Shown piece by piece: positions 1-64,000 of a stretch of DNA of 64,000 bases. The DNA lies in IMG/VR virus record IMGVR_UViG_3300045988_042432, one strand, 5' to 3'. The notes under the pieces were generated by a model that ran no database searches, was not told the DNA's origin, and worked only from the letters and a program-made list of their open reading frames with translations. Both the position numbers and the translations under genes were made by a program. Every line of letters starts with the position of its first letter. Position 1 is the stretch's first letter. This DNA is from a virus.

Positions 1-52
1 CTTTAGTACCGAACTTTGACTTAGCTTCGTCCATTGTTAGAAATTCTGCCAT
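1..52 (-). CDS. 5' end of a leftward gene running off the window (MAEFLTMDEAKSKFGTK...)
   Basis: ATG at 52 on the minus strand opens a frame still open at position 1; only 17 codons are visible. Confidence 0.25.
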   Translation of the reverse strand, partial: MAEFLTMDEAKSKFGTK

Positions 53-177
53 AATATATAAATATACTATACTTCCAAATTCGATATTGCAAAGTTACGT
101 TAAATTCTGGACATTACCAAATTATTTAACACTCGTTAACAATTAATTTATTGCATAGGTGGTTTTAGTAATCAGGT

Positions 178-210
178 ACAAACAAAGAAAGGCCGTCTAT
201 TGACGACCTT
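178..210 (-). terminator. hairpin plus T-run downstream of the last fibre gene
   Basis: On the minus strand, AAGGTCGTC-loop-GACGGCCTT (one mismatch) is followed by TTTCTTTGTTT. Confidence 0.5.
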
Positions 211-240
211 CTTAATGAAAACGTTATGAGATTATAATAA

Positions 241-1689
241 TTACTCTGCAAGTAATCTTCCAACTAGAGCTTCAAGTCTTGCAACTTTATCCTCTAGATA
301 TTTAATTTTAACCATAGCAAGTTCGTTATAGTTAACTGATTTAAATCCTTCACTATCAGTGTTCACCATTTCTGGATACACTTTCTCAAGTTCTTGAGCA
401 ATTACTCCATAGCCATGATGTTTTTTGTCTGTTCTATCAAACTCTACTAGTCTAACAGCATCAGCTCTACTTGCATCAATTTCTACTACGTTAGTTTTTA
501 CTCTAGCATCAGATGTATCAAAGAATCCATTAGCTGCATAGATAGCTGCTGTTGATGTAATTGCACCACCTTCAAATCCTTGCAAAGACATAAGAATTCC
601 ATCATCTTCTATGTAAACACCATTCTTACTGTAAGTTTGTGGATTAGCTCCTTGTGATGTAGCTCCAATTAGGTATAGTCTATCAGAAGAATTTGTTGCA
701 CCTGCTGTGTTCTTTGTATCTGTAAAGTCATCAAGTTTCTTCTTATCAACACCAGTTATTAAACCTGCACGACCTTGACTATTACCGCTTGCTGGAGAAG
801 CCATAGGTAAAGAAATGATTTTATGAGAAATAAACGCATCACTGTATGTAACATCTAATGGAACATACGCTGATTGCCAATCCGTACTGGGAGTTCCAGG
901 TTCTACTTGTTTAACTAAGGTAGGCTTGCTTGTGATTTCTGACCAGCTATAAGAAGGTTTAGAAGAACCAATCCATGATGGTTTACCTGTCACATTGCCC
1001 CATGCAACTGAGTCGGCTTCTCCACCACCTGTAGCAGATAGAACACCATTACTAATTGCCAAACCACTTCCTACTTTTACACCACCAAGTGTAGTAGCTG
1101 AAGCAGTAGGAAGAGTATATTTAGTATCAGTCCAAGGAACATTTACTACTGCTTGTTCATTACTATTAACCTGAACAGCATATGTTCTGCCTGAAGTTGT
1201 AGTAATTCCGTTAGGAGTTCCTCCCTGTGTGCTACTTGATAACTTGATACCTCCACGAGTACTGTTTGACGCTAATGGTAGTGTATATGAGGAACCAGAA
1301 GGTATATTTACTGTTTTAGCAGCACTACCGTCCCATGTACCTGTTACTGCACCAGTAAAGGTTAATACGTTTGGAGTAGGTAACTTAGTAGGAATTGTAG
1401 GCTTGTTACTCAAGTCATTATAATTACCTGAAGTAGCTACAGTAGCAAAGCTAGGTTTGCCTGTAATGGTACTCCATGTTACAGCGGTAGCATAGAACTG
1501 TCCGTGTGTCCAAATTTCTTTAGAATCTTTAATATAAACTATAGATTGATAGTTAATGTCAGGAGCTCCAGTCTGAACAGTTCCAGTACCTCCTACCTGA
1601 TATTGAGTATTAGAAGCATTGGCTGATAACTTCTGTGAGTTAAAAGTAGTTTTCTTATTAAAGTGAATTAATTTCTTATTAATTGCCAT
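241..1689 (-). CDS. tail fibre/spike protein with C-terminal intramolecular-chaperone (peptidase S74-like) domain
   Basis: 482-aa ORF with fibre motifs TWSTITGKPSF, AWGNVTGKPSW and SWSEITSKPT. The C-terminus ...TSDARVKTNV...GYGVIAQELEKVYPEMV... fits the autoproteolytic S74 chaperone pattern. Confidence 0.8.
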   Translation of the reverse strand: MAINKKLIHFNKKTTFNSQKLSANASNTQYQVGGTGTVQTGAPDINYQSIVYIKDSKEIWTHGQFYATAVTWSTITGKPSFATVATSGNYNDLSNKPTIPTKLPTPNVLTFTGAVTGTWDGSAAKTVNIPSGSSYTLPLASNSTRGGIKLSSSTQGGTPNGITTTSGRTYAVQVNSNEQAVVNVPWTDTKYTLPTASATTLGGVKVGSGLAISNGVLSATGGGEADSVAWGNVTGKPSWIGSSKPSYSWSEITSKPTLVKQVEPGTPSTDWQSAYVPLDVTYSDAFISHKIISLPMASPASGNSQGRAGLITGVDKKKLDDFTDTKNTAGATNSSDRLYLIGATSQGANPQTYSKNGVYIEDDGILMSLQGFEGGAITSTAAIYAANGFFDTSDARVKTNVVEIDASRADAVRLVEFDRTDKKHHGYGVIAQELEKVYPEMVNTDSEGFKSVNYNELAMVKIKYLEDKVARLEALVGRLLAE

Positions 1690-1754
1690 ATCACTTAAAT
1701 TTTAATCATTATAAAATAAAGGAGGGATGCTACTCCCTCCTTCTTGTACATATA

Positions 1755-3710
1755 TTATAGTTCAACCCAATCCCATGCAGCTTCTAGTTTACCAATAGCG
1801 GCATTAAGTGAATCACCAGCAGCAATTGCACCTGTATCTGACGGTTTGGTATAACCAGTCATTGCAGTTACCTTATTAGAAGCCAGATTGGCTAGAGTAG
1901 TAGCTAGTGTAACGTTAGCAGAACCATCTAAAGAAACACTTCCAGTTACACCACCACTAACTGTGATAGTACGAGCAGTAGCCCACTTAGCAGCAGTATC
2001 AGCCGCGCCAGCAGTAGCAGGTTTACCAATACTAACTGTTTGTTTAGAACCTCCAGAAGGAGTTACGCTGAATGAGCCGTTTCCTCCAACGAACGTATAA
2101 GTAGTATTAGTATCAGCTCCTGGAATACCCAAAGCTGTAATATCAGCCTTAGTAACAGCGGTTACTGAAGCAACGTGGCTAGTAGAATCTGTGCTGAATT
2201 TATAGAATCCAGAAGTTTTACTAGGAGCACCTCCAGCAGGGTGAGTATAAACTGTGTCCTTCTCTGCTTGCCATGCAGGACCACTAGCAGTGGCTTTCAA
2301 TACGTATCCAGCAGTACCATTAGCTAGAGCTTTAACAGTAGACCCACCGTTACCTAAAATTACTGCGTTAGCAGTTAGGGATTTGCCAGTAACAGCACCG
2401 TCTAAGTTTCTCTGAATAACTGACCAGTCACCATTTGCAGCAGTCGTTCCAGATTTAACACAGATAATCATGTCACCTGCTTCACAGCCTTCGCCCGCAA
2501 AGTTACCAGCAGCCTTAACTACGTAAGTATCTCCAACTGTGTGATTAGCTGGAAGTTCAGTTACATCACCGTCTGTGCCAATAGTTCCTTTGAATCTAAG
2601 TGCTTGAGCAGCAGAAATCTTACTTCCAATCTCGTTAATTACAAATGCAGTAGTTGCAATTTGAGTAGTATTAGTTCCACCAGCAGCAGTAGGAGCTGTA
2701 GGAGTTCCAGTAAACGCTGGGCTTGTAAACATTGTAGCCTTAGATTCATTTGTTACGTTACCTAAGCCTACATCAGCTTTAGTAACAGTAACATTAGCAC
2801 TAAGTGCATGTCCGTTTACAGTTCTAGTATTTGGAACAGCATTATCAGCCTTAGTACCTTGAGCAGCAGTTGCATATGCAGATGATGCTGTATATGCAGC
2901 AGAACCTAATCCTTTAACAGCAACATCAGTTCCGTCAATTGCAATAGTACCATTAGCAGAACCAGAAGCAGCCGTGGTTGCAGCACCATTAATTGTTACT
3001 TTACCAGTAGCATCAGCTGTAACTGTTACTTTACCAGTACCAGTAATTTGATGTGAGCTTCTTACTGCACCATTCTCAATTAAGTTCAAGAATGTAGTAG
3101 CATTAGTAGTTGCTGCATTAGCTGTAGCTGTAGCAGAAGCGCCAACAACATTCTTAGCTTGCCAGTTAGTAAATGAAGGAGCAGCTGGCATAGTCATTGT
3201 AGTGGTTCCTTTAGCTGTAACGTGTCCTTGTGCATCATAAGTAATGCTAGGAATAGTAAACGTTCCACCAAATGCTAATGTCTTACTATTATCACCTTTA
3301 GCTGTGCCAGCAGTTACTGAATTAGAGTGATTAATTGTAGTACCTTCAATAGAGATACCAGAACCTTGTGTGTATTTAGTATCTGTAGCGCTAATTGTTA
3401 CTCCATCTGTTCCGACAGTGATATTTACATTAGAGCCTTTGTTGAATTTAAGAGTTCCGTCATGAGAAGGAGACTCTGCAACATTAGTACCGTCAGAAAC
3501 TTTAGAGAAGGCCTTGGCAGCCTGTAAAGCTGCCACAGCACTCTCCAATGAAGTAATTTTGCCTTTGTAAGAATCAGGAATAGCGTAGAACGTTCCATGA
3601 GTATAAATCTCCTGTGAATCTTTAATGAAAACAATACTATTGGTGTATTGTTCTTGTAGTTCACTGGTAAATGTGGACTTCTTCGCTACGTGTACAAACA
3701 TTTTCTCCAT
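1755..3710 (-). CDS. tail fibre protein (Ala/Thr/Gly-rich)
   Basis: 651-aa ORF. The N-terminal module KKSTFTS...SIVFIKDSQEIYTHGTFYA is paralogous to the N-terminus of 241..1689. Confidence 0.7.
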   Translation of the reverse strand: MEKMFVHVAKKSTFTSELQEQYTNSIVFIKDSQEIYTHGTFYAIPDSYKGKITSLESAVAALQAAKAFSKVSDGTNVAESPSHDGTLKFNKGSNVNITVGTDGVTISATDTKYTQGSGISIEGTTINHSNSVTAGTAKGDNSKTLAFGGTFTIPSITYDAQGHVTAKGTTTMTMPAAPSFTNWQAKNVVGASATATANAATTNATTFLNLIENGAVRSSHQITGTGKVTVTADATGKVTINGAATTAASGSANGTIAIDGTDVAVKGLGSAAYTASSAYATAAQGTKADNAVPNTRTVNGHALSANVTVTKADVGLGNVTNESKATMFTSPAFTGTPTAPTAAGGTNTTQIATTAFVINEIGSKISAAQALRFKGTIGTDGDVTELPANHTVGDTYVVKAAGNFAGEGCEAGDMIICVKSGTTAANGDWSVIQRNLDGAVTGKSLTANAVILGNGGSTVKALANGTAGYVLKATASGPAWQAEKDTVYTHPAGGAPSKTSGFYKFSTDSTSHVASVTAVTKADITALGIPGADTNTTYTFVGGNGSFSVTPSGGSKQTVSIGKPATAGAADTAAKWATARTITVSGGVTGSVSLDGSANVTLATTLANLASNKVTAMTGYTKPSDTGAIAAGDSLNAAIGKLEAAWDWVEL

Positions 3711-3728
3711 TTTAATATATTATGTGTT

Positions 3729-4712
3729 TTATTCAGTTACTTCGTGCCAAGCCATAGCTGCATCGATAGCTGTATTAATTGTCGAAACTACAGTAGTGGT
3801 GATTCCAACAAGTTTAGCCTCGTTAGCAGCAACTCTAACTTCTAGAGCATCAATATCTGAAGCGTTAGTGTCAATAAGTGCAAGTTTAGTTTCTGGAATC
3901 AGAGTACTACCTTCTACCTTATCAACTTTATTAGCTACTAAATTACTAACATCACTAACTTTAGTATCTGCATAATCTTTAGCCTGTTTCAGAGTATTAG
4001 CTAGAGAACCTTCAGCATCAGCACTACCATTAATCTTAGCAATAGCTTGAGTATTAGTAGTAATTTTACCGTCTAATGCAGTATCAGCTGCTTCTCTTAA
4101 AGTCTTCTCTGCATCAACAGCAGCTGCAATTGCAGCATCTGCTTGAGTCTTATTGTAGTATGCAGACAGGTCAATAGCTCCACCCAGAGCATCCCATGCT
4201 GTACCAGTCCATGCCCAGTTAGTACCAGCTGGATGATTGTCATGAGCTTCCTCTACATTCCATACATCACCTGCTGCTGCATCACTAGGAAGTTCTGCAT
4301 AAGTAGCTTTGGAGCCTTTGTATGAATATACAGAAGAAATTTTGCCCTCAAGAGTAGTAACTCTCTGTCCTAATACCTTACCTTGATTAGCTGACAATGC
4401 AGCAGTGGTAGAAGAAGAATTTAAGTTGTCAATAATCTCTACTGTCTGTGCAGCAGCAACGTCCATTTGTTTCCATCCGGAGTAATCTGCTTCCAGAATT
4501 TTATCTTTATCAACTAGCATATAAATTGCCTTATCAGCAGCAACGGCTACTAGCAATCCATTATATACGTAGATAGTATCGCCATCATACGGCCAAGTCT
4601 CTTTATTAATAAGTTCAGACTTATTATCTACTAAGATTCTTGGGTCTAAAGCACCTTGAAGTTTAACCTCAAAGTTGGCTGCAAATTGGAATGTACCTTT
4701 ATTTCTTGCCAT
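3729..4712 (-). CDS. fibre-associated structural protein (putative)
   Basis: 327-aa ORF in the fibre gene run with an Ala-rich coiled-coil-like C-terminal half. Confidence 0.55.
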   Translation of the reverse strand: MARNKGTFQFAANFEVKLQGALDPRILVDNKSELINKETWPYDGDTIYVYNGLLVAVAADKAIYMLVDKDKILEADYSGWKQMDVAAAQTVEIIDNLNSSSTTAALSANQGKVLGQRVTTLEGKISSVYSYKGSKATYAELPSDAAAGDVWNVEEAHDNHPAGTNWAWTGTAWDALGGAIDLSAYYNKTQADAAIAAAVDAEKTLREAADTALDGKITTNTQAIAKINGSADAEGSLANTLKQAKDYADTKVSDVSNLVANKVDKVEGSTLIPETKLALIDTNASDIDALEVRVAANEAKLVGITTTVVSTINTAIDAAMAWHEVTE

Positions 4713-4720
4713 ATGTCAAA

Positions 4721-5797
4721 TTAGAATTTAGCGATTAAAGTTACTGAACCTCTAGTAGAACCATTGTAAGTGTAAACTGAATAAGTTACAGGTGTGGTTC
4801 CAATAGTAATCTCTTCTTCTGTCTTAGTCCAGTCACTAAGTCCTATAACTTCCATGTTACCTGATACTGTGTTCAACATTTGAAGTTGAGTGACAGCTCT
4901 TGGCAGCTTGAATACCTGTGGAAGAGTACCAGAAGGTTGTAATTCAAATCTAGGAGTAGTCATAGCTCCAGTAGAAGTATTCCAAGCAATAAGAGCTTGT
5001 TTAACCACAGGCGTACCAGAAGAAGCTGTACTTGTAGATGCATACCAAGGATATGTACCATTAAGTGTGATAGCTGAAGAGTTAACCGAACCAGCTGCAA
5101 GTGGAGTGCTATAATTGTTTCCTTTGTTATCTTTAGGTTGAGGTCCTTGCAAATAAGCTGCCTTATAAGTATAAGTAGTATTACCAAGTGTTACAGTAGT
5201 AGGCAGAGTTGTGTTAGACTCTTGTCCATTTACGAAGATAAATGAATTATCTGCATCTAAGTTACCAGACCTGTCTGCTTGTTTTGTTCCATTTAAGGTA
5301 ATAGCTCCCTTATTAAGACTAGTGTTGAAGTTAGCAGCAGTAGGTGCAGTAGCTCCAACTTCTTGAGGAGTTGAATAACTCTTAAATGAGATGCTTGCAG
5401 TAGGAGCAGTAAATGTAGGATTAATAGTAGGGAACAGCAGTTCATCCCACATATAATCATATGTCTGTCCTTCCAGAGCACTTACCTTAGTTCCTTTAGC
5501 GATACCACCGACAGCATTAGGCATAGCTAAATCTTTGTCCTCAATAGCTGATGTATACTTACCGCTACCTACTTCAATCTCTGTTGTAGTAGTATCAGAG
5601 TAAGTAATGACCAGTTTGCTTTTATCAGAAGACAAGGCTACATTAGTAACGACTTTACCAGCAGCTAGAGCTCCTGTGTAAGCCTTACCATTCATAAGGA
5701 TTTCATTGGTGTCTGTAGCAAAGTAAATCCCATCCTTGTGAGTAGTTTCAGCTACGTAATTGGCTTTTAACCCTCTGTAAAATTTTAATTGTGCCAT
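4721..5797 (-). CDS. fibre-associated structural protein (putative)
   Basis: 358-aa ORF. The N-terminus KDGIYFATDTNEILMNGKAYTG resembles the shared N-terminal module of the neighbouring fibre genes. Confidence 0.55.
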   Translation of the reverse strand: MAQLKFYRGLKANYVAETTHKDGIYFATDTNEILMNGKAYTGALAAGKVVTNVALSSDKSKLVITYSDTTTTEIEVGSGKYTSAIEDKDLAMPNAVGGIAKGTKVSALEGQTYDYMWDELLFPTINPTFTAPTASISFKSYSTPQEVGATAPTAANFNTSLNKGAITLNGTKQADRSGNLDADNSFIFVNGQESNTTLPTTVTLGNTTYTYKAAYLQGPQPKDNKGNNYSTPLAAGSVNSSAITLNGTYPWYASTSTASSGTPVVKQALIAWNTSTGAMTTPRFELQPSGTLPQVFKLPRAVTQLQMLNTVSGNMEVIGLSDWTKTEEEITIGTTPVTYSVYTYNGSTRGSVTLIAKF

Positions 5798-5811
5798 AAA
5801 ATTTAATGATG

Positions 5812-7416
5812 TTATTTAATAAATATGTTAATAGGGAGCACAGTATTATCACTGAATCTTACCTCCCCGCCAGTTATTTCACCACTGGCATTCTTATACA
5901 AATCTACTCCAGTTGGAGTTATAGTTCCATATGTTTCCCAAGTTTCTCCATTCCAAGCATAGTTAGCACCGTCATTAATAACGTTGTAAATATCACCTAC
6001 TTCTGGAGCAGAAGGTAAATACATACGAGTAGCTACAGACCCCTTATATCTAATAGCTGTAGAATCAGAAGATATAAGTATATCTCCATTACCGAGTACT
6101 GACTTACCATTAATCTTCTTAATGTTAACTCCACTAACAAGCTTATCTTGTTTAGTAGATAGTAAGTACTCCATAGTATCTTTCAATGTATTAATTGATT
6201 GTTGTATATGTGTTAAGTCAATAGATACATCTTCGGAACCGTCGTAACTAACCTCTCCTTCAGAATGCTTAACTGTTAAAGTTCCTACTGGATAACTCTC
6301 TGGTAAATCAGCGAGTCTGGTAGCTTTAGCAGTAGTTACTTCATTCCAAGTATAAGAAGTCAAGTCTGACATTAATGCAAGTGAATCAGTGTCTTCCCCT
6401 ACTACAACAGCTGGTCTTGTGTTAGTATATATCTCCAGATAAGAATTAACATTACCAAGTTTAAACCCTCCGGAATTGTCAGATGATATTAAATTCTGAA
6501 CACCGTCTCTACGATTAACCACAATTCCTTGACCTTCCTCTAATACTATATTACCATCAACCAAACTAACTTTATTGTCTAAATCACTTTCGATATTAGA
6601 TATAAGAGCGTCAGTTTCTGATTTAGTATAATATAAGTCAGGGTCTAAACCTCCACCACCTTCAGAGGCATATTTAACTCCATTAAGGTAAATAGACTTA
6701 ATGTCCTTTATGAAGTAAATGGTATTAGGTTCCAAAGTCTGTAGTAAATACTCATCGTAAGTATCTACGGCTTTAATTCTTACTGGGTATTCTGTACCTT
6801 CCCAACTAAATTTACAAACAACTCCTTTATCACCCTTAGTAATAACTATGTTAGAATCAGCATCAGTATCAACTACTAAGTCTGCCCTAACTCCAAAGTT
6901 TGAAGCTAATAAATCTACAGACCTATTAGTAATTGGATTATTAATTTTTAATTCTGATGCAATATTACCATTCTTAGTCTGGGTAATAATAGTATTAGTT
7001 ATTTGTCCTTTAGCTACAAAGTCTTCCAGAGACACTTCAAATCTATCTCCATTAGAAGCAGTAAGTATCAGCCATTCCTCATTCAGTGCATTACCGAATC
7101 CGTTATCTATATCCTCTTGTGTTATAAGATGTCTTTCAAACGAAACTATCTTAGTATCTTTATCAAGAAGGATTGATGATATTTCCTCACCACTTCCTCC
7201 TTTACCTATAACTCTAACCTTATTACCTTCTTCTTGAGTATCGAGTTCTACTATACCAGTTACCTGAGTAGCAATAGCATCTTTGATAGCTTTAGAAGAA
7301 GGAATAGAGTCTTCAACGTCTATTGAGTCCGACACCGTATATGGGCCATATGTTGTCCACAAGTAGTCCAACTGGCTCATATTAGCGGGTCTATTAGGAT
7401 ACTGTTTCTTCATCAC
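5812..7416 (-). CDS. structural protein, function unassigned
   Basis: 534-aa ORF packed tightly in the fibre run; overlaps the upstream gene by 23 nt. Confidence 0.55.
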   Translation of the reverse strand: MMKKQYPNRPANMSQLDYLWTTYGPYTVSDSIDVEDSIPSSKAIKDAIATQVTGIVELDTQEEGNKVRVIGKGGSGEEISSILLDKDTKIVSFERHLITQEDIDNGFGNALNEEWLILTASNGDRFEVSLEDFVAKGQITNTIITQTKNGNIASELKINNPITNRSVDLLASNFGVRADLVVDTDADSNIVITKGDKGVVCKFSWEGTEYPVRIKAVDTYDEYLLQTLEPNTIYFIKDIKSIYLNGVKYASEGGGGLDPDLYYTKSETDALISNIESDLDNKVSLVDGNIVLEEGQGIVVNRRDGVQNLISSDNSGGFKLGNVNSYLEIYTNTRPAVVVGEDTDSLALMSDLTSYTWNEVTTAKATRLADLPESYPVGTLTVKHSEGEVSYDGSEDVSIDLTHIQQSINTLKDTMEYLLSTKQDKLVSGVNIKKINGKSVLGNGDILISSDSTAIRYKGSVATRMYLPSAPEVGDIYNVINDGANYAWNGETWETYGTITPTGVDLYKNASGEITGGEVRFSDNTVLPINIFIK

Positions 7417-8785
7417 CTTCTACGTCAATCCAAGTTACTTCACCACCTATATCATCTGGAAGTTGTTCTTTAGGAACCTTTCCGCTTACTAAATCTGCTT
7501 TAGACTTTAGTAGAATTTCAACTTCGGGCAAAGAAATGGCTCCAATCTGTGCTGGAGTGACTCTATGTGGATTGTTGAAATCTTTAAGGTGGCTATCAAT
7601 ATCACTTTGTAATTCGCTAATAACAACATCCAAGGCTTTAGAATCATGTGTAATGTTATCGGAAGTACCTTTAACATACAGAGCATTTCCTTCTTTTACT
7701 AAGATGTTATCTTTAGCTATATGTAACCTAACGTCAGCAGAAAGCTTATCAGCGCCAGTTCCTAATGATAACACTTTCTCCAATTCTACTACCTTATCAG
7801 GAATAGAGTTATCAACTTCCCATTCTCTAATAAGAGTTCCAACTGGAATCCTAACTACTTGCTTATCACCAGTTAGAAGTTTAAATACTATAACTAGCTC
7901 TTCCGTATCTGGGTCGTACTTAGCATCCTCTACGATAGCTGACAAACCAATTTGATGTTGCCCTATAACATTATCGTTAACCTTAATAGTTAAGAGTCCG
8001 TCTAAATATTCAGTAGTTAGTTTATAGAATAGACCGTCATTCTTTATGGTAATTCCGTTACCACTATCAGTAGATACCTTAACATTACCAGATATTGTAG
8101 TTCCAGTAATCTGTCTATCAATATCTAATTCAATGCTTGGAGTATCTTCTAGTGTAACCCAGTTAAAGTGAATAGCATGATTCACTAATTCGTCTAGCTT
8201 GCGCAGAGAATCCATTACAGATGTAGAGTCTTTAAGGTAAGTAGTTTCAGTATCAGGAACATAAGCTCCGTCTTCTCCCAAACCTACTCCTTCTTGTGTC
8301 TTATCGAGTTCGGCTTGCACCTTATCAATATTACTCTGTAATTCCTCATCAGTGCTGTCTAGATTACCTAGATGCTCTCTAATTTTAGTAATTTCCTCTG
8401 CAATGTCCTTCAGACTGTTTAAGTCCTCTGGTACACTAGTATGGTCAACACTTCCCCAGATAGCATCGTCTGCTGTCTTTCTATCTTTAATTTCCTGCTC
8501 TAATCTAGTTATCAAGTCAGCTATAGTTTCATCACTCTTAGAAGTAATAAGTTTAGTAAACTCTAACTCATCGTTAGTCTCCTTTCTAGTGACCCAATAT
8601 AGTGCTTGATTACCATCTCCGTCATTTTCAACTACCTTTAACAATCCCTTGTGTAAAATAGCATTCTCTTCAGGAGATGAATAAAATTCTTTCAGTTTCG
8701 CTTCAGTTTCGAAGATATAGTCAGCTTCTATAGGGAACGGACCACCTCTTCTAAAACTTGCTATAATTTCACTATATGCTCTCAT
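7394..8785 (-). CDS. structural protein with coiled-coil segment, function unassigned
   Basis: 463-aa ORF in the late module. Confidence 0.55.
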   Translation of the reverse strand: MRAYSEIIASFRRGGPFPIEADYIFETEAKLKEFYSSPEENAILHKGLLKVVENDGDGNQALYWVTRKETNDELEFTKLITSKSDETIADLITRLEQEIKDRKTADDAIWGSVDHTSVPEDLNSLKDIAEEITKIREHLGNLDSTDEELQSNIDKVQAELDKTQEGVGLGEDGAYVPDTETTYLKDSTSVMDSLRKLDELVNHAIHFNWVTLEDTPSIELDIDRQITGTTISGNVKVSTDSGNGITIKNDGLFYKLTTEYLDGLLTIKVNDNVIGQHQIGLSAIVEDAKYDPDTEELVIVFKLLTGDKQVVRIPVGTLIREWEVDNSIPDKVVELEKVLSLGTGADKLSADVRLHIAKDNILVKEGNALYVKGTSDNITHDSKALDVVISELQSDIDSHLKDFNNPHRVTPAQIGAISLPEVEILLKSKADLVSGKVPKEQLPDDIGGEVTWIDVEGDEETVS

Positions 8786-8790
8786 ACTTA

Positions 8791-10560
8791 TTAAATGTTA
8801 GCTGGGTCAAACTTAAATGTTACCTCCAAGTTGAGAGTTACTAGAGACTCCTTGAATACATATATCTTATATATTTTACTATTTGACAATCCAGGAATTT
8901 CAAATGGGATATCGCTAATAATGTCAAACGATTCAAGACCAAACTGTTGAGAAGGCGTTGTCATTTGAACTAAGTCTGGATATTCCTTAGGCATTGCTAC
9001 AAATATTTGCTTAAGCTCTCTAGGACTTGAGAAATTATATTTGTGTTTGATTTCTGATACTAAATCACCAGAACTGTCAATGCTATTGTTCTCTGGGTCT
9101 GATTGAACTAGCTGAAGTAAGTAATCATAATTAACATTAGAGGCTGCATACCATTTAGGTAAGATTCCTACAAATATATCATATGCTACTTTAGTAGTAC
9201 AACTAGCTTCCAGATATGTACCATTAGGATAGAATACTTTAAACGTAAAAGTAGTTTCTTCGTTAATAGGTAAACTCTTTACAGTCAACTGTCCTAATTC
9301 GAAATCGTCCTTAGTATATGTTCCAATAAGCTCATCGTTCTGCCATAATTCAGCATAAGATATCACTCCAGTAGAACCTCTAACGAATAGTTCAACGTCT
9401 ACTATAGAACCCAATAAAGCATACGCAGGAGCTTTAACATCTACAGATTTACCGTAGAAGATTGCATCCATAACCTCTTGAAGATTCAATTTCTCTCCTG
9501 GGTCAGTTTCATCTTCAACGAAGCCTACTGTAGTCTGAACTGGTCCACTAGTAATCCAAACAGGCTCTTCTACAATAGAAGCATCCAGTTGTCTCTTAGT
9601 TACTAATTCGTCATCTTCTACAGCATCTACTCCCTTCTGTGGGGCAGTAAATGGAACTGAACCATCACGAGGTACATAATGCTTACTATAGATTTCTTTA
9701 AGAGTTCCATGAGGGTCATATTGATTGATATGTTCCTCAATAGCCCCTCTAGCCGCATCAATTACCAATTGATTAATAATGGCATCAATTTGAGCTCTTG
9801 AATAAGTCTCTGCTCTAGAGTAAGTTTCAGTCTTCCTGAAATAGTTGTTTAGTCTCTGATTAAGTAACGTTACAAATCCGTGAGGGTCTGCATCAACTAA
9901 ATGTTTAAACATTACATCATCTACATATTTCTTAGTAGATAGATGCCCATCAGCTACTGGAGTAACTCCTAACTGTGGTTTTAAAAATGCAGTAGTTCCG
10001 TCACGTCTAACGAAATTCTTGATTAAGTCGTCAACTTGTTCTCTAGTATATAACTCTACCTTCCTATAAATCTGGTCAGTAGTTACATATACTTTAAGTA
10101 TTTCCTCTACAAGAGGAATTATATTATGTGGGTCTGTTTTAGCTAAATGACTGTCCATTAAAGCAGTCACGAATCTCTTGGTTGTTAAATGAAAGTCTGT
10201 CAACGGGTCAACACCTGTTTGAGGTGCTAAGAATGGTGTGGTTCCATCCTCTTTAACAAAACCCTCCAGTTTACTTTCTATAGTAGGAATTATATTATGT
10301 GGGTCTTCAGTAGCTAGGTGAGTATCCATTGAGGTCTTAACTGCCTCTAATGTCTTTAAATCTGCTGAAGTCTTATCATAGACATCATTAATGCCAGCAG
10401 CTCCAAGATTAATTCTAGCAATTTGTTTATCTGACTCACTCTCAAACTCCCCTAAGCGGTAATCTACTTTCAGAAATTGTGAAGTATCAATTTGTTCGTT
10501 AACAGGATTGATACATTCATTTCCAGAACCACCTGGTGTTAAAATAGAGTTATCTGCCAT
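8791..10560 (-). CDS. tail fibre protein with tandem repeats
   Basis: 589-aa ORF with four roughly 45-aa repeats, each containing DPH(N/G) and DG(T/S)xxF(L/T)xPQxGV...(T/S)K(R/K)(F/Y)V. Confidence 0.65.
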   Translation of the reverse strand: MADNSILTPGGSGNECINPVNEQIDTSQFLKVDYRLGEFESESDKQIARINLGAAGINDVYDKTSADLKTLEAVKTSMDTHLATEDPHNIIPTIESKLEGFVKEDGTTPFLAPQTGVDPLTDFHLTTKRFVTALMDSHLAKTDPHNIIPLVEEILKVYVTTDQIYRKVELYTREQVDDLIKNFVRRDGTTAFLKPQLGVTPVADGHLSTKKYVDDVMFKHLVDADPHGFVTLLNQRLNNYFRKTETYSRAETYSRAQIDAIINQLVIDAARGAIEEHINQYDPHGTLKEIYSKHYVPRDGSVPFTAPQKGVDAVEDDELVTKRQLDASIVEEPVWITSGPVQTTVGFVEDETDPGEKLNLQEVMDAIFYGKSVDVKAPAYALLGSIVDVELFVRGSTGVISYAELWQNDELIGTYTKDDFELGQLTVKSLPINEETTFTFKVFYPNGTYLEASCTTKVAYDIFVGILPKWYAASNVNYDYLLQLVQSDPENNSIDSSGDLVSEIKHKYNFSSPRELKQIFVAMPKEYPDLVQMTTPSQQFGLESFDIISDIPFEIPGLSNSKIYKIYVFKESLVTLNLEVTFKFDPANI

Positions 10561-10781
10561 TTATTATTAAGATAAAATTGTTCTACAAATTCAGACCTAT
10601 TAACTTCATTCTCTTCTAGCAATTCGATGAGACTTATCTCTTCGAGAATTAGTTGGTAGTCATATCTATGCCCCCGTTCTAAATACTTAAGCAGTTCTTT
10701 GTATTCACAAATCACCTTATCTTTGAGAGCATCCACAGCCTTGCTCTGGCCATTTGCTGTATTCTGATTTACACAAGCCAT
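10539..10781 (-). CDS. hypothetical protein
   Basis: 80-aa ORF with no internal Met; overlaps both neighbours. Confidence 0.45.
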   Translation of the reverse strand: MACVNQNTANGQSKAVDALKDKVICEYKELLKYLERGHRYDYQLILEEISLIELLEENEVNRSEFVEQFYLNNKWQITLF

Positions 10782-11475
10782 TACAACCTCCTATTTGTTC
10801 TATGATTCGTTCAGCTTCAGCTAACTGATTAGATTGAACCATATATTTGATTACATTAATAGCCATCCAGACTAAATCTCTCTTGTAGGATAATTCGGCC
10901 GCTACAGCATTCTTACTCCAACATTTACTGAAACCTCTGCTATTAAATATTTGCTGGCACAAAGATATATAACATTTCTTAAGAAAACAAATAGACACGT
11001 AATTATTATATGTCCTAGAAATTGTAGTATCTTCTATGTTCCTCTCTACTATCTCATCTACAGTTACGGTCGTAGATGTGCCATTAAAATACTTATAGAT
11101 GTAGATGCCGTCCGAATAGTACACAGTGGCATACATAGTTACAGCTGAACCAGCCGTTTTACCTATCTCTCTATCAAACCAATCTTTAGTCGGCAGAACT
11201 ATATGATATACATTAAACCACCCATCAAACCCTACTGGCATAGTTACTGACTTATTACCGTCATCATGTAAAGTGTAAACAGGAAGTTGTATTTCAGGCC
11301 CATCTGCCTTATTATGTTGTAAGACATCAATAGATACAGTGTCAGAGTACTTGAATCTGTTCTTGACGATGACTGAAGAAGATTCAGGCAAATAGCCATT
11401 CTCTCCTGTACCAGTATCGTCAAGTATGATTACCTTACAGCTATCGTTAGTGCAAACTTTAATTTTTAATTCCAT
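10717..11475 (-). CDS. hypothetical structural-module protein
   Basis: 252-aa ORF whose start abuts the stop of the portal-sized gene. Confidence 0.6.
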   Translation of the reverse strand: MELKIKVCTNDSCKVIILDDTGTGENGYLPESSSVIVKNRFKYSDTVSIDVLQHNKADGPEIQLPVYTLHDDGNKSVTMPVGFDGWFNVYHIVLPTKDWFDREIGKTAGSAVTMYATVYYSDGIYIYKYFNGTSTTVTVDEIVERNIEDTTISRTYNNYVSICFLKKCYISLCQQIFNSRGFSKCWSKNAVAAELSYKRDLVWMAINVIKYMVQSNQLAEAERIIEQIGGCNGLCKSEYSKWPEQGCGCSQR

Positions 11476-13676
11476 TATACGTTCTTCACTTCGTTATTCT
11501 GCTGATTCCCATCGTACAATTGGGCTATCTCAATATCTGTTCTTTTGGTGTCATTATCAGAAGTACTCTGCTTATAATCTCTATCAGCGTTAGCCTTAAT
11601 AAGGCCAATCTCATAGTCATATTCAACCTTCTGCCTATCAATAGCAATCTTAGCTTCATTAAGAGATGCAATCTTATTATTAAGCTGCTCTTTCTCTTGT
11701 TCCGCCTTTTGAAGTTGCTTCTGTAGCTCTTCGTTCTGTTGTTGCATCTGTGCAGTGTTCTGAGTTTCTTCTCTTCTCTTTTGAAATGCCTTAGACAATT
11801 TAGACTTAAGTTCAGTCATACTTCTGGCAGTCATACACTCCATAGCTATGTCTGGGTCTAATTGACCACTCTTAATGAATTCAATCATTAATTGTTGCAT
11901 GTTCTGCATTTCCTCCATAATTCTACTACTAGCTATTACATGAATATCATAATCAGTAAAAGTAAAATGTTCAGGGAGAGCAGTGAACACTTTCTGTAGT
12001 TTGTCACCTAGCACTAAAGTTCCAGTAAGTGGTTTATGTTTCCATACCTTCTTAGCACAATTAAGAGAATCAATCAGAATATCCTCTGCCAAAGTATCCA
12101 TTTGCTGATAGTAAGATTTAGTAATGATATAAGAATTTCTCATACCTGCCTTAACATTACTAACAGCATCCCTGGTTTCTATTCCATTTAATCTCTCTCT
12201 AAACACTCCAGTAATAGATGATGTCTGCTCTTCTAACATCTGCAACGCCATATTAAATGCCTGAATAGTATCAGCTTTTAATAAGTCATCGAATCCAGCA
12301 AAAGAAGTATTGTTGTTAAATGCCCTACCTTCTTGTGAAGTATCAATAGGAGCCACACCAGTCTTCTTATAGGCAATGAATTTCTGCAATCTTTCAGTCA
12401 AATCATCACCAAGAGCCATAGGTAGCATACTAAAGTCAATCCAGTCTCCACTAGTACCACTATTAGCAATTACATTGTCCCTAAAGAAAGTAATCAAATC
12501 ATACTTGTCTTGAAGATGTGAACATGCAAGCACAAGTGAATATGGTTCGTTACTTCTGTTTACAAAGAACAAACCATTAACTGACAATCCACAGTGTGTA
12601 GGATTATCTTTAGTTCTAACTACATCAGGAGACTTACCAGTAAGAATGTAAATAGATTCTCCGATTTTAACTCCTTCATATCTATTCTCTACATAATCTT
12701 CTCCTTCTTTATCAACATCAATCCACTCAACTTCAAACACAGGTATTAACTTATAATTGTAAGTCTCATAGTAGTCGGTAGGGAATCCAGGTATTACTTC
12801 TTTACCCGCCTCGAGTCCGTCTGTAATAGGAGCTCCAGTAGCTTGATTGCTCATAGCGCGTACATATATATAACTACTATCGTAATATCCCTCAAACATC
12901 TCCTCTAATTCATTGATACTACTTGTATCTAGTTGAGGACCATATTTATTAAGTATTTGTTGCTTAGTTAACCAACGTCTAATAACTACTCTGTAGCTAT
13001 CTCTAACATATACAGATTCTGGATTTCTATCAACGAATACATTACGTGGGTCTAATACCTCTATTTCTATATTAGTTCTCTTCCTACTAGGATGAACCTG
13101 GTAAAAGCTCATGCCAGTTACTAGTAAGTCAAGTAACAGGTTCTTTAACTTAGTAAGTAAGTTAATATCTCTAGATTGGATTATATACTCAACAACATTC
13201 TGTGCAGCTATTTCATACTCGCTAACAAAGCTATTATTAATATCTTCTACTAACTTATTAAGTTGAGCCTCTACAGCCTTATCAGTTACTTCTTGTCCTC
13301 CTAAGAACGCTAGTATCTGATTGTTAAGATGTTGTTGTAAGTATTGATATACTTCTTTATTAATTTGTAATTCCTTATCTCTAGATATCTTAGATATAGT
13401 TTCTTTATCCTTGCATGACACTTTAGGCAGTAATGGAGTACCTAGGTATTCTCCAAGTAAAGCATCAACATGCTTCCTGATAAGAGGAGTAAATTCTATA
13501 GAAGTAGGATTACCTATTCCAAAATTCTCTTCTAGATACCTATATTGTTCGGCATCTCTATATCCATTATAATAATTATATGCTTTCTGTAATTTGTACT
13601 TAGGAAATACTAATTCTGACACTGCCTTATCAATATGCTCCATTAAGTACTCATCACTCCTGTTCTGTGCACTCAT
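11475..13676 (-). CDS. portal protein (assigned by size and synteny only)
   Basis: 733-aa ORF just downstream of the large terminase, with a Gln/Glu-rich coiled-coil C-terminus. Confidence 0.55.
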   Translation of the reverse strand: MSAQNRSDEYLMEHIDKAVSELVFPKYKLQKAYNYYNGYRDAEQYRYLEENFGIGNPTSIEFTPLIRKHVDALLGEYLGTPLLPKVSCKDKETISKISRDKELQINKEVYQYLQQHLNNQILAFLGGQEVTDKAVEAQLNKLVEDINNSFVSEYEIAAQNVVEYIIQSRDINLLTKLKNLLLDLLVTGMSFYQVHPSRKRTNIEIEVLDPRNVFVDRNPESVYVRDSYRVVIRRWLTKQQILNKYGPQLDTSSINELEEMFEGYYDSSYIYVRAMSNQATGAPITDGLEAGKEVIPGFPTDYYETYNYKLIPVFEVEWIDVDKEGEDYVENRYEGVKIGESIYILTGKSPDVVRTKDNPTHCGLSVNGLFFVNRSNEPYSLVLACSHLQDKYDLITFFRDNVIANSGTSGDWIDFSMLPMALGDDLTERLQKFIAYKKTGVAPIDTSQEGRAFNNNTSFAGFDDLLKADTIQAFNMALQMLEEQTSSITGVFRERLNGIETRDAVSNVKAGMRNSYIITKSYYQQMDTLAEDILIDSLNCAKKVWKHKPLTGTLVLGDKLQKVFTALPEHFTFTDYDIHVIASSRIMEEMQNMQQLMIEFIKSGQLDPDIAMECMTARSMTELKSKLSKAFQKRREETQNTAQMQQQNEELQKQLQKAEQEKEQLNNKIASLNEAKIAIDRQKVEYDYEIGLIKANADRDYKQSTSDNDTKRTDIEIAQLYDGNQQNNEVKNV

Positions 13677-13965
13677 TACAACTCTCTAATCCGTTATATT
13701 GTTTATATCCTAGGAAATAATGTGTGTCGCCTAATCTTCTATCTCTTAATTCCTGTCTAAGAAATTTAAGATACGCTACTTCACCACCCTCAAACGATAT
13801 AATAAGTGGCTTGTCTATATTATTCATGCCAAGTGTTAACTTATAACCCCTATGTGTCCCCTCGGCAGTTTGTAGCTCTTCTAGCTTTAATTTAGCCACA
13901 TATTCTTTATGATAAATCTGTTTGAATAAATCTCTGATTGCTACTTCTAATTCTTGTAGGGTCAT
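13654..13965 (-). CDS. hypothetical protein
   Basis: 103-aa ORF between the terminase and portal genes; overlaps both. Confidence 0.5.
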   Translation of the reverse strand: MTLQELEVAIRDLFKQIYHKEYVAKLKLEELQTAEGTHRGYKLTLGMNNIDKPLIISFEGGEVAYLKFLRQELRDRRLGDTHYFLGYKQYNGLESCNECTEQE

Positions 13966-16183
13966 CGTATTGTGTAGGCCATAAATTAAACTTAGGTACT
14001 ATCTGTTGTTTCTCTGGAATAACTCCTTTATGTCTAATTCCTCTTTCGTCAACCCAATAACCGAAAGGTCTTAGTTTGTTATTAGGACTGTCCATTTCTT
14101 TAGGAACTACCCCCATTAATTCCTCGTCTCCTAGTTCGCACATACCCCATGCAGCTATAATATCAAACTTACGTTTATTCTCATAACTGTATTTAATTGC
14201 TTCTTCTAGAATTTCTTCAAACCATATATTATGACAATAATCTTCTATATGTTGAGCTATTAAATCTAATTGATGCCTAATTACTACTTCAGTAGCAGGA
14301 GCTCCGAATTGTTTACTACGACCTCCTTGTATGTCAGATTGAGTAGCTCTAGGTCTTCTCATCAAATGTCTATTCTCTTTATGTTTCTCTCTAAAGAATT
14401 GCAGAGTAGACATTCTAGTAGATTCAAGAACAGCCTGACAATCGTAATACTGCAATATCTTAAGACATGTCATATGTGCTTCACGTAAAGTCTTAGGTCT
14501 GTCCCTATAATAGCACACTATTTTAGGTTCATCTAACCCATAAGCTCTCTTTTTAACTACTACACAGAAATCAGAAGGGTCTTGAGTCTTATCAGAAGTG
14601 TCTTCACCACCCATATCAATACCGTCAATACCAGCAACATATAAATTTCTAGGTACAGCTCCATGTTCTCCTCTAATCGGATGTTCAAGTATCTTAACCT
14701 TACCTTTAGGATTACTAACAAATCTTACACTATCAATTGCTTCCTCTGTGTGCTGGTTGTTAGTAAAATTATACTCTAACTGGCCTACATCAATATGTGG
14801 TCCCAGTTTATGTAATTTAATATTAGCAAGTTGCTCACTTAACAATACAGTATTAAACTGATTATCTCCTTCAAGAGCCAAAGCATCATCAGGAGTAAAA
14901 CAGAACTCTGCACATGCAATTAAATGCTCCTTCGGGTTAGCTAGTAGAGCTTCTCTTTGGTCTAAATAGAACTTCTTAGCCTTCGCAGTATTAGTAACTC
15001 CTCTATCGTCTACATATCCATTTGCTGCTACGAATGTATAGGCAGGTATGAAGAATGAGGTAAAAGCATAAGACCCGTCTTTAGTATGGTTATGTTTATA
15101 AGGTAAGAAATTATATCCAGCTGGATTATAAAACATCTTACTAAGTCCGTCAAGTGCAGGTCCCTGGTCTCCACCTGTTCCCCACACAAATCTAGTTCCA
15201 AACTTATTACCTAGAATTTCTACAAGAGCTGTACTCTGTAAGTAAGTCTTTACTAGGATTGGGTTAGAACCAGATTCTTCAAAGAACAATCTATCCACAC
15301 GGTCTCCACGGAGTTTACGAGGAACATCTACTACGAAACCAATAATGTCTGACATGAATCCAAATTCTTCTCTGTCTTTAGTAAGAAGAGAAGCTCTCTT
15401 ATGCATATCAGAATTATACTTCTGTCTTAGATGTCTCATGCCGCCTTCTGTATCAGCATTTAAATATTCAAGCTGTTCCCAGCATTTACGAAGCACGTCA
15501 CTAACGAATTTCTCGGTAAATGCTACATATACTGTATGTGAACCTCTAACAGTTGTATATAACCTAACTCCTAAAGATGCTGCAATTTCAGAGAATCCGA
15601 CTCCACGAGCTTTAAGGGCGCACACATCCTTCTTCAACTTCTCACACATTTCTATGTAATGGAAGTACTCATACTGCTTACTAAAGAATGAAGGGAATGT
15701 AGTTTCACGACCGGTACCAGCTTGAGACACATCGGTGTTCTTTAGTCTATAATAATTAAGGAAGAAGTAATTATCACCTGTGATTCTATACCCATGTGAT
15801 TCATATCCTTGATTACATCTTCTATGTTCTTCAGTCCAGAAGTCATTATACTTCTTAGTTCCTTTAGGATAGGCACAGTATTTACCGTCTCTTAATTTAA
15901 TCTGTCTAGCTTCAGTGAACCACTCTGGATTAAAATCTAATCCTCTTTCTTCATCCACTGGTCGATATCCAGTCAGCTCATAAGATAGAGTAGGGTCGAA
16001 ATGCTTAATCTCAGTATCTAATGTTACATCCCATACAATGTTAGACGTACTAACTGATTTATCTTCTATAATAGGGTCTACGTATGGAATAGCCTCTATC
16101 AATTCTGGTTCTACTCTTTGTATTAACTCTTGAACTGTTTCTGGAACTTCGACTTTCTTCTTAGGTCTACCACGTCCAGCCAT
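13907..16183 (-). CDS. terL: terminase large subunit
   Basis: 758-aa ORF with an ATPase-like segment ...LKARGVGFSEIAA... and a later acidic nuclease-type segment ...LYVAGIDGIDMGGEDTSD.... Size and position next to the portal-sized gene also fit. Confidence 0.7.
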   Translation of the reverse strand: MAGRGRPKKKVEVPETVQELIQRVEPELIEAIPYVDPIIEDKSVSTSNIVWDVTLDTEIKHFDPTLSYELTGYRPVDEERGLDFNPEWFTEARQIKLRDGKYCAYPKGTKKYNDFWTEEHRRCNQGYESHGYRITGDNYFFLNYYRLKNTDVSQAGTGRETTFPSFFSKQYEYFHYIEMCEKLKKDVCALKARGVGFSEIAASLGVRLYTTVRGSHTVYVAFTEKFVSDVLRKCWEQLEYLNADTEGGMRHLRQKYNSDMHKRASLLTKDREEFGFMSDIIGFVVDVPRKLRGDRVDRLFFEESGSNPILVKTYLQSTALVEILGNKFGTRFVWGTGGDQGPALDGLSKMFYNPAGYNFLPYKHNHTKDGSYAFTSFFIPAYTFVAANGYVDDRGVTNTAKAKKFYLDQREALLANPKEHLIACAEFCFTPDDALALEGDNQFNTVLLSEQLANIKLHKLGPHIDVGQLEYNFTNNQHTEEAIDSVRFVSNPKGKVKILEHPIRGEHGAVPRNLYVAGIDGIDMGGEDTSDKTQDPSDFCVVVKKRAYGLDEPKIVCYYRDRPKTLREAHMTCLKILQYYDCQAVLESTRMSTLQFFREKHKENRHLMRRPRATQSDIQGGRSKQFGAPATEVVIRHQLDLIAQHIEDYCHNIWFEEILEEAIKYSYENKRKFDIIAAWGMCELGDEELMGVVPKEMDSPNNKLRPFGYWVDERGIRHKGVIPEKQQIVPKFNLWPTQYDDPTRIRSSNQRFIQTDLS

Positions 16184-16185
16184 AA

Positions 16186-16764
16186 TTATCTGTCGTTAAA
16201 ACCTATTTCACTTTCACCTCTAACTCCAGTCTCTTCCTCTTGCTCTTTCTTGTACATATACTCAAGAGTTTTAAGTTCTTCTATAACCTTAGAAACTGAT
16301 TGCATTTCTTTCATTACATCAGCCACTTTCCAAACAGGTTTATTATTAACTGGGTCTCTTTCGGATAAATCTATGGTGTCAAAGTAATCAGTAATTCTAT
16401 CAACTACACTTTGAGCAGACTTAATGAGTTTAAGTGCTCTAGATTCGTTTTGAATATCTCTGTACTTCCTACATGCGGCTCTGAAGATTGGGTCTGCCCA
16501 TTCCTCTTCACTTAAATTAGCATCCTGAAGACATGCTTGATGCCTTTCCTGTTCTGTATAATCAGAGTATGGAGATGCCCAATCTAACATTAGCCATATG
16601 TAAACAAGCTCTCTATAAGCTCTTGATTTGCAAACTCCCGTAGGGTCTTCTTTGGTCTTATTCCTTTCATTAGTCCATAGAGCTGCGAACTCCTTAATAA
16701 GAAGAACCTCTGGCTCATTCACAATCACCGAATTAGTACCATTATCAAATAGGAATACTTTCAT
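16186..16764 (-). CDS. hypothetical protein
   Basis: 192-aa ORF directly upstream of terL. Confidence 0.6.
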   Translation of the reverse strand: MKVFLFDNGTNSVIVNEPEVLLIKEFAALWTNERNKTKEDPTGVCKSRAYRELVYIWLMLDWASPYSDYTEQERHQACLQDANLSEEEWADPIFRAACRKYRDIQNESRALKLIKSAQSVVDRITDYFDTIDLSERDPVNNKPVWKVADVMKEMQSVSKVIEELKTLEYMYKKEQEEETGVRGESEIGFNDR

Positions 16765-16766
16765 AT

Positions 16767-17594
16767 TTATTTGTTTTTATAAGGCTTACCAGCTAGTGCT
16801 TTCCTCTGAAACCCATTAAATTTCATTTCTCTAGTGCTATCTGCTGAGCCTGGTCCACCTTTAATGTGTTTAATAGCATCACCGCTAGCTTTACTAGGAA
16901 TACTCCATTTATTGCTAACAGTTCCGCCCATATTCTTCTTAATTCTCTTCTTAGCCATTCCTCCGCACTTGAACGAAGTAATAGTGCCACCGCTTAACTT
17001 TTTACCTATATTACTACCTCTAGTTGCACCTGCTCCGCTAGCACCTCTGCCGTTGGCCTGGTCTTTCATATCAACTTTCATTTTGTCTTTTAAAGGTAGT
17101 CCTTTGTAATCTGCTTTGGACATCTTCTTATAAGGGAGCTTCTTATTACTAACATTATATACTCCCTTACTGGTGTGTACAGTATCAGTCTTATTAACTG
17201 CTATTTTATCACCATTCTCGCTCTTCTTAATGCGTCTCTTGGCTTTACCTCCACATTTATCTTTGAATACGTCCATAGCTTTACTGCCTTCAGCCATTGC
17301 TTTCCTTCTACATTTAACACATCCTCCAGCCATGAATCTCTCTACCTCATAACCTTCTGGACACTTACCTTGCAATCTGCTAATGTAGTTAATTTTGGCT
17401 CCCATCTTAGCCATGATAGTTTGATTATTCTCCATACTCTTGTATTGTTTATAGATTTCATTAATTTCCCTCTCTGAGAGTTTGGATATAGTATCCTCAA
17501 ACTCCTGCTGAGACTTAGGCTTAAATAACTTAATAAGGTAGGCAGAGAACAACTCTTGGTCGTCCTGCCCACCTTGTTGAAACTTAGTTGCCAT
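16767..17594 (-). CDS. basic Lys-rich protein with duplicated KCGG(K/M)AK(R/K)RIKK motif
   Basis: 275-aa ORF. KKRIKK and QQG motifs recur in 23834..27430. Confidence 0.6.
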   Translation of the reverse strand: MATKFQQGGQDDQELFSAYLIKLFKPKSQQEFEDTISKLSEREINEIYKQYKSMENNQTIMAKMGAKINYISRLQGKCPEGYEVERFMAGGCVKCRRKAMAEGSKAMDVFKDKCGGKAKRRIKKSENGDKIAVNKTDTVHTSKGVYNVSNKKLPYKKMSKADYKGLPLKDKMKVDMKDQANGRGASGAGATRGSNIGKKLSGGTITSFKCGGMAKKRIKKNMGGTVSNKWSIPSKASGDAIKHIKGGPGSADSTREMKFNGFQRKALAGKPYKNK

Positions 17595-17818
17595 TATAGT
17601 TTAATTAAGTCTTTAGTATTAAAGATAGCTTCTTGTAGCTCTCCTCTTGTAGAGAACCATCTACATCTAATACCCTTGAAATATTCATCTTTCTTCTCAT
17701 CCTTAGATGGTCTAAACGTCATCGTCTCTTTCTTAACTACAATCATCTGAGGTTTATATGGGATGTCTTGTCTTAATGTTACTACATCTCCTGGTTGATA
17801 AAACACTTTCTCTTCCAT
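17594..17818 (-). CDS. hypothetical protein
   Basis: 74-aa ORF with start and stop abutting its neighbours. Confidence 0.55.
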   Translation of the reverse strand: MEEKVFYQPGDVVTLRQDIPYKPQMIVVKKETMTFRPSKDEKKDEYFKGIRCRWFSTRGELQEAIFNTKDLIKL

Positions 17819-18369
17819 TATTCTATACTTTTAAATCGTTCTTTTAAACCTTCATTAATAACCACCTGCACTTGCTGTTCAGCTACAACTTCAAATCCTT
17901 GTCTGAAGAACGGAACAGGTACTCCAGAAGAACGCCTATAATATATATCGTCTCCCGGTTTAATAAACTTACACAAAGGACTTACTTCTATAACATTAGC
18001 TACAACTGAAAGTTGATACTCTGTATCTTTCTCTCCGGTGTCTGGATTCTTAAATGCTCCGTCATATTCTGGTATAATAAGTCCGCCTTTAGTCACTTCT
18101 ATCTTTTGATACGGATTCTTAGCATAAGGTCTAACCAATACGTATGAATTAATAGGCATAATTTCCATACTATTCATCTTCTCTGTTACTTCCTCCGCTT
18201 TCTCCAATTCATCTTTAATGTTCTTATTAAGTGCTTTAGTGTAAGTATCTACTGCTTTATTATGTGCTTCCACAGCAGCTTCTTTCTTTAAATCTTTAAA
18301 TCCATCTGCACCGGCAAAGCTTAATCCTTTACCCCCAAACATTACATCCATTGTTCCGTTATTACTCAT
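17818..18369 (-). CDS. GroES/Cpn10-like co-chaperonin domain protein (tentative)
   Basis: 183-aa ORF. The C-terminal 115 aa (IMPINSYVLVRP...TKGGLIIPE...IKPGDDIYY...) follow the Cpn10 pattern. Confidence 0.4.
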   Translation of the reverse strand: MSNNGTMDVMFGGKGLSFAGADGFKDLKKEAAVEAHNKAVDTYTKALNKNIKDELEKAEEVTEKMNSMEIMPINSYVLVRPYAKNPYQKIEVTKGGLIIPEYDGAFKNPDTGEKDTEYQLSVVANVIEVSPLCKFIKPGDDIYYRRSSGVPVPFFRQGFEVVAEQQVQVVINEGLKERFKSIE

Positions 18370-18381
18370 AATTTAAATCAT

Positions 18382-18651
18382 TTACCATTTACATGCTGGA
18401 CATGAAGACTTAATATCTCTAACTTTAGCATTAAGTCTACACCCGCATCCACGTTTATAACCATCTTTACGTTCTGTTGATATATCTCCTGTTTTAGGGT
18501 TTAGCCACAGTTTACTGCTACATACATACCCCATAAACGAATCCTTCATAATAGGACATTTCTTACATATTCTAATACGAGCTTTAGCTATTTCTTCGTT
18601 ATTACCCAGTAACTCGTTCAAGTGCCCATTTACAATATTAGTAATTCCCAT
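18382..18651 (-). CDS. Cys-rich zinc-finger-like protein
   Basis: 89-aa ORF with CKKCP...C...CGC...CPAC. Confidence 0.55.
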   Translation of the reverse strand: MGITNIVNGHLNELLGNNEEIAKARIRICKKCPIMKDSFMGYVCSSKLWLNPKTGDISTERKDGYKRGCGCRLNAKVRDIKSSCPACKW

Positions 18652-18737
18652 AGATTTCTAATGAGCTTTAATTATACTTTACTTTTAATATCTCAAATCC
18701 CAGTTTGAAAGATACTCTATGATTATGAACTAGCTCA

Positions 18738-19661
18738 TTAGAACTCTATAGGCTTTCTCTTCTCCTTGATTTCCTCAAGTATACACTGTTTTTTCCAATG
18801 CTTACACATACGTTCCACATCATCTTTAAGATAATCTAACTCATGTTCTGTAACGTTACCATTATGGTCATAATGTATAAGCAATAGCTTCTTAATAACA
18901 AAATCAGGATTTAATTTCTGAAGCATCCATGCATAGGTAGATAGTTGTAAAGTATAATGTACTTTATTACAGTCCATTAAGTTATTCATAGGATACTTCA
19001 TCATTTGACTCTTCTTAGTCCTGGTATCAAAGTAAGATTTCTCGTCAATACTTTTATTAGTCTTGTAGTCAACAATGTAAATGTCATTTCCGTCCTTAAT
19101 AAGTAAGTCAATTTGACCTGCCAACCTAAACTTATTGTCGTCCGACCTTCTGTATATCATATATTCAGGGAAGACTCCTCTTTCTATGCTTAGTAGGTCT
19201 AAGTTATTCTTCTCTAAAGATTCATTAGTATTAACTTCAAAAGTTCCGCCTAAACCGTAACTTCTCATTTGGCATGAACTCTTACCTAAGTATTGATGTT
19301 CCAAATCACTATGAATCTTTGTACCTCTTTCCTTGGAATCGGCATTAGTTTTAGACCACTCATCCAGTATATCCTGTTGTGCAGAATTAAACTCCGTCTC
19401 ATTTAAATCGTACATGTCTAAGAAGTACTTCTTATCAAAACGTTTAGTTTCTAATAGTCTCTTCTTCTCCATGGCAAACTGTTCAGCACCTAATAGCTTC
19501 TGTAATGCTTTGTATTGCGACCAGAAATCACTGTCGAACTTTTGACAGAACTCATGTATCATTGTTGTTACTGAAGTGTATATAGTATTGTCGATTTCAC
19601 TCCAATACATATGGGAAGAATCGTTGTAACATATTTCCTTGTTCCTCTTGTCTACTTTCAT
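18738..19661 (-). CDS. PD-(D/E)XK (RecB/Cas4-like) nuclease
   Basis: 307-aa ORF with GQIDLLIKDGNDIYIVDYKTNKS followed by YTLQLSTYAWML (QxxxY). Confidence 0.7.
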   Translation of the reverse strand: MKVDKRNKEICYNDSSHMYWSEIDNTIYTSVTTMIHEFCQKFDSDFWSQYKALQKLLGAEQFAMEKKRLLETKRFDKKYFLDMYDLNETEFNSAQQDILDEWSKTNADSKERGTKIHSDLEHQYLGKSSCQMRSYGLGGTFEVNTNESLEKNNLDLLSIERGVFPEYMIYRRSDDNKFRLAGQIDLLIKDGNDIYIVDYKTNKSIDEKSYFDTRTKKSQMMKYPMNNLMDCNKVHYTLQLSTYAWMLQKLNPDFVIKKLLLIHYDHNGNVTEHELDYLKDDVERMCKHWKKQCILEEIKEKRKPIEF

Positions 19662-20355
19662 AATTCATTTTAAATTTCTTCCTAATTGAGTTATAATCTA
19701 ATAAGGTAGATAGAGGTTGGATACACGGAGCAATAACGGAGTTATAGTACCCCAAATAGTACTCTTTAGTAACTGGATAAATAACAACAATCATTCCTAT
19801 AGGTCCATCAATTCCAGCAATCGGATACATCGCAGCAGACTTTGCTCCAGATTCTTCTAATAAAGCTACTAAATTAGGGAATGTTCTGTAGTAGTTCTCA
19901 ATAGTGTCCATTCTAATGAATTGGTTGTCATTAATCCTTCCAAGCTCATCACCGTAGTTAATATACTCCAACTCTTTCCATATCTTAATAGTTGCCTTAG
20001 TTTCATACCCTCTTCTCTTCTCTGTAAGAGCTGTTAAATAGCGATATGATAAACCATGTGTACTTTGTAAGGTATTATGGTAATTCAATAACAAGACATT
20101 CGACGCATCCTTATCTTCCATAAGAATATGCTCTATGTGCCCGTTAACTTGTGGAGTAATCATCTCTGTATATTTCTCAGCTAATACCTTCTCCGTAACA
20201 GCTGCCTGTCTATAATCTTCTAAAATAGCTTTAGTGTGTGAAGAGAAATGAAGCTCTACCATCAAGAATGCAAGCATTATAATGACTATCGTCTTAACAC
20301 CAGAACTCCAACTGTCAATCCACCTGTACACCTCTTTTAGTTTGCCCAATAACAT
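19597..20355 (-). CDS. membrane-anchored protein, function unknown
   Basis: 252-aa ORF with an N-terminal hydrophobic helix (VKTIVIIMLAFLMV). Confidence 0.55.
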   Translation of the reverse strand: MLLGKLKEVYRWIDSWSSGVKTIVIIMLAFLMVELHFSSHTKAILEDYRQAAVTEKVLAEKYTEMITPQVNGHIEHILMEDKDASNVLLLNYHNTLQSTHGLSYRYLTALTEKRRGYETKATIKIWKELEYINYGDELGRINDNQFIRMDTIENYYRTFPNLVALLEESGAKSAAMYPIAGIDGPIGMIVVIYPVTKEYYLGYYNSVIAPCIQPLSTLLDYNSIRKKFKMNYESRQEEQGNMLQRFFPYVLE

Positions 20356-20446
20356 TAATCTACTGATTTAAAGGTTAGAGATTAATAATAGTTTAGTTTC
20401 TTTATTACTTATTTACATTGACACCTTAAATCATTAATTCATCTGA

Positions 20447-20482
20447 TTTGTTTGATAATGTGCAAATTTAGCAATACCTTTG
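20447..20482 (+). promoter_or_regulatory. Bacteroides-type promoter (TTTG about 20 nt upstream of TAccTTTG)
   Basis: TTTGTTTG at 20447-20454 and TACCTTTG at 20475-20482, 35 nt before the ATG at 20517. Confidence 0.45.
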
Positions 20483-20516
20483 TGAATAAAAAAGTGATTT
20501 AACATGTAATTTAATT

Positions 20517-20819
20517 ATGGAATTTAACGCAGAGGAATTATCAAGAATTAATGAGGCTCTGAAAGAGTTACTCGATGATGCGGACCTAGAAGAGGTTCCC
20601 ATGTTTAGATGTGGTAGTAAGTTAGTAAGGAAAGATAAAAATGGAAGCAAGATTCATATTAAGAAGAAGAATCGCGGCAAATTTACGGCATCAGCTAAGA
20701 AAGCTGGACAGAGTGTTCAAGAACATGCTAGGTCTGTACTTAACAATCCTAATGCGACTCCGTTACAGAAGAAGAGAGCTAATTTTGCACGGAATGCGGC
20801 GTCTTGGTCTAAGAAGTAA
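20517..20819 (+). CDS. small basic protein
   Basis: 100-aa ORF, first gene of the rightward block. Confidence 0.6.
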   Translation: MEFNAEELSRINEALKELLDDADLEEVPMFRCGSKLVRKDKNGSKIHIKKKNRGKFTASAKKAGQSVQEHARSVLNNPNATPLQKKRANFARNAASWSKK

Positions 20820-20821
20820 AC

Positions 20822-21493
20822 ATGAAGAAAGAAGAAAGATTGCAACAGCAATGTGACGTATGTGGGAGGTTGCTAGACAAGAATATAAGCAACTTCAGAA
20901 AGTATTCACGCAAGACAAACGGCTTAAACTTTCACACTACATGTAGGGATTGTGAAGACCGAATCAAATTGAATACCGAATGGAAAGATGGGAAGCTCTT
21001 ATGCCACATATGTGGAGAATATAAAGAGCCTAGTGAGTTTACTTATGCAGGGGCTAATAAATACACTTTACGTCAGAATAAGGAGTGTAGGTGCAATTCC
21101 TGTAAACTAGAACAAAGGAAAGCTGCTATAGCTACTTATGATAACGACGTTAAACTAGAGAAGGTTTTACAAGCACGTTGGCTTGCAGCTAAATCCAGAG
21201 CTATAGACAAATCTATACCTTTCACTATTACTAAAGAAGATTTACTAACCGTATGGAAGGCACAAAATGGCAAGTGTGCAATTTCTGGATTAGACATGAC
21301 TTATGAATTAGGAGAAGGTCGAATCTATACGAATGTTAGCATTGACCAGATAATGCCCTCAAAAGGTTATACTATAGATAATATACAATTAGTATGTATG
21401 GCAGTTAATCAACTTAAGTCAGATTTAGATATGGATACTATTTTAATTCTGTGTTCTGCAATAGTTGATAATGCCGCTAAATGGAAGCATTAA
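20822..21493 (+). CDS. Cys-rich HNH/EndoVII-type nuclease-like protein
   Basis: 223-aa ORF with several CxxC pairs and a C-terminal CAISGL...SIDQIMPSKGYTIDNIQLVCMAVNQLK, as in phage proteins annotated as HNH. Confidence 0.5.
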   Translation: MKKEERLQQQCDVCGRLLDKNISNFRKYSRKTNGLNFHTTCRDCEDRIKLNTEWKDGKLLCHICGEYKEPSEFTYAGANKYTLRQNKECRCNSCKLEQRKAAIATYDNDVKLEKVLQARWLAAKSRAIDKSIPFTITKEDLLTVWKAQNGKCAISGLDMTYELGEGRIYTNVSIDQIMPSKGYTIDNIQLVCMAVNQLKSDLDMDTILILCSAIVDNAAKWKH

Positions 21494-21495
21494 CT

Positions 21496-21861
21496 ATGAA
21501 ATTTAAGTACGACAAATCTAAAGGATTGCTATTCTTTATCAATCCGTTACTTCCGGTAAAAGGATATTCATTTATGAATATTTGTGCTATTATGTTTACT
21601 AGAAGTGAGGATTATATAAAGAGAATGAGTCAAGCTACAGTTACACATGAGAAGACTCACACGAAACAGATATTAGAAATGGGAATAGTATTCTTCTATT
21701 TATGGTATGTAATAGAGTGGTTTATTAAATTACTAGCTAGTGGCAATGCTCACACTGCCTATAGAAACATATCATTTGAAAGAGAAGCTAGATACGCGGC
21801 TGAACATCTTGAATACGAGAGGAAGACTTTCAGCTATGGCTGGTTTAAGTGGTTATTATGA
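21496..21861 (+). CDS. membrane protein with HExxH motif (putative zinc metallopeptidase-like)
   Basis: VTHEKTHTKQ...FEREA plus a hydrophobic helix. Start moved to the ATG just after the upstream stop. Confidence 0.5.
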   Translation: MKFKYDKSKGLLFFINPLLPVKGYSFMNICAIMFTRSEDYIKRMSQATVTHEKTHTKQILEMGIVFFYLWYVIEWFIKLLASGNAHTAYRNISFEREARYAAEHLEYERKTFSYGWFKWLL

Positions 21862-21916
21862 GAATCTCAACTAAAACAGATACAAACTAACGTAGAATTA
21901 TTAAACAATAACAATC

Positions 21917-22307
21917 ATGACTTTAATTCAAAATGAAGACAACAAATGCCCTACCACTAAACAGGTGAATGATGCACTCGAGTCTATGGGGGGGGGTTCA
22001 GACCCTGGTTTTAACAACATATAATTTAATTAACACAGATAGAAGTAGTCCCTTAGAAGTAAACAGTTCAGACCAGGCGGTGATGGATACTGTAAAGTCT
22101 AATGCGGAGAAAAATATTCCATTTCAATTACTGTACTATGGAGTAATTAGTGGAACTAGTTCAGTACAATTACTTCCAGTATCACTATATGGTATACCGT
22201 TAGCTAATGTGTTCACATTATACGTAAATCAAAGTGGTTTACAGCACTTTAGCCTTAACAAAGGCTCCAATCAAAAGTGGACTGCTTCTACACTTAGTAA
22301 TTCTTAA
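21917..22307 (+). CDS. G-tract family member P1, frame-broken at G9
   Basis: ATG 21917 gives MTLIQNEDNKCPTTKQVNDALESMGGG and then stops. The long frame 21969..22307 continues only if the tract is 8 or 11 G. Confidence 0.6.
21988..21996 (+). repeat. homopolymer G9
   Basis: Read directly: ATGGGGGGGGGTTCAG. Confidence 0.95.
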
Positions 22308-22338
22308 CATTTAAGAATTAAAGTACATTAATCGCAGT

Positions 22339-22542
22339 ATGAGAAATTTTATATTTGACGTCTGGGTTTGGTCTAAAGCCAAACACTCCAGACTACTTAA
22401 GCAAATAAGGGTAAAGGCACTATCGTTTCCTTCAGACATGTTCTGTTTGAACGAAGCTGCTAAAGATGCAGATGTATCACCCTACATGAAATCAGATGAA
22501 TTTGAAGTAACAATTGGTAATTTAAGAGAATATCAAGAATAA
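22339..22542 (+). CDS. hypothetical protein
   Basis: 67-aa ORF; its stop overlaps the ATG of P2 (TAATG). Confidence 0.55.
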   Translation: MRNFIFDVWVWSKAKHSRLLKQIRVKALSFPSDMFCLNEAAKDADVSPYMKSDEFEVTIGNLREYQE

Positions 22543-23037
22543 TGGAAAGTACTAATGAATTAGTAACAGCAGCTGAAGCTAGAGCAGAAGGCTTAAGCTT
22601 AGACGGAGTTGCGAACAATAGATGTATCACTAAGCAACAATTCAACGATAACCTACCGTCGGGGGGGGGGTATTGCTGACGCTATAGATTTATTAAACGG
22701 TTCACTAAGCGGTAGCACCCTAATATTCTTTAATAACACTACTGTAGACACTACAATGGGTATATCAATCATAAATATGTATGGTCAAAGCACATCGGCT
22801 ACACCAGATATTCCTGCTTCATCTATGGTGGTATACCCTATAGCAGGTGCTATAAGAAATGTAGCTTTGTTTGGCAATAGTGTGATTGGAAGTAATACTT
22901 ACGTAGCATTCCTATTAAATAATGCAAAGAATATGAATTACTATTCTAATTATGAAACAGATAAACTTATTATAGGAACTAATCAGAATTTGCCAGTACA
23001 GGGTCTACTTGCCGTTATGTGTATAAACAATACATAG
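22542..23037 (+). CDS. G-tract family member P2, frame-broken at G10
   Basis: ATG 22542 gives MESTNELVTAAEARAEGLSLDGVANNRCITKQQFNDNLPSGGGYC-stop. The frame 22609..23037 continues only if the tract is 9 or 12 G. Confidence 0.6.
22661..22670 (+). repeat. homopolymer G10
   Basis: Read directly: CCGTCGGGGGGGGGGTATTGC. Confidence 0.95.
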
Positions 23038-23049
23038 CAAGTATTTAAA

Positions 23050-23592
23050 ATGACAAATAAAATTGCAACAGAACAATATTTAATTAATTTAGCTGGTGGA
23101 GGTACAAATACTCCAACCAAGTGTGCCACTAGAGATAGAGTAGAGTTCTTCGGACTTGAAACTAACGATAATTACGCTAATAATCAGTTAGTTAAGGAAG
23201 AGGATATACAGTTGTCAACATTTCAGTATGACTTCAATATACATGTTTCAATAACTAACTCTGGGCTTACGTCTAAATCCTATGACTTTGTAGCAGATGT
23301 TTACATAGATGGAGTTCCAGATGGGTTTATAACAATTCCTAGGTCTGGAACTCTAGACTATCAAGGGGCAACTTTCTTTGACAGAAACTTCCACTTTAAT
23401 TTACCAACTGATTTAACTAGTGTCTCTAAATTATTGTTCACTGGATATTTCAGTACATACAGGGTGACTGTAGATGCGGATAGTGTAACAAATAATGCAG
23501 TATGCCAATCTGGGGTAACTACTGAAATACCAATAAATCAGGCATATATAGGAGGTGACACAGCTAATATTTCTATAAATGTAATTATATAA
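23050..23592 (+). CDS. G-tract family member P3 (intact, no homopolymer)
   Basis: 180-aa ORF MTNKIATEQYLINLAGGGTNTPTKCATRD...NNQLVKEEDI. The GGG is encoded by GGTGGAGGT at 23095-23103. Confidence 0.75.
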   Translation: MTNKIATEQYLINLAGGGTNTPTKCATRDRVEFFGLETNDNYANNQLVKEEDIQLSTFQYDFNIHVSITNSGLTSKSYDFVADVYIDGVPDGFITIPRSGTLDYQGATFFDRNFHFNLPTDLTSVSKLLFTGYFSTYRVTVDADSVTNNAVCQSGVTTEIPINQAYIGGDTANISINVII

Positions 23593-23834
23593 TGAAGTTT
23601 GTAACATTCTTAAAGCAAGTATTCACATCCCACTCTGGCATATCATCTAAGAGACTCTGCGGAGTAGTAGGGTGGTTTGTCTGCTTGGGAGTGTTAATAT
23701 ACTGTGCAATAAACGTAATTCAAGCCCCATTAATGATAGACACAGTCCTGTTGTGTTGTATGGGATTGCTTGGCATAGATTCAGTAACAGGAATATGGAA
23801 GAGATTCACCAATAACGATAAATCGAATAAATAA
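23592..23834 (+). CDS. small two-TM membrane protein (holin-like; speculative)
   Basis: 80-aa ORF with two hydrophobic helices; start and stop overlap its neighbours. Confidence 0.5.
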   Translation: MKFVTFLKQVFTSHSGISSKRLCGVVGWFVCLGVLIYCAINVIQAPLMIDTVLLCCMGLLGIDSVTGIWKRFTNNDKSNK

Positions 23835-26800
23835 TGAAAGTAATACCTAAACTACAACAAGGAAACACCATAGAGTCCGATAATACTAAAGTAGTTAGGC
23901 CAGAAATTCATGAACCTATTAAAGCTAAACCTAGACAGTATTCCATTGTAGATTTAGGTGGAGAACCTTCTAATGATACCAGGTCAGCTGCTGAAAGAAA
24001 TAGAGACTATTGGCATCCTATTAAGGGAGCTAAAGCCAGATTCAAGGCTTCTATGTCCAATGAGACTAATCCTCTAGTTGGAATAGAAAGAACTATACTT
24101 CCTTCAGCAGCTGGTGCTGCATTAGTAACAACTCCAGCCGCTGTTGTAGGAGGAGCTTTAGGTAATATGACTGTGGATAAGCTTACCGGGGGCTGGGGTA
24201 ATTGGTTAGAAGATAAGACTGGCATTCCGTCTGAAATTGGAATTTATACTAATCCAGGAGCTTGGTATGGTGGTGCTAAAGGATATAAGATTGGAAAGAA
24301 CAAGCTAATAACTAAATCAATTAAAGGTGATGCTGACCTAGCTTGGAATCCTATTAACAAGAATCATTGGATATTTAATAAGGAAGCAAGGACTCCTTCT
24401 AATATAGCAATGGCAACAGCTAACAGAATTACTCCATTTCTATCTAAGGTAGAGAAATTACCATTAAAAGTGGCTGCTTATAAAGCTGCCAAGAGAACTA
24501 ACGGTAATGCATCAGTAAGTTTGCAAGATATAAAAACAATGCCAGCCGACTACACAGGTTCTTCAATATTAGGTGGAGGAAATTTAGAAGGTAGGAATCT
24601 ATTAGCTAAATATATATTTGATGAGAATCCAGTAGTTAAAAGAATGTTCTTTAATAAAGCTACTAGTAATATCAAACCTATTAGCCGTAATGAAGCAAGG
24701 AGAGGATTTAGTCATGGGGATAGATATGAGCAGCTTTATCCTGGAGTTCATAACAGAAGATACGAAATGAGTGCAGTAGTACCCTCTGGTAGACCTCTTA
24801 AGTTTGAGAATGTTACAAAGTTTACTGATTATGCTGGAAAGAATCCAATCGGCAAGGTTGTTGGTAAGGAGACTGAACCAGTAATGCGTATGGGAGATAA
24901 AGAGTTTATGACCTTTAGGCAGCCAGGAACCGATTATATAGGTCCTATTGATGACGTTGCTGGACACTTGGTTAAGTTTCAAATGAATAAGGGTAAGCTT
25001 AGACAGACTTCTCAAGATATGTGGAAATTTAATCCTGCTGACTATGCTAAGAGGTGGAATGATTCTCCTAATACTGCTAACCAAGTTAGGCTTATTAAAC
25101 AAGCTGCATTAATGGATAAAGTAGGTCGTCCTTTCATATTGCAGCAATCTAATCCTATATGGATTGAAGGTAAGTCTGTTAGAAATCCGGAATTGGTAAC
25201 TATGGCACATGGTGGAAGATTTGATTTTAAGAAGTCCCCTCTGCTAAAGAAACAAGAAGAGATTAACGGTAAGAGGGATATGCGTAAGAAGTTCATCAAA
25301 TCAAGTCGCCCAACCTATAAGAAGCGAATCAAGAAAGCTCAACAAGGAATGAAGTTCGTAAGTTATAATCCAGTAAGTAATCCTACAATAGATTACACTG
25401 ATATTACTAATCCTATTAATCCATTTAGTGAGTATAATTATAATACAACTTACGATAAACCAGAAGCTTTAGTAGTACCAGTAAGAGATACTGAAGAAAC
25501 TGATGTAGTAGCTAATAATCCTACAGTAGAGCCAGTAATTAATAAGCCAGTAGCTAGTAATCCTGTTACCAATAAACCTGTTACTGCCAACTCAACTTGG
25601 AAGAGTCCATATACTAACAGAAGACAATGGTCTACAGAACTTATTAATGCCTATAAGAAGGCAGGTATTACTAATGATAATGCAATTAGAATGCTATTAG
25701 CACAAGACGCATTAGAATCTAGTTGGGGTAAGTCTGCACAAGGTAAGTACAACTTTGGCAATTTAACTACTGGTAGTTCATGGAAAGGTGATTATGTAAC
25801 TGGTAATGATAAAAATGCTAGAGGTGAAGCTATTAAGCAGAAGTTTAGGTCTTATAATTCTATGGATGAGTATGCAGCAGATAAGATACAATTCTTAAAG
25901 AGACTATATGACTTTGATGAGAATGATGATATTAATAAGTTTGTAGCTAAGCTTACTGGTTCTAATAAAGGTAAGAGAAGATATGCAGAAGCTAAGGAGT
26001 ATGCCAATTCATTAAGAGGCGTGTATAATAGTTTCAAAGCAGGTGGTATTATTAAATATCAAGAACCAGCACAACCTATAGCTAGAAGAGATGCTATTAA
26101 GGATTACAGACCTGAAATTCCACTTAGTCCTATTAAGCAACCAGTTAAACCTTATATGCCAACTCAACAGCCAGTGCTATCTTCTGATAATAGAACTGGT
26201 TGGGAGAAAGAAGTATCTAGGCAAATCAAAGCTGATAAAGCTAAGAATGATAAACTTTATGGTAATCAGCATACTTGGAACTGGTCTGCACCATTTACCA
26301 ATGCTAGAATTACTAAAGATAATGCTAGTGCTATATTTGATTTTGATAAGTCAGCAGCTATGAGTACATTTGCAATTGGACAGGGAATTGCTAGTCCTGT
26401 TACTACTGCAACATCTATAGCAGGTTCACTAGTTGGAGCTGGTATAGGTAATAAGGTAGCAGGAGAGAAAGGTGCTCTAGTCGGTGGATTTGTTGGTGGA
26501 ATGGTTAATCCTAGGTTTAGATTTGGGAAGAGTAGTTCTACTAAGAGACGGGAACATGGTAATGTAGCAGATAACGTTAATTTACATAGTAAGATGAATT
26601 TCGATGATTATGACCAAATTGTTAATGCAATAGATAATGAGGAGGAGTTATATAGACTTTATCTACAGAATGAAACTGTAGCTAAGAGAATACGTGAAGT
26701 TTCTCCGTCTTATGTAAAGGAGGTTAATAACTTTATTAAGACTAAAATCAAGAAGAGGTTTGGTAAGCCAACTAATGGTAATTATCAGGCTGCCAATAGA

Positions 26801-27430
26801 GTAGCAGATGATGCTCCAGAAGTTACATTTGGAGGAGTTCCGTTTAAGTATCAAGAGAATGTCTACAATATAGAACCAGGTAAACCTATACCCCATTTGG
26901 AGTTTGTAGCACATGAGAATAGCCATGGAATAGACAGGGCTGTGAGTAGATTACTAAGTACTGATTATCTAAGGAATTTATTGAATCCAAGTGACAAACT
27001 TCCGTTTAACAAATGGATTAATGAAGTTAAGAAGAGTAAGGCTGTAGTTGATTATATAAAGAGAAGTAGAAATTTAGATGTAAACAACCCAGCAGATTAC
27101 TCTAAAATAGAGAAGGAAGTTTATAAATACTTCTCTGACCCTACAGAGATTAAGGCATACTTCAGTAGGATTCCATTTGAGAAGTATAAGAAGTCAGTAG
27201 ATAGGAGCTTTGACGGGAAGGTTATTAATAATCCAGTATCAAAGGATATATTCCAAATCACTGATGCAGATATACTAGATGATGTTAGATTACAACTTAT
27301 AGCTTCTATCTATAAACGAAACGACATGGCGTCTTATGAAGCATTAAAGAGTAATCTTACTAATAAATTATGGGGAGTGTCTGCACTAGGTATTCCTGCA
27401 ATCAACACATTAATTAATGGATATGAATGA
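23834..27430 (+). CDS. large virion-associated cell-wall hydrolase (FlgJ/glucosaminidase-like domain) with C-terminal HExxH
   Basis: 1198-aa ORF with LLAQDALESSWGKSAQGKYNFGNL...KFRSYNSMDEYAADKIQFL (glucosaminidase pattern) and a later FVAHENSHGID. Confidence 0.7.
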   Translation: MKVIPKLQQGNTIESDNTKVVRPEIHEPIKAKPRQYSIVDLGGEPSNDTRSAAERNRDYWHPIKGAKARFKASMSNETNPLVGIERTILPSAAGAALVTTPAAVVGGALGNMTVDKLTGGWGNWLEDKTGIPSEIGIYTNPGAWYGGAKGYKIGKNKLITKSIKGDADLAWNPINKNHWIFNKEARTPSNIAMATANRITPFLSKVEKLPLKVAAYKAAKRTNGNASVSLQDIKTMPADYTGSSILGGGNLEGRNLLAKYIFDENPVVKRMFFNKATSNIKPISRNEARRGFSHGDRYEQLYPGVHNRRYEMSAVVPSGRPLKFENVTKFTDYAGKNPIGKVVGKETEPVMRMGDKEFMTFRQPGTDYIGPIDDVAGHLVKFQMNKGKLRQTSQDMWKFNPADYAKRWNDSPNTANQVRLIKQAALMDKVGRPFILQQSNPIWIEGKSVRNPELVTMAHGGRFDFKKSPLLKKQEEINGKRDMRKKFIKSSRPTYKKRIKKAQQGMKFVSYNPVSNPTIDYTDITNPINPFSEYNYNTTYDKPEALVVPVRDTEETDVVANNPTVEPVINKPVASNPVTNKPVTANSTWKSPYTNRRQWSTELINAYKKAGITNDNAIRMLLAQDALESSWGKSAQGKYNFGNLTTGSSWKGDYVTGNDKNARGEAIKQKFRSYNSMDEYAADKIQFLKRLYDFDENDDINKFVAKLTGSNKGKRRYAEAKEYANSLRGVYNSFKAGGIIKYQEPAQPIARRDAIKDYRPEIPLSPIKQPVKPYMPTQQPVLSSDNRTGWEKEVSRQIKADKAKNDKLYGNQHTWNWSAPFTNARITKDNASAIFDFDKSAAMSTFAIGQGIASPVTTATSIAGSLVGAGIGNKVAGEKGALVGGFVGGMVNPRFRFGKSSSTKRREHGNVADNVNLHSKMNFDDYDQIVNAIDNEEELYRLYLQNETVAKRIREVSPSYVKEVNNFIKTKIKKRFGKPTNGNYQAANRVADDAPEVTFGGVPFKYQENVYNIEPGKPIPHLEFVAHENSHGIDRAVSRLLSTDYLRNLLNPSDKLPFNKWINEVKKSKAVVDYIKRSRNLDVNNPADYSKIEKEVYKYFSDPTEIKAYFSRIPFEKYKKSVDRSFDGKVINNPVSKDIFQITDADILDDVRLQLIASIYKRNDMASYEALKSNLTNKLWGVSALGIPAINTLINGYE

Positions 27431-27800
27431 AATTAATTTGGTTTTACAGAAGTTTCCAAGCATAAATAGGGAAGAATTATTGACACTAACAGATGCCCTA
27501 CTTTGCTATTTGTATAACAAATGCCCGAAGTCTTTAGCTTCTCTTAAAGCTAAAGTTGATAAATGGTGTAGTGATACTATGCCAATTCCAAACTACTACT
27601 TAATGGGGTATAAAGAAATTGTTGAATCAGAAGAGTTCTTTAATCTACTTAGTAAAGTAGAGAAGTACGAGCACCTTAGTGGTAATCTATTTACTACAGG
27701 ACTTAAAGTAATTGGGACTGATATTAAATTAAATGAGTATTCAGATGTCATTCCAGAAAGAGGTGACGGACCAATAATAGATAATTTCTTTGAAATGTAA
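27417..27800 (+). CDS. hypothetical protein
   Basis: 127-aa ORF. Confidence 0.6.
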   Translation: MDMNEINLVLQKFPSINREELLTLTDALLCYLYNKCPKSLASLKAKVDKWCSDTMPIPNYYLMGYKEIVESEEFFNLLSKVEKYEHLSGNLFTTGLKVIGTDIKLNEYSDVIPERGDGPIIDNFFEM

Positions 27801-27885
27801 GTAATTTCACATTATAGATAAGGAACGTAATGGTTATCGAAATGGTCAACTATAATTGGTACTCCGGTAACTATATCTAAAATGA

Positions 27886-28050
27886 ATGAATATGATAACA
27901 GCAGAATATTGGATGGAAGGAATCAATAAAGTGCTTGATAGATATGGACTATCAAGAGAGGAGTTTTGGAAAGACCCCGAAGCATTCATTAATAATTTGG
28001 AAGATAAGGATGCAAAGCTTACATTGGAGTTCTACATGCAAATAGTATAA
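27886..28050 (+). CDS. small hypothetical protein (54 aa, below the ORF-track cutoff)
   Basis: Own translation: MNMITAEYWMEGINKVLDRYGLSREEFWKDPEAFINNLEDKDAKLTLEFYMQIV. Confidence 0.45.
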   Translation: MNMITAEYWMEGINKVLDRYGLSREEFWKDPEAFINNLEDKDAKLTLEFYMQIV

Positions 28051-28074
28051 CTAATAATAATTAAATGAATTAAT

Positions 28075-28335
28075 ATGACTAATGAACAATTAAATCAATA
28101 CTATAGTAAGGATGCAGATAAGAAGCAGTGTTGGGTAAGTAAAGACCATAACTGTCCATTAAAGGAACAATGTAATGGACTTGTTAAGCCAGAATGTAAA
28201 GAGCATATAGACAATGAAGAAGCCTGCCATGTTGTTGATAAGATGATAGAATGGTATTACCAAGTGGAAGAACCTGAATTTCTAAAGTTCTATAATTGTC
28301 ACTTAGAGATGTTAGAGAGACATGGAAGGAATTAG
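28075..28335 (+). CDS. Cys-rich small protein
   Basis: 86-aa ORF; ends in TAG. Confidence 0.55.
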   Translation: MTNEQLNQYYSKDADKKQCWVSKDHNCPLKEQCNGLVKPECKEHIDNEEACHVVDKMIEWYYQVEEPEFLKFYNCHLEMLERHGRN

Positions 28336-28616
28336 TTATTCCTTCCTCTGTTAGCAGGGATATTTAATGGACGTAAATTATTAAGCTTATTAGTACCACC
28401 TTCAGAAATTGGTTTAATATGGTCTACTTCCCAACCCCAAGGATGTTCAGCTTTACCATAAGCATCACGATGTATATATTCACCACTGGCATCTTTGCGA
28501 AGTCCGTCCTGTACTAAAGTGGCTTTACTGAATATTATATCCAGTTCTTCTTCTGTCCATTTAGGTCTTACTTCCATAATCTTAGATATTAGAATTAATA
28601 ACTGCAAATATAGCAA
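28332..28616 (-). CDS. HNH endonuclease
   Basis: 94-aa ORF with WEVDHIKPISEGGTNKLNNLRPLNIPANRGRNN. Confidence 0.75.
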   Translation of the reverse strand: MLYLQLLILISKIMEVRPKWTEEELDIIFSKATLVQDGLRKDASGEYIHRDAYGKAEHPWGWEVDHIKPISEGGTNKLNNLRPLNIPANRGRNN

Positions 28617-28791
28617 TAATTATTAATATTCCAAGACATCCTAAGAGAGTATGGAACGCATTGACAGGTAAGTATTTTGTTTATCCATTAATAGGAACTA
28701 CACTAATAGGAGGAATGAATTATGAGAAGATTTAATAAATATGGATTTGGTACAACAGCTCCAGCAATTATAAATAATAGAGAGTAATATT

Positions 28792-29058
28792 ATGGAAGAA
28801 TATCCTTATACAGAGGTTGTAGACGGTAAAGAGTACACCTATATTAATATGGGTACGTACTATGTAACTAACTTAGAGACTGGAGACAGAAGACTTGTAC
28901 AGAGAGAAGTGCCATTCTTATTCGATGATGAGTATGATACAGGTGTAAAAGATGAAGATGATACTGATTGCTTAACTGGGCATGAAGAGATTCTTAACCC
29001 ATTTAAAGCAGAATATGATGAGAATGGTAAGGAGATATTTATACCTAAAACCAAATGA
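28792..29058 (+). CDS. acidic small protein
   Basis: 88-aa ORF. Confidence 0.55.
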   Translation: MEEYPYTEVVDGKEYTYINMGTYYVTNLETGDRRLVQREVPFLFDDEYDTGVKDEDDTDCLTGHEEILNPFKAEYDENGKEIFIPKTK

Positions 29059-29071
29059 AGAAATAAATACA

Positions 29072-30155
29072 ATGAGTAGAATAGTAACACAAAGTAAATT
29101 AAACGAATTAACAGGTAAGAATATAGATTACGGGAGGGGGGGGGTATTGTCCTCACTACCAAACCATAGTTAGTCTCTGGGGTAGCGTAGTTGCGTCTAG
29201 TAACTACCAGCCAAATCAATTAGTTAAAGAAGAAGATATAGTTGTAGACAAAGACCTATTCCTTATTAATGCGGAGACAGGTAGTTTATACTTTGCTGGC
29301 GGTGGTACCTATGCTCAAATTCCAGCTATAGACGGCCATGAGGATTTTATATACATAGCTGGAGGAGGTGAAGCAATTGGAGCATTGTCTATGCTTGGAG
29401 GATTGTATGTAGTTAATCAGTCTACCAAACAGTGGGAATTAAAATACAAAGATACTGTAAGAGCTTATGGTTATGCTCACTTGGCTAGGTTCTCTACTGG
29501 CTGGGTATTTTATAAGGGAGCAGGAGGAGACGGTAAGAACTATGTTATTATAGTGTATGATGACGGTACAGTAAAGGAGCGTAGTGTTGTAGGCCCAGTC
29601 AGTAGCATATCAACTGGGCCTTATGATTACTGCTGTGTTGGGGCATCATATCAGGGAGGAGCTAGAATATATACCTTCTTGGCTACATCTGTACCAGATT
29701 CTCTTACTTATTATACTCCAGGAATGTTTACACCAAGTGCAGTAATACAAGGGTTTCATTCTTCGCCAAGAAGTGTAGTATATAGCACTACAAGTAATTA
29801 TACATACGTTAGTACTAACCCAACTGGAACTCAATGGACTGCTGCAACCACTAGACCACAACTAACAGGTTTGACTAAAGGATTGTATGTAAATGAAGCT
29901 GGGACTAATACATTTATGCTTATAGGAAATAATATGAAGAGTGTGTCTACAGATAGGGGTAATAATTGGACTACATCTACACTAGGTGAATATACTCTTA
30001 CTGATTTAATATATGTAGATTCAAATTGGTATGCAATTGGTTCGAATGGAACTAAAAGACTCCTATTGCAGAATACAGCTTCTACATTTGACCAAAGTAA
30101 TAAAATACTTGACTTGCCTGACTATTCTAGACAAGTAATTAAAATTAATACATAA
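29072..30155 (+). CDS. G-tract family member P4, frame-broken at G9; C-terminal beta-propeller-like domain with Asp-box
   Basis: ATG 29072 gives MSRIVTQSKLNELTGKNIDYGRGG... and then stops. The other frame is open from the tract to 30155 and contains NYQPNQLVKEEDI (family motif) and STDRGNNWT. It is in frame with 8 or 11 G. Confidence 0.6.
29136..29144 (+). repeat. homopolymer G9
   Basis: Read directly: CGGGAGGGGGGGGGTATTGT. Confidence 0.95.
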
Positions 30156-30170
30156 CAGGTTGATATAATA

Positions 30171-30215
30171 AAGCCCGAGCCTAGTAATTAAACTAAGTTC
30201 GGGCTTTGTTGTTTA
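30171..30215. terminator. hairpin between convergent genes
   Basis: AGCCCGA...TCGGGCT stem followed by TTGTTGTTT. Confidence 0.45.
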
Positions 30216-30337
30216 TAATAAGATTCCGTCTCGGTAAGTGAGAATACGTCAGAGCACACTGTCGTAGACCACCAAGACGAAGATGTAAAAACTATCTTAG
30301 GCTTTGTGCTTAGCATCTACTGGCTGGTATCAATTTA

Positions 30338-31192
30338 TTATATAGCTGTAGTGTCTATAGAGAATGTCACGTACCACCAATATAAATCATCTGCATTATC
30401 TATCCCAACTTCCAGTAGCTGTGACCAAGTTACTCCTTTGCATTTCCGTAAGTCCTTAAGTACATTCAGCACATCTTCCATGGGATTAATGATACATCCT
30501 TCAGCCCCATTTGTTCCATTGCTAATTGTCATATAAACTTGTAATTTAGATTCACCTCTAGGAACAACGGCAAATGTTTCATAATGGTCTTTTATGTTCA
30601 AAATAATATCTTCTATATGTTCTAGAACATTGGCTTGTAAGGGTTCGCCAGTCAGGTTACACATTCTTAAGCCTTTGGGAGTTCTTTCATAATATAAATT
30701 CTTTAAAGCTCCAAATGTATCATACCAAGTTCCAGAGTTAAACAGTTTAATTACTTGTTTACGTTCCTCCTCATTATAAGGACTCCACCTATTCCCAAAT
30801 CCTCTACTGGTTCTATCATTATATGTTTCTGTTCCCGATTGTACTATATAGTCAATAATAGTGTCCAAATTAGATTCTATTATTTCAGTAGCATAGTCTA
30901 AGGGATACTTTCCGTCAACTACTTTAGTAGTATCAGTATCAAGAATGGGATATTCTTCATGCGAGAACAATAGCTCTCTAGTTTCGGAAGTAGAAAATAT
31001 GCAGGCATTTGTGTCAAATAGAAAGCTGTCAGCCTGATGTTTTACCCCTGTTAGACAGTCAATACAGAATTGTTTTATCTTATCTCTTTGTGCCTTTAAT
31101 GATGATGCTATATCATTACAATTGAACTGTAAATTTATAGATTGCATATCAAAGTAAAGGATTAGCCATTTATTATACTCCTCATTTATCAT
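30338..31192 (-). CDS. hypothetical protein
   Basis: 284-aa ORF. Confidence 0.65.
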   Translation of the reverse strand: MINEEYNKWLILYFDMQSINLQFNCNDIASSLKAQRDKIKQFCIDCLTGVKHQADSFLFDTNACIFSTSETRELLFSHEEYPILDTDTTKVVDGKYPLDYATEIIESNLDTIIDYIVQSGTETYNDRTSRGFGNRWSPYNEEERKQVIKLFNSGTWYDTFGALKNLYYERTPKGLRMCNLTGEPLQANVLEHIEDIILNIKDHYETFAVVPRGESKLQVYMTISNGTNGAEGCIINPMEDVLNVLKDLRKCKGVTWSQLLEVGIDNADDLYWWYVTFSIDTTAI

Positions 31193-31198
31193 AGTTCA

Positions 31199-31480
31199 TC
31201 AATCAAAACTTCCAAAACTAGCTACTAAGCTCATTGGTATGTGTATTGTATCTTTTACTCTGCGAGTACCGTCCTCATCACAATGATTCTCAATACCTCT
31301 TCCCAATATTATTGATTTGTCGTCCATATATGCCAAGTAGCCCACTGTGGTTATCAAATTCTCATCCGGACATTCTCCTAGTATATGTCCTCCACGCCAT
31401 ACGTATCTATCGTCCCAATGAACCCACATAGGTTCTCCTACTTCATATCCTAGTTTCTGTACATTTAATTTATTATCCAT
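31199..31480 (-). CDS. hypothetical protein
   Basis: 93-aa ORF. Confidence 0.6.
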   Translation of the reverse strand: MDNKLNVQKLGYEVGEPMWVHWDDRYVWRGGHILGECPDENLITTVGYLAYMDDKSIILGRGIENHCDEDGTRRVKDTIHIPMSLVASFGSFD

Positions 31481-31481
31481 A

Positions 31482-31937
31482 TTAACTACCTACAAGTATT
31501 TTAACATTACCAGTCTCTATATCGAGAGTAGCTTTCTCAAGCCATAAATCTTCTATACGATGTCCCCATATTCCATACTTACCTGGATTCTCCTTCTCTT
31601 CTTCGTAAATCCTTCTATATGCAAGGGTTATTTCATTTATTAAATCATTCAAATTGCGGCATTTAGCAGTGAATGTATACGGATTCTTTAATGGATAACT
31701 AATAGTTATATTTACTGTATGGTCTTTAAAGTAGTCAGCAGCGTTGCTAAATAGACTTACTGCACAGTTAATAGAGTATTTATGAATCTTTATATTTACT
31801 CCTTTAGGAAGCAACTCTTGTTCTTTCTCTATTGTGAATTTAGATGGAAGTCTGTTTATCACTTCCTGTACATCGAAGTCCTTGTCCCTATACACACTTA
31901 TCCCAGATTCTTTATGCTCCACATATATACAATACAC
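31482..31937 (-). CDS. hypothetical protein
   Basis: 151-aa ORF. Confidence 0.6.
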   Translation of the reverse strand: MYCIYVEHKESGISVYRDKDFDVQEVINRLPSKFTIEKEQELLPKGVNIKIHKYSINCAVSLFSNAADYFKDHTVNITISYPLKNPYTFTAKCRNLNDLINEITLAYRRIYEEEKENPGKYGIWGHRIEDLWLEKATLDIETGNVKILVGS

Positions 31938-31977
31938 TAGTCTATACTGACTATCTCCTCCACTTCATCAACATTAA

Positions 31978-32187
31978 TTAATCGCTTTCCCATTCTTCTT
32001 CTAATGTATTATATAATTTAATAAAATCTTCTCCTTTATATTCACATACACATTCATTATCCTTATTAAAGATAGTAAGCATGTGCATATCCTTAGATTG
32101 TCCATTGTCTACATAAGAATACATCCCGTGTACCAATACGTATTCGGGATGTTTCTCATTCCAGTTATTTACAAGTTCCTTCATCAC
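31978..32187 (-). CDS. hypothetical protein
   Basis: 69-aa ORF. Confidence 0.55.
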   Translation of the reverse strand: MMKELVNNWNEKHPEYVLVHGMYSYVDNGQSKDMHMLTIFNKDNECVCEYKGEDFIKLYNTLEEEWESD

Positions 32188-32425
32188 TAAGTGTTATTCC
32201 ATTACTAGCATAAGATATAAATGTACCTGTGTCATATGGTCTCCAGCCACTATTATCTCTACGTATAGTAGTTGTCTGTCCTACGTTAAATTGTGGAATC
32301 TCTACTATGTTATCAAGAACTCTAAATAAGTCCTCTATTGATAAGTTTGGAAGTATCTGATGTAAATTCTCTAATGTCTTTCTAACGTCAATCATAATAG
32401 TATATTTTAGCAAATTGTACATCAC
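32165..32425 (-). CDS. hypothetical protein
   Basis: 86-aa ORF. Confidence 0.55.
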   Translation of the reverse strand: MMYNLLKYTIMIDVRKTLENLHQILPNLSIEDLFRVLDNIVEIPQFNVGQTTTIRRDNSGWRPYDTGTFISYASNGITLSDEGTCK

Positions 32426-32627
32426 CTATACTAATATTAGGCAGTAGTACCTTGTGTAGTTCTGTAGATTCAAATGTATCTTTATATTCCCTAGGAACTA
32501 ACAGAGTATCAACATGATGTCCTCTAGATATTCTAGCTAGATAGGAGATTTTACTGTCATCAAAGTCTGTAAGTTCCAACATAATGGCATTATGATGCCT
32601 AGGACAATTTCCACTAAGTATTATCAT
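32388..32627 (-). CDS. hypothetical protein
   Basis: 79-aa ORF. Confidence 0.55.
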   Translation of the reverse strand: MIILSGNCPRHHNAIMLELTDFDDSKISYLARISRGHHVDTLLVPREYKDTFESTELHKVLLPNISIGDVQFAKIYYYD

Positions 32628-32629
32628 AA

Positions 32630-32788
32630 TTACTTCTCCTGTAGTAAGATTCTCATCTCTTCCTTCCAGTTCTTATACCACTGTTCATTAATAAGGTCTT
32701 CTGATTCAATTAATTCAATCAAATCCTTAGTGCCATTATGAATTTGGCTACATAAATACTGTGCTAATTGGTTCTTTAATTCATCCAT
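32630..32788 (-). CDS. small hypothetical protein (52 aa, not in the ORF track)
   Basis: Own translation: MDELKNQLAQYLCSQIHNGTKDLIELIESEDLINEQWYKNWKEEMRILLQEK. It fills the gap between its neighbours exactly. Confidence 0.45.
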   Translation of the reverse strand: MDELKNQLAQYLCSQIHNGTKDLIELIESEDLINEQWYKNWKEEMRILLQEK

Positions 32789-32793
32789 AATTA

Positions 32794-32991
32794 TTAGTCT
32801 TTAGTTTTAACATAAAGTTGGCAATGGCAAGTCCCTTCTTCCATTTCCCTAAACTCTTTACACATACATACTGTATCTTCATCTCTTACTAAAGAGCATG
32901 GACAATACTTCTTACCATACTTCTCTTTATTCCTTTTAAGTCCTGCTAGGACTGTTTCCTTTACTTCTTTATTATCAGTTACTTTAATCAT
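32794..32991 (-). CDS. small Cys-rich protein, ferredoxin-thioredoxin-reductase catalytic-chain-like motif (tentative)
   Basis: 65-aa ORF with CPC-x9-CMC-x11-CHC spacing. Confidence 0.4.
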   Translation of the reverse strand: MIKVTDNKEVKETVLAGLKRNKEKYGKKYCPCSLVRDEDTVCMCKEFREMEEGTCHCQLYVKTKD

Positions 32992-33635
32992 TGCGCTGAC
33001 GCTGTATACAGTTCTATGTTTAGGTCTATTTCCCCACCAGTAAATCTAAATACTCTACCAGAATTATTCATTTTGACCCACCTTCCAGATGAAGGGAATG
33101 TTACTCCTTCTGCCCAATTCTCAGATTGAGAATCTACTGCTAATGTAATTTGAGACACTTGCCTAAGCATCACGTATCCCTCAAAACGTATCCAAACAGG
33201 TGTATTATATGGGTCTTGGTTAGAAGGTGCTAATTTCTCTAAGTAATATTTAAGAGGATTTGCTAAAGTCTTAGTGTACGTTCGTTCTCCTTGCTCTAAT
33301 CTTGGAGTAATTGCAAAGTACATAGTATTGTCAGAATACGTAAACGGCTCTCCATTCACTGAACTCTCATTAACAAATGAGAAACGTACTCTAAATTGCT
33401 GTATATTATTAATTGGCATATCCTGCCAACCATAATGAAGGATTACATTTGGAGCAGTTATAGCTGCCTCTATACCTTCTAACTCCACTAACTGATTATC
33501 AGTATAACTAAATCCACTTTTAATCTGACATCCTAATTCAAGTGCTCTAGCTTTAGTACAGCACTTATTATCAATTACCGAGAGAGTCCCCCCCCCCATA
33601 GTCTTAGCTTCTAATTCTGTTGCTATTTTACTCAT
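32988..33635 (-). CDS. G-tract family member P5 (in frame through G10)
   Basis: 215-aa ORF MSKIATELEAKTMGGGTLSVIDNKCCTKARALELG...DNQLVELEGIE. Met-Gly-Gly-Gly is encoded by ATG+G9, seen as C10 on the plus strand. Confidence 0.75.
   Translation of the reverse strand: MSKIATELEAKTMGGGTLSVIDNKCCTKARALELGCQIKSGFSYTDNQLVELEGIEAAITAPNVILHYGWQDMPINNIQQFRVRFSFVNESSVNGEPFTYSDNTMYFAITPRLEQGERTYTKTLANPLKYYLEKLAPSNQDPYNTPVWIRFEGYVMLRQVSQITLAVDSQSENWAEGVTFPSSGRWVKMNNSGRVFRFTGGEIDLNIELYTASAQ
33588..33597 (-). repeat. homopolymer G10 (C10 on the plus strand)
   Basis: Read directly: GAGAGTCCCCCCCCCCATAG. Confidence 0.95.
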
Positions 33636-33864
33636 GGTTCTTGTATCGTTCTGTAATATTAATTAAATCCTTGTTGTCATGCAGTAACTCTAAGAAAGCC
33701 TTGTCTACTGCTATATCAAATGCAGTATTAGTAATGATTGGTTCTTTATGCACTCTCTCAATCTCTTCTCTAATCATTTGTTCAGATAATTGAGTGTATA
33801 ATCGTCTGGTATAATCATTATACCAAGGCTCTTTAAATGTTACTATAATTTCTTCTCCTGTCAT
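33628..33864 (-). CDS. hypothetical protein
   Basis: The track ORF starts at a TTG. The ATG at 33864 overlaps the stop of the upstream mini-ORF (ATGA). Confidence 0.55.
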   Translation of the reverse strand: MTGEEIIVTFKEPWYNDYTRRLYTQLSEQMIREEIERVHKEPIITNTAFDIAVDKAFLELLHDNKDLINITERYKNHE

Positions 33865-33971
33865 AAATATATTGTCTTTAGTAATCCAGGTAGGCAATAC
33901 TTCCAGCCTGGATATATGTATGCATTCCTATACAATGCTTCTTCTACTAATTCTACTTCTTGTGTTATCAT
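33861..33971 (-). CDS. 36-aa mini-ORF linked to both neighbours by ATGA overlaps
   Basis: Own translation: MITQEVELVEEALYRNAYIYPGWKYCLPGLLKTIYL. Confidence 0.35.
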   Translation of the reverse strand: MITQEVELVEEALYRNAYIYPGWKYCLPGLLKTIYL

Positions 33972-34279
33972 TGATTAGCCTTTGCTCTTGCTAAATAGTC
34001 TCTAGTTTGCCATCTGCCATCATATTCCATATCCCATGGAGCTACCTTATTTAGTATTTGTAGTAGCTCCTCACCACTTATAGAGTCTCTATGTTTGAGT
34101 GTATGAAGTATTTCATCCTTAAGGTTTCTAATATAGAAGTCTCTCATATGTATGTTAGCATATAATTCCTTTATATAATCCCTCATATACTCTGCTAATT
34201 CATAGTCATTAGTCTTTAATAATTCTAGAGCTCTCTGGTCTACATTATCATAATCACCTGGTATCTGTTCTAGTTTCAT
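33968..34279 (-). CDS. hypothetical protein
   Basis: 103-aa ORF. Confidence 0.6.
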   Translation of the reverse strand: MKLEQIPGDYDNVDQRALELLKTNDYELAEYMRDYIKELYANIHMRDFYIRNLKDEILHTLKHRDSISGEELLQILNKVAPWDMEYDGRWQTRDYLARAKANQ

Positions 34280-34650
34280 TGAAGTTTCTCTAAGTTCTTT
34301 ACTATCGTGAATAGCTCATCTGGTTCGAATGATGTGATATCATTAATAACATCAACCATATACTCTTTAACTTCATCTAGAGTCATTATTTTAAATTCAT
34401 CCTTAGATAGACCTTTAGTTTTGATAAATTTACTAAATATGTCTATAATCTGGACTAAGTTGTGCTTATCTTGTAAATAGAACTCACCCTTCTCTGGATG
34501 AGATGCTAATTTAAATATATCTGCATTGTCTGTAATTACTTGTTCATATTCCTCATCACTAAGAAGATTCATTAACGCTACAGCTTTATCATATAGCAAT
34601 TTAACTTCCTTCTCTTCATACTGCTTATTAATTCTATCAATATGTCTCAT
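34276..34650 (-). CDS. hypothetical protein
   Basis: 124-aa ORF. Confidence 0.6.
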   Translation of the reverse strand: MRHIDRINKQYEEKEVKLLYDKAVALMNLLSDEEYEQVITDNADIFKLASHPEKGEFYLQDKHNLVQIIDIFSKFIKTKGLSKDEFKIMTLDEVKEYMVDVINDITSFEPDELFTIVKNLEKLQ

Positions 34651-34652
34651 TA

Positions 34653-34907
34653 TTAGCGAATGTTATTATAAATGCAAGATAGTTGCATTAAATATTCAAT
34701 ACCAGCTCCATTAGCTAGTCCGTCTTGCAATTTATTTAATAATTCTAATTTTACATCTGTTGTTTTATTGTCTAACTTCACCCAGTTAGTTGCCTTTGAT
34801 TCATTACATCCTAAATCAGTATTTACTGGACATTCTGACAAACTAGTCTTTAATATTTTTACTTCATCTACTTCTTTACTTGTTAAGTCTTTAACTTCTT
34901 TAGCCAT
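34653..34907 (-). CDS. hypothetical protein (first gene of the leftward block)
   Basis: 84-aa ORF. Confidence 0.6.
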   Translation of the reverse strand: MAKEVKDLTSKEVDEVKILKTSLSECPVNTDLGCNESKATNWVKLDNKTTDVKLELLNKLQDGLANGAGIEYLMQLSCIYNNIR

Positions 34908-35040
34908 TGGTATAAATTTTAGTTATTGTTAATAATTCTGATTTAAGTTCGCAAATATATTATTATTTAATTTGACAATACAAAATTAGTTATATATTTC
35001 AATATTACCAAATGGTAATATAATTATTAATATATATTAT

Positions 35041-35252
35041 ATATTGCCAACTCAAATTCACAGTTAATATTAAGTATATTGCCAACTCGGAACTTCATGA
35101 CGTGCTGTGGCAATCTGCGCCCCTTCGGGGCTTGCTTGCAATTAGTAAGATGAATAGAAATTAATATATATTGCCAACTCACAAGTACGGGTGCTCAAAA
35201 TCACACCCCTCCCACTCCCGGGGTGGGTTGTCATATTATATATTGCCAACTC
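35041..35252 (+). repeat. four direct copies of ATATTGCCAACTC in the divergent intergenic region
   Basis: Exact copies at 35041-35053, 35076-35088, 35168-35180 and 35240-35252, with a partial copy at 35284-35290. GC-rich hairpins lie between the copies. Confidence 0.9.
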
Positions 35253-35560
35253 GGATGCTGGGTGAATATTGCAAGATTTGTGTATATTGCGGATACGACA
35301 GTCGTGTTACCCCTCACACCCCTCACCCATGTTTGGAGAAAATCAAAAGATTTATATCATTTGGTTTTGCTTTATAATATTCATTTTAAAATTATTAGCT
35401 TATGTACACTATTTTATCAAACGGTTTAGTTCGTGTCAATCTTACAGGTTGTTATATCACAATGTCAGAATATAAAGAACTAATTGCAAACGTATAAAAT
35501 TAAATCAAGAACGGGTAAATAAGCCCGTTCTATATTGTTTCACTAATAAATTATTAAACT

Positions 35561-36043
35561 ATGAATTTAGCAGAATTACAAGAAGTTAACAAGAAGTTAC
35601 CGAAAGCAAGCAAAAACGAAATTGCGGCAGCTTTAAACCGTTTGGGTGTGAATCCTGATTCTATCAAGGTAGGCGACAAATTGAAGTTTCCCGCTGAAAT
35701 TAACGAATTTAACGGAACAATCACAAAAGGAGTTGTGAACGGTAATACATTCTTTCAAGTTGCAGTAGAGGTTAACGGAACGGCAAGAAACGTGTCTATC
35801 AATTCTTTGTTCCGGTCTTTTAACGACCGTGAAAACAACAAGCGTATTACACCGGTTGACATTCTTCCAGAGGCGGACAAAGACAAATGTATTTTCAATA
35901 TGTTTGAAAATAAGACAATAGCGGAATGTCTTGCAGATTTACAAGGTACGGAAGTAACCGCAAAGGCGATAGAAACGTTTGAAAGCGTCGCAAGAGACGG
36001 CAACCAAATGAACGTAAATGTCATTGCATATTGCAAGGAATAA
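35561..36043 (+). CDS. hypothetical protein (first gene of the rightward block)
   Basis: 160-aa ORF. Confidence 0.65.
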   Translation: MNLAELQEVNKKLPKASKNEIAAALNRLGVNPDSIKVGDKLKFPAEINEFNGTITKGVVNGNTFFQVAVEVNGTARNVSINSLFRSFNDRENNKRITPVDILPEADKDKCIFNMFENKTIAECLADLQGTEVTAKAIETFESVARDGNQMNVNVIAYCKE

Positions 36044-36060
36044 CAAAGTACTTCTTATTG

Positions 36061-36099
36061 AAAGGCACATTTAGAAAGTCTATTTGTGTCTTTCTTTTT
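36061..36099 (+). terminator. rho-independent-type terminator
   Basis: AAAGGCACA-loop-TGTGTCTTT followed by CTTTTT. Confidence 0.55.
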
Positions 36100-36115
36100 A
36101 TCATGCTTATTCAGA

Positions 36116-36123
36116 TATATTTG
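36116..36123 (+). promoter_or_regulatory. Bacteroides-type -7 box TAtaTTTG
   Basis: TATATTTG lies 28 nt upstream of the ATG at 36151. Confidence 0.35.
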
Positions 36124-36150
36124 TTAGTATGTAGTTAGCTGAATAGTGAA

Positions 36151-36348
36151 ATGAAAGCGAAGAAATCAAAATTAAGAACTGTATTTGGACGTAATCGGAA
36201 CGATGCAATTCATGCAAATAATGGTATAATGTATAAACTGACAAATCCTCTGTTTGAGGAAGCAGTAGGCTATTATTTGCTTGAACAAATCTCCACTTGG
36301 AGTGGGACGAGATATAAAGTACTAAAGTACGTAGTTCAGACCGTTTGA
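36151..36348 (+). CDS. hypothetical protein
   Basis: 65-aa ORF. Confidence 0.5.
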   Translation: MKAKKSKLRTVFGRNRNDAIHANNGIMYKLTNPLFEEAVGYYLLEQISTWSGTRYKVLKYVVQTV

Positions 36349-36440
36349 ATGTGTAAAATGAATATTATTAAGAGTATGTAGGTCTGTGATAGATATGCAT
36401 ACTCACCTTTTGTTTGAGTTGACAATAATACTATATATTT

Positions 36441-36695
36441 ATGGACTACATCGAAGACGATTTCACAGATGCTCTAATTGATGCAATTTGTGAGAAATCA
36501 CCAAGCACTTGGTATACCTTAATAGGAGAGAACTTTGACCCAGACGAAGAGACAATAGTCAAGGAAGCTGACAATAAGAAGGACATTGAAGATGCATTTA
36601 ATGAAAGCAAAGACGACTTTGATTTATTATATGTAGTACTTAATGATGAATCTTATGCGGCATGTTCCAAAGGCTCTAAACTTATTTGGAAGTAA
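36441..36695 (+). CDS. acidic small protein
   Basis: 84-aa ORF. Confidence 0.55.
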   Translation: MDYIEDDFTDALIDAICEKSPSTWYTLIGENFDPDEETIVKEADNKKDIEDAFNESKDDFDLLYVVLNDESYAACSKGSKLIWK

Positions 36696-36706
36696 ATAAC
36701 GATTAA

Positions 36707-36733
36707 AACCTCATGGTGTATAGGTTAACCATG
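36707..36733 (+). promoter_or_regulatory. R-hairpin copy 1 (AACCT / stem / GTATAGGTTA loop / stem)
   Basis: Stem CATGGT/ACCATG; the ATG at 36731 lies in the 3' arm. Confidence 0.7.
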
Positions 36734-37030
36734 CGCACATTTATGGTATTCGAATACGTTCATTCAAGCGGAATTAAACTACGTCCAGCTAGACCTTTGA
36801 CTAACAGCATATTATACATTTACAATCCAATTGGCAACGAATGGATGCATTTGTGTAAAGAGGACATACATGGACATCTAGAGCTATTGACATGCTTTAG
36901 TAATGGTGCTACTATGTATCAAGTAATTGAAGGTCTTAAGAAGGTAGTAGAGTACTGGGGAGATGACTATCTCGTAGGTCGCAGAGACTTTTACAAAGAG
37001 ATTATAGACATCTATTCCTCACACCGATAA
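36731..37030 (+). CDS. hypothetical protein
   Basis: Track ORF 36713..37030; start moved to the ATG that follows the hairpin loop. Confidence 0.55.
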   Translation: MRTFMVFEYVHSSGIKLRPARPLTNSILYIYNPIGNEWMHLCKEDIHGHLELLTCFSNGATMYQVIEGLKKVVEYWGDDYLVGRRDFYKEIIDIYSSHR

Positions 37031-37268
37031 CATCACAGGGTTTAGCTCTTCTAAGTAGTTGCAAATGCTTGGAATCCTTTACGTGCAAAATGGACATAAT
37101 GCATGTATTGCCCAAATTAAAACGTTCCTGTTTCACGCGTTAAAGCAGGAGTCCATTATGGTTGTTTTAATTACATTAATCTTTAAGTTTTAAACAGCGT
37201 CCTACATTGTTTGTGGGTTTTGGTATGGCTCCTCTGCCAAGTAATGCGTACAAAGAGCCACTAATCAA

Positions 37269-37295
37269 AAACCTCACACTGAATAGGTAAAGTGT
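37269..37295 (+). promoter_or_regulatory. R-hairpin copy 2
   Basis: AACCT, stem ACACT/AGTGT, loop GAATAGGTAA. Confidence 0.7.
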
Positions 37296-37303
37296 ACATA
37301 GTT

Positions 37304-37591
37304 ATGAGTAAATACGATGATTATCACAGAGTTGACAATAGATATACCACAGCTATAGGAATGAGCGTGTGGAGATTCTTTAATATTGGCAAATATAAGA
37401 ATCAGAAAGTAAAAGACGTCTGTTACTCCAATCCATTCTATGTAGCATGGTGTCTGGAGAACTGGCAAGGATTCAGTCTTACTAGCTACGAACGTTCCAA
37501 TTACATGAAAGGATTAGAACGTCAGTTAGAGAAAGACCCTGAAGACCAAGAACTCATCTTAAAGGTGAGTAAATGTAAAACCATTGTATGA
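37304..37591 (+). CDS. hypothetical protein
   Basis: The track ORF starts at a GTG; first ATG at 37304 (MSKYDDYH...). Confidence 0.55.
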   Translation: MSKYDDYHRVDNRYTTAIGMSVWRFFNIGKYKNQKVKDVCYSNPFYVAWCLENWQGFSLTSYERSNYMKGLERQLEKDPEDQELILKVSKCKTIV

Positions 37592-37616
37592 TTATTTTTA
37601 CAGAAATGATATAGTC

Positions 37617-37774
37617 ATCCACCATAATGGGTACGCCCGGAGACTAATGCAGAGCATCTCTTATACCAAACAGTATCTTCCTTTAATACTGGAGAGATGT
37701 CTTATCGTGAGATAAGGCAAAGGAGTGTGGCACAGGAAGGTGGATTCCTTTACTTGTAATAATATTTTTGTTCG
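37617..37774 (+). ncRNA. candidate small RNA A1 (TAATGGGTACGC ... GCACAGGAAG ... TTTTTGTTC)
   Basis: ORF-free. Closing stem ATCCACC/GGTGGAT. Shares two boxes and a U-rich end with 41978-42044. Confidence 0.35.
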
Positions 37775-37888
37775 TTTTATTACAGCATATCCTCCCGTGA
37801 CGGGAGTGGCATCATGACTAAGCCTTTACGTGGCGATGCTATAAGTAAGTCAATAGACTGAAACTAATTAGTCATAATTAACCATTAA

Positions 37889-37915
37889 AGACCTCACAAC
37901 GTATAGGTAAGTTGT
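37889..37915 (+). promoter_or_regulatory. R-hairpin copy 3
   Basis: GACCT, stem ACAAC/GTTGT, loop GTATAGGTAA. Confidence 0.7.
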
Positions 37916-37923
37916 AGTAAATC

Positions 37924-38214
37924 ATGAAACAGTATTTTTATTTAGTGACTAAATTAGTAAATGGAGAACTGACTCCACTTAGAATCTTTTTGCAATATAA
38001 GCTAGCCATTAGATTTGGAAGAAATTACGCAACTAAACACCCATATGCTTTAGTAGGTTTACACAAACAAGTAATATCTAACAGTGCAGACATTACTTGG
38101 ATATGTAATCTATATCCTTGGAATCAGGTAGAACCAGACATGATTGAAGCGGAAGAGGAGGTAATGCTTGATATCCTTGCTGATAACAACATGCTTATTG
38201 ACCGTAAATCTTGA
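37924..38214 (+). CDS. hypothetical protein
   Basis: 96-aa ORF. Confidence 0.6.
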   Translation: MKQYFYLVTKLVNGELTPLRIFLQYKLAIRFGRNYATKHPYALVGLHKQVISNSADITWICNLYPWNQVEPDMIEAEEEVMLDILADNNMLIDRKS

Positions 38215-38244
38215 TTACATCATTAATAATTAACGTTTCACTAA

Positions 38245-38270
38245 AACCTTGCATTGTATAGGTAAAATGC
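38245..38270 (+). promoter_or_regulatory. R-hairpin copy 4
   Basis: AACCT, stem GCATT/AATGC, loop GTATAGGTAA; the ATG follows immediately. Confidence 0.7.
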
Positions 38271-39098
38271 ATGAAGATTATGGAATTATCACTTGTTAAC
38301 AAACTGAAACAATTACCAATCGAACCGACTTACGTGGTTACAGAGAAGAATGCCGACATATTGAACGGCCTTCATCTTCTTGAGACAAACAGGGAAATTA
38401 AGTCTAACAAGGTAAACGACCTAGTTAAGGCTATTCAAGAAGGGCTCTTCATTCCTCCTATCATTGTGTCTGCTGGAACATTCACTGTCATCGAAGGTGC
38501 TCACAGAACATCTGCATATAGAGAATGCTTGCGCAGAGGTATTCCCTTTACTATGAAGTTGTACTTGGTAAAGGATGTTGAAGCAACCGAAACGTGTATG
38601 CTTATCAATAACACACAGAAGAGTTGGAAGGCAAATGACAGACTCATATCATATGTCAAGCAAAAGAAGAGCTCATACATAATACTGAAATCCTTCATGG
38701 AGAAGCATTCTAAGTATTTCATGAAAGGTACAATGTATAACGTGACGGCAGCTCTAGCACTTCTAAGTCCTCTATCTTCTAATAATGCTGAAGCTGCATT
38801 CAGAGACGGCACCTTGGTTATTACGGAAGAAATGGTGAAGAAAGCTATGCCTACGCTTAATCAACTGAAACTTATTGGCGAAATCCTTGGTGCTAGAAGA
38901 GGTACAGGAGAGGCTGACTTGTCTCCGTTTAGGAGATATAGAATCAAGGATTGGATACGAGCCAGAGATATTATGAATATTTCTGTAGACCAGTTCATGA
39001 ATCGGTTGAAGCGTAGAGTCGATTCCGGTAGGTGGGAAGAACCTTCAGAAAAGAATTGGTTCAATTCTTACATAGAAGTGGCATCGTTAAAACGCTAA
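38271..39098 (+). CDS. ParB-like nuclease-domain protein
   Basis: 275-aa ORF with LFIPPIIVSAGTFTVIEGAHRTSAYRE, which fits the ParB/Srx N-terminal domain pattern. Confidence 0.55.
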   Translation: MKIMELSLVNKLKQLPIEPTYVVTEKNADILNGLHLLETNREIKSNKVNDLVKAIQEGLFIPPIIVSAGTFTVIEGAHRTSAYRECLRRGIPFTMKLYLVKDVEATETCMLINNTQKSWKANDRLISYVKQKKSSYIILKSFMEKHSKYFMKGTMYNVTAALALLSPLSSNNAEAAFRDGTLVITEEMVKKAMPTLNQLKLIGEILGARRGTGEADLSPFRRYRIKDWIRARDIMNISVDQFMNRLKRRVDSGRWEEPSEKNWFNSYIEVASLKR

Positions 39099-39124
39099 GG
39101 AGTATTACATTTCCATATTTTTAG

Positions 39125-39151
39125 AACCTGGCAGTGAGTAGGTTAACTGCC
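39125..39151 (+). promoter_or_regulatory. R-hairpin copy 5
   Basis: AACCT, stem GGCAGT/ACTGCC, loop GAGTAGGTTA. Confidence 0.7.
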
Positions 39152-39160
39152 AACTTATCT

Positions 39161-39673
39161 ATGACTAATGAATTAGCAGAGGAATACAGAGAGCTTAAAC
39201 GTAACTTAATACCCATATTGTTACAGACATGTGGTAAAGAGCGTTTATGTGATGCTGTAGACAAATGGTTATTAGTAAAATCCGGTATCAAAGTAATATC
39301 TAAATCATGGTATGAAGGTGGATTGCCTGGTAAAGAGTATGTGGTAATTAAGGATACTTCAGTACTTGCTAGCTATCCCTCTAAAGGTGCTAATTATGAA
39401 CATCGTCTTGCGAGGTATAGAGCCTACACTAAGGCATTTAACCATGTAAGAGAAGAAGGAATACCTTTGGCTCCTATACAGGTTGATAAATTTACCAAAG
39501 TACTTGTCAATGGAGTAACACTATGCCTTATCGGAACTTTTGAAGGTAAATCAGAGAATGACTTTATCAAAGAGATATCTGGTAAGGTTTACGTAAAGGC
39601 AGGTACTGATTCGGTAGATGTTATTAATCTACAAACTAGAAGAACTAAAAGATATAAAGTTCAGTACACATGA
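39161..39673 (+). CDS. hypothetical protein
   Basis: The track ORF starts at a GTG inside the hairpin; first ATG at 39161 (MTNELAEEY...). Confidence 0.6.
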   Translation: MTNELAEEYRELKRNLIPILLQTCGKERLCDAVDKWLLVKSGIKVISKSWYEGGLPGKEYVVIKDTSVLASYPSKGANYEHRLARYRAYTKAFNHVREEGIPLAPIQVDKFTKVLVNGVTLCLIGTFEGKSENDFIKEISGKVYVKAGTDSVDVINLQTRRTKRYKVQYT

Positions 39674-40014
39674 AACTATACTTTAACTATACACAGAACT
39701 TCATCCTTGCAGATTGTGAGGGTGAGGTTATTGATATGAGAACTGGTCAGCCCTCTGATGCCAAACTACAATCTCGTCTTAATAGCTACAAAGATGAAAC
39801 TACATCTAAGTGGATTCCTATTAAGGACTTGGGAGATTTGTATGATATGTCAGATAGTGATGTGACAGTTTCTGGCAGCTTAATCACGATGTCCATTGAC
39901 GGACACAAGGTTACAGCTAGACATAAGGTGTCAGCAGGAGTTAATTATGTACAACTGACTGGACACTTCCCTCGCTACTTCTGGAAAGGATTTGCTAACT
40001 TATTAACTAAGTAA
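39670..40014 (+). CDS. hypothetical protein
   Basis: 114-aa ORF with an ATGA overlap. Confidence 0.6.
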   Translation: MKLYFNYTQNFILADCEGEVIDMRTGQPSDAKLQSRLNSYKDETTSKWIPIKDLGDLYDMSDSDVTVSGSLITMSIDGHKVTARHKVSAGVNYVQLTGHFPRYFWKGFANLLTK

Positions 40015-40016
40015 CA

Positions 40017-40250
40017 ATGTTATCGCAGATACAATTTAGGAAACAGAGAATACCATGTACTCTCAATCATCAATCTGTTACTTCTCGTGAAGGTAAATTG
40101 CTTCTTGGGTTTGGAACTAACCAGCCCATGATGCAGCAAGCCGAAAGACAAATTGCTAAACATCAGGTTCCTTATGAGACATCTGATTTAAACGGCATGC
40201 TTTCAATCATTATCGATTATTCTATTATCAGCAGTGTAACAACAATCTAA
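40017..40250 (+). CDS. hypothetical protein
   Basis: 77-aa ORF. Confidence 0.5.
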   Translation: MLSQIQFRKQRIPCTLNHQSVTSREGKLLLGFGTNQPMMQQAERQIAKHQVPYETSDLNGMLSIIIDYSIISSVTTI

Positions 40251-40260
40251 CCTTTAAACA

Positions 40261-40503
40261 ATGGATATAAAGAACAGCCCTATAGTTAAACATGCAATTA
40301 ACAATGACAAATCTCTTCTTCCCGGAATCATCGCTTACAGCTGCAAAGAAGCTATAGTAATCGCTAAGAGAGAATGCGGTGATTTTATAGACTTCGCCAA
40401 GGAGTGGATACAGTCCTCCAAACAGCTTTGCGAAGAAGAGAACATTCCATGGGAACAGATTAGGACAGCAACTGGAGATTCTATTGATAATTATATATCA
40501 TAA
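40261..40503 (+). CDS. hypothetical protein
   Basis: 80-aa ORF. Confidence 0.55.
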   Translation: MDIKNSPIVKHAINNDKSLLPGIIAYSCKEAIVIAKRECGDFIDFAKEWIQSSKQLCEEENIPWEQIRTATGDSIDNYIS

Positions 40504-40521
40504 TCTCCTTTCCGTCTAAAA

Positions 40522-40595
40522 GAGAGTCTGATGAGTCGTTGAAAATTACGACGAAACTTCACTGTGATTTGGCACGTCACGGTGGAGTCACTCTT
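40522..40595 (+). ncRNA. type I hammerhead ribozyme
   Basis: GAGAGU-CUGAUGA-[GUCGU/ACGAC helix II]-GAAA-[11-bp helix III]-U-C(cleavage after 40589)-ACUCUU. All core nucleotides are present, and helix I pairs GAGAGU with ACUCUU. Confidence 0.85.
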
Positions 40596-40612
40596 AACCA
40601 ATATTAGTAATT

Positions 40613-40774
40613 ATGAAACTCACTAAGAATAAGAAAGACAATATAATAATTAGTTCTGCCATTGGAGCATTAGTAATTATTAATATCATGTTGCCTACAG
40701 CTGGCGATTTTACATATGTAGCCGGAGCTATAGGTATTGTTGCGGCCATAGGAGTCTGGTTCTTACCAGACTAA
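40613..40774 (+). CDS. 53-aa membrane peptide (not in the ORF track)
   Basis: Own translation: MKLTKNKKDNIIISSAIGALVIINIMLPTAGDFTYVAGAIGIVAAIGVWFLPD. Confidence 0.45.
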   Translation: MKLTKNKKDNIIISSAIGALVIINIMLPTAGDFTYVAGAIGIVAAIGVWFLPD

Positions 40775-40815
40775 TCAAATAATTAATAAATCAAACTCTT
40801 TAAATTTAGAAGGAA

Positions 40816-41439
40816 ATGAAGAAATTACAAGAACGCCTGAAAGCTGGTATTGATTTCAATCCAAAGAAAGACCCATGCTATGATTCTATCGTAGAAGAAG
40901 CTGAAACTATTCTTGGGCATGTGCTCGATGCCGCTGAAGGTAAAGAAGTTCCTTACAAGAACTTCACTGTTGGTGGCGGTTATGACGAAAGGAAAGACCG
41001 TGAAATCGTCATTGTTCGTGGTGACGGTGAAGACTTGCTCGTTATGGAAGTTAAAGACGAATCTATTCGTGTGCAACCTCATGAACGTCATGCTGTCACT
41101 CTGAATGAGGATGACGAAGCTTCTGCCCGTGAAATCTTTGACATTCTTATGAAAATGAGAGACCAAAGACAAGGCTCTACATTTAAAGTCGAAGAAGGCA
41201 AAAAAGCTTTGTTTGAGTTTCTGAAGGATATATCTAAGGCTATCGGTGCTGATGTTGAAGGTGTTGAAACGCCAGAAGAGCTATTAAAAGCTCTCAAGGC
41301 TAGAGAAGAAGGCAATGAAGGAGCCATAGAAGATTTGATGCGTGAACAACGCATTCATCTTACTATGCACATGCTTGACTGTTCCCGTGAGAAGGCAGAG
41401 AAGATTGTAAAGAACTTTGAAGAAGCTGTGAAGCGTTAA
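40816..41439 (+). CDS. acidic hypothetical protein
   Basis: 207-aa ORF. Confidence 0.65.
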   Translation: MKKLQERLKAGIDFNPKKDPCYDSIVEEAETILGHVLDAAEGKEVPYKNFTVGGGYDERKDREIVIVRGDGEDLLVMEVKDESIRVQPHERHAVTLNEDDEASAREIFDILMKMRDQRQGSTFKVEEGKKALFEFLKDISKAIGADVEGVETPEELLKALKAREEGNEGAIEDLMREQRIHLTMHMLDCSREKAEKIVKNFEEAVKR

Positions 41440-41449
41440 TAATGCCAAG

Positions 41450-41518
41450 AGAGGATTAGTTTAATGGTAGAAGGCTAGTTGCGAACTGGCGGAGGGAGTT
41501 CGAATCTCCCATCCTCTC
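41450..41518 (+). tRNA. tRNA, anticodon GCG (Arg) if my fold is right; compact core
   Basis: Acceptor AGAGGAT/ATCCTCT, anticodon arm GCTAG-TTGCGAA-CTGGC, T arm GGGAG-TTCGAAT-CTCCC. Confidence 0.65.
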
Positions 41519-41600
41519 CCAATCATTTTAAAGTTTTGTATAGTTTAGGCTTGCCCCAGTCATGTTGTGAAACACACTTGGGCTTTTAATTAATAAGTGT

Positions 41601-41954
41601 ATGAATCAGAATGCAGTTAATTCTTTAAGGAATGCCAAGAGGCATATTCTTATTAGCGATGTTGATAAGTTCAATAGCCATTTATTGTATTACATATTAA
41701 ATGTTATATATGGAACACATGACCATATTAAATTAAATACGATACGTGAAAGACTTGAACGTGAGCTTAAATGGTCATTGGATGAGCATATTCCTGATAA
41801 GGATGTAATTAGAGAATGGCTTGACAATGATTACCCTCTTATATGCATAACAGAGTTATCGTTTGACAGTTGTATTAAACTTGCCAACGATTTCCCAGAT
41901 TATGAAATTGTAGTTTATAGTTGGATGAAACATGAAGGGAACTTACCATTTTAA
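41601..41954 (+). CDS. hypothetical protein
   Basis: 117-aa ORF. Confidence 0.6.
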   Translation: MNQNAVNSLRNAKRHILISDVDKFNSHLLYYILNVIYGTHDHIKLNTIRERLERELKWSLDEHIPDKDVIREWLDNDYPLICITELSFDSCIKLANDFPDYEIVVYSWMKHEGNLPF

Positions 41955-41977
41955 ATGGAATAAAAATAACTCCTAGG

Positions 41978-42044
41978 CTATTAAGTCTGTAATGGGTACG
42001 CTACTCAATGTAGCACAGGAAGATACTGATAGCTTTTTTGTTCA
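41978..42044 (+). ncRNA. candidate small RNA A2 (short version of A1)
   Basis: TAATGGGTACGC at 41990-42001, GCACAGGAAG at 42013-42022, closing stem CTATTA/TGATAG followed by T6. Confidence 0.35.
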
Positions 42045-42090
42045 GGTTTGAGAGACCTCCTGGCATGAGAGGATAATCATGCCGTTCTAT

Positions 42091-42609
42091 GGGCCTAGAT
42101 TTGGTTTTGACAGGCGATTACAAGTTAGTAAGACGTGTAGAGTTCGTACCAACTCTTTAATAATGATACAGCAATTTAAGTGGAAACACTGAAGTAAGAA
42201 TGGCAGCCTAAGCTGCTGGCTTATCTATTAATTTAGCTCTAAGTCGGGTTAATTGGAGAGACCTAGAAACAGAAGAGGTGTGGGAAGAAGCGTATAGAGC
42301 AGCCCACTTAACTTGAAAGCCAAAGGTTAGTAAAGCTGAAATCTCCACTACCTATCTATGGGTTACAAATAGAAACGTTCTCCAACGTAAATGGAGTGGT
42401 GGAGCGACCGTTCGGTCAAGCCCAGTTTGGTAGTTTGTGAACAACTAAGTCGTAGCCCTACGAGGGAGACGTAATTGGTGAATTAACACTCGGCTTCTTA
42501 GTAAAACTACCTACATGCTGAACTCAACAGCTGATGTAATAAAATAGAGACACACGTAATCTTATTAATGAGGGTTGTTTGGACGGCGGTTCGACTCCGC
42601 CTAGGTCCA
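42091..42609 (+). ncRNA. ssrA: tmRNA (ssrA-like)
   Basis: The 5' end GGGCCUAGAUUUGGUUUUGACAGGCGAUU resembles the canonical tmRNA 5' end. The 3' end has GGCGG-UUCGACU-CCGCC-UAGGUCC-A. The acceptor GGGCCUA/UAGGUCC carries G3:U70. A possible tag frame is GGA AAC ACT GAA GTA AGA ATG GCA GCC TAA (42182-42211, GNTEVRMAA). Confidence 0.7.
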
Positions 42610-42637
42610 CTATTATTAACGTTTAAATATCAATTTT

Positions 42638-42991
42638 ATGGGATTATTTATTATTGCAGTGATTGTTTTACTTATTTGTGTATGTCTTTCGCGAGTAGGG
42701 TCTAAAGACCTAAGAGAAGTTGCAGTGGCAGTTGAGATTGTATTCTCAATGGCAACAGTTGTGGCAGCGATTTCATTACCATTCGCTATTAAGGGAAATA
42801 CTCAAATTATTGGCAAGCATGCAGTGCTAAAAGAAACATTGGAGGCTACTGATAGGAAGAATTACTATCTTATATCTAGTGATGTTTTAGAGCTCAATTA
42901 TACTATTATGAATCATAGGAACTTTGTAGACAATTTCTGGATTGGGATATGGTATGATAAGGACGTAGCTAAATTGGAACTATTAAAATGA
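42638..42991 (+). CDS. membrane protein
   Basis: 117-aa ORF with two N-terminal hydrophobic helices. Confidence 0.6.
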   Translation: MGLFIIAVIVLLICVCLSRVGSKDLREVAVAVEIVFSMATVVAAISLPFAIKGNTQIIGKHAVLKETLEATDRKNYYLISSDVLELNYTIMNHRNFVDNFWIGIWYDKDVAKLELLK

Positions 42992-43269
42992 AAGCAAGGT
43001 TATTAAAGAAACTTCGTAAGGAGTCAAAGAAGCTGAAATTAATAAGAGGTGAGGATTATCAATACATAGTTACTGATAGTCCTCATGACATATTAAGACC
43101 AAAGCTTGATACTTACTACAGTGGCACATACTACTGTGGTCAAGAATTATTATTTGACGAAGATGTAATTGCATGGTTACATCAATGCAGACGTAATTGG
43201 ATTCTGTCCGAGATTAAACGAATGCGTGTACATCTACGTAAATCTCGAATTAGAATATATAAAGAGTAA
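42988..43269 (+). CDS. basic small protein
   Basis: 93-aa ORF with an ATGA overlap. Confidence 0.6.
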   Translation: MKARLLKKLRKESKKLKLIRGEDYQYIVTDSPHDILRPKLDTYYSGTYYCGQELLFDEDVIAWLHQCRRNWILSEIKRMRVHLRKSRIRIYKE

Positions 43270-43295
43270 TTGTTTCACTAAAAGTTATTGAAATT

Positions 43296-43793
43296 ATGGG
43301 AAAGAGGTCAATATCCGACGATGACATCGTTCGGATTTTTAACACGGTAAAGGCAATGAATCCTGGGCCTTTTAAGATTACAGATGTAGTCAGGGATTTA
43401 AAGAAGAATGGCTTCCCAAGGCCAGAGAACTTCATGGCTGTTTTGCGTAAGCAGGGAGTGATTGAACCTGACGGTGCTATCTATACTAAAGGATTTATGT
43501 GGAAAGAACATGGCCCTTTGTATAAGACTAGAGTCATTGAATTGATAACTATCAGCAGGAAAGAAATGGCTAAGATACAGAGAGATGCATATGCTAAGAG
43601 AATGGCTATTAAAGCTGGCACTTACGTAGCACCTCCTAAACCTAAGCCACAAGCTGAAATGGAAGCTGTTACAGAAGCGGAAGAAGACAAACATCTGATT
43701 CCTATTACACAGGCTGAAATGGAAGCAATCAAATTCCTGAAATCGAGAGGTTATAGAATCACTAAATTAATAACAGTTGAACAGATAGTATGA
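43296..43793 (+). CDS. hypothetical protein
   Basis: 165-aa ORF. Confidence 0.6.
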   Translation: MGKRSISDDDIVRIFNTVKAMNPGPFKITDVVRDLKKNGFPRPENFMAVLRKQGVIEPDGAIYTKGFMWKEHGPLYKTRVIELITISRKEMAKIQRDAYAKRMAIKAGTYVAPPKPKPQAEMEAVTEAEEDKHLIPITQAEMEAIKFLKSRGYRITKLITVEQIV

Positions 43794-44485
43794 AGTTTAC
43801 AGTACAAGGGAACACGCCATTCAGTGCACATATTTGCCAATATCTATATGATTTGGAAAGCAACTTTGCCAAGGAGAAATTATCATTGCCACTTAGTCAG
43901 ATTATAGCTCATATCTTATATGGGACTAAGAGAATCAGACTTGGTAATGAAGCTATTCCGTCCGAAGCAATCACTATTTTGGAAGAATGTATTGAAGCTA
44001 ATCAGCCAATACCAGTCAATTGTATCTTCGGCAGTTCTGAATCGGAGAAAGACTATGTTGATGTTGCTGAATTTCAATCTCTTCAAACGTTGAAGGATAT
44101 AAGCAGGAGAGTTGCTAAATTCTACTATCCAGGCTTGAACATAAGACTAGATGTAGTAGGCGATTCAAAATATGTTAGTAAGGTGATGAGACTGGCAACA
44201 GTCTTAGGTGGTTTTACCATAGGCACACACCAATCAGCTATTAATGTATCATTCGCTCACTACCGGCCAGCACACTATTATTATAAGTCTATTCCGTCTC
44301 GAAACATTCTACGAGGTGGATATGTTCCAGCTTGGGACGGTAGAGGTTATTTATACTTAGAATCCCCACATGATATTGTGAGTATGATAACTACAGCTGA
44401 CAATCCTGACATTCTTTCGACGACTGTGGTGTTAGAAGCAAACGAAGAGACGGTAGACCTTCGTGTGGACTATCTAATACCGTAA
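43790..44485 (+). CDS. hypothetical protein
   Basis: 231-aa ORF. Confidence 0.65.
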   Translation: MKFTVQGNTPFSAHICQYLYDLESNFAKEKLSLPLSQIIAHILYGTKRIRLGNEAIPSEAITILEECIEANQPIPVNCIFGSSESEKDYVDVAEFQSLQTLKDISRRVAKFYYPGLNIRLDVVGDSKYVSKVMRLATVLGGFTIGTHQSAINVSFAHYRPAHYYYKSIPSRNILRGGYVPAWDGRGYLYLESPHDIVSMITTADNPDILSTTVVLEANEETVDLRVDYLIP

Positions 44486-44865
44486 ATCCACTATTGACGA
44501 ATAGTGGTAGCAAAACTTGGTCTGAAGAACCAGTAGACATATTCCGGAGTATGTCTATGACTTAAAGGCTATATCAAAGAGTTGAAACCTGTATCTATTC
44601 GAACAGTAGGAGTTCACCTGATTAAGCATCAGAAAACAGTAGTGCAAATCTACTATAGATATTGTGTAAGAGAGAATCTACACGGTCTGTATTATATAAT
44701 CAGCATGCAGATAGGTCACCAAGCAAACCTCTTTCCTGCCTGGTCAAGTGTGCATTACGGTCTGTAAGTGGCGAGCGGGTTAACGTATGTCCGATTGCCG
44801 TAATGCCGCTTGTTTATTGTTTAGAATAAAGAAAGACTCTCATAACAATAAATTTAAACAAAGAG
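44486..44865 (+). ncRNA. ORF-poor hairpin-rich segment (candidate structured RNA)
   Basis: Hairpins include CCACTATT/AATAGTGG, TTGGT-CTGAAGA-ACCAG (a mimic of the tRNA-Phe anticodon arm) and TAGACATA/TATGTCTA. GC content is higher than in the flanks. Confidence 0.3.
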
Positions 44866-46560
44866 ATGGAAATGAAAGGAGCACAAAGGCCAAGGAGGCC
44901 TTACCCTAATGCCGCACGTCAAAGGCGGGATGAGAATAAACCTAAGTTTGTGGATAATAATCAGTTATTCATAGACCAGTTTGTTAATCTTAAGAAATGT
45001 CTTCAGCCACGTACCTACGTGCAAGTGGCTAAAGATATGTATCCTTTATGGAAAGCTAATCCATTACTATGTACTAAGTTTACTGCATATACGAGAATGA
45101 TAACTCGTAAATGTAGAATAATTACCCCGGAAGGAGTTATACAACTTGATACACAGCAAGGAGAAGGTTTGAAGAATGAAGGTATAATGAGAATGTTGTG
45201 GTTGGCAATCTATCACAAACCCACATTCCATGCCAACATTGCTTATTTTGCAGCAGCTGGATGCTGGAAAGATTTCATTACTATGATGGCTTTAGATGTT
45301 CAACTCCATGGCTTTAAGCACAGATTGGATTGGGACTTCTTCAAGAAAGTCATATTCGCAGGTCTTGCCAACGGTCAGACATGTGATTTAGTAAAGAAGT
45401 ATCTTCCTCGTGTTCGTTCCAGTGTTGCATGTAAGACAGATGAGGCAAAAGCACGTAATACAGTAGCCAAATTCTTGGCGGAAGGCCTTTATGGTAAACC
45501 TAAGGATGAAGGAGACTATTCAACCTATCGTAAATATAGGAAGATGAAGAATAGCGGGAAAGCAGCCCAATGGCAGCAGTTAATCAGTCAAAAGAAATTC
45601 TTGGAAATCGATTTTGACACTGTTACTGGAAAGGCACTGGCACAGCTAGTAGGCTCTAAATTCCTCAAACATCAAGGTCTTAAAGAGAAGTATCAGAACT
45701 GGTTGAAGAACCGTAAGAAGCCCTCTAATAGCGGATTTCTACATACTCTGTTCAAACCATACGGATTGGATAAAATTGCCGAAGAGATTCCAGAATTTAT
45801 GGAAACTTCTATTAATGCAAGTTTCAATGTATTTGTTGATAATGCTAAACGCAATAGAGTAGCTCCGTTGTTGGTAGTAAGAGATATAAGTCATTCTGCT
45901 AATGGTGAGATAGAGAATAGCGAAACATCTGCTTACAGTTTGGGTAAAGTATATGCTTTATATCACTCTGAATTACTTCCTACAATATTCAAAAACTCCT
46001 ATGCCGTGTTAGAAGATAACATGGTTCTACATAAGTTCAAAGGTCAGAATGTCATTGAGAAATGGAAAGCTGACAAAGAAGAAGCATTATGCCAGAATCC
46101 TTCTATTATTAATATAGCAGAAATGCTGTGTAAAATGAAAGAAGATTATGGTGTGGATGAAGGAGAGTTCCCTAGAGGTTGTGTGGTAATTACTAACCAT
46201 ACATATTTTACCAAGTTGAACAACCAAGCATTCGTGGAATTTAAGCAAAGACTGCTTAAAGCAAATTTCAGTAAGGAATTTGTAAGAGCATTCAAAGTTA
46301 TCATTTGGAGAGTTCCTTTAGCATATAAGGGAAGACCTAATGTGGCTTTGGTTCCAGGAGTGTCAAATTGCTTCTTAGTAAATGGACTTAATAATTCAAC
46401 ATCCTCATTTATTACTGGAGAGAAGAGGTTCCAGGTGCCTAAAACCACTAGAGACATCTTTAAGCATGCTATGAATCAAGAGTTGCTTAATATGATGATT
46501 CTAGAGAAGGATGTTGTCAAGAAGAATGCAAGCGTGCAGAAGAAGCCTGTGAAGGTCTAA
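44866..46560 (+). CDS. vWA-domain protein (MIDAS-like DISHS); N-terminal region possibly DUF2828/TROVE-like
   Basis: 564-aa ORF with ...PLLVVRDISHSANGE... in the C-terminal half. The N-terminal call is from memory only. Confidence 0.5.
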   Translation: MEMKGAQRPRRPYPNAARQRRDENKPKFVDNNQLFIDQFVNLKKCLQPRTYVQVAKDMYPLWKANPLLCTKFTAYTRMITRKCRIITPEGVIQLDTQQGEGLKNEGIMRMLWLAIYHKPTFHANIAYFAAAGCWKDFITMMALDVQLHGFKHRLDWDFFKKVIFAGLANGQTCDLVKKYLPRVRSSVACKTDEAKARNTVAKFLAEGLYGKPKDEGDYSTYRKYRKMKNSGKAAQWQQLISQKKFLEIDFDTVTGKALAQLVGSKFLKHQGLKEKYQNWLKNRKKPSNSGFLHTLFKPYGLDKIAEEIPEFMETSINASFNVFVDNAKRNRVAPLLVVRDISHSANGEIENSETSAYSLGKVYALYHSELLPTIFKNSYAVLEDNMVLHKFKGQNVIEKWKADKEEALCQNPSIINIAEMLCKMKEDYGVDEGEFPRGCVVITNHTYFTKLNNQAFVEFKQRLLKANFSKEFVRAFKVIIWRVPLAYKGRPNVALVPGVSNCFLVNGLNNSTSSFITGEKRFQVPKTTRDIFKHAMNQELLNMMILEKDVVKKNASVQKKPVKV

Positions 46561-46723
46561 GTATTTCGCGCACCGTTTATTTAATAGTTGAATTAATGTT
46601 CTGATTGGATAGAAGATAGATTTCATTATGCATGGAGAAGAGCGCATATTTGGTATAGTAATCTTTGTGCATATCTAGTAACACTAGGTGGGAATTTATT
46701 GGATGATTCCATAGGGACTGGAT

Positions 46724-46797
46724 AGAGATATAGTTCAGTGGTAGAACAGCTAAAGTCAATCTTTAGAAGAACATCAGTTCGAATCTGGTTATCTCTA
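46724..46797 (+). tRNA. atypical tRNA, anticodon CAA, anticodon arm 2 nt too long, short variable region
   Basis: Acceptor AGAGATA/TATCTCT, D arm GTTC/GAAC, T arm ATCAG-TTCGAAT-CTGGT. The anticodon arm is CTAAA-GTCAATC-TTTAG with an extra G.A layer. Confidence 0.6.
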
Positions 46798-46900
46798 CAC
46801 CATTTTATTAATATGATTCTTTCAACATATGCAGTGTCATTTCTATCTCGACTCATAGTCATTATTACGAGTTAAAGTATCTGCAATTGTTGAATAACTA

Positions 46901-46936
46901 CTAAGCTCATCGGTTCGAGAGAATATGTGAGCTTAG
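46901..46936 (+). repeat. T-hairpin copy 1 (loop GGTTCGAGAGAATA)
   Basis: Stem CTAAGCTCA/TGAGCTTAG. Confidence 0.7.
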
Positions 46937-47002
46937 TTTAATACCGAGCAAACTTCTATCGTATTTAATACATATTAACTTTTACATGTGGGGAAGATTC
47001 AT

Positions 47003-47010
47003 TACCTTTG
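47003..47010 (+). promoter_or_regulatory. Bacteroides-type -7 box TAccTTTG upstream of tRNA-Tyr
   Basis: TACCTTTG lies 38 nt before the tRNA. The following 16-mer AATTCACAGTTAATAT is repeated exactly at 35055-35070. Confidence 0.4.
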
Positions 47011-47047
47011 CACTCACAATTCACAGTTAATATGGATTGTGTGATTC

Positions 47048-47131
47048 GGGCACGTAACCGGTAATTGGTAGCCGCGTAGACTGTAAATCTACTCCTTAAT
47101 TGGACTGGAGGTTCGAGTCCTCCCGGGCCCA
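47048..47131 (+). tRNA. tRNA-Tyr (GTA), long variable arm
   Basis: Anticodon arm GTAGA-CTGTAAA-TCTAC, T arm GGAGG-TTCGAGT-CCTCC, 3-bp D stem. Confidence 0.8.
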
Positions 47132-47184
47132 CTCACACTGCGATAATTAAATACAATATCTGTTGAGGTCAAACTCGACAAACC

Positions 47185-47212
47185 CTTCTATGGTTCGAGA
47201 GAATAGTAGAAG
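47185..47212 (+). repeat. T-hairpin copy 2
   Basis: Stem CTTCTA/TAGAAG, loop TGGTTCGAGAGAATAG; ends 6 nt before tRNA-Gly. Confidence 0.65.
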
Positions 47213-47218
47213 TAAACT

Positions 47219-47290
47219 GCGGGATTCGTATAATGGTTATTATAACAGCCTTCCAAGCTGAAGATGACAGTTCAATTCTGTTATCCCGCT
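47219..47290 (+). tRNA. tRNA-Gly (TCC)
   Basis: Acceptor GCGGGAT/ATCCCGC, anticodon loop CTTCCAA. Confidence 0.8.
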
Positions 47291-47313
47291 CATTATTAAT
47301 AATAGATGAGATT

Positions 47314-47571
47314 ATGAAAGAGACATCATTTAAGGCAGGTGTTATTGGTGGATTATGTGGAGTATTTACCTTCTTGGCATTATTTGCAACCACAAGTAAA
47401 GCATCAATTAATGAGTCTGCTGCTACTAATGGAGATTATAAAATCAACAGAGTGCAGTATGAATTTATTAACGAACTAACCATTTATAAGGTATCAGGTC
47501 CTGGTATTCCAGGTATTAAGTATGTGCTTAGAGATTCCGAGAAAGGTGGTTTATGTGTATTAAATCCATGA
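47314..47571 (+). CDS. small secreted/membrane protein
   Basis: The track ORF 47233.. overlaps tRNA-Gly. The internal ATG gives MKETSFKAGVIGGLCGVFTFLALFATTSKA... Confidence 0.5.
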   Translation: MKETSFKAGVIGGLCGVFTFLALFATTSKASINESAATNGDYKINRVQYEFINELTIYKVSGPGIPGIKYVLRDSEKGGLCVLNP

Positions 47572-47849
47572 GTGAACACTGTCTTATTAAGAAGAATACT
47601 CCAGAACTTCGTAAGAAACTAGAGGATGCTGGGTTAAGTGTGTGTATATGTACTACATTTGAGGATGCTGATTGGCTTAGTTGCTGGGGTTCTCATATGT
47701 CATATGATGTACATGGTGTGTATCCGGATGACGTGGACGATTTGTCTAAAGAAGCCTATCTGGAGATGTATCTCAAGGAAACGAATCCGATTATATGTGA
47801 ATCGGATGATGAGTTTATTAACATGTGTAAACAAATTAAAGGGAAATGA
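47568..47849 (+). CDS. hypothetical protein
   Basis: ATGA overlap with the upstream stop. Confidence 0.55.
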   Translation: MSEHCLIKKNTPELRKKLEDAGLSVCICTTFEDADWLSCWGSHMSYDVHGVYPDDVDDLSKEAYLEMYLKETNPIICESDDEFINMCKQIKGK

Positions 47850-47938
47850 TTATGCGGTAGATTACTTACAAGCCACCATAAGATAGTTGATTATTAATTA
47901 AGGCAATTTATTTATTAACTTATTAACAATTAACTATC

Positions 47939-48277
47939 ATGGCAACAATTAAACAATTTAAACAAGAAATCGCGAATTTAGTAAAAGCACAGAAAGCAGC
48001 TAAGAATATTAATGACTGCTCATCAGTTTATTACAACAGAGGAAGATTACATGCAATGTATGTAGCTTATTACATATTAAAGCATAAACTAATCGGAGAA
48101 GCTATGAATGAGTATCTAGCTAAAGTTATCAAAGAATGGAAATCACTTGAAACTCAAGGTTGGTGTGGTTATTCTAAGATGTATAGTGGAGAGAAGTATT
48201 TCCGAGAAAGAGTTGATTCACTGATTGATACATATTCTGATGAAGAGATTGTATGTGCTGATAGACCAGAAGCTTGA
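47939..48277 (+). CDS. hypothetical protein
   Basis: 112-aa ORF. Confidence 0.6.
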   Translation: MATIKQFKQEIANLVKAQKAAKNINDCSSVYYNRGRLHAMYVAYYILKHKLIGEAMNEYLAKVIKEWKSLETQGWCGYSKMYSGEKYFRERVDSLIDTYSDEEIVCADRPEA

Positions 48278-48527
48278 TGCAGTTTATGGTTGTGTACAAG
48301 GAGGTCATGCAGTAGCACAGTGGTTATTAGAACATCCTAATCAAGAGTGGAATAATAGCTATTTAATCTACTTATATGCAGACTTAGACAAATGGAAAGT
48401 AAGATTAGACTTAGTAAATAAGGACTACTCTTCATTCTATGAACCAGACCTTGACAATCAATTAACAGCAATCGCATTACAAGATGACGGTCGCATGTTC
48501 AAGAAACTTAAATTAGTAAGAGAATGA
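48240..48527 (+). CDS. PTH2-like peptidyl-tRNA hydrolase (tentative)
   Basis: MKRLYVLIDQKLDAVYGCVQGGHAVAQ...LTAIALQDDGRMFKKLKLV loosely follows the PTH2 pattern. Confidence 0.35.
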   Translation: MKRLYVLIDQKLDAVYGCVQGGHAVAQWLLEHPNQEWNNSYLIYLYADLDKWKVRLDLVNKDYSSFYEPDLDNQLTAIALQDDGRMFKKLKLVRE

Positions 48528-48829
48528 TATACAAACGAGATTATTATGTCAGTATAGGTGACGAACAGGTAATTATTACTAAGAACGCCATTATGCCATA
48601 TAATGTAATGGAGTCTAGAAACAAATACTTTTATAAAGTTGGAGATAAGGTTTTAACTCCGTTCGGAATACAAACTATTAAGGACATTATAAAGGATTAT
48701 AGTTCTCAACCAGGTCATGAATGGATTATCCTAGTAGAGGAGAATGGCAATCAGTATAAGCCGTGTGAGTTAATTGGCATAGTAGTCAAGGAACTTACAC
48801 TTGAACAGTGGAATCAAATTATCGAATAG
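48524..48829 (+). CDS. hypothetical protein
   Basis: 101-aa ORF; ends in TAG. Confidence 0.6.
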   Translation: MIYKRDYYVSIGDEQVIITKNAIMPYNVMESRNKYFYKVGDKVLTPFGIQTIKDIIKDYSSQPGHEWIILVEENGNQYKPCELIGIVVKELTLEQWNQIIE

Positions 48830-48866
48830 TTGATGAGTTGTGGGTAATCTCGTAAAACCCTCATTC

Positions 48867-48938
48867 GCCCCATTACTTCAGTGGTAGAAGAGCAAATTCT
48901 AAACTTGTATGGCGTTGGTTCGAGTCCAACATGGGGCA
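48867..48938 (+). tRNA. suppressor tRNA, anticodon CTA (reads TAG)
   Basis: Clean cloverleaf: GCCCCAT-TA-CTTC-AGTGGTA-GAAG-A-GCAAA-TTCTAAA-CTTGT-ATGGC-GTTGG-TTCGAGT-CCAAC-ATGGGGC-A. Confidence 0.8.
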
Positions 48939-48940
48939 CT

Positions 48941-49019
48941 TGCGGAAGAATGAAACGGATATATAAATCATACTAGTCTCATAAGCTAGTTATATTGGGT
49001 TCGACTCCCATTTCCGCAA
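48941..49019 (+). tRNA. tRNA with CAT anticodon (Met or Ile2), enlarged D loop, U1:A72
   Basis: Acceptor TGCGGAA/TTCCGCA, anticodon arm CTAGT-CTCATAA-GCTAG. Confidence 0.6.
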
Positions 49020-49055
49020 CTACAGTCATTGTACATTTGCATTTTCAGAATGCTA

Positions 49056-49113
49056 AGAAGACAAACAGCAATTTCCTGTATGTTGGCATAAGTAAATGAA
49101 TCTATTGTCTTCT
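49056..49113 (+). repeat. H-hairpin copy 1 (tRNA leader hairpin)
   Basis: Stem AGAAGACAA/TTGTCTTCT, ACAGCAA after the 5' arm; 6 nt before tRNA-Ile. Confidence 0.7.
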
Positions 49114-49119
49114 GATGAT

Positions 49120-49192
49120 GGGTGTATAACTCAGGTGGTAGAGTAACACGCTGATAACGTGTAAGTCCTTGGTTCAAGTCCAAGTACACCCA
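49120..49192 (+). tRNA. tRNA-Ile (GAT)
   Basis: Acceptor GGGTGTA/TACACCC, anticodon arm ACACG-CTGATAA-CGTGT. Confidence 0.85.
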
Positions 49193-49222
49193 CAATACAA
49201 CAATTTTCAATAGCTTTGAATA

Positions 49223-49288
49223 AGAAGTCTTACGGCACGAAAGAAAGTGTTTCATATTTTATGATTTTAATTAAACTAAGAGACTTCT
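49223..49288 (+). repeat. H-hairpin copy 2
   Basis: Stem AGAAGTCT/AGACTTCT, TACGGCAC after the 5' arm; 6 nt before tRNA-Pro. Confidence 0.65.
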
Positions 49289-49294
49289 GTAGTC

Positions 49295-49367
49295 CGGGAT
49301 GTAGTTCAGTAGATAGAATGCGTGGTTTGGGACCACGAGGTCGCTGGTTTGAATCCAGTCATCCCGA
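49295..49367 (+). tRNA. tRNA-Pro (TGG)
   Basis: Acceptor CGGGATG/CATCCCG, anticodon arm CGTGG-TTTGGGA-CCACG. Confidence 0.85.
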
Positions 49368-49421
49368 CCCCTGTAGCATCCAAGAGAGGATGCTGATAAT
49401 CCCATAATAATAAATGTGGAC

Positions 49422-49451
49422 AACTACTCCGTTCGTGAGAATAGAGTAGTT
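49422..49451 (+). repeat. T-hairpin copy 3
   Basis: Stem AACTACTC/GAGTAGTT, loop CGTTCGTGAGAATA. Confidence 0.7.
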
Positions 49452-49591
49452 TTAATAAGAACCATAATTAACACAATAATATATAGTTTCACTAAACAAT
49501 CATCAAATCAACTCAACAATCAACCCAACAACTTTTAATTTATGATTTGATTAACCTGTTTCATAGTTAAGCCCATAAGTCGTATTGATAT

Positions 49592-49663
49592 GTGGGCTTG
49601 CCCGAGAGGTTTAGGGGCTGGTCCGCAAAACCAGTTAGGACGGTTCGATTCCGTCAGCCCACT
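49592..49663 (+). tRNA. tRNA-Cys (GCA) with C at position 33
   Basis: Acceptor GTGGGCT/AGCCCAC, anticodon arm CTGGT-CCGCAAA-ACCAG. Confidence 0.75.
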
Positions 49664-49682
49664 CTCGATTTAGTGAAACATA

Positions 49683-49740
49683 AGAAGGCGTACAGCACTA
49701 ATCATTGTACAGTTTACATGTTTTTGATAACGCGCCTTCT
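49683..49740 (+). repeat. H-hairpin copy 3
   Basis: Stem AGAAGGCG/CGCCTTCT, TACAGCAC after the 5' arm; 6 nt before tRNA-Lys. Confidence 0.7.
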
Positions 49741-49746
49741 GTGGAT

Positions 49747-49818
49747 GATTCCGGAGCATGTATGGATATGCTATAGACTTTTAATCTATAGAACAGGGTT
49801 CAAGTCCCTGCGGAATCA
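49747..49818 (+). tRNA. tRNA-Lys (TTT)
   Basis: Acceptor GATTCCG/CGGAATC, anticodon arm ATAGA-CTTTTAA-TCTAT. Confidence 0.85.
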
Positions 49819-49859
49819 CATATGTACTAAGATTGTACATGATGTCAAAGAACGAGTTT

Positions 49860-49889
49860 AACCACTCAGTCTGTGAAGATAGAGTGGTT
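49860..49889 (+). repeat. T-hairpin copy 4
   Basis: Stem AACCACTC/GAGTGGTT, loop AGTCTGTGAAGATA. Confidence 0.65.
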
Positions 49890-50142
49890 TATTTAGATTA
49901 CTTATTTATTGACTAAAACTGATGTATTATGAGACTATTTAAGTTAATTAAGAAAGCAGTTCGTTGGTATTTCAAAGTGTCAGCTGATAGCTACACGTGG
50001 TATCCAACAGGAGTAGTTCCTTACCATAGGGATTAACTCCGATGCAATCGGGATAGGTCAATTAAACATTATGGCGAGTTTATTAACAAGCGTTGACACC
50101 TTTTAACTTGCGGTTTGACTTAATTCTTAGTATCTTTGTTTT

Positions 50143-50499
50143 ATGGAAAGACAAAGAGAAATAAGAATATGTTCTAAACACGGAGAAACAGAGTTTGCTC
50201 TTGAGAAATCTGGACGCTGGCGTTGCCTAAAATGTCAAGTAGAAGCAACTCAAAAGAGACGTAACAAAGTTAAAGAGATGGCTGTAGAGTACAAAGGTGG
50301 TAAATGTTCTGTTTGTGGATATGACAGATGTGCGGATGCTTTAGAGTTTCATCATTTAGACCCTTCCAAAAAGGATTTTGGAATATCTTCTAAAGGATAT
50401 ACCAGGTCTTGGGATAAAGTAAAAGAGGAGCTTGATAAATGTATCTTGGTATGCTCTAACTGTCATAGAGAAATACATTCAGGACTTATAAAGACATAA
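50143..50499 (+). CDS. HNH homing-type endonuclease
   Basis: 118-aa ORF with CSVCGYDRCADALEFHHLDPSKKDF...LVCSNCHREIH. TAtcTTTG lies 4 nt upstream. Confidence 0.8.
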   Translation: MERQREIRICSKHGETEFALEKSGRWRCLKCQVEATQKRRNKVKEMAVEYKGGKCSVCGYDRCADALEFHHLDPSKKDFGISSKGYTRSWDKVKEELDKCILVCSNCHREIHSGLIKT

Positions 50500-50506
50500 A
50501 ATCAAT

Positions 50507-50593
50507 GTGCAGTTGGCCGAGTGGTCGAAGGCAATAGACTGTTAATCTATCGTGACGAAAGTCCCACCGCAAGTTCGAATCTTGCACTGCACG
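50507..50593 (+). tRNA. long-variable-arm (type II, Ser-like body) tRNA with GTT (Asn) anticodon
   Basis: GTGCAGT-TG-GCC-GAGTGGTCGAA-GGC-A-ATAGA-CTGTTAA-TCTAT-[18-nt variable arm]-GCAAG-TTCGAAT-CTTGC-ACTGCAC-G. Confidence 0.7.
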
Positions 50594-50718
50594 CAAACAC
50601 ATTAGATTATTAACATTAAATTATAAGATTATGCATAGTTTTGGTGCTTACATTGTGGGAGCTATAGTGCTAGTAGTATTGTATTACATCTTTAAAGATT
50701 CCACAATCTAAAATTGAT

Positions 50719-50793
50719 GCGTCCTTAGCTCAATCGGTAGAGCCCCTGTCTCCAAAACTGGGTGTGTTGCATGTTCGAGTCGTGCAGGGCGTG
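50719..50793 (+). tRNA. tRNA-Trp (CCA), slightly irregular stems
   Basis: Anticodon loop CTCCAAA, T arm GCATG-TTCGAGT-CGTGC. Confidence 0.7.
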
Positions 50794-50803
50794 CTTATTA
50801 ATT

Positions 50804-50889
50804 GGAAGTATGGCAGAGTTGGTCGATTGCACTGGTCTTGAAAACCAGAGGTCCTTCGGGGTCCGGGGGTTCGAATCCCTCTGCTTCCT
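50804..50889 (+). tRNA. tRNA-Ser (TGA)
   Basis: Anticodon arm CTGGT-CTTGAAA-ACCAG with a long variable arm. Confidence 0.85.
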
Positions 50890-50908
50890 CAACTAATTTG
50901 AATGTATT

Positions 50909-51232
50909 ATGAAGTTTAAAGTGAAATTAAGGAGAGTGTCTACGTTAAGTAGAAACCAAATTTGTAGAGTGTACGAATCTGGAATGCGAGTAATGGTGAA
51001 ACGTCCCACATTAGTTAGAGTCCTTCTTAAGGATTACAAAACTAAAGAAGATGTTAATGCTTTACTTGAGCAATTAAGCGAAGCAAGTAGAGCCGCTGAA
51101 CAGGATTTATATGCAGAGTACCCAAAGTTGCCCAGAAAGGCTAAGAAGGAACTCAAGAAGAGGCTGAATGCAGTTAATAATGCCTATTGTGTTGGTATTA
51201 CTTTATTGCTGGCTGAATCAGATGGCTTATAA
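50909..51232 (+). CDS. hypothetical protein
   Basis: 107-aa ORF. Confidence 0.6.
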   Translation: MKFKVKLRRVSTLSRNQICRVYESGMRVMVKRPTLVRVLLKDYKTKEDVNALLEQLSEASRAAEQDLYAEYPKLPRKAKKELKKRLNAVNNAYCVGITLLLAESDGL

Positions 51233-51515
51233 ATTCATACCTACTCGATATGTAGACAATAACTCCAAGTTGTTGGCAAGAATTTACTTAAATAGGCAAA
51301 ATTCTCGCCGAGTGGTATTACGAGGATACTATGATTTTGATAAAGAGAAGTTTTACATTTCATCTATATCAAAGAAGGCTAATACAAGGTCTGTGATGAA
51401 GTTCTTACTAAAGACTATAGAATGTAGTAGATTTCATTGGGAGTATTCAGGGAACTATGATGATAAGCTCTATCAAGAGTGGTTAAAGGAACATGCAGTA
51501 TTTAATAGATTGTAA
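51222..51515 (+). CDS. hypothetical protein
   Basis: Start moved to the ATG (MAYKFIPTRY...) that overlaps the upstream stop region. Confidence 0.55.
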   Translation: MAYKFIPTRYVDNNSKLLARIYLNRQNSRRVVLRGYYDFDKEKFYISSISKKANTRSVMKFLLKTIECSRFHWEYSGNYDDKLYQEWLKEHAVFNRL

Positions 51516-51524
51516 AATTATCGT

Positions 51525-51716
51525 ATGAAAGGAATTAATTTAACAGGATTGGACATGAAGAAGTTTGTTGGAACTGGCTACAACCCGTCTCAAGACATTA
51601 TTAACACTAATGGTAGAGACGATGGAAGAACTAAGAACGGAGAAACTGAAGGATTCACTAATCCAAAGAAACAAAAGGTGGAGGAACCTAAAGAAAGACC
51701 AGAAGTATATTACTAG
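51525..51716 (+). CDS. hypothetical protein
   Basis: 63-aa ORF; ends in TAG. Confidence 0.45.
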   Translation: MKGINLTGLDMKKFVGTGYNPSQDIINTNGRDDGRTKNGETEGFTNPKKQKVEEPKERPEVYY

Positions 51717-51915
51717 GATTAAACTCCACGCTGCCTACTGGTATAATCCAGATAAAACGGCAAGAGGTAGACATTGGACAGAATTATATAATTCTAAATA
51801 TACGTTTGCCTATAAAACAACCAGTACTCCTTGTAGTTGTCCTATATGTAAAGGAGAACGCTATAATAGGAGACAGTTTAAGAAAGAGACAAGAGAATTA
51901 CTTAATCTAGAATAA
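51565..51915 (+). CDS. hypothetical Cys-containing protein; true start unclear
   Basis: 116-aa ORF whose first 150 nt overlap 51525..51716 in another frame. There is no ATG after 51716. Confidence 0.4.
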   Translation: MLELATTRLKTLLTLMVETMEELRTEKLKDSLIQRNKRWRNLKKDQKYITRIKLHAAYWYNPDKTARGRHWTELYNSKYTFAYKTTSTPCSCPICKGERYNRRQFKKETRELLNLE

Positions 51916-51931
51916 CTGAATGGGTAATATA

Positions 51932-51979
51932 AGAAGGCATCAGCACTTTTACTGTGTCATGTAGTTCAATTTGCCTTCT
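51932..51979 (+). repeat. H-hairpin copy 4
   Basis: Stem AGAAGGCA/TGCCTTCT, TCAGCAC after the 5' arm; 6 nt before tRNA-Arg. Confidence 0.7.
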
Positions 51980-51985
51980 GATGAT

Positions 51986-52058
<73 letters not shown>

Positions 52059-52073
52059 CTAATAGTGGTTAAC

Positions 52074-52376
52074 ATGATTGGGTTCATAGAGTATTTAATT
52101 AGTAAAGGGTATAAACCTTATCGCAAGGTAATGTCTAAGAAGGGTTCTACATATGTAGAGGATTCTAATATAGGATTTTATTCTTCTATGTCAGAGCATA
52201 TTGACCTTCGTCTTATTAAAGGTAAGAAGGAAGTAGTGTATGGATTACATGAGAGAGGACATTCTCCTACTCTTATATATCCTAGACCTAAATGGGTTAA
52301 ATCTGATGCAGATATGGATAGACTATTTCTGAATTATTCATTTGAAGAAATTGCTGAAATGATAGGTTTAAAATAG
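52074..52376 (+). CDS. hypothetical protein
   Basis: The track ORF starts at a GTG inside the tRNA flank; first ATG at 52074. Ends in TAG. Confidence 0.55.
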   Translation: MIGFIEYLISKGYKPYRKVMSKKGSTYVEDSNIGFYSSMSEHIDLRLIKGKKEVVYGLHERGHSPTLIYPRPKWVKSDADMDRLFLNYSFEEIAEMIGLK

Positions 52377-52480
52377 TGCACAATGAGGAGGGTATGCATG
52401 TAGAGTTCTATAACATGCTATGGGTTGGAGTCGGAGACTGACAAGAACAGTTGGGGCATGACTAAGTAATTGTGCATTTT
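52377..52480 (+). ncRNA. candidate structured RNA domain
   Basis: 8-bp closing stem TGCACAAT/ATTGTGCA followed by TTTT, with an internal hairpin GCATGT/ACATGC. Confidence 0.3.
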
Positions 52481-52563
52481 ATAGGTTATCAGACCGGTAG
52501 GTAACCTTCCGTAATCAGTCGGACGTTGGGAGCTGATAGCCCTACGATAGTGTGGCTAAATAT

Positions 52564-52636
52564 GGGCTGTGTAGTGTAAATGGCTAACACATCACTCTTG
52601 CACAGTGAAGTTGGAGTTCGAGTCTCACACGGTCCA
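52564..52636 (+). tRNA. tRNA-Ala (TGC)
   Basis: Anticodon arm TCACT-CTTGCAC-AGTGA. The acceptor GGGCTGT/ACGGTCC carries G3:U70. Confidence 0.75.
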
Positions 52637-52664
52637 CAGATTGTTGAACTTAAATTGAAAGGTA

Positions 52665-53243
52665 ATGAATCGAGAAGAATTAGAAGATTTGAAAATAACC
52701 AAGATTAGTGAAGAGGAATATGAACGCCTTAAAGATTCAGACGAAGGAGAAGCTATGGAAGTGTCAATTGACTCATTAAAAGCTGAACAAGAGAAGCTAA
52801 AAGAGTCAGCATCATTACTTGATGAAGCAAAGAAGGCATTTTCAGCTTATTGGTTCTTACTGTCCCTCTTTATAGGACAGAATCTATGTTTGGGTGTTGT
52901 ATTGTGTCAAATCTATTCAGCATGGTCTAAAGGAGAACCCCTCGGATTTATGGTACTATGTGCCATATCAATAATAGTGGCTGCTTCATATTCATGGAAT
53001 GCAATAAGACCATATCGAGAACGATATAAGAACTATAAACAAGTTCGCACTGCTTATAGTCGTCTGGTTGAAGCTAATAGAGCTGTGTTGGAATTACTGG
53101 AATATGTAGAATCTAAGCCCAAAGAAGAAAGAGCTGAAGAAGCCGAAGAGTTAGCAGAGCCAGTAGTTATGGCTGTAGCTGAACTATTCTTTGCTAGAAT
53201 GGCATATACTAGGGCACTAAAAGAAGGATTAGAGTTGCAATAA
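52665..53243 (+). CDS. membrane protein with acidic termini
   Basis: 192-aa ORF with two central hydrophobic helices. Confidence 0.6.
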   Translation: MNREELEDLKITKISEEEYERLKDSDEGEAMEVSIDSLKAEQEKLKESASLLDEAKKAFSAYWFLLSLFIGQNLCLGVVLCQIYSAWSKGEPLGFMVLCAISIIVAASYSWNAIRPYRERYKNYKQVRTAYSRLVEANRAVLELLEYVESKPKEERAEEAEELAEPVVMAVAELFFARMAYTRALKEGLELQ

Positions 53244-53251
53244 CTCAATAT

Positions 53252-53325
53252 GGTGGCATTAGCTCAATTGGCAGAGCATTAGGTTGTGGTTCTAAGGGTT
53301 ACGAGTTCAAGTCTCGTATGTCACC
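53252..53325 (+). tRNA. tRNA-His (GTG) with G-1:C73
   Basis: G-GTGGCAT...ATGTCAC-C, anticodon arm TTAGG-TTGTGGT-TCTAA. Confidence 0.85.
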
Positions 53326-53624
53326 CAATTCTGCTGTTTAAGTATAAACGTATCATAAATCTTCCTGTTTGGTTTGACTTATTCAGCAGAGTTATATTTT
53401 ATCTTGAAACGGAATGCCGAGGATGTGGTTAGGTGAAAATCCTAAAGTGGAATGTAGGGTACGTTGCGTGACGAAGTAATGGGAGTAGGTGCGATGGCAG
53501 ATTAATTAATGTTGAGGCCTCGTTAATATATGTATAGCTGTACAGCACCGAAGGATTTAGACTGTCCAAAGCAACTGGCGTAATAAAGCATAAAATCCAG
53601 TGAAGACGTATGTGTAGGCAGTAT

Positions 53625-53696
53625 GGGGCGGTAGCTCAATGGTAGAGCGCAGGTCTGAAGAACCTGGCGTTGGGGGTTCGATTCCCTTCTGCCCCA
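53625..53696 (+). tRNA. tRNA-Phe (GAA)
   Basis: Acceptor GGGGCGG/CTGCCCC, anticodon arm CAGGT-CTGAAGA-ACCTG. Confidence 0.85.
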
Positions 53697-53701
53697 CCTA
53701 T

Positions 53702-54172
53702 ATGGGAACTTTAATAAGTAAATTTAGTGATGAAGAGTTTAGTAATATAGTTAAGGAATCTGAAACAGTTTCCGAAATAGCTTCTAAGCTCGGCTATAAG
53801 TCAAAGGGAGGTGGAGTTACTAGACTGATTAAAGATAAGATAGAAGAGCTGGGTATAGACATATCTCATTTTAATAGATATGCTAAAAATCATTCGCCTG
53901 AAAGGTATAAGTCCTTAGAAGATATTCTAGTAGAAGATTCTACTTATACCAACAACACTTCTTTAAAGAAGAGGCTATTGGAATCTAATTTACTAGAATA
54001 TAAGTGTAGTATATGTGGTATTAATGAGTGGCAAGGAAAGCCGTTATCATTACAACTGGACCATATTAATGGGAATAACAAGGATAATAGAATAGAAAAT
54101 CTTAGATTGCTATGTCCTAATTGCCATTCCCAAACTGATACGTTTTCAGGTAAAAACGCATCACATTATTAA
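53702..54172 (+). CDS. HNH homing-type endonuclease
   Basis: The track ORF begins inside the tRNA. The ATG at 53702 gives MGTLISKF...CSICGINEWQGKPLSLQLDHINGNNKDNRIENLRLLCPNCHSQ. Confidence 0.8.
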   Translation: MGTLISKFSDEEFSNIVKESETVSEIASKLGYKSKGGGVTRLIKDKIEELGIDISHFNRYAKNHSPERYKSLEDILVEDSTYTNNTSLKKRLLESNLLEYKCSICGINEWQGKPLSLQLDHINGNNKDNRIENLRLLCPNCHSQTDTFSGKNASHY

Positions 54173-54208
54173 AATCCAGAGATAATGGTTCGACTCCATT
54201 TCGCCCCA
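54171..54208 (+). pseudogene. orphan 3' half of a second tRNA-Phe-like gene
   Basis: AAAATCCAG-AGAT-AATGG-TTCGACT-CCATT-TCGCCCC-A. The 3' acceptor strand is complementary to GGGGCGG of the intact tRNA-Phe. Confidence 0.6.
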
Positions 54209-54237
54209 CTTTAATAGATTAAATAATTATTAGTAAG

Positions 54238-54759
54238 ATGGACAATAACTTGTATTATATCTTAGGAGGCATCGCCTATGGTATATTTATCCTACAATTC
54301 ATAATATCATGGGTTGCTGGGGAGTTCGATGTCGATGTAGACTTTGATGGTGATGCTGATTTTGATGTCAGTGATGTTGTATCCTTTAAAGGATTTATCC
54401 ATTTCTTCATGGGATTCGGAGGATGGACATCTATTAAGCAATTATTAGGTTATGAAGTAACCTGGATTGATTGGTTAATAGGATTCTTTATAGGTCTTGT
54501 GTTTGTATTTATGCTGTATCATTTATATAAGTTCTGTATGAAATTGCAGAACCTTCCTAAAGACGAACCGAAGACTAACTTAGTTGGCAGAACTGCTACT
54601 ATCTATGTACATTTAGGTGAAGGGCGCCATTTGGCATCCGTGAACATAAGTGGAGCATTGAGAGAAGTAGAAGTTGTATCTCTTAATAAGAAGATATATC
54701 CTGTCAATGAGCCAGTAACGATTCGTAAATACGAAGACAATAAATTATACATAGATTAA
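54238..54759 (+). CDS. NfeD-like membrane protein
   Basis: 173-aa ORF with N-terminal TM helices and a C-terminal soluble beta-rich domain, directly upstream of an SPFH gene. Confidence 0.55.
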   Translation: MDNNLYYILGGIAYGIFILQFIISWVAGEFDVDVDFDGDADFDVSDVVSFKGFIHFFMGFGGWTSIKQLLGYEVTWIDWLIGFFIGLVFVFMLYHLYKFCMKLQNLPKDEPKTNLVGRTATIYVHLGEGRHLASVNISGALREVEVVSLNKKIYPVNEPVTIRKYEDNKLYID

Positions 54760-54772
54760 TACCAATTTCAAG

Positions 54773-56734
54773 ATGGAAATGACATCATTAATTATCGTTG
54801 GTGTAGTTGTACTAGTTGCAATCATCACTATCATTGGGATTCTATCCCGCTACCGTAAATGTAAATCTGACGAATTGTTGGTAGTTTATGGTAAAACAGG
54901 CTCTCACAAAGAGAAAGTTAGCGAACGCGACGCTAAAGGTAATCTGGTTGACAGAGAAGTTGAAATTAAAACTGCCAAAGTTTATCATGGTGGTGCAGCT
55001 TTTGTATGGCCGATTATACAGGGTTATGAAGTAATGTCAATGCAGCCGATTCAATTGAATCTTGTATTGAAGAATGCTTTGTCAGCTCAAAATATTCGTG
55101 TAACTATCCCTACCACTGTAACTGTTGCTATTAGCCAAGAACCGCTGATTATGCAGAATGCTGCTAATCGCTTACTAGGTGCTGATGATGACGTTAAAGA
55201 AAGTTTGATTTCAGATATTGTTTATGGTCAGATGAGGCTTGTTATTGCTTCGATGACTATTGAAGAGCTTAACTCTGACAGAGACAAGTTCCTAGCTCAA
55301 GCTAGAGACAATATCAATACAGAATTGAACAAACTTGGTCTTTATCTGATGAATATCAATATCAGTGACATTCAAGATGCTGCTCAATATATTGATAATC
55401 TTGGTAAGAAAGAAGAGACTAAAGCAAGAGCGCAATCACAAGCTGATATCGCAGAAGAAGAGAAGAAAGGAGCAATCCAGATAGCTCAAACTACGAGAGA
55501 GAAGGAGATTGCAATTGCAGCAGCTACTAAGGAGCAAGAAACTATAGTGGCTGAAACTAACAGGGAGAAAGAAGTTGCTATTGCTAAGACCACTAAAGAG
55601 AAAGAAACTCAATTGGCCGAGCAGCATAAGGAGCAGCAAATTGCTGTTGCAGAGCAAAGAAAGGAACGTGAAATTGGTGTGGCTACAGCCCAAACTGAAG
55701 AAGCATCCAAAGTTGCCGAGCAAGAAGCATTAAGAGCTGCTAAGATTGCAGAGCAGCAAGCTTATGCAACTGCTAAAGAAGCAGAATTTACTGCCAAAGC
55801 TGAAGCCGCTAAGGCAGAAGCAGAAGCAGAGAAGGAAGTTCGTATGGCAGTAGCAGCACAAAACCAAGAAGCTGAAACTGTTAAAGCACAACAGGAAAAG
55901 GAAGCTAAAACTGCACAGTATGAATCAGAAGCCCGTCAAAAGGCAGCTGAAGCAGAGAAAGCAGCAGGAGTAGCTGAACAGAAAGCTACTATTGAAGTTT
56001 CCAAAGCTAAGGGAGAAGCAGAGAAAGCTAAAGCTGAAGCAGAAAGAGTAGCTGGTACTTCTAAAGTTGAAGCTCAAATGGCAGTTGCTAAAACAGAGCA
56101 AGAACGTCAGGTGGAAGTTAACGAAGCTAAAGCTAAAGCTGAAGAAGCTAAGCTTAAAGCTGAAGTAATTATACCTGCCGAGAAAGCCAAAGAGAAAGCT
56201 AAAATTGAAGCAGAAGCTGTTAAGAGTGTAGCCATTCTTGAAGCAGAAGCGGAAGCAGCTAAAATCTTGAAAGCAGCAGAAGCTAAAGCAAATGCTACTA
56301 AGATGCAACTGGAAGCAGAAGCTGAAGGTACCAAGAAGAAACTTCTTGCTGAAGCTGAAGGTAAGAAAGCATCTTTAATGGCAGAAGCTGAACAGAAACA
56401 GGCAATGGAAATGGCTCCGGCTCTTGCAGTTGAACATATGATTAAATCAGGTATGCATCCTGAAGCAATCGTTCAATATGCAATGACCGACAGGTGGAAA
56501 GAAGTTGCTGAAGCCAACGCTAAGGTGTTTGAACATATCCAGCTTGGTAATGTTACTGTGTATGGTGATTCCAATACTGCTGGGCAGTTCATGGCTAATA
56601 TGGCTAAGAATCTTGCTCCTAGCTTGGAAATTGCTCGCAATTTGCCCATTGCAGATTCGCTTAAGCAAATAATCACTGGCAAGAAGCCGGAAGAATCACC
56701 AGCTAAAGGTGATGAATTTCCTCCTGTAAAGTAA
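54773..56734 (+). CDS. flotillin-like SPFH/band-7 protein
   Basis: 653-aa ORF with an N-terminal TM helix, an SPFH-like segment (VYHGGAAFVWPIIQGYEVMSMQPIQL...TIEELNSDRDKF) and about 250 aa of Ala/Glu/Lys coiled coil. Confidence 0.7.
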   Translation: MEMTSLIIVGVVVLVAIITIIGILSRYRKCKSDELLVVYGKTGSHKEKVSERDAKGNLVDREVEIKTAKVYHGGAAFVWPIIQGYEVMSMQPIQLNLVLKNALSAQNIRVTIPTTVTVAISQEPLIMQNAANRLLGADDDVKESLISDIVYGQMRLVIASMTIEELNSDRDKFLAQARDNINTELNKLGLYLMNINISDIQDAAQYIDNLGKKEETKARAQSQADIAEEEKKGAIQIAQTTREKEIAIAAATKEQETIVAETNREKEVAIAKTTKEKETQLAEQHKEQQIAVAEQRKEREIGVATAQTEEASKVAEQEALRAAKIAEQQAYATAKEAEFTAKAEAAKAEAEAEKEVRMAVAAQNQEAETVKAQQEKEAKTAQYESEARQKAAEAEKAAGVAEQKATIEVSKAKGEAEKAKAEAERVAGTSKVEAQMAVAKTEQERQVEVNEAKAKAEEAKLKAEVIIPAEKAKEKAKIEAEAVKSVAILEAEAEAAKILKAAEAKANATKMQLEAEAEGTKKKLLAEAEGKKASLMAEAEQKQAMEMAPALAVEHMIKSGMHPEAIVQYAMTDRWKEVAEANAKVFEHIQLGNVTVYGDSNTAGQFMANMAKNLAPSLEIARNLPIADSLKQIITGKKPEESPAKGDEFPPVK

Positions 56735-56755
56735 TCCTTTTACAGTGAATTTCTA

Positions 56756-56814
56756 AGAAGACTTACAGCACTAAGGTAATCATAAGCGATTGATATAGCA
56801 TAAATAAGTCTTCT
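56756..56814 (+). repeat. H-hairpin copy 5
   Basis: Stem AGAAGACTTA/TAAGTCTTCT, CAGCAC after the 5' arm; 7 nt before tRNA-Ser. Confidence 0.7.
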
Positions 56815-56821
56815 GTGGATT

Positions 56822-56909
56822 GGAGAGTTGGGTGAGTGGCTTAAACCAGTCCCCTGCTAAGGGACCGAACCTCAAAAGGGTTCCGCTGGTTCGAATCCAG
56901 CACTCTCCG
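56822..56909 (+). tRNA. tRNA-Ser (GCT)
   Basis: Acceptor GGAGAGT/ACTCTCC, anticodon arm GTCCC-CTGCTAA-GGGAC, long variable arm, G73. Confidence 0.85.
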
Positions 56910-56961
56910 CGCTGGCTAATAAGAGTTTGCGAAAATCATTATTAACCTAATTATTAGAATT

Positions 56962-57249
56962 ATGGTGAAGGTATTAAATTCAAGAGAATTGAGGAGTATA
57001 GATTTAAAATCTATTCCTGATGCAGTTATCTTAGCTTTTAATACTTTAATAGTTAAGAACTGGAGTGGTAAAGCTTCTGAATTTAAGCAATCAGATGTAA
57101 TAGCCTATGTAGCATCTGAAGGTTTAACCGAAGAAGAGGTAATTAAGAACCATTGGTTAGATGTAGAACCTCTATATCGAGAGAATGGTTTTGATGTGAA
57201 GTATGTAAGATGTCCAGAAGGCAATAAGTTTGTATTCTGGAAAGCTTAA
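56962..57249 (+). CDS. hypothetical protein
   Basis: 95-aa ORF. Confidence 0.6.
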   Translation: MVKVLNSRELRSIDLKSIPDAVILAFNTLIVKNWSGKASEFKQSDVIAYVASEGLTEEEVIKNHWLDVEPLYRENGFDVKYVRCPEGNKFVFWKA

Positions 57250-57257
57250 TAAGGTAT

Positions 57258-57330
57258 ACTGGATTCGACTAGTGGTTTAGGTCGACGCACTTTCGATGCG
57301 TAAACAGGGGTTCGAATCCCCTATCCAGTG
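57258..57330 (+). tRNA. tRNA-Glu (TTC)
   Basis: Acceptor ACTGGAT/ATCCAGT, anticodon arm ACGCA-CTTTCGA-TGCGT. Confidence 0.8.
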
Positions 57331-57359
57331 CATTAGTAATGAATTAATAATTACAGCTT

Positions 57360-58253
57360 ATGAAAGAATGTAACAAAGTATTCTTTGGCGAGAAGGGATT
57401 AACCCAAACTTCTGCCAATCACCTGGCTAATATAGCTAAGGAGACAGTGGAATCTAATAGACAAGCTTTAGATTCTGTAGGGTTTGTGAATGTCAATATT
57501 AGCTTGTTAAGTGGAGGTAACTCCAGGACTGTAAAGACAGGTAGAAATGAGGCATATCTTGATAATGTACCTACATTACTTCAAGAAGTTGCTAATATGA
57601 ATGCCTTCTGCGCATGGATTCGTGAAGCTATTAAGGCTAGAGAAGAAGAACTTGAAATTATTAACAGGTACACTTGGGATGTATATGCTACAGATGTAGC
57701 TGGATTCAAGTTGGACACCCCGATTAAGGGTCATATCCTTACCGAAGAGGAAGCAATTGCTTCATTGAGCATTGCAGAACGTATGGAATATTATAGACTA
57801 GAAGCAGAAGCATCTGCTATTGGTAAGTATATTCATCCAATGCGTCCGTTTGCAAACGCCCGTAGAGCTTTAATGGATGCCTATACTAATCCTACTAAGG
57901 TTGAAGGTTCTGGCACTGACACAATCGTGTACTCGTATGACCCGTCTGTTAGTAGTGATAAGGTAGAGAATACATTCTTTGCATTGCAGCAGAAACACAG
58001 AGACATATCAGCTAGACTTAATAAGATTAAGTTCAAAATTGATAAAATGGTAAAGGATTCTGAATATGAAGTCAATCAGGCTTATAAACAAGCTGTTGAT
58101 AGATTCAATTTGGATGCCAAAACCCTGTCTCAACAATGTGAAACTTGGAAAGTTGAAGAACGTAAGAAACTATTGGAACTTAAGATAGTAATTCCTAATG
58201 AGTTACAAGCAACTTATGAGTTACTAACTAAGATTTCCAATCCAGATAAATAG
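57360..58253 (+). CDS. hypothetical protein
   Basis: 297-aa ORF; ends in TAG. Confidence 0.65.
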   Translation: MKECNKVFFGEKGLTQTSANHLANIAKETVESNRQALDSVGFVNVNISLLSGGNSRTVKTGRNEAYLDNVPTLLQEVANMNAFCAWIREAIKAREEELEIINRYTWDVYATDVAGFKLDTPIKGHILTEEEAIASLSIAERMEYYRLEAEASAIGKYIHPMRPFANARRALMDAYTNPTKVEGSGTDTIVYSYDPSVSSDKVENTFFALQQKHRDISARLNKIKFKIDKMVKDSEYEVNQAYKQAVDRFNLDAKTLSQQCETWKVEERKKLLELKIVIPNELQATYELLTKISNPDK

Positions 58254-58295
58254 GTGCTATAGTCTTGAATCTCATTGGATTCTAACATAGCTTTG

Positions 58296-58524
58296 CGTGA
58301 GTAGTATGAATTGCATCAAAGACTCTAGTCGATGCATTGTCGACAAATTAATCGTGTTCTGTATTCCATACAGGGACGATTTCCAGCATAATTAAGTATT
58401 ATTAATTCAAACCCTGTCAGTCTATTGCGAAGTTACAAAATTCCTTTGACTTTGCCCTAGATAGCAATAGGCTGGTCTTTGACTTTAATCTTAATTTTGT
58501 CATAGTTGCAATTAACTACTCACG
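58296..58524 (+). ncRNA. unassigned structured RNA (about 230 nt) closed by nested long-range helices
   Basis: CGTGAGTAGT (58296-58305) pairs with ACTACTCACG (58515-58524). AATTGCA pairs with TGCAATT. TCAAAGAC (58316-58323) pairs with GTCTTTGA (58475-58482). There are several internal hairpins and no ORF. Confidence 0.45.
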
Positions 58525-58536
58525 ACTATTTAACAC

Positions 58537-58609
58537 GCAGCTATCTACTAACTGGTTAGGTAATATGCCTCTCAAGCATAAAATACGGGTTCGAGTCCCG
58601 TTAGCTGTA
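58537..58609 (+). tRNA. tRNA-Glu (CTC)
   Basis: Acceptor GCAGCTA/TAGCTGT, anticodon arm TATGC-CTCTCAA-GCATA. Confidence 0.8.
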
Positions 58610-58913
58610 CCTCGTACATAATCCTTCCAATCAGGTAACTGGTTAGGCAATAATAATCATGTACACTCTAAGGCGACGTAAGGGATAGGAGCTTAGACGG
58701 TAGCTAGCGCTGTAGTACGCAATGGTGGGATAGAAACGGCTAGCACCCACTTTTTATGAATTGCCATGTCCCATTTGGCACATCTGAATAGTAATTGTGG
58801 GTTGGACACACGATTACAGTAAGAGAATAACTCAGCTAGCGGGAAGGGACAATATCTGAATAACTGATTGCCAGTCCAAGCATAGGTTTTGAGGGTAGGT
58901 TAAGCAAGCTTCA

Positions 58914-58986
58914 TGGTGCATTCGTTCAGTGATTAGGATGCCTCACTGTCTATGAGGAGACCACGGGTTTGAATCCCGTATGCACC
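58914..58986 (+). tRNA. tRNA-Asp (GTC)
   Basis: Acceptor GGTGCAT/ATGCACC, anticodon arm CCTCA-CTGTCTA-TGAGG. Confidence 0.8.
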
Positions 58987-59004
58987 GCTTTCTTTGATTT
59001 ACAA

Positions 59005-59037
59005 AGGAGATGTCAGCACACTTGGTAACATCGTCTC
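59005..59037 (+). repeat. H-hairpin copy 6 (shorter)
   Basis: Stem GGAGATG/CGTCTCC, TCAGCAC after the 5' arm; 8 nt before the next tRNA. Confidence 0.55.
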
Positions 59038-59045
59038 CTGTTTAT

Positions 59046-59128
59046 GCCGACTTCGCATAGTGGTTGATTGCACGTGACTTGTAATCACGAGAGGAAACTC
59101 CACGTCAGTTCGAATCTGACAGTCGGCT
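59046..59128 (+). tRNA. long-variable-arm (type II) tRNA with TGT (Thr) anticodon
   Basis: GCCGACT-TC-GCA-TAGTGGTTGAT-TGC-A-CGTGA-CTTGTAA-TCACG-[AGAGGAAACTCCAC]-GTCAG-TTCGAAT-CTGAC-AGTCGGC-T. Confidence 0.7.
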
Positions 59129-59215
59129 CGATTGTAATCCTAGATGATTACAGTTAGATTATAAATTACCACACAGAGATGCTTATTGAATTTAACATGT
59201 TAAATGTAAGTGTAA

Positions 59216-59596
59216 ATGAGCAGTTTTAAAGAGAAATTAAGTAAGAGTGGACAAAGTGTACTTGATGCAAGAGCGCAGAATCTGTATGAATTGGCTAAAA
59301 TCGAGGAAGACAGATTTGTTCAGGATTGTAAGTTGAAAGTACTCCGCATTCAGGGAGAAATCAACAAACACAATGACCTGGCTGTTAAATCAAGAGACTC
59401 TTTGAATCCGGGAGAAGGACTGAATCCGGCTGAATGGGTAAGAACAAGACATGAATTGGCACGTAAACTGCGTGTTGCAAAGATTGAACTTGCTCTAGCT
59501 ATGCAAGTCGATGCAGAAGAATTTCCCGCTGATGCATCAGAATCCATTAATTTGGATGACGTGAAAGATGACGCTGCTGCAACTGTAAATGAATAA
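59216..59596 (+). CDS. hypothetical coiled-coil protein
   Basis: 126-aa ORF. Confidence 0.6.
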   Translation: MSSFKEKLSKSGQSVLDARAQNLYELAKIEEDRFVQDCKLKVLRIQGEINKHNDLAVKSRDSLNPGEGLNPAEWVRTRHELARKLRVAKIELALAMQVDAEEFPADASESINLDDVKDDAAATVNE

Positions 59597-59599
59597 TTT

Positions 59600-60532
59600 A
59601 TGGGAGCAGGTAGTTATTCTAGAATTGCTTATGATGTAGAGGCCGGCAGTAGGGGTTTATATACCTCCACTAGGGATGAACTCTTTAAGAGCCATGCCAT
59701 TAATGCATGTAATACTGCTGCATCGCTTAACAACAATGTTAGGCAGTATAACACGCAGATAAGGCAAGAAATGGTTAACGTGGGTGTTCGTGAATCTCGT
59801 GATTCTAAAGAACATCCTTTCTCTACTCCGATAATCATTGCGCTAGACGTTACTGGTTCAATGATGGACACACCTTATGAAATGATTAGAGACCAATTCC
59901 CTAAGATTATGGACTCTCTCATTCAACTAGGTGTGCGTGACCCACAAATCATGTTTATGGCAGTTGGGGACCACGTTTATGACCGATATCCAATTCAAAT
60001 TGGTCAGTTTGAGTCTGATACAGCTAAAATCCTTGACACTTTACAGTCATTCGTGATTGAAGGTGGAGGAGGAGGTAATAGAGGTGAAAGCTATCTACTA
60101 TCTCACATCGTAGCGGGTTATCATACTGAAACTGATTCCTGGTTTGAAAGACACACTAAGGGATTCTTATTTACTATTGGAGATGAACCAAATCTCGATA
60201 AGGTAGAGGGATGTTACTTAGAACGTGTTCTAGGGTATCAAAAAGGTGCTAAAACCATTACTTGTCAAGAAGCTCTTGACAAAGCAAAGGAACAGTACCA
60301 TGTATTCCACATTCACATTACTAATGCCAGTCATGGCTCAAGGGTTGCTGAATCTTGGAAGACTTTACTTGGACAGAATGTATTGACATGTACATCTGGA
60401 GAAGTAGACAAGGTGATTGTCACCGCAATTAAAGAGAACTATGAGGAGCCTGTTGAAGGCTTAGCTCCTAGTGCTTCTGTTAGTCAGGAATGGCAAGATG
60501 TGCCGTCTGATAGTAATGACAAATTTTATTAA
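59600..60532 (+). CDS. von Willebrand factor A (vWA) domain protein
   Basis: 310-aa ORF with MIDAS-type IIIALDVTGSM, then GGGGGNRGES and FTIGDEPN. Confidence 0.7.
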   Translation: MGAGSYSRIAYDVEAGSRGLYTSTRDELFKSHAINACNTAASLNNNVRQYNTQIRQEMVNVGVRESRDSKEHPFSTPIIIALDVTGSMMDTPYEMIRDQFPKIMDSLIQLGVRDPQIMFMAVGDHVYDRYPIQIGQFESDTAKILDTLQSFVIEGGGGGNRGESYLLSHIVAGYHTETDSWFERHTKGFLFTIGDEPNLDKVEGCYLERVLGYQKGAKTITCQEALDKAKEQYHVFHIHITNASHGSRVAESWKTLLGQNVLTCTSGEVDKVIVTAIKENYEEPVEGLAPSASVSQEWQDVPSDSNDKFY

Positions 60533-60566
60533 ACTGAAATGATTAGTATTGTATTAGGAACAGTAC

Positions 60567-61316
60567 ATGGGTAAGAAATTGACCGAGGAGGAAGTAATAT
60601 CTAGGTTTAGAGATGTTCATGGAGACAAATACGACTATAGTAAAGTCGTCTATGTAGATATGAACTCTAAAGTAACCATTATATGTCCGGAGCATGGAGA
60701 GTTTGAACAAACTCCCGCCAAACATATTAATAGGAAGCATGGATGCCCTAAATGCAAGGGTACTAAACTAAGAAACCACTTCTCTTCTACTACCGAAGAA
60801 TTTGTAAGGAAGGCTGTTAGCAAACATGGCGACAGATATAACTACTCTAAAGTAGAGTATGTTAATTCTAGAACTAAGGTTTGTATCATGTGCAAAAAGC
60901 ACGGGGAATTTTACGTAACTCCAGATAACCATCTGAAAGGACGTGGATGTCCTAGATGCAAACAGTCTCGTGGAGAGAACATGATTGAAGCATGGTTACA
61001 ACGAAGTAATATTCGTTATGAACGACAATTCGTATTGATTAACCAGGAGATAGACAGGCCCTCACATAGATTAGTTATTGATTTCTTTGTAAAGCATAAA
61101 GGACGTCAGTATTTCATAGAGTACGATGGGGAACAGCACTTCAGCCCAACCTATAGATTCTATGATAGCATGGCTGATTTCCAAATGCAACAACACAGGG
61201 ACCAGCTACTTAATGATTTCTGTGATAGACATAAGGATGCAGTTACCTTGATAAGGGTGAATTGTAGACAATGTGAAGCAGAGATAACTCATACATTAAG
61301 TAGCACAATAGCATAA
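60567..61316 (+). CDS. putative homing endonuclease (Vsr/PD-(D/E)xK-like nuclease with duplicated zinc-ribbon modules)
   Basis: Two repeats of GD(K/R)Y(D/N)YSKV.Y......KV.I.C..HGEF...P..H...GCP(K/R)C, then VIDFFV...IEYDGEQHF. Confidence 0.6.
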   Translation: MGKKLTEEEVISRFRDVHGDKYDYSKVVYVDMNSKVTIICPEHGEFEQTPAKHINRKHGCPKCKGTKLRNHFSSTTEEFVRKAVSKHGDRYNYSKVEYVNSRTKVCIMCKKHGEFYVTPDNHLKGRGCPRCKQSRGENMIEAWLQRSNIRYERQFVLINQEIDRPSHRLVIDFFVKHKGRQYFIEYDGEQHFSPTYRFYDSMADFQMQQHRDQLLNDFCDRHKDAVTLIRVNCRQCEAEITHTLSSTIA

Positions 61317-61320
61317 TTTT

Positions 61321-62388
61321 ATGATAAATATAGTTTTAGGTAGTTTCTTCGGCGATTGCGGTAAGGGACAGACAGTTCACAACTTATGTAACAAGTACAT
61401 AGGTAAGCGAGAGTCTGTGTTAGTAGTCAGGTTTAGTGGTGGACATCAAGTAGGACATACTGTAAAGCATGGAGACATGATGCACACCTTTAGTAACTTT
61501 GGCAGCGGAACCTTACTTGGAGTGCCGACGTACTGGTCCGAATACTGTACTGTAGACCCAATTACCTCTATGTTGGAGGGTGCAGACTTAGCTAAAATGG
61601 GAGTTCATCCCATTGTTCAGTATCACCCTCACTGCCAAGTTGTAATTCCCTTCGATGTCTATTCCCAAGTTAATAACGAAGAGAACTTACGACATGGTAC
61701 TGTAGGTACAGGGTTTAAAGCTTGTTTGGACCGAGTTAAGGCAGGATACAGCTTAACAGTTGTAGATTGTATGAATCCTTACATACTGCGTGAGAAACTA
61801 AATGCCATAGTGGATAACTATTACAACATGTCTAGTAAATATCCTTCGATAGACCTAGACAACTGGTGTAGGTTAGCACATGCTTATTTCTTACATACAG
61901 GTACGGTTAATGAAGATTGCTTGTTGAATTATGATAACCTAGTGTTTGAAGGTTCACAGGGAATATTGCTTGACCAAAGATTCGGCATAATGCCTTATTG
62001 TACTCCGTCTAATACAACTTCACAAAACGCTTACGAGCTGTTGCGGAAAGCAGGTATACGTAAAGAAATCCAAACTTGTTATGTAACTCGTCCTTATATA
62101 ACAAGGCATGGTAACGGCCCGTTTCCTTCTGGAATGTCTGTTAGGGATGTCGATGACCCTAATAATAAGTTCAACGATTTCCAGAAGACGCTTAGGGCTA
62201 TTGATTTCGACAAAGACCTATTCGCACACAGTGTACGCATTAACCGTTCATTTAAGGTTCCTTATAGGAATGAACGAACGGAGAAATTGTACGTATCACA
62301 TTGGGATGAAGCATCTGACGCAGAGCGAGAAATGCTAGCAAATTTATGGATGTCGATACAGCCCATGATATTCGATAAGTTAGTTTAG
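61321..62388 (+). CDS. short adenylosuccinate-synthetase (PurA)-family enzyme, PurZ-like
   Basis: 355-aa ORF with FFGDCGKG, VVRFSGGHQVGHTV, FEGSQGILLDQRFGIMPYCTPSNTT and YVTRPYITRHGNGPFP, which align to PurA landmarks. The GTP-specificity (S/T)KLD box and the C-terminal roughly 80 aa of PurA are missing. Confidence 0.7.
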   Translation: MINIVLGSFFGDCGKGQTVHNLCNKYIGKRESVLVVRFSGGHQVGHTVKHGDMMHTFSNFGSGTLLGVPTYWSEYCTVDPITSMLEGADLAKMGVHPIVQYHPHCQVVIPFDVYSQVNNEENLRHGTVGTGFKACLDRVKAGYSLTVVDCMNPYILREKLNAIVDNYYNMSSKYPSIDLDNWCRLAHAYFLHTGTVNEDCLLNYDNLVFEGSQGILLDQRFGIMPYCTPSNTTSQNAYELLRKAGIRKEIQTCYVTRPYITRHGNGPFPSGMSVRDVDDPNNKFNDFQKTLRAIDFDKDLFAHSVRINRSFKVPYRNERTEKLYVSHWDEASDAEREMLANLWMSIQPMIFDKLV

Positions 62389-62407
62389 GAGTCTTCGGAC
62401 TCCTTTT
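62388..62407 (+). terminator. UUCG-loop hairpin plus T-run
   Basis: GGAGTC-TTCG-GACTCC-TTTT. Confidence 0.5.
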
Positions 62408-62409
62408 AC

Positions 62410-62481
62410 TGGGCTATGGTGTAGTGGTAGTCACACAAGGTTTTGGCTCTTGTAGCCCAGGTTCGAATCCTGGTAGCCCAA
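62410..62481 (+). tRNA. tRNA-Gln (TTG), U1:A72
   Basis: Acceptor TGGGCTA/TAGCCCA, anticodon arm CAAGG-TTTTGGC-TCTTG. Confidence 0.8.
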
Positions 62482-62575
62482 CTACTAATTATTTCAGTTT
62501 AAAATAGAATTTATCATGAAGTCACTAACAACACTACTCTTTGAGAACTGTTAATTGTGAGCGGATATAAACATT

Positions 62576-62660
62576 CAGGGACGTATCCCCTCTGCCTTAT
62601 ACGCTGTTGAAAGGGTAATTGGTCACATGTGGGTTCAATCCCCACCGTCCCTACACAGTT
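62576..62660 (+). other. tRNA-like element (acceptor plus T arm only; no foldable anticodon arm)
   Basis: AGGGACG ... GTGGG-TTCAATC-CCCAC-CGTCCCT-A. I found no 5-bp/7-nt anticodon arm in the 43-nt core. Confidence 0.35.
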
Positions 62661-62674
62661 AATAGTTGAATCGA

Positions 62675-62938
62675 ATGAGTAAGGTAGTAGGTAGCATTGA
62701 CGGCTACGATGTCATTTATGTGGAAGGCAAGAATATGATATTCTGTAAGAATACTATATTACCCTTTCCACTCATTAAAAGAATTATCAGAGGAGGTTTG
62801 TGTAGGGAAACAATCGAAGAGAAGAACCTGACTATCACTCAAGACGGTTCTATTATTCAACTTGGTTGTTTAACTACAACAAGAGAGAATTGTGAGGCAA
62901 TCATTAAAGAAGTAAATAAGATTAATAAACCTAATTAA
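62675..62938 (+). CDS. hypothetical protein
   Basis: The track ORF starts at a TTG; first ATG at 62675. Confidence 0.55.
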   Translation: MSKVVGSIDGYDVIYVEGKNMIFCKNTILPFPLIKRIIRGGLCRETIEEKNLTITQDGSIIQLGCLTTTRENCEAIIKEVNKINKPN

Positions 62939-62941
62939 GTA

Positions 62942-64000
62942 ATGGCAAAGAACATTATTCCGCAAGGAACTACAGCTGCTATTAAGCAGAGAGTTAACAA
63001 GTACGAGGAAACTCAGAAACAGAGAATGATTGAAGTGCTCCAAAGCAATGTGAAGTATGCTGATGCTCTGGGATTCATCGAAGGTGAAATCAAACAGTCC
63101 AAGAAAATGGCAAGTTTCAAATACTCGCTGCTTTGTTGGAAACCAGACGGTGTATATCAGTTGAACAGAGCAATCAATGAAATCTTCGGTTCTGCCGTTA
63201 GTAAGGAGGATAACAGTCCTTCTGGAAACAGCAACATTGATACCGTAGACGTTGTTCTGGCAGACGGTTCTCGTACCAAAGTTCCGTTTGGTAAAATTAG
63301 CCTTGAAGAATTGGGAGAAGATTCTGAAATCAACATCAACTATGACAATGACCGTCATTTGCTCCTTATTAAAGGACAATGCCAGTTCAAATACCAGTCA
63401 TTAATTGATGATATTGTTGACAGAACTAAAGAGCTATTGGCATCAGAATCTATCTACAAAAACCAGGCTTTGGAAATCAGTAATCTGTCTGAACCTACTA
63501 TCATGACACTTGCCGGCATTGAGAAACAATTCATGGTTCTTTCTAAGAAGACTGAATTTGAATTGCAACCGCTACGCTCAAGAATCTTGTATCCAGAGAA
63601 ATGTCTGGCTAAAGGTATTCCATTGAAGTATGGTTGTTTGCTGGAAGGTAAATATGGTACAGGTAAGACCTTGCTGGCATTTAAGCTGGCTAAAGATGCT
63701 GTAACAAACGGCTGGTCATTCGTGTATTTGAAGAATCCTTCTCTTCTTGCAGAAACTCTGCGCATGTGTAAAGTTGTTGACCGTTCGGGTCATGGTGTTG
63801 TTGTATTTGTTGAAGATATTGACCAAGTAACTAGAGGTAACAGAGATGCTGCTATGCAGGACATCCTGAATACTCTGGACGGTGGTGATACCAAAGACAT
63901 GAACGTAATCACCTTGTTCACTACTAATCACATTGAATTGATTGAACCTACCTTCTTAAGAGGTAAGAGAATCGGCTCTGTGATTACCATGGACTGTCTG
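62942..64000 (+). CDS. AAA+ ATPase (classical AAA clade), 3'-truncated by the window end
   Basis: Not in the ORF track because it has no stop. Own translation is open for 353 codons and shows Walker A LEGKYGTGKT, Walker B VVVFVEDID and sensor/SRH TTNHIELIEPTFLRGKRIG. Confidence 0.75.
   Translation, partial: MAKNIIPQGTTAAIKQRVNKYEETQKQRMIEVLQSNVKYADALGFIEGEIKQSKKMASFKYSLLCWKPDGVYQLNRAINEIFGSAVSKEDNSPSGNSNIDTVDVVLADGSRTKVPFGKISLEELGEDSEININYDNDRHLLLIKGQCQFKYQSLIDDIVDRTKELLASESIYKNQALEISNLSEPTIMTLAGIEKQFMVLSKKTEFELQPLRSRILYPEKCLAKGIPLKYGCLLEGKYGTGKTLLAFKLAKDAVTNGWSFVYLKNPSLLAETLRMCKVVDRSGHGVVVFVEDIDQVTRGNRDAAMQDILNTLDGGDTKDMNVITLFTTNHIELIEPTFLRGKRIGSVITMDCL

What the first reader, a model, noticed from the sequence alone, without database searches (positions are those of the whole stretch)
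59046..59128. Second long-variable-arm tRNA, this one with a Thr anticodon UGU
It has the same type II architecture: a 3-bp D stem and a 14-nt variable arm with a GAG-GAAA-CTC hairpin. The anticodon loop is CTTGTAA, one base away from the CTTGAAA loop of tRNA-Ser(TGA) at 50804. The acceptor starts G1-C72, C2-G71, which is also compatible with ThrRS identity.

Together with 50507 this makes two Ser-like bodies with anticodons one mutation away from Ser. Conversely, the only Leu-anticodon tRNA (46724) lacks a long arm. I saw no canonical tRNA-Thr or tRNA-Leu in the window.
Basis: partly seen in the sequence, partly recalled or inferred. Interest (0 to 1): 0.65.

Follow-up and report, generated by a model that had tools for sequence, protein, structure and literature searches.

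The report
Long-armed threonine tRNA in gut phage
A gut phage carries a threonine tRNA built on the long-armed frame that textbooks reserve for leucine, serine and tyrosine tRNAs; it belongs to a conserved, widespread family that includes the tRNA-Thr of phage T5 and that I did not find described.

Summary
Window 59046-59128 (+) is a high-scoring tRNA with anticodon UGU, a 3-bp D stem and a 14-nt variable arm (GAG-GAAA-CTC hairpin).

It is not a decaying copy and not a serine tRNA with a mutated anticodon:
- A search with only its D-arm sequence pulled out over 100 viral contigs, almost all carrying the same long-armed tRNA-Thr(UGU). Every stem, including the variable-arm stem, shows compensatory changes.
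- Acceptor identity is threonine-like (G1-C72, C2-G71, U73), as in neighbouring ordinary Thr tRNAs and in a Bacteroidales cellular tRNA-Thr. Neighbouring Ser tRNAs have G2-C71 and G73.
- The arm geometry resembles tRNA-Tyr, not tRNA-Ser.
- ACA codons in this phage lineage evolve as threonine codons.
- The gene holds the same position in relatives whose flanking proteins are only 33-68% identical.

The same type occurs in phage T5, where published work shows the T5 tRNA-Thr(UGU) helps rescue cells from the PARIS nuclease. It also replaces the ordinary gene at a chromosomal tRNA-Thr locus in some Spirosomataceae.

Best reading: a working ThrRS-charged tRNA-Thr on a long-armed frame. The arm may help it escape tRNA-cutting defences; this is inferred, not shown.

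The "missing" canonical tRNA-Leu genes lie just past the window end.

The parts
59046..59128 (+). Whole tRNA-Thr(UGU) gene of class II (long variable arm) architecture, G1 to discriminator U73. No CCA is encoded; the next bases are CGA.
   Evidence: ARAGORN; Rfam RF00005 57.8 bits; sequence.
59046..59052 (+). Acceptor stem 5' strand GCCGACT. It pairs with 59121-59127 (AGTCGGC). G1-C72, C2-G71 and C3-G70 form the Thr-type identity set.
   Evidence: Sequence. All 7 pairs covary in the family and 99.5% of cells are paired. Identity positions tabulated.
59053..59072 (+). U8, C9, D stem GCA/TGC (3 bp), 11-nt D loop TAGTGGTTGAT and A26. This is the signature D arm of the family.
   Evidence: The pattern GCATAGYGGTYGAYTGCA alone retrieved over 100 long-armed Thr(UGU) genes from viral contigs.
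59073..59089 (+). Anticodon arm: stem CGTGA/TCACG and loop CTTGTAA, with anticodon TGT at 59080-59082. Positions 36-41 read UAAUCA.
   Evidence: ARAGORN places the anticodon at position 35. All 5 stem pairs covary. Motif survey.
59090..59103 (+). Variable arm, 14 nt: A (59090), stem GAG (59091-59093), loop GAAA (59094-59097), stem CTC (59098-59100), 3' spacer CAC (59101-59103).
   Evidence: All 3 stem pairs have double-sided changes and are 100% paired in 29 distinct sequences. Geometry is Tyr-like, not Ser-like.
59104..59120 (+). T arm: GTCAG, loop TTCGAAT, CTGAC. The T loop is canonical.
   Evidence: Sequence; 3 of 5 pairs covary.
59121..59128 (+). Acceptor stem 3' strand AGTCGGC plus discriminator U73 (59128).
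   Evidence: U73 in 60 of 63 distinct family members, and also the commonest discriminator in co-resident type I Thr tRNAs. A Parabacteroides cellular tRNA-Thr(UGU) also has U73.
59216..59596 (+). Downstream ORF of 126 aa with no family match. It is not part of the tRNA. It marks the conserved genomic position: its homologue lies next to the long-armed tRNA-Thr in diverged relatives.
   Evidence: tblastn synteny: flanking proteins 54-68% identical in L019, L092, L041 and L099, and 32-36% in L010, L050, L054, L083 and L096. No Pfam or PHROG hit.

Best explanation
This is a working elongator tRNA-Thr(UGU). It is charged with threonine by the host threonyl-tRNA synthetase and reads ACA (and ACG) as threonine. 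It is built on a class II, long-variable-arm frame whose geometry resembles bacterial tRNA-Tyr.

It belongs to a widespread, vertically and horizontally maintained family of long-armed tRNA-Thr(UGU) genes. The family is found mainly in phage tRNA arrays, including coliphage T5, and sporadically at a chromosomal tRNA-Thr locus in Spirosomataceae.

Shown here: the fold, its conservation by compensatory change, the Thr-type acceptor identity, the threonine meaning of ACA in this phage lineage, and the family's distribution.

Inferred: charging by ThrRS. This rests on the identity elements, the T5 rescue experiments in the literature, and the replacement of the ordinary gene at an orthologous bacterial locus.

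More speculative (about 0.35 on its own): the different D arm and long variable arm change the body of the tRNA, so that host tRNA-targeting defence nucleases that read the tRNA body no longer recognise it. PARIS AriB is the known example; it cleaves tRNA-Lys(UUU), Thr(UGU) and Asn(GUU). ThrRS reads only the acceptor stem and the anticodon, so it would still charge the tRNA.
For: 1. Real tRNA: RF00005 57.8 bits, full-length match; ARAGORN call.

2. Family: the D-arm-only pattern hit at least 119 IMG/VR contigs. ARAGORN found 110 tRNAs at those sites: 102 Thr(tgt), 1 Thr(agt), 4 Gly(tcc) and 3 Tyr(gta), nearly all 81-89 nt.

3. Purifying selection on the fold: 98.7% of cells are paired and 18 of 23 pairs have double-sided changes. 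The variable-arm stem is 3 of 3 covarying and 100% paired. Controls with the 3' partner slid by 1-3 columns give 30-41% paired.

4. Identity: G1-C72 in 60 of 63, C2-G71 in 61 of 63, U73 in 60 of 63. This matches co-resident type I Thr tRNAs and is opposite to co-resident Ser tRNAs at 2-71. It is the same set as in a Parabacteroides cellular tRNA-Thr(UGU). C2-G71 is an antideterminant for E. coli SerRS, and Thr identity lies in acceptor pairs plus the anticodon (PMC9976931).

5. Arm geometry is Tyr-like, not Ser-like.

6. Codon meaning: in relatives at 75-90% protein identity, 35.5% of ACA codons change at the third position only. Other four-fold codons ending in A give 25-38% (GCA, CCA, GGA, GTA, TCA). 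Residues opposite ACA are T 0.74 and S 0.04, against T 0.75 and S 0.04 opposite ACT.

7. Orthology: the gene holds the same position, upstream of the o59216 homologue, in phages whose flanking proteins are 33-68% identical. All stems differ by compensatory changes.

8. It is the only Thr tRNA in an otherwise near-complete phage tRNA set.

9. T5's single tRNA-Thr(tgt) is 87 nt and long-armed. Expressing the T5 tRNA Lys, Thr and Asn variants rescues E. coli from PARIS (PMC12409363).

10. In Spirosoma aerolatum and two Cytophagales MAGs, a long-armed Thr(tgt) sits downstream of the DUF349 gene. Flectobacillus, Siphonobacter, Larkinella, Fibrisoma and Pseudarcicella have an ordinary 74-nt Thr(tgt) at that position.

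11. For the defence idea:
- AriB reads the D loop and other distal parts of the tRNA as well as the cleavage site.
- T5 tRNA-Tyr is reported to resist retron-Eco7 through its distinctive variable loop (PMC13096335).
- In this window the two long-armed oddities are Thr(UGU) and Asn(GUU), two of the three main AriB targets.
Against: - There is no direct aminoacylation or expression evidence for this gene or for any family member other than T5. The T5 evidence comes from overexpression, and its authors note that viral tRNAs might act partly as competitors of AriB.
- The family was collected with a fixed D-arm pattern, so D-stem invariance is uninformative and the sample is biased.
- Eleven loci carry both an ordinary and a long-armed Thr(tgt), so the two may not be simply redundant.
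- Against the defence idea: the window tRNA and 27% of the family keep the exact AriB site UAAUCA at positions 36-41.
- The excess of long arms among AriB-linked anticodons other than Thr is modest and post hoc (odds ratio 2.5, p = 0.008).
- Free-living Spirosomataceae also carry the long-armed form.
- I have no evidence that PARIS-like systems occur in the hosts of this phage.
Confidence: 0.77

Rival explanations
1. It is a serine-accepting tRNA: a tRNA-Ser(UGA) derivative with an A36U change. It would insert Ser at ACA codons, giving deliberate mistranslation or recoding of Thr to Ser.
For: It has a long variable arm, which is the main SerRS determinant, and SerRS ignores the anticodon (PMC9976931). 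The loop is one base from the loop of the window's tRNA-Ser(tga), and the D arm resembles that tRNA's (GCA..GGTYGATTGCA). C11-G24 is present.
Against: C2-G71, an antideterminant for E. coli SerRS, and U73 are nearly invariant in the family. Co-resident Ser tRNAs have G2-C71, and most have G73. The variable stem is only 3 bp with a 3-nt 3' spacer, against 5-6 bp and 1 nt in Ser tRNAs. ACA sites evolve like ACT sites and unlike Ser codons.
Confidence: 0.05
2. It is mainly a decoy rather than a decoder. It would bind and titrate a host tRNA-targeting nuclease or toxin, or a phage factor, and contribute little to translation.
For: Belukhina et al. raise competition with AriB as a possible mode of rescue by overexpressed viral tRNAs. 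Eleven phage loci carry both an ordinary and a long-armed Thr(tgt). The window tRNA keeps the AriB site UAAUCA.
Against: The ThrRS identity set, the anticodon and a canonical T loop and elbow are all conserved, and a pure decoy would not need all of these. It is the only Thr tRNA in a near-complete phage set. The same form replaces the ordinary gene at a bacterial chromosomal locus.
Confidence: 0.07
3. It is a working tRNA-Thr, but the long arm has no adaptive role. ThrRS and the ribosome tolerate it, and one successful gene lineage has spread among phages by recombination of tRNA arrays.
For: Long-armed and ordinary forms alternate at one chromosomal locus in free-living Spirosomataceae. Phage arrays also hold long-armed Asn, Cys, Pro, His, Lys, Gly and Trp tRNAs, and short Leu tRNAs, which suggests loose constraint on tRNA class. 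The AriB site is often retained.
Against: The arm's geometry is tightly conserved: 3-bp stem, tetraloop, C-N-C tail with two invariant C. By my arithmetic, the family is roughly 100-fold denser per base in viral contigs than in bacterial genomes. Variable-loop differences are already known to decide sensitivity of tRNA-Tyr to retron-Eco7.
Confidence: 0.4
4. It is a decaying duplicate or pseudogene of a class II tRNA.
For: The architecture is unusual for its anticodon, and no CCA is encoded.
Against: It scores high against the covariance model. The identical sequence occurs in 12 strain-level contigs. It is retained at the orthologous position, with compensatory changes, in relatives whose neighbouring proteins are 33-68% identical. 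Family-wide covariation is strong.
Confidence: 0.02

Closest known systems
Bacteriophage T5 tRNA-Thr(UGU) (and T5 tRNA-Asn(GUU))
   Same: Both have anticodon UGU, a GC-start acceptor (G1-C72, C2-G71), a 3-bp GCA/TGC D stem with an 11-nt D loop, and a long variable arm of N + 3 bp + tetraloop + 3 bp + tail. Both sit in a phage tRNA array. T5 tRNA-Asn also has a 13-nt arm (GTC-GAAA-GAC-AAC), paralleling the window's long-armed Asn at 50507. The T5 genes work in vivo: together with T5 tRNA-Lys they rescue E. coli from PARIS (PMC12409363).
   Different: T5 has A73 and an encoded CCA, a G13...A22 D loop (GAATGGTTGAA) and G9. The window family has U73, mostly no CCA, U13...U22 and C9. T5 infects E. 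coli, whereas this is a crAss-like gut phage. The PARIS paper does not mention the variable arm (0 occurrences of 'variable').
Canonical bacterial type I tRNA-Thr(UGU), e.g. Parabacteroides (L246) or Flectobacillus (L243)
   Same: Same anticodon loop, G1-C72/C2-G71/C3-G70, U73 and T loop.
   Different: The canonical form has a 4-bp D stem with an 8-9-nt loop and a 5-nt variable loop, 74-75 nt in all. Here the D stem is 3 bp, the D loop 11 nt and the variable arm 14 nt.
Bacterial class II tRNA-Tyr
   Same: Same body plan: 3-bp D stem, 11-nt D loop, and a short variable arm with a 3-bp stem and a 3-4-nt 3' spacer. Three viral contigs carry tRNA-Tyr(gta) with the identical D arm, including C9.
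   Different: tRNA-Tyr has A73 and anticodon GUA. This tRNA has U73, C2-G71 and UGU, so it lacks the tyrosine identity elements.
Nematode nev-tRNAs (class II tRNAs with Gly or Ile anticodons; PMC3333845, PMC4300185)
   Same: Long-variable-arm tRNAs whose anticodons belong to class I isotypes, conserved within a lineage.
   Different: nev-tRNAs keep leucine identity and are mischarged with Leu in vitro. Here the acceptor identity has followed the anticodon (Thr), and the codon evidence shows no reassignment.
allo-tRNAs (PMC5389517)
   Same: Unusual long-armed tRNAs with varied anticodons, found in metagenomes and phages.
   Different: allo-tRNAs have 8/4 or 9/3 acceptor/T-stem arrangements and serine identity. 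This tRNA has the standard 7/5 arrangement and Thr-type identity.

Membership tests
tRNA (Rfam RF00005) | Cloverleaf that matches the covariance model above its gathering score | tested here: met
   57.8 bits against a threshold of 29; model positions 1-71 of 71.
Class II (type II) tRNA | Variable region longer than 10 nt that forms its own stem-loop, with a 3-bp D stem | tested here: met
   14-nt region with the GAG/CTC stem. All 3 pairs covary and are 100% paired in 29 sequences. D stem GCA/TGC.
tRNA-Thr (ThrRS substrate) | Acceptor pairs G1-C72 and C2-G71, plus anticodon G35 and U36 | tested here: met
   Present in the window tRNA and in 60-61 of 63 family members. The rule comes from PMC9976931 and from established E. 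coli and T. thermophilus identity studies.
tRNA-Thr (ThrRS substrate) | Actual aminoacylation with threonine | not testable with these tools
   Indirect support only: the T5 homologue rescues E. coli depleted of tRNA-Thr(UGU) (PMC12409363), ACA means Thr, and the form replaces the ordinary gene at a bacterial tRNA-Thr locus.
tRNA-Ser (SerRS substrate) | G2-C71 (with A3-U70) and G73 | tested here: not met
   The tRNA has C2-G71, C3-G70 and U73. C2-G71 is an antideterminant for E. coli SerRS.
tRNA-Ser (SerRS substrate) | Long variable arm of Ser type: 5-7-bp stem with about 1 unpaired base before the T stem | tested here: not met
   3-bp stem and 3-nt 3' spacer. Co-resident Ser tRNAs have 5-6 bp and 1 nt.
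Bacterial tRNA-Tyr | A73 and anticodon G34-U35-A36 | tested here: not met
   U73 and anticodon UGU. Only the body geometry is Tyr-like.
allo-tRNA | 8/4 or 9/3 acceptor/T-stem configuration | tested here: not met
   7-bp acceptor stem and 5-bp T stem.
Phage long-armed tRNA-Thr(UGU) family (defined here) | U8-C9, GCA/TGC D stem, D loop TAGYGGTYGAT, A26, loop YTTGTAA, variable arm N + 3 bp + 4 nt + 3 bp + C-N-C, U73 | tested here: met
   The window sequence served as the query and is identical to the gene in 12 IMG/VR contigs. It aligns without gaps to 28 other distinct members.

The most novel reading that the evidence does not exclude
Phages maintain a modular, Tyr-like class II tRNA frame: C9, a 3-bp D stem, D loop TAGTGGYYGAT, and a short hairpin arm with a 3-nt tail. 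Onto this frame they have moved the identities of several class I isoacceptors: Thr(UGU) above all, but also Asn, Lys, His, Gly, Trp, Cys and Pro. Conversely, they carry short-armed Leu tRNAs. On this reading, switching tRNA class is a general counter-defence. It keeps the synthetase determinants (acceptor stem and anticodon) but changes the body that defence nucleases such as PARIS AriB, retron-Eco7 PtuAB or Septu read. The resistance of T5's tRNA-Thr and tRNA-Asn to PARIS would then be due to their class II body rather than to changes near the cleavage site.
Probability: 0.3. Interest if true: 0.85.

Novelty: new variant of a known kind. Interest (0 to 1): 0.62.

Why it matters
Textbooks and current reviews state that only Leu, Ser, bacterial Tyr and Sec tRNAs have long variable arms (for example PMC7609411 and PMC11559606).

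This work points to a conserved class II tRNA-Thr(UGU) that carries threonine identity elements. It is common in phage tRNA arrays from many environments, present in the model phage T5, and able to stand in for the ordinary gene on some bacterial chromosomes.

Three consequences follow:
- ThrRS, EF-Tu and the ribosome would accept a long-armed tRNA-Thr. This is inferred from sequence and from the T5 experiments, not measured here.
- Annotation pipelines and isotype models should not flag such genes as mismatches or pseudogenes.
- The finding gives a concrete, testable explanation for how T5 tRNA-Thr and tRNA-Asn escape PARIS, in a system that already works in laboratory E. coli.

Tried and rejected
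- Megablast of the tRNA region against cultured-phage records found nothing. Only TerL matched an unannotated 117-kb gut contig, MT835470.1.
- Literature searches for a long-armed or class II tRNA-Thr, in phages, Bacteroidota or T5, found no description. A paper on tRNA-dependent DNA modification was a false lead.
- My memory that the first PARIS paper named Thr and Asn targets was wrong. The later paper, PMC12409363, does name them.
- The bacterial Schlafen and FaRel2 papers say nothing that bears on the variable arm. FaRel2 reads only the acceptor stem.
- The idea that the phage simply copies its host's tRNA is not supported: a Bacteroidales genome (Parabacteroides) has an ordinary 75-nt Thr(tgt) in the tuf cluster.
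- The idea that the family systematically avoids the AriB cleavage motif is rejected: 27% of members keep UAAUCA.
- An intron or insertion removed after transcription is implausible. The 14 nt form a covarying hairpin of fixed geometry, and no bacterial splicing system acts at this position (inference).
- Pfam and PHROG searches of the neighbouring ORFs gave nothing linked to tRNA function.

Full report
**1. What is there**

ARAGORN finds 23 tRNA genes between 41.4 and 62.5 kb of the window. One is tRNA-Thr(tgt) at 59046-59129, 84 nt long. Rfam's tRNA model matches 59046-59128 over its full length at 57.8 bits, against a gathering score of 29. The extra arm appears as an 11-nt insertion between the anticodon and T arms.

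Read directly from the sequence, the gene consists of:
- acceptor GCCGACT/AGTCGGC
- U8, C9
- D stem GCA/TGC with the 11-nt loop TAGTGGTTGAT
- A26
- anticodon stem CGTGA/TCACG with loop CTTGTAA
- variable region A-GAG-GAAA-CTC-CAC (14 nt)
- T arm GTCAG-TTCGAAT-CTGAC
- discriminator U73, with no encoded CCA

A minimum-free-energy fold recovers the acceptor, anticodon, variable and T helices. The gene lies in an intergenic gap, 57 nt after tRNA-Asp and 87 nt before a 126-aa ORF, all on the + strand.

**2. Whose genome**

The large terminase (window 13907-16183, minus strand) is 100% identical to one on an unannotated 117-kb human-faecal contig, MT835470.1. It is about 30% identical to terminases of crAss-like phages of Bacteroides. 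Portal and tail genes surround it.

The tRNA region has no close match among cultured-phage records. It does occur at 97-99% identity in a dozen IMG/VR contigs of 95-270 kb.

**3. It is one of a large family**

A weak BLAST hit to a Pseudomonas jumbo phage (HPP-Temi) revealed an 87-nt tRNA-Thr(tgt) with the same D arm, U73 and a long arm. I then scanned IMG/VR with the D arm alone, GCATAGYGGTYGAYTGCA, specifying no anticodon.

ARAGORN found a tRNA at 110 of them: 102 Thr(tgt), 1 Thr(agt), 4 Gly(tcc) and 3 Tyr(gta). Nearly all were 81-89 nt long. Including further copies found in the fetched loci, there are 63 distinct long-armed Thr(tgt) sequences.

The same pattern in one genome per bacterial and archaeal species gave 120 rows:
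- 101 were chance matches with no tRNA. My arithmetic expects about 139 chance matches in 596 Gb.
- 10 were long-armed Thr(tgt).
- 9 were Ser or Leu tRNAs.

Using chance matches as a yardstick for bases scanned, the family is on the order of 100 times denser in viral contigs than in cellular genomes. This is a rough estimate, because both scans were truncated.

**4. The fold is under selection**

I aligned 29 distinct members of equal arm length (A1) and counted the pairs of the class II cloverleaf. In all, 98.7% of cells are paired and 18 of 23 pairs show changes on both sides. The three variable-arm pairs all covary and are always paired. Sliding the 3' partners by one to three columns drops pairing to 30-41%. 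The D stem is invariant only because it was the search pattern.

Within the window phage's own lineage the gene keeps its place upstream of the homologue of ORF 59216-59596:
- In four contigs the flanking proteins are 54-68% identical.
- In five more the neighbouring ORF is 32-36% identical.
- The acceptor, anticodon and variable stems are all rewritten by compensatory changes. For example, GCCGACT / CGTGA / GAG-CTC becomes GCCGCCT / CCTCA / TCC-GGA.

**5. Which amino acid**

I tabulated the acceptor identity positions for all tRNAs in the 119 loci.

| tRNA group | 1-72 | 2-71 | 3-70 | Discriminator |
|---|---|---|---|---|
| Long-armed Thr(tgt), 63 distinct | G-C in 60 | C-G in 61 | C-G in 50 | U73 in 60 |
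| Co-resident ordinary Thr tRNAs | same pattern | same pattern | same pattern | same pattern |
| Co-resident Ser tRNAs | mostly G-C | G-C in nearly all | mostly A-U | G73 in the majority |

A Parabacteroides genome, from the order that crAss-like phages infect, has an ordinary 75-nt tRNA-Thr(tgt) in its tuf cluster. That tRNA also has GCC...U73.

According to the Giegé and Eriani review, threonine identity lies in acceptor pairs plus the anticodon. Serine identity lies mainly in the long arm, helped by the acceptor stem and G73. C2-G71 is an antideterminant against E. coli SerRS (PMC9976931).

The arm itself is not of the serine type:
- In the family it is 14 nt: a 1-nt 5' spacer, a 3-bp stem, a tetraloop and a 3-nt 3' spacer.
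- Co-resident Tyr tRNAs match this (3-bp stem, 3-4-nt spacer).
- Ser tRNAs have 5-6-bp stems and a 1-nt spacer. Leu tRNAs have 4-5-bp stems and a 1-nt spacer.

Three viral contigs carry tRNA-Tyr with the identical D arm, including C9. The body is therefore Tyr-like, the identity elements are Thr-like, and "Ser-like" does not fit.

**6. What ACA means**

I fetched relatives through the terminase and paired codons of 18 window ORFs with their orthologues.

In ten relatives at 75-90% protein identity, ACA codons change at the third position only in 35.5% of cases. The comparable figures are 31% for GCA, TCA and GGA, 38% for CCA and 25% for GTA. Exchanges between ACA and ACT, ACC or ACG therefore behave as silent.

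The residues opposite ACA are T 0.74 and S 0.04, the same as opposite ACT (T 0.75, S 0.04). Ser codons show S 0.68-0.75, apart from the rarer AGC at 0.48. More distant relatives give the same picture.

ACA is the second most used Thr codon in these ORFs: 167 ACA against 392 ACT, 49 ACC and 21 ACG. A tRNA that decodes ACA in this phage should therefore carry threonine.

**7. Cultured phages and bacteria**

A family consensus found long-armed Thr(tgt) genes, annotated simply as tRNA-Thr, in Sinorhizobium phages of the phiM12 group, in two Pseudomonas phages, and in T5-like phages.

T5's only tRNA-Thr is 87 nt. Its parts are GCTGGGT, TG, GCA-GAATGGTTGAA-TGC, A, CCTGA-TTTGTAA-TCAGG, the arm A-GGA-GTAA-TCC-CGTT, then the T arm, A73 and CCA. 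T5 tRNA-Asn(gtt) also has a 13-nt hairpin arm, and both T5 Leu tRNAs are short, at 77 nt.

Belukhina et al. 2025 (PMC12409363) showed the following:
- The PARIS nuclease AriB cleaves E. coli tRNA-Lys(UUU), Thr(UGU) and Asn(GUU) between positions 40 and 41.
- Recognition also involves the D loop (U16-U17) and further distal contacts.
- Expressing the T5 Lys, Thr and Asn tRNAs together rescues cells and phages.

That paper never mentions the variable arm. It does show that a long-armed tRNA-Thr(UGU) is biologically active in E. coli.

In bacteria, a long-armed Thr(tgt) sits immediately downstream of a DUF349 gene (with pdxH upstream) in Spirosoma aerolatum and two Cytophagales MAGs. Flectobacillus, Siphonobacter, Larkinella, Fibrisoma and Pseudarcicella have an ordinary 74-nt Thr(tgt) at exactly that place. 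The two forms differ throughout the D arm, so this is gene replacement, not an insertion into the old gene. I could not check whether these genomes hold another Thr(tgt) elsewhere.

**8. Why a long arm**

This part is inference. ThrRS reads the acceptor end and the anticodon, so the body is free to change. Defence nucleases that deplete particular tRNAs read the body as well. AriB does so for Lys, Thr and Asn. [quoted passage not shown]

Points in favour of a counter-defence role:
- The window's two long-armed oddities are Thr(UGU) and Asn(GUU), as in T5.
- In the 119 phage loci, long arms also occur in Asn (20%), Ile(UAU), Cys, Pro, Gly, His and Lys tRNAs. They never occur in Asp, Glu, Gln or Phe tRNAs.
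- Long arms show a modest, post hoc excess among anticodons linked to AriB (odds ratio 2.5, p = 0.008).

Points against:
- The window tRNA and 27% of the family keep the AriB site UAAUCA.
- Free-living bacteria carry the form too.
- Nothing is known about PARIS-like systems in this phage's hosts.

I put the counter-defence reading at about one in three. A neutral, tolerated variant that spread with tRNA arrays is about as likely.

**9. Limits**

- The family was collected with a fixed D-arm pattern. Members such as T5 (a different D loop) or Spirosoma aerolatum (GGA/TCC D stem) are missed, so counts are lower bounds and the sample is biased.
- Only ARAGORN and Rfam were available. No isotype-specific models were used.
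- There is no expression or charging evidence for this gene.
- The literature library lacks most subscription journals. The T5 tRNA sequencing papers of the 1980s may have noted the extra arm. In what I could search, no paper describes a class II tRNA-Thr.

**10. Verdict**

The gene is best read as a functional threonine tRNA of an unremarked but widespread class II family. The sequence fact is present in public records, T5 included. Recognising it as a conserved class, with Thr identity and Tyr-like geometry, appears to be new. I score interest at 0.62.

Noticed in passing
window 50507-50594 (+): tRNA-Asn(gtt), 88 nt, is also class II. Its arm is Ser-like in geometry (GTGAC-GAAA-GTC(C)CAC, about 6 bp with a bulge, 1-nt 3' spacer). 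It has G73, which both AsnRS and SerRS favour, and U2-A71. Long-armed Asn tRNAs in other phage arrays have G73 in 8 of 8 and U1-A72 in 6 of 8, like ordinary Asn tRNAs. T5 tRNA-Asn also has a 13-nt arm.
   Followed up: partly
window 46724-46798 (+); L036, L043 and L076 beyond the window end: tRNA-Leu(caa) is only 75 nt, with no long arm, A1-U72 and pyrimidine T37. Canonical long-armed Leu(tag) of 83 nt and Leu(taa) of 87 nt, plus two Met(cat), lie just past the window end in strain-level relatives. T5's two Leu tRNAs are also short (77 nt), and 26-35% of Leu(taa/tag) tRNAs in the 119 phage loci are short.
   Followed up: partly
IMG/VR loci, e.g. L080 (Lys ttt, 87 nt), L026 (His gtg 84 nt, Lys ttt 86 nt), L029 (Gly gcc 88 nt, Gly tcc 87 nt), L057 (Trp cca 84 nt), L012 (Asn gtt 84 nt): The same Tyr-like class II frame carries other class I anticodons: C9, 3-bp D stem, D loop TAGTGGYYGAT, and an arm of N + 3 bp + tetraloop + 3 bp + 3-nt tail. 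Where I tabulated it (Asn, Gly, Cys), the acceptor and discriminator identity matches the anticodon's amino acid, for example U73 for Cys and Gly and G73 for Asn.
   Followed up: partly
window 42091-42612 (+): A tmRNA gene (RF00023, 85.8 bits) spans 522 nt against a 374-position model, so it probably carries an insertion. ARAGORN did not call it.
   Followed up: no
window 44488-44595 (+): Strong match to RAGATH-34 RNA (RF03103, 120.9 bits against a threshold of 60.7), directly upstream of a 564-aa ORF with a weak PHROG match to an 'RNA-binding protein'.
   Followed up: no
window 48867-48939 (+): Amber suppressor tRNA (anticodon CTA), typical of gut phages that recode TAG. The long ORFs of the window nevertheless read through in the standard code.
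   Followed up: no
window 61321-62388 (+): Adenylosuccinate-synthetase homologue. It matches the PHROG family annotated as the PurZ-type enzyme (E = 6e-45), which hints at a 2-aminoadenine (Z-base) genome.
   Followed up: no
window 60567-61316 (+); also 53639-54172 (+): HNH/homing endonuclease genes sit inside the tRNA region. The one at 60567 has no tblastn match in L064, L069, L074, L076, L103 and L110, although those loci carry both flanking ORFs.
   Followed up: partly
relatives L262-L270, L281, L284, L287 and L309 (terminase gene): In many close relatives the terminase match spans 3271 nt instead of 2274 nt. This means a roughly 1-kb insertion (intron or intein) in TerL that the window copy lacks.
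   Followed up: no
window 56849-56925 (-): ARAGORN calls a tRNA-Arg(tcg) on the minus strand overlapping tRNA-Ser(gct) at 56822-56910 (+). This is most likely a mirror-image artefact. Neither it nor Ser(gct) nor Tyr(gta) at 47048 reached Rfam's gathering list.
   Followed up: no
L242 (Spirosoma aerolatum CP020104) 6393-8419: The chromosomal long-armed tRNA-Thr is followed at once by HTH/DDE transposase genes and an AbiGi gene. This suggests that a mobile island arrived with, or next to, the replacement tRNA.
   Followed up: no
L001 (Pseudomonas phage HPP-Temi) 1594-1680: Next to its long-armed tRNA-Thr lies an 87-nt tRNA annotated as Phe with anticodon AAA. The anticodon region looks like a 5-nt loop, so this is an odd class II tRNA of unclear identity.
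   Followed up: no
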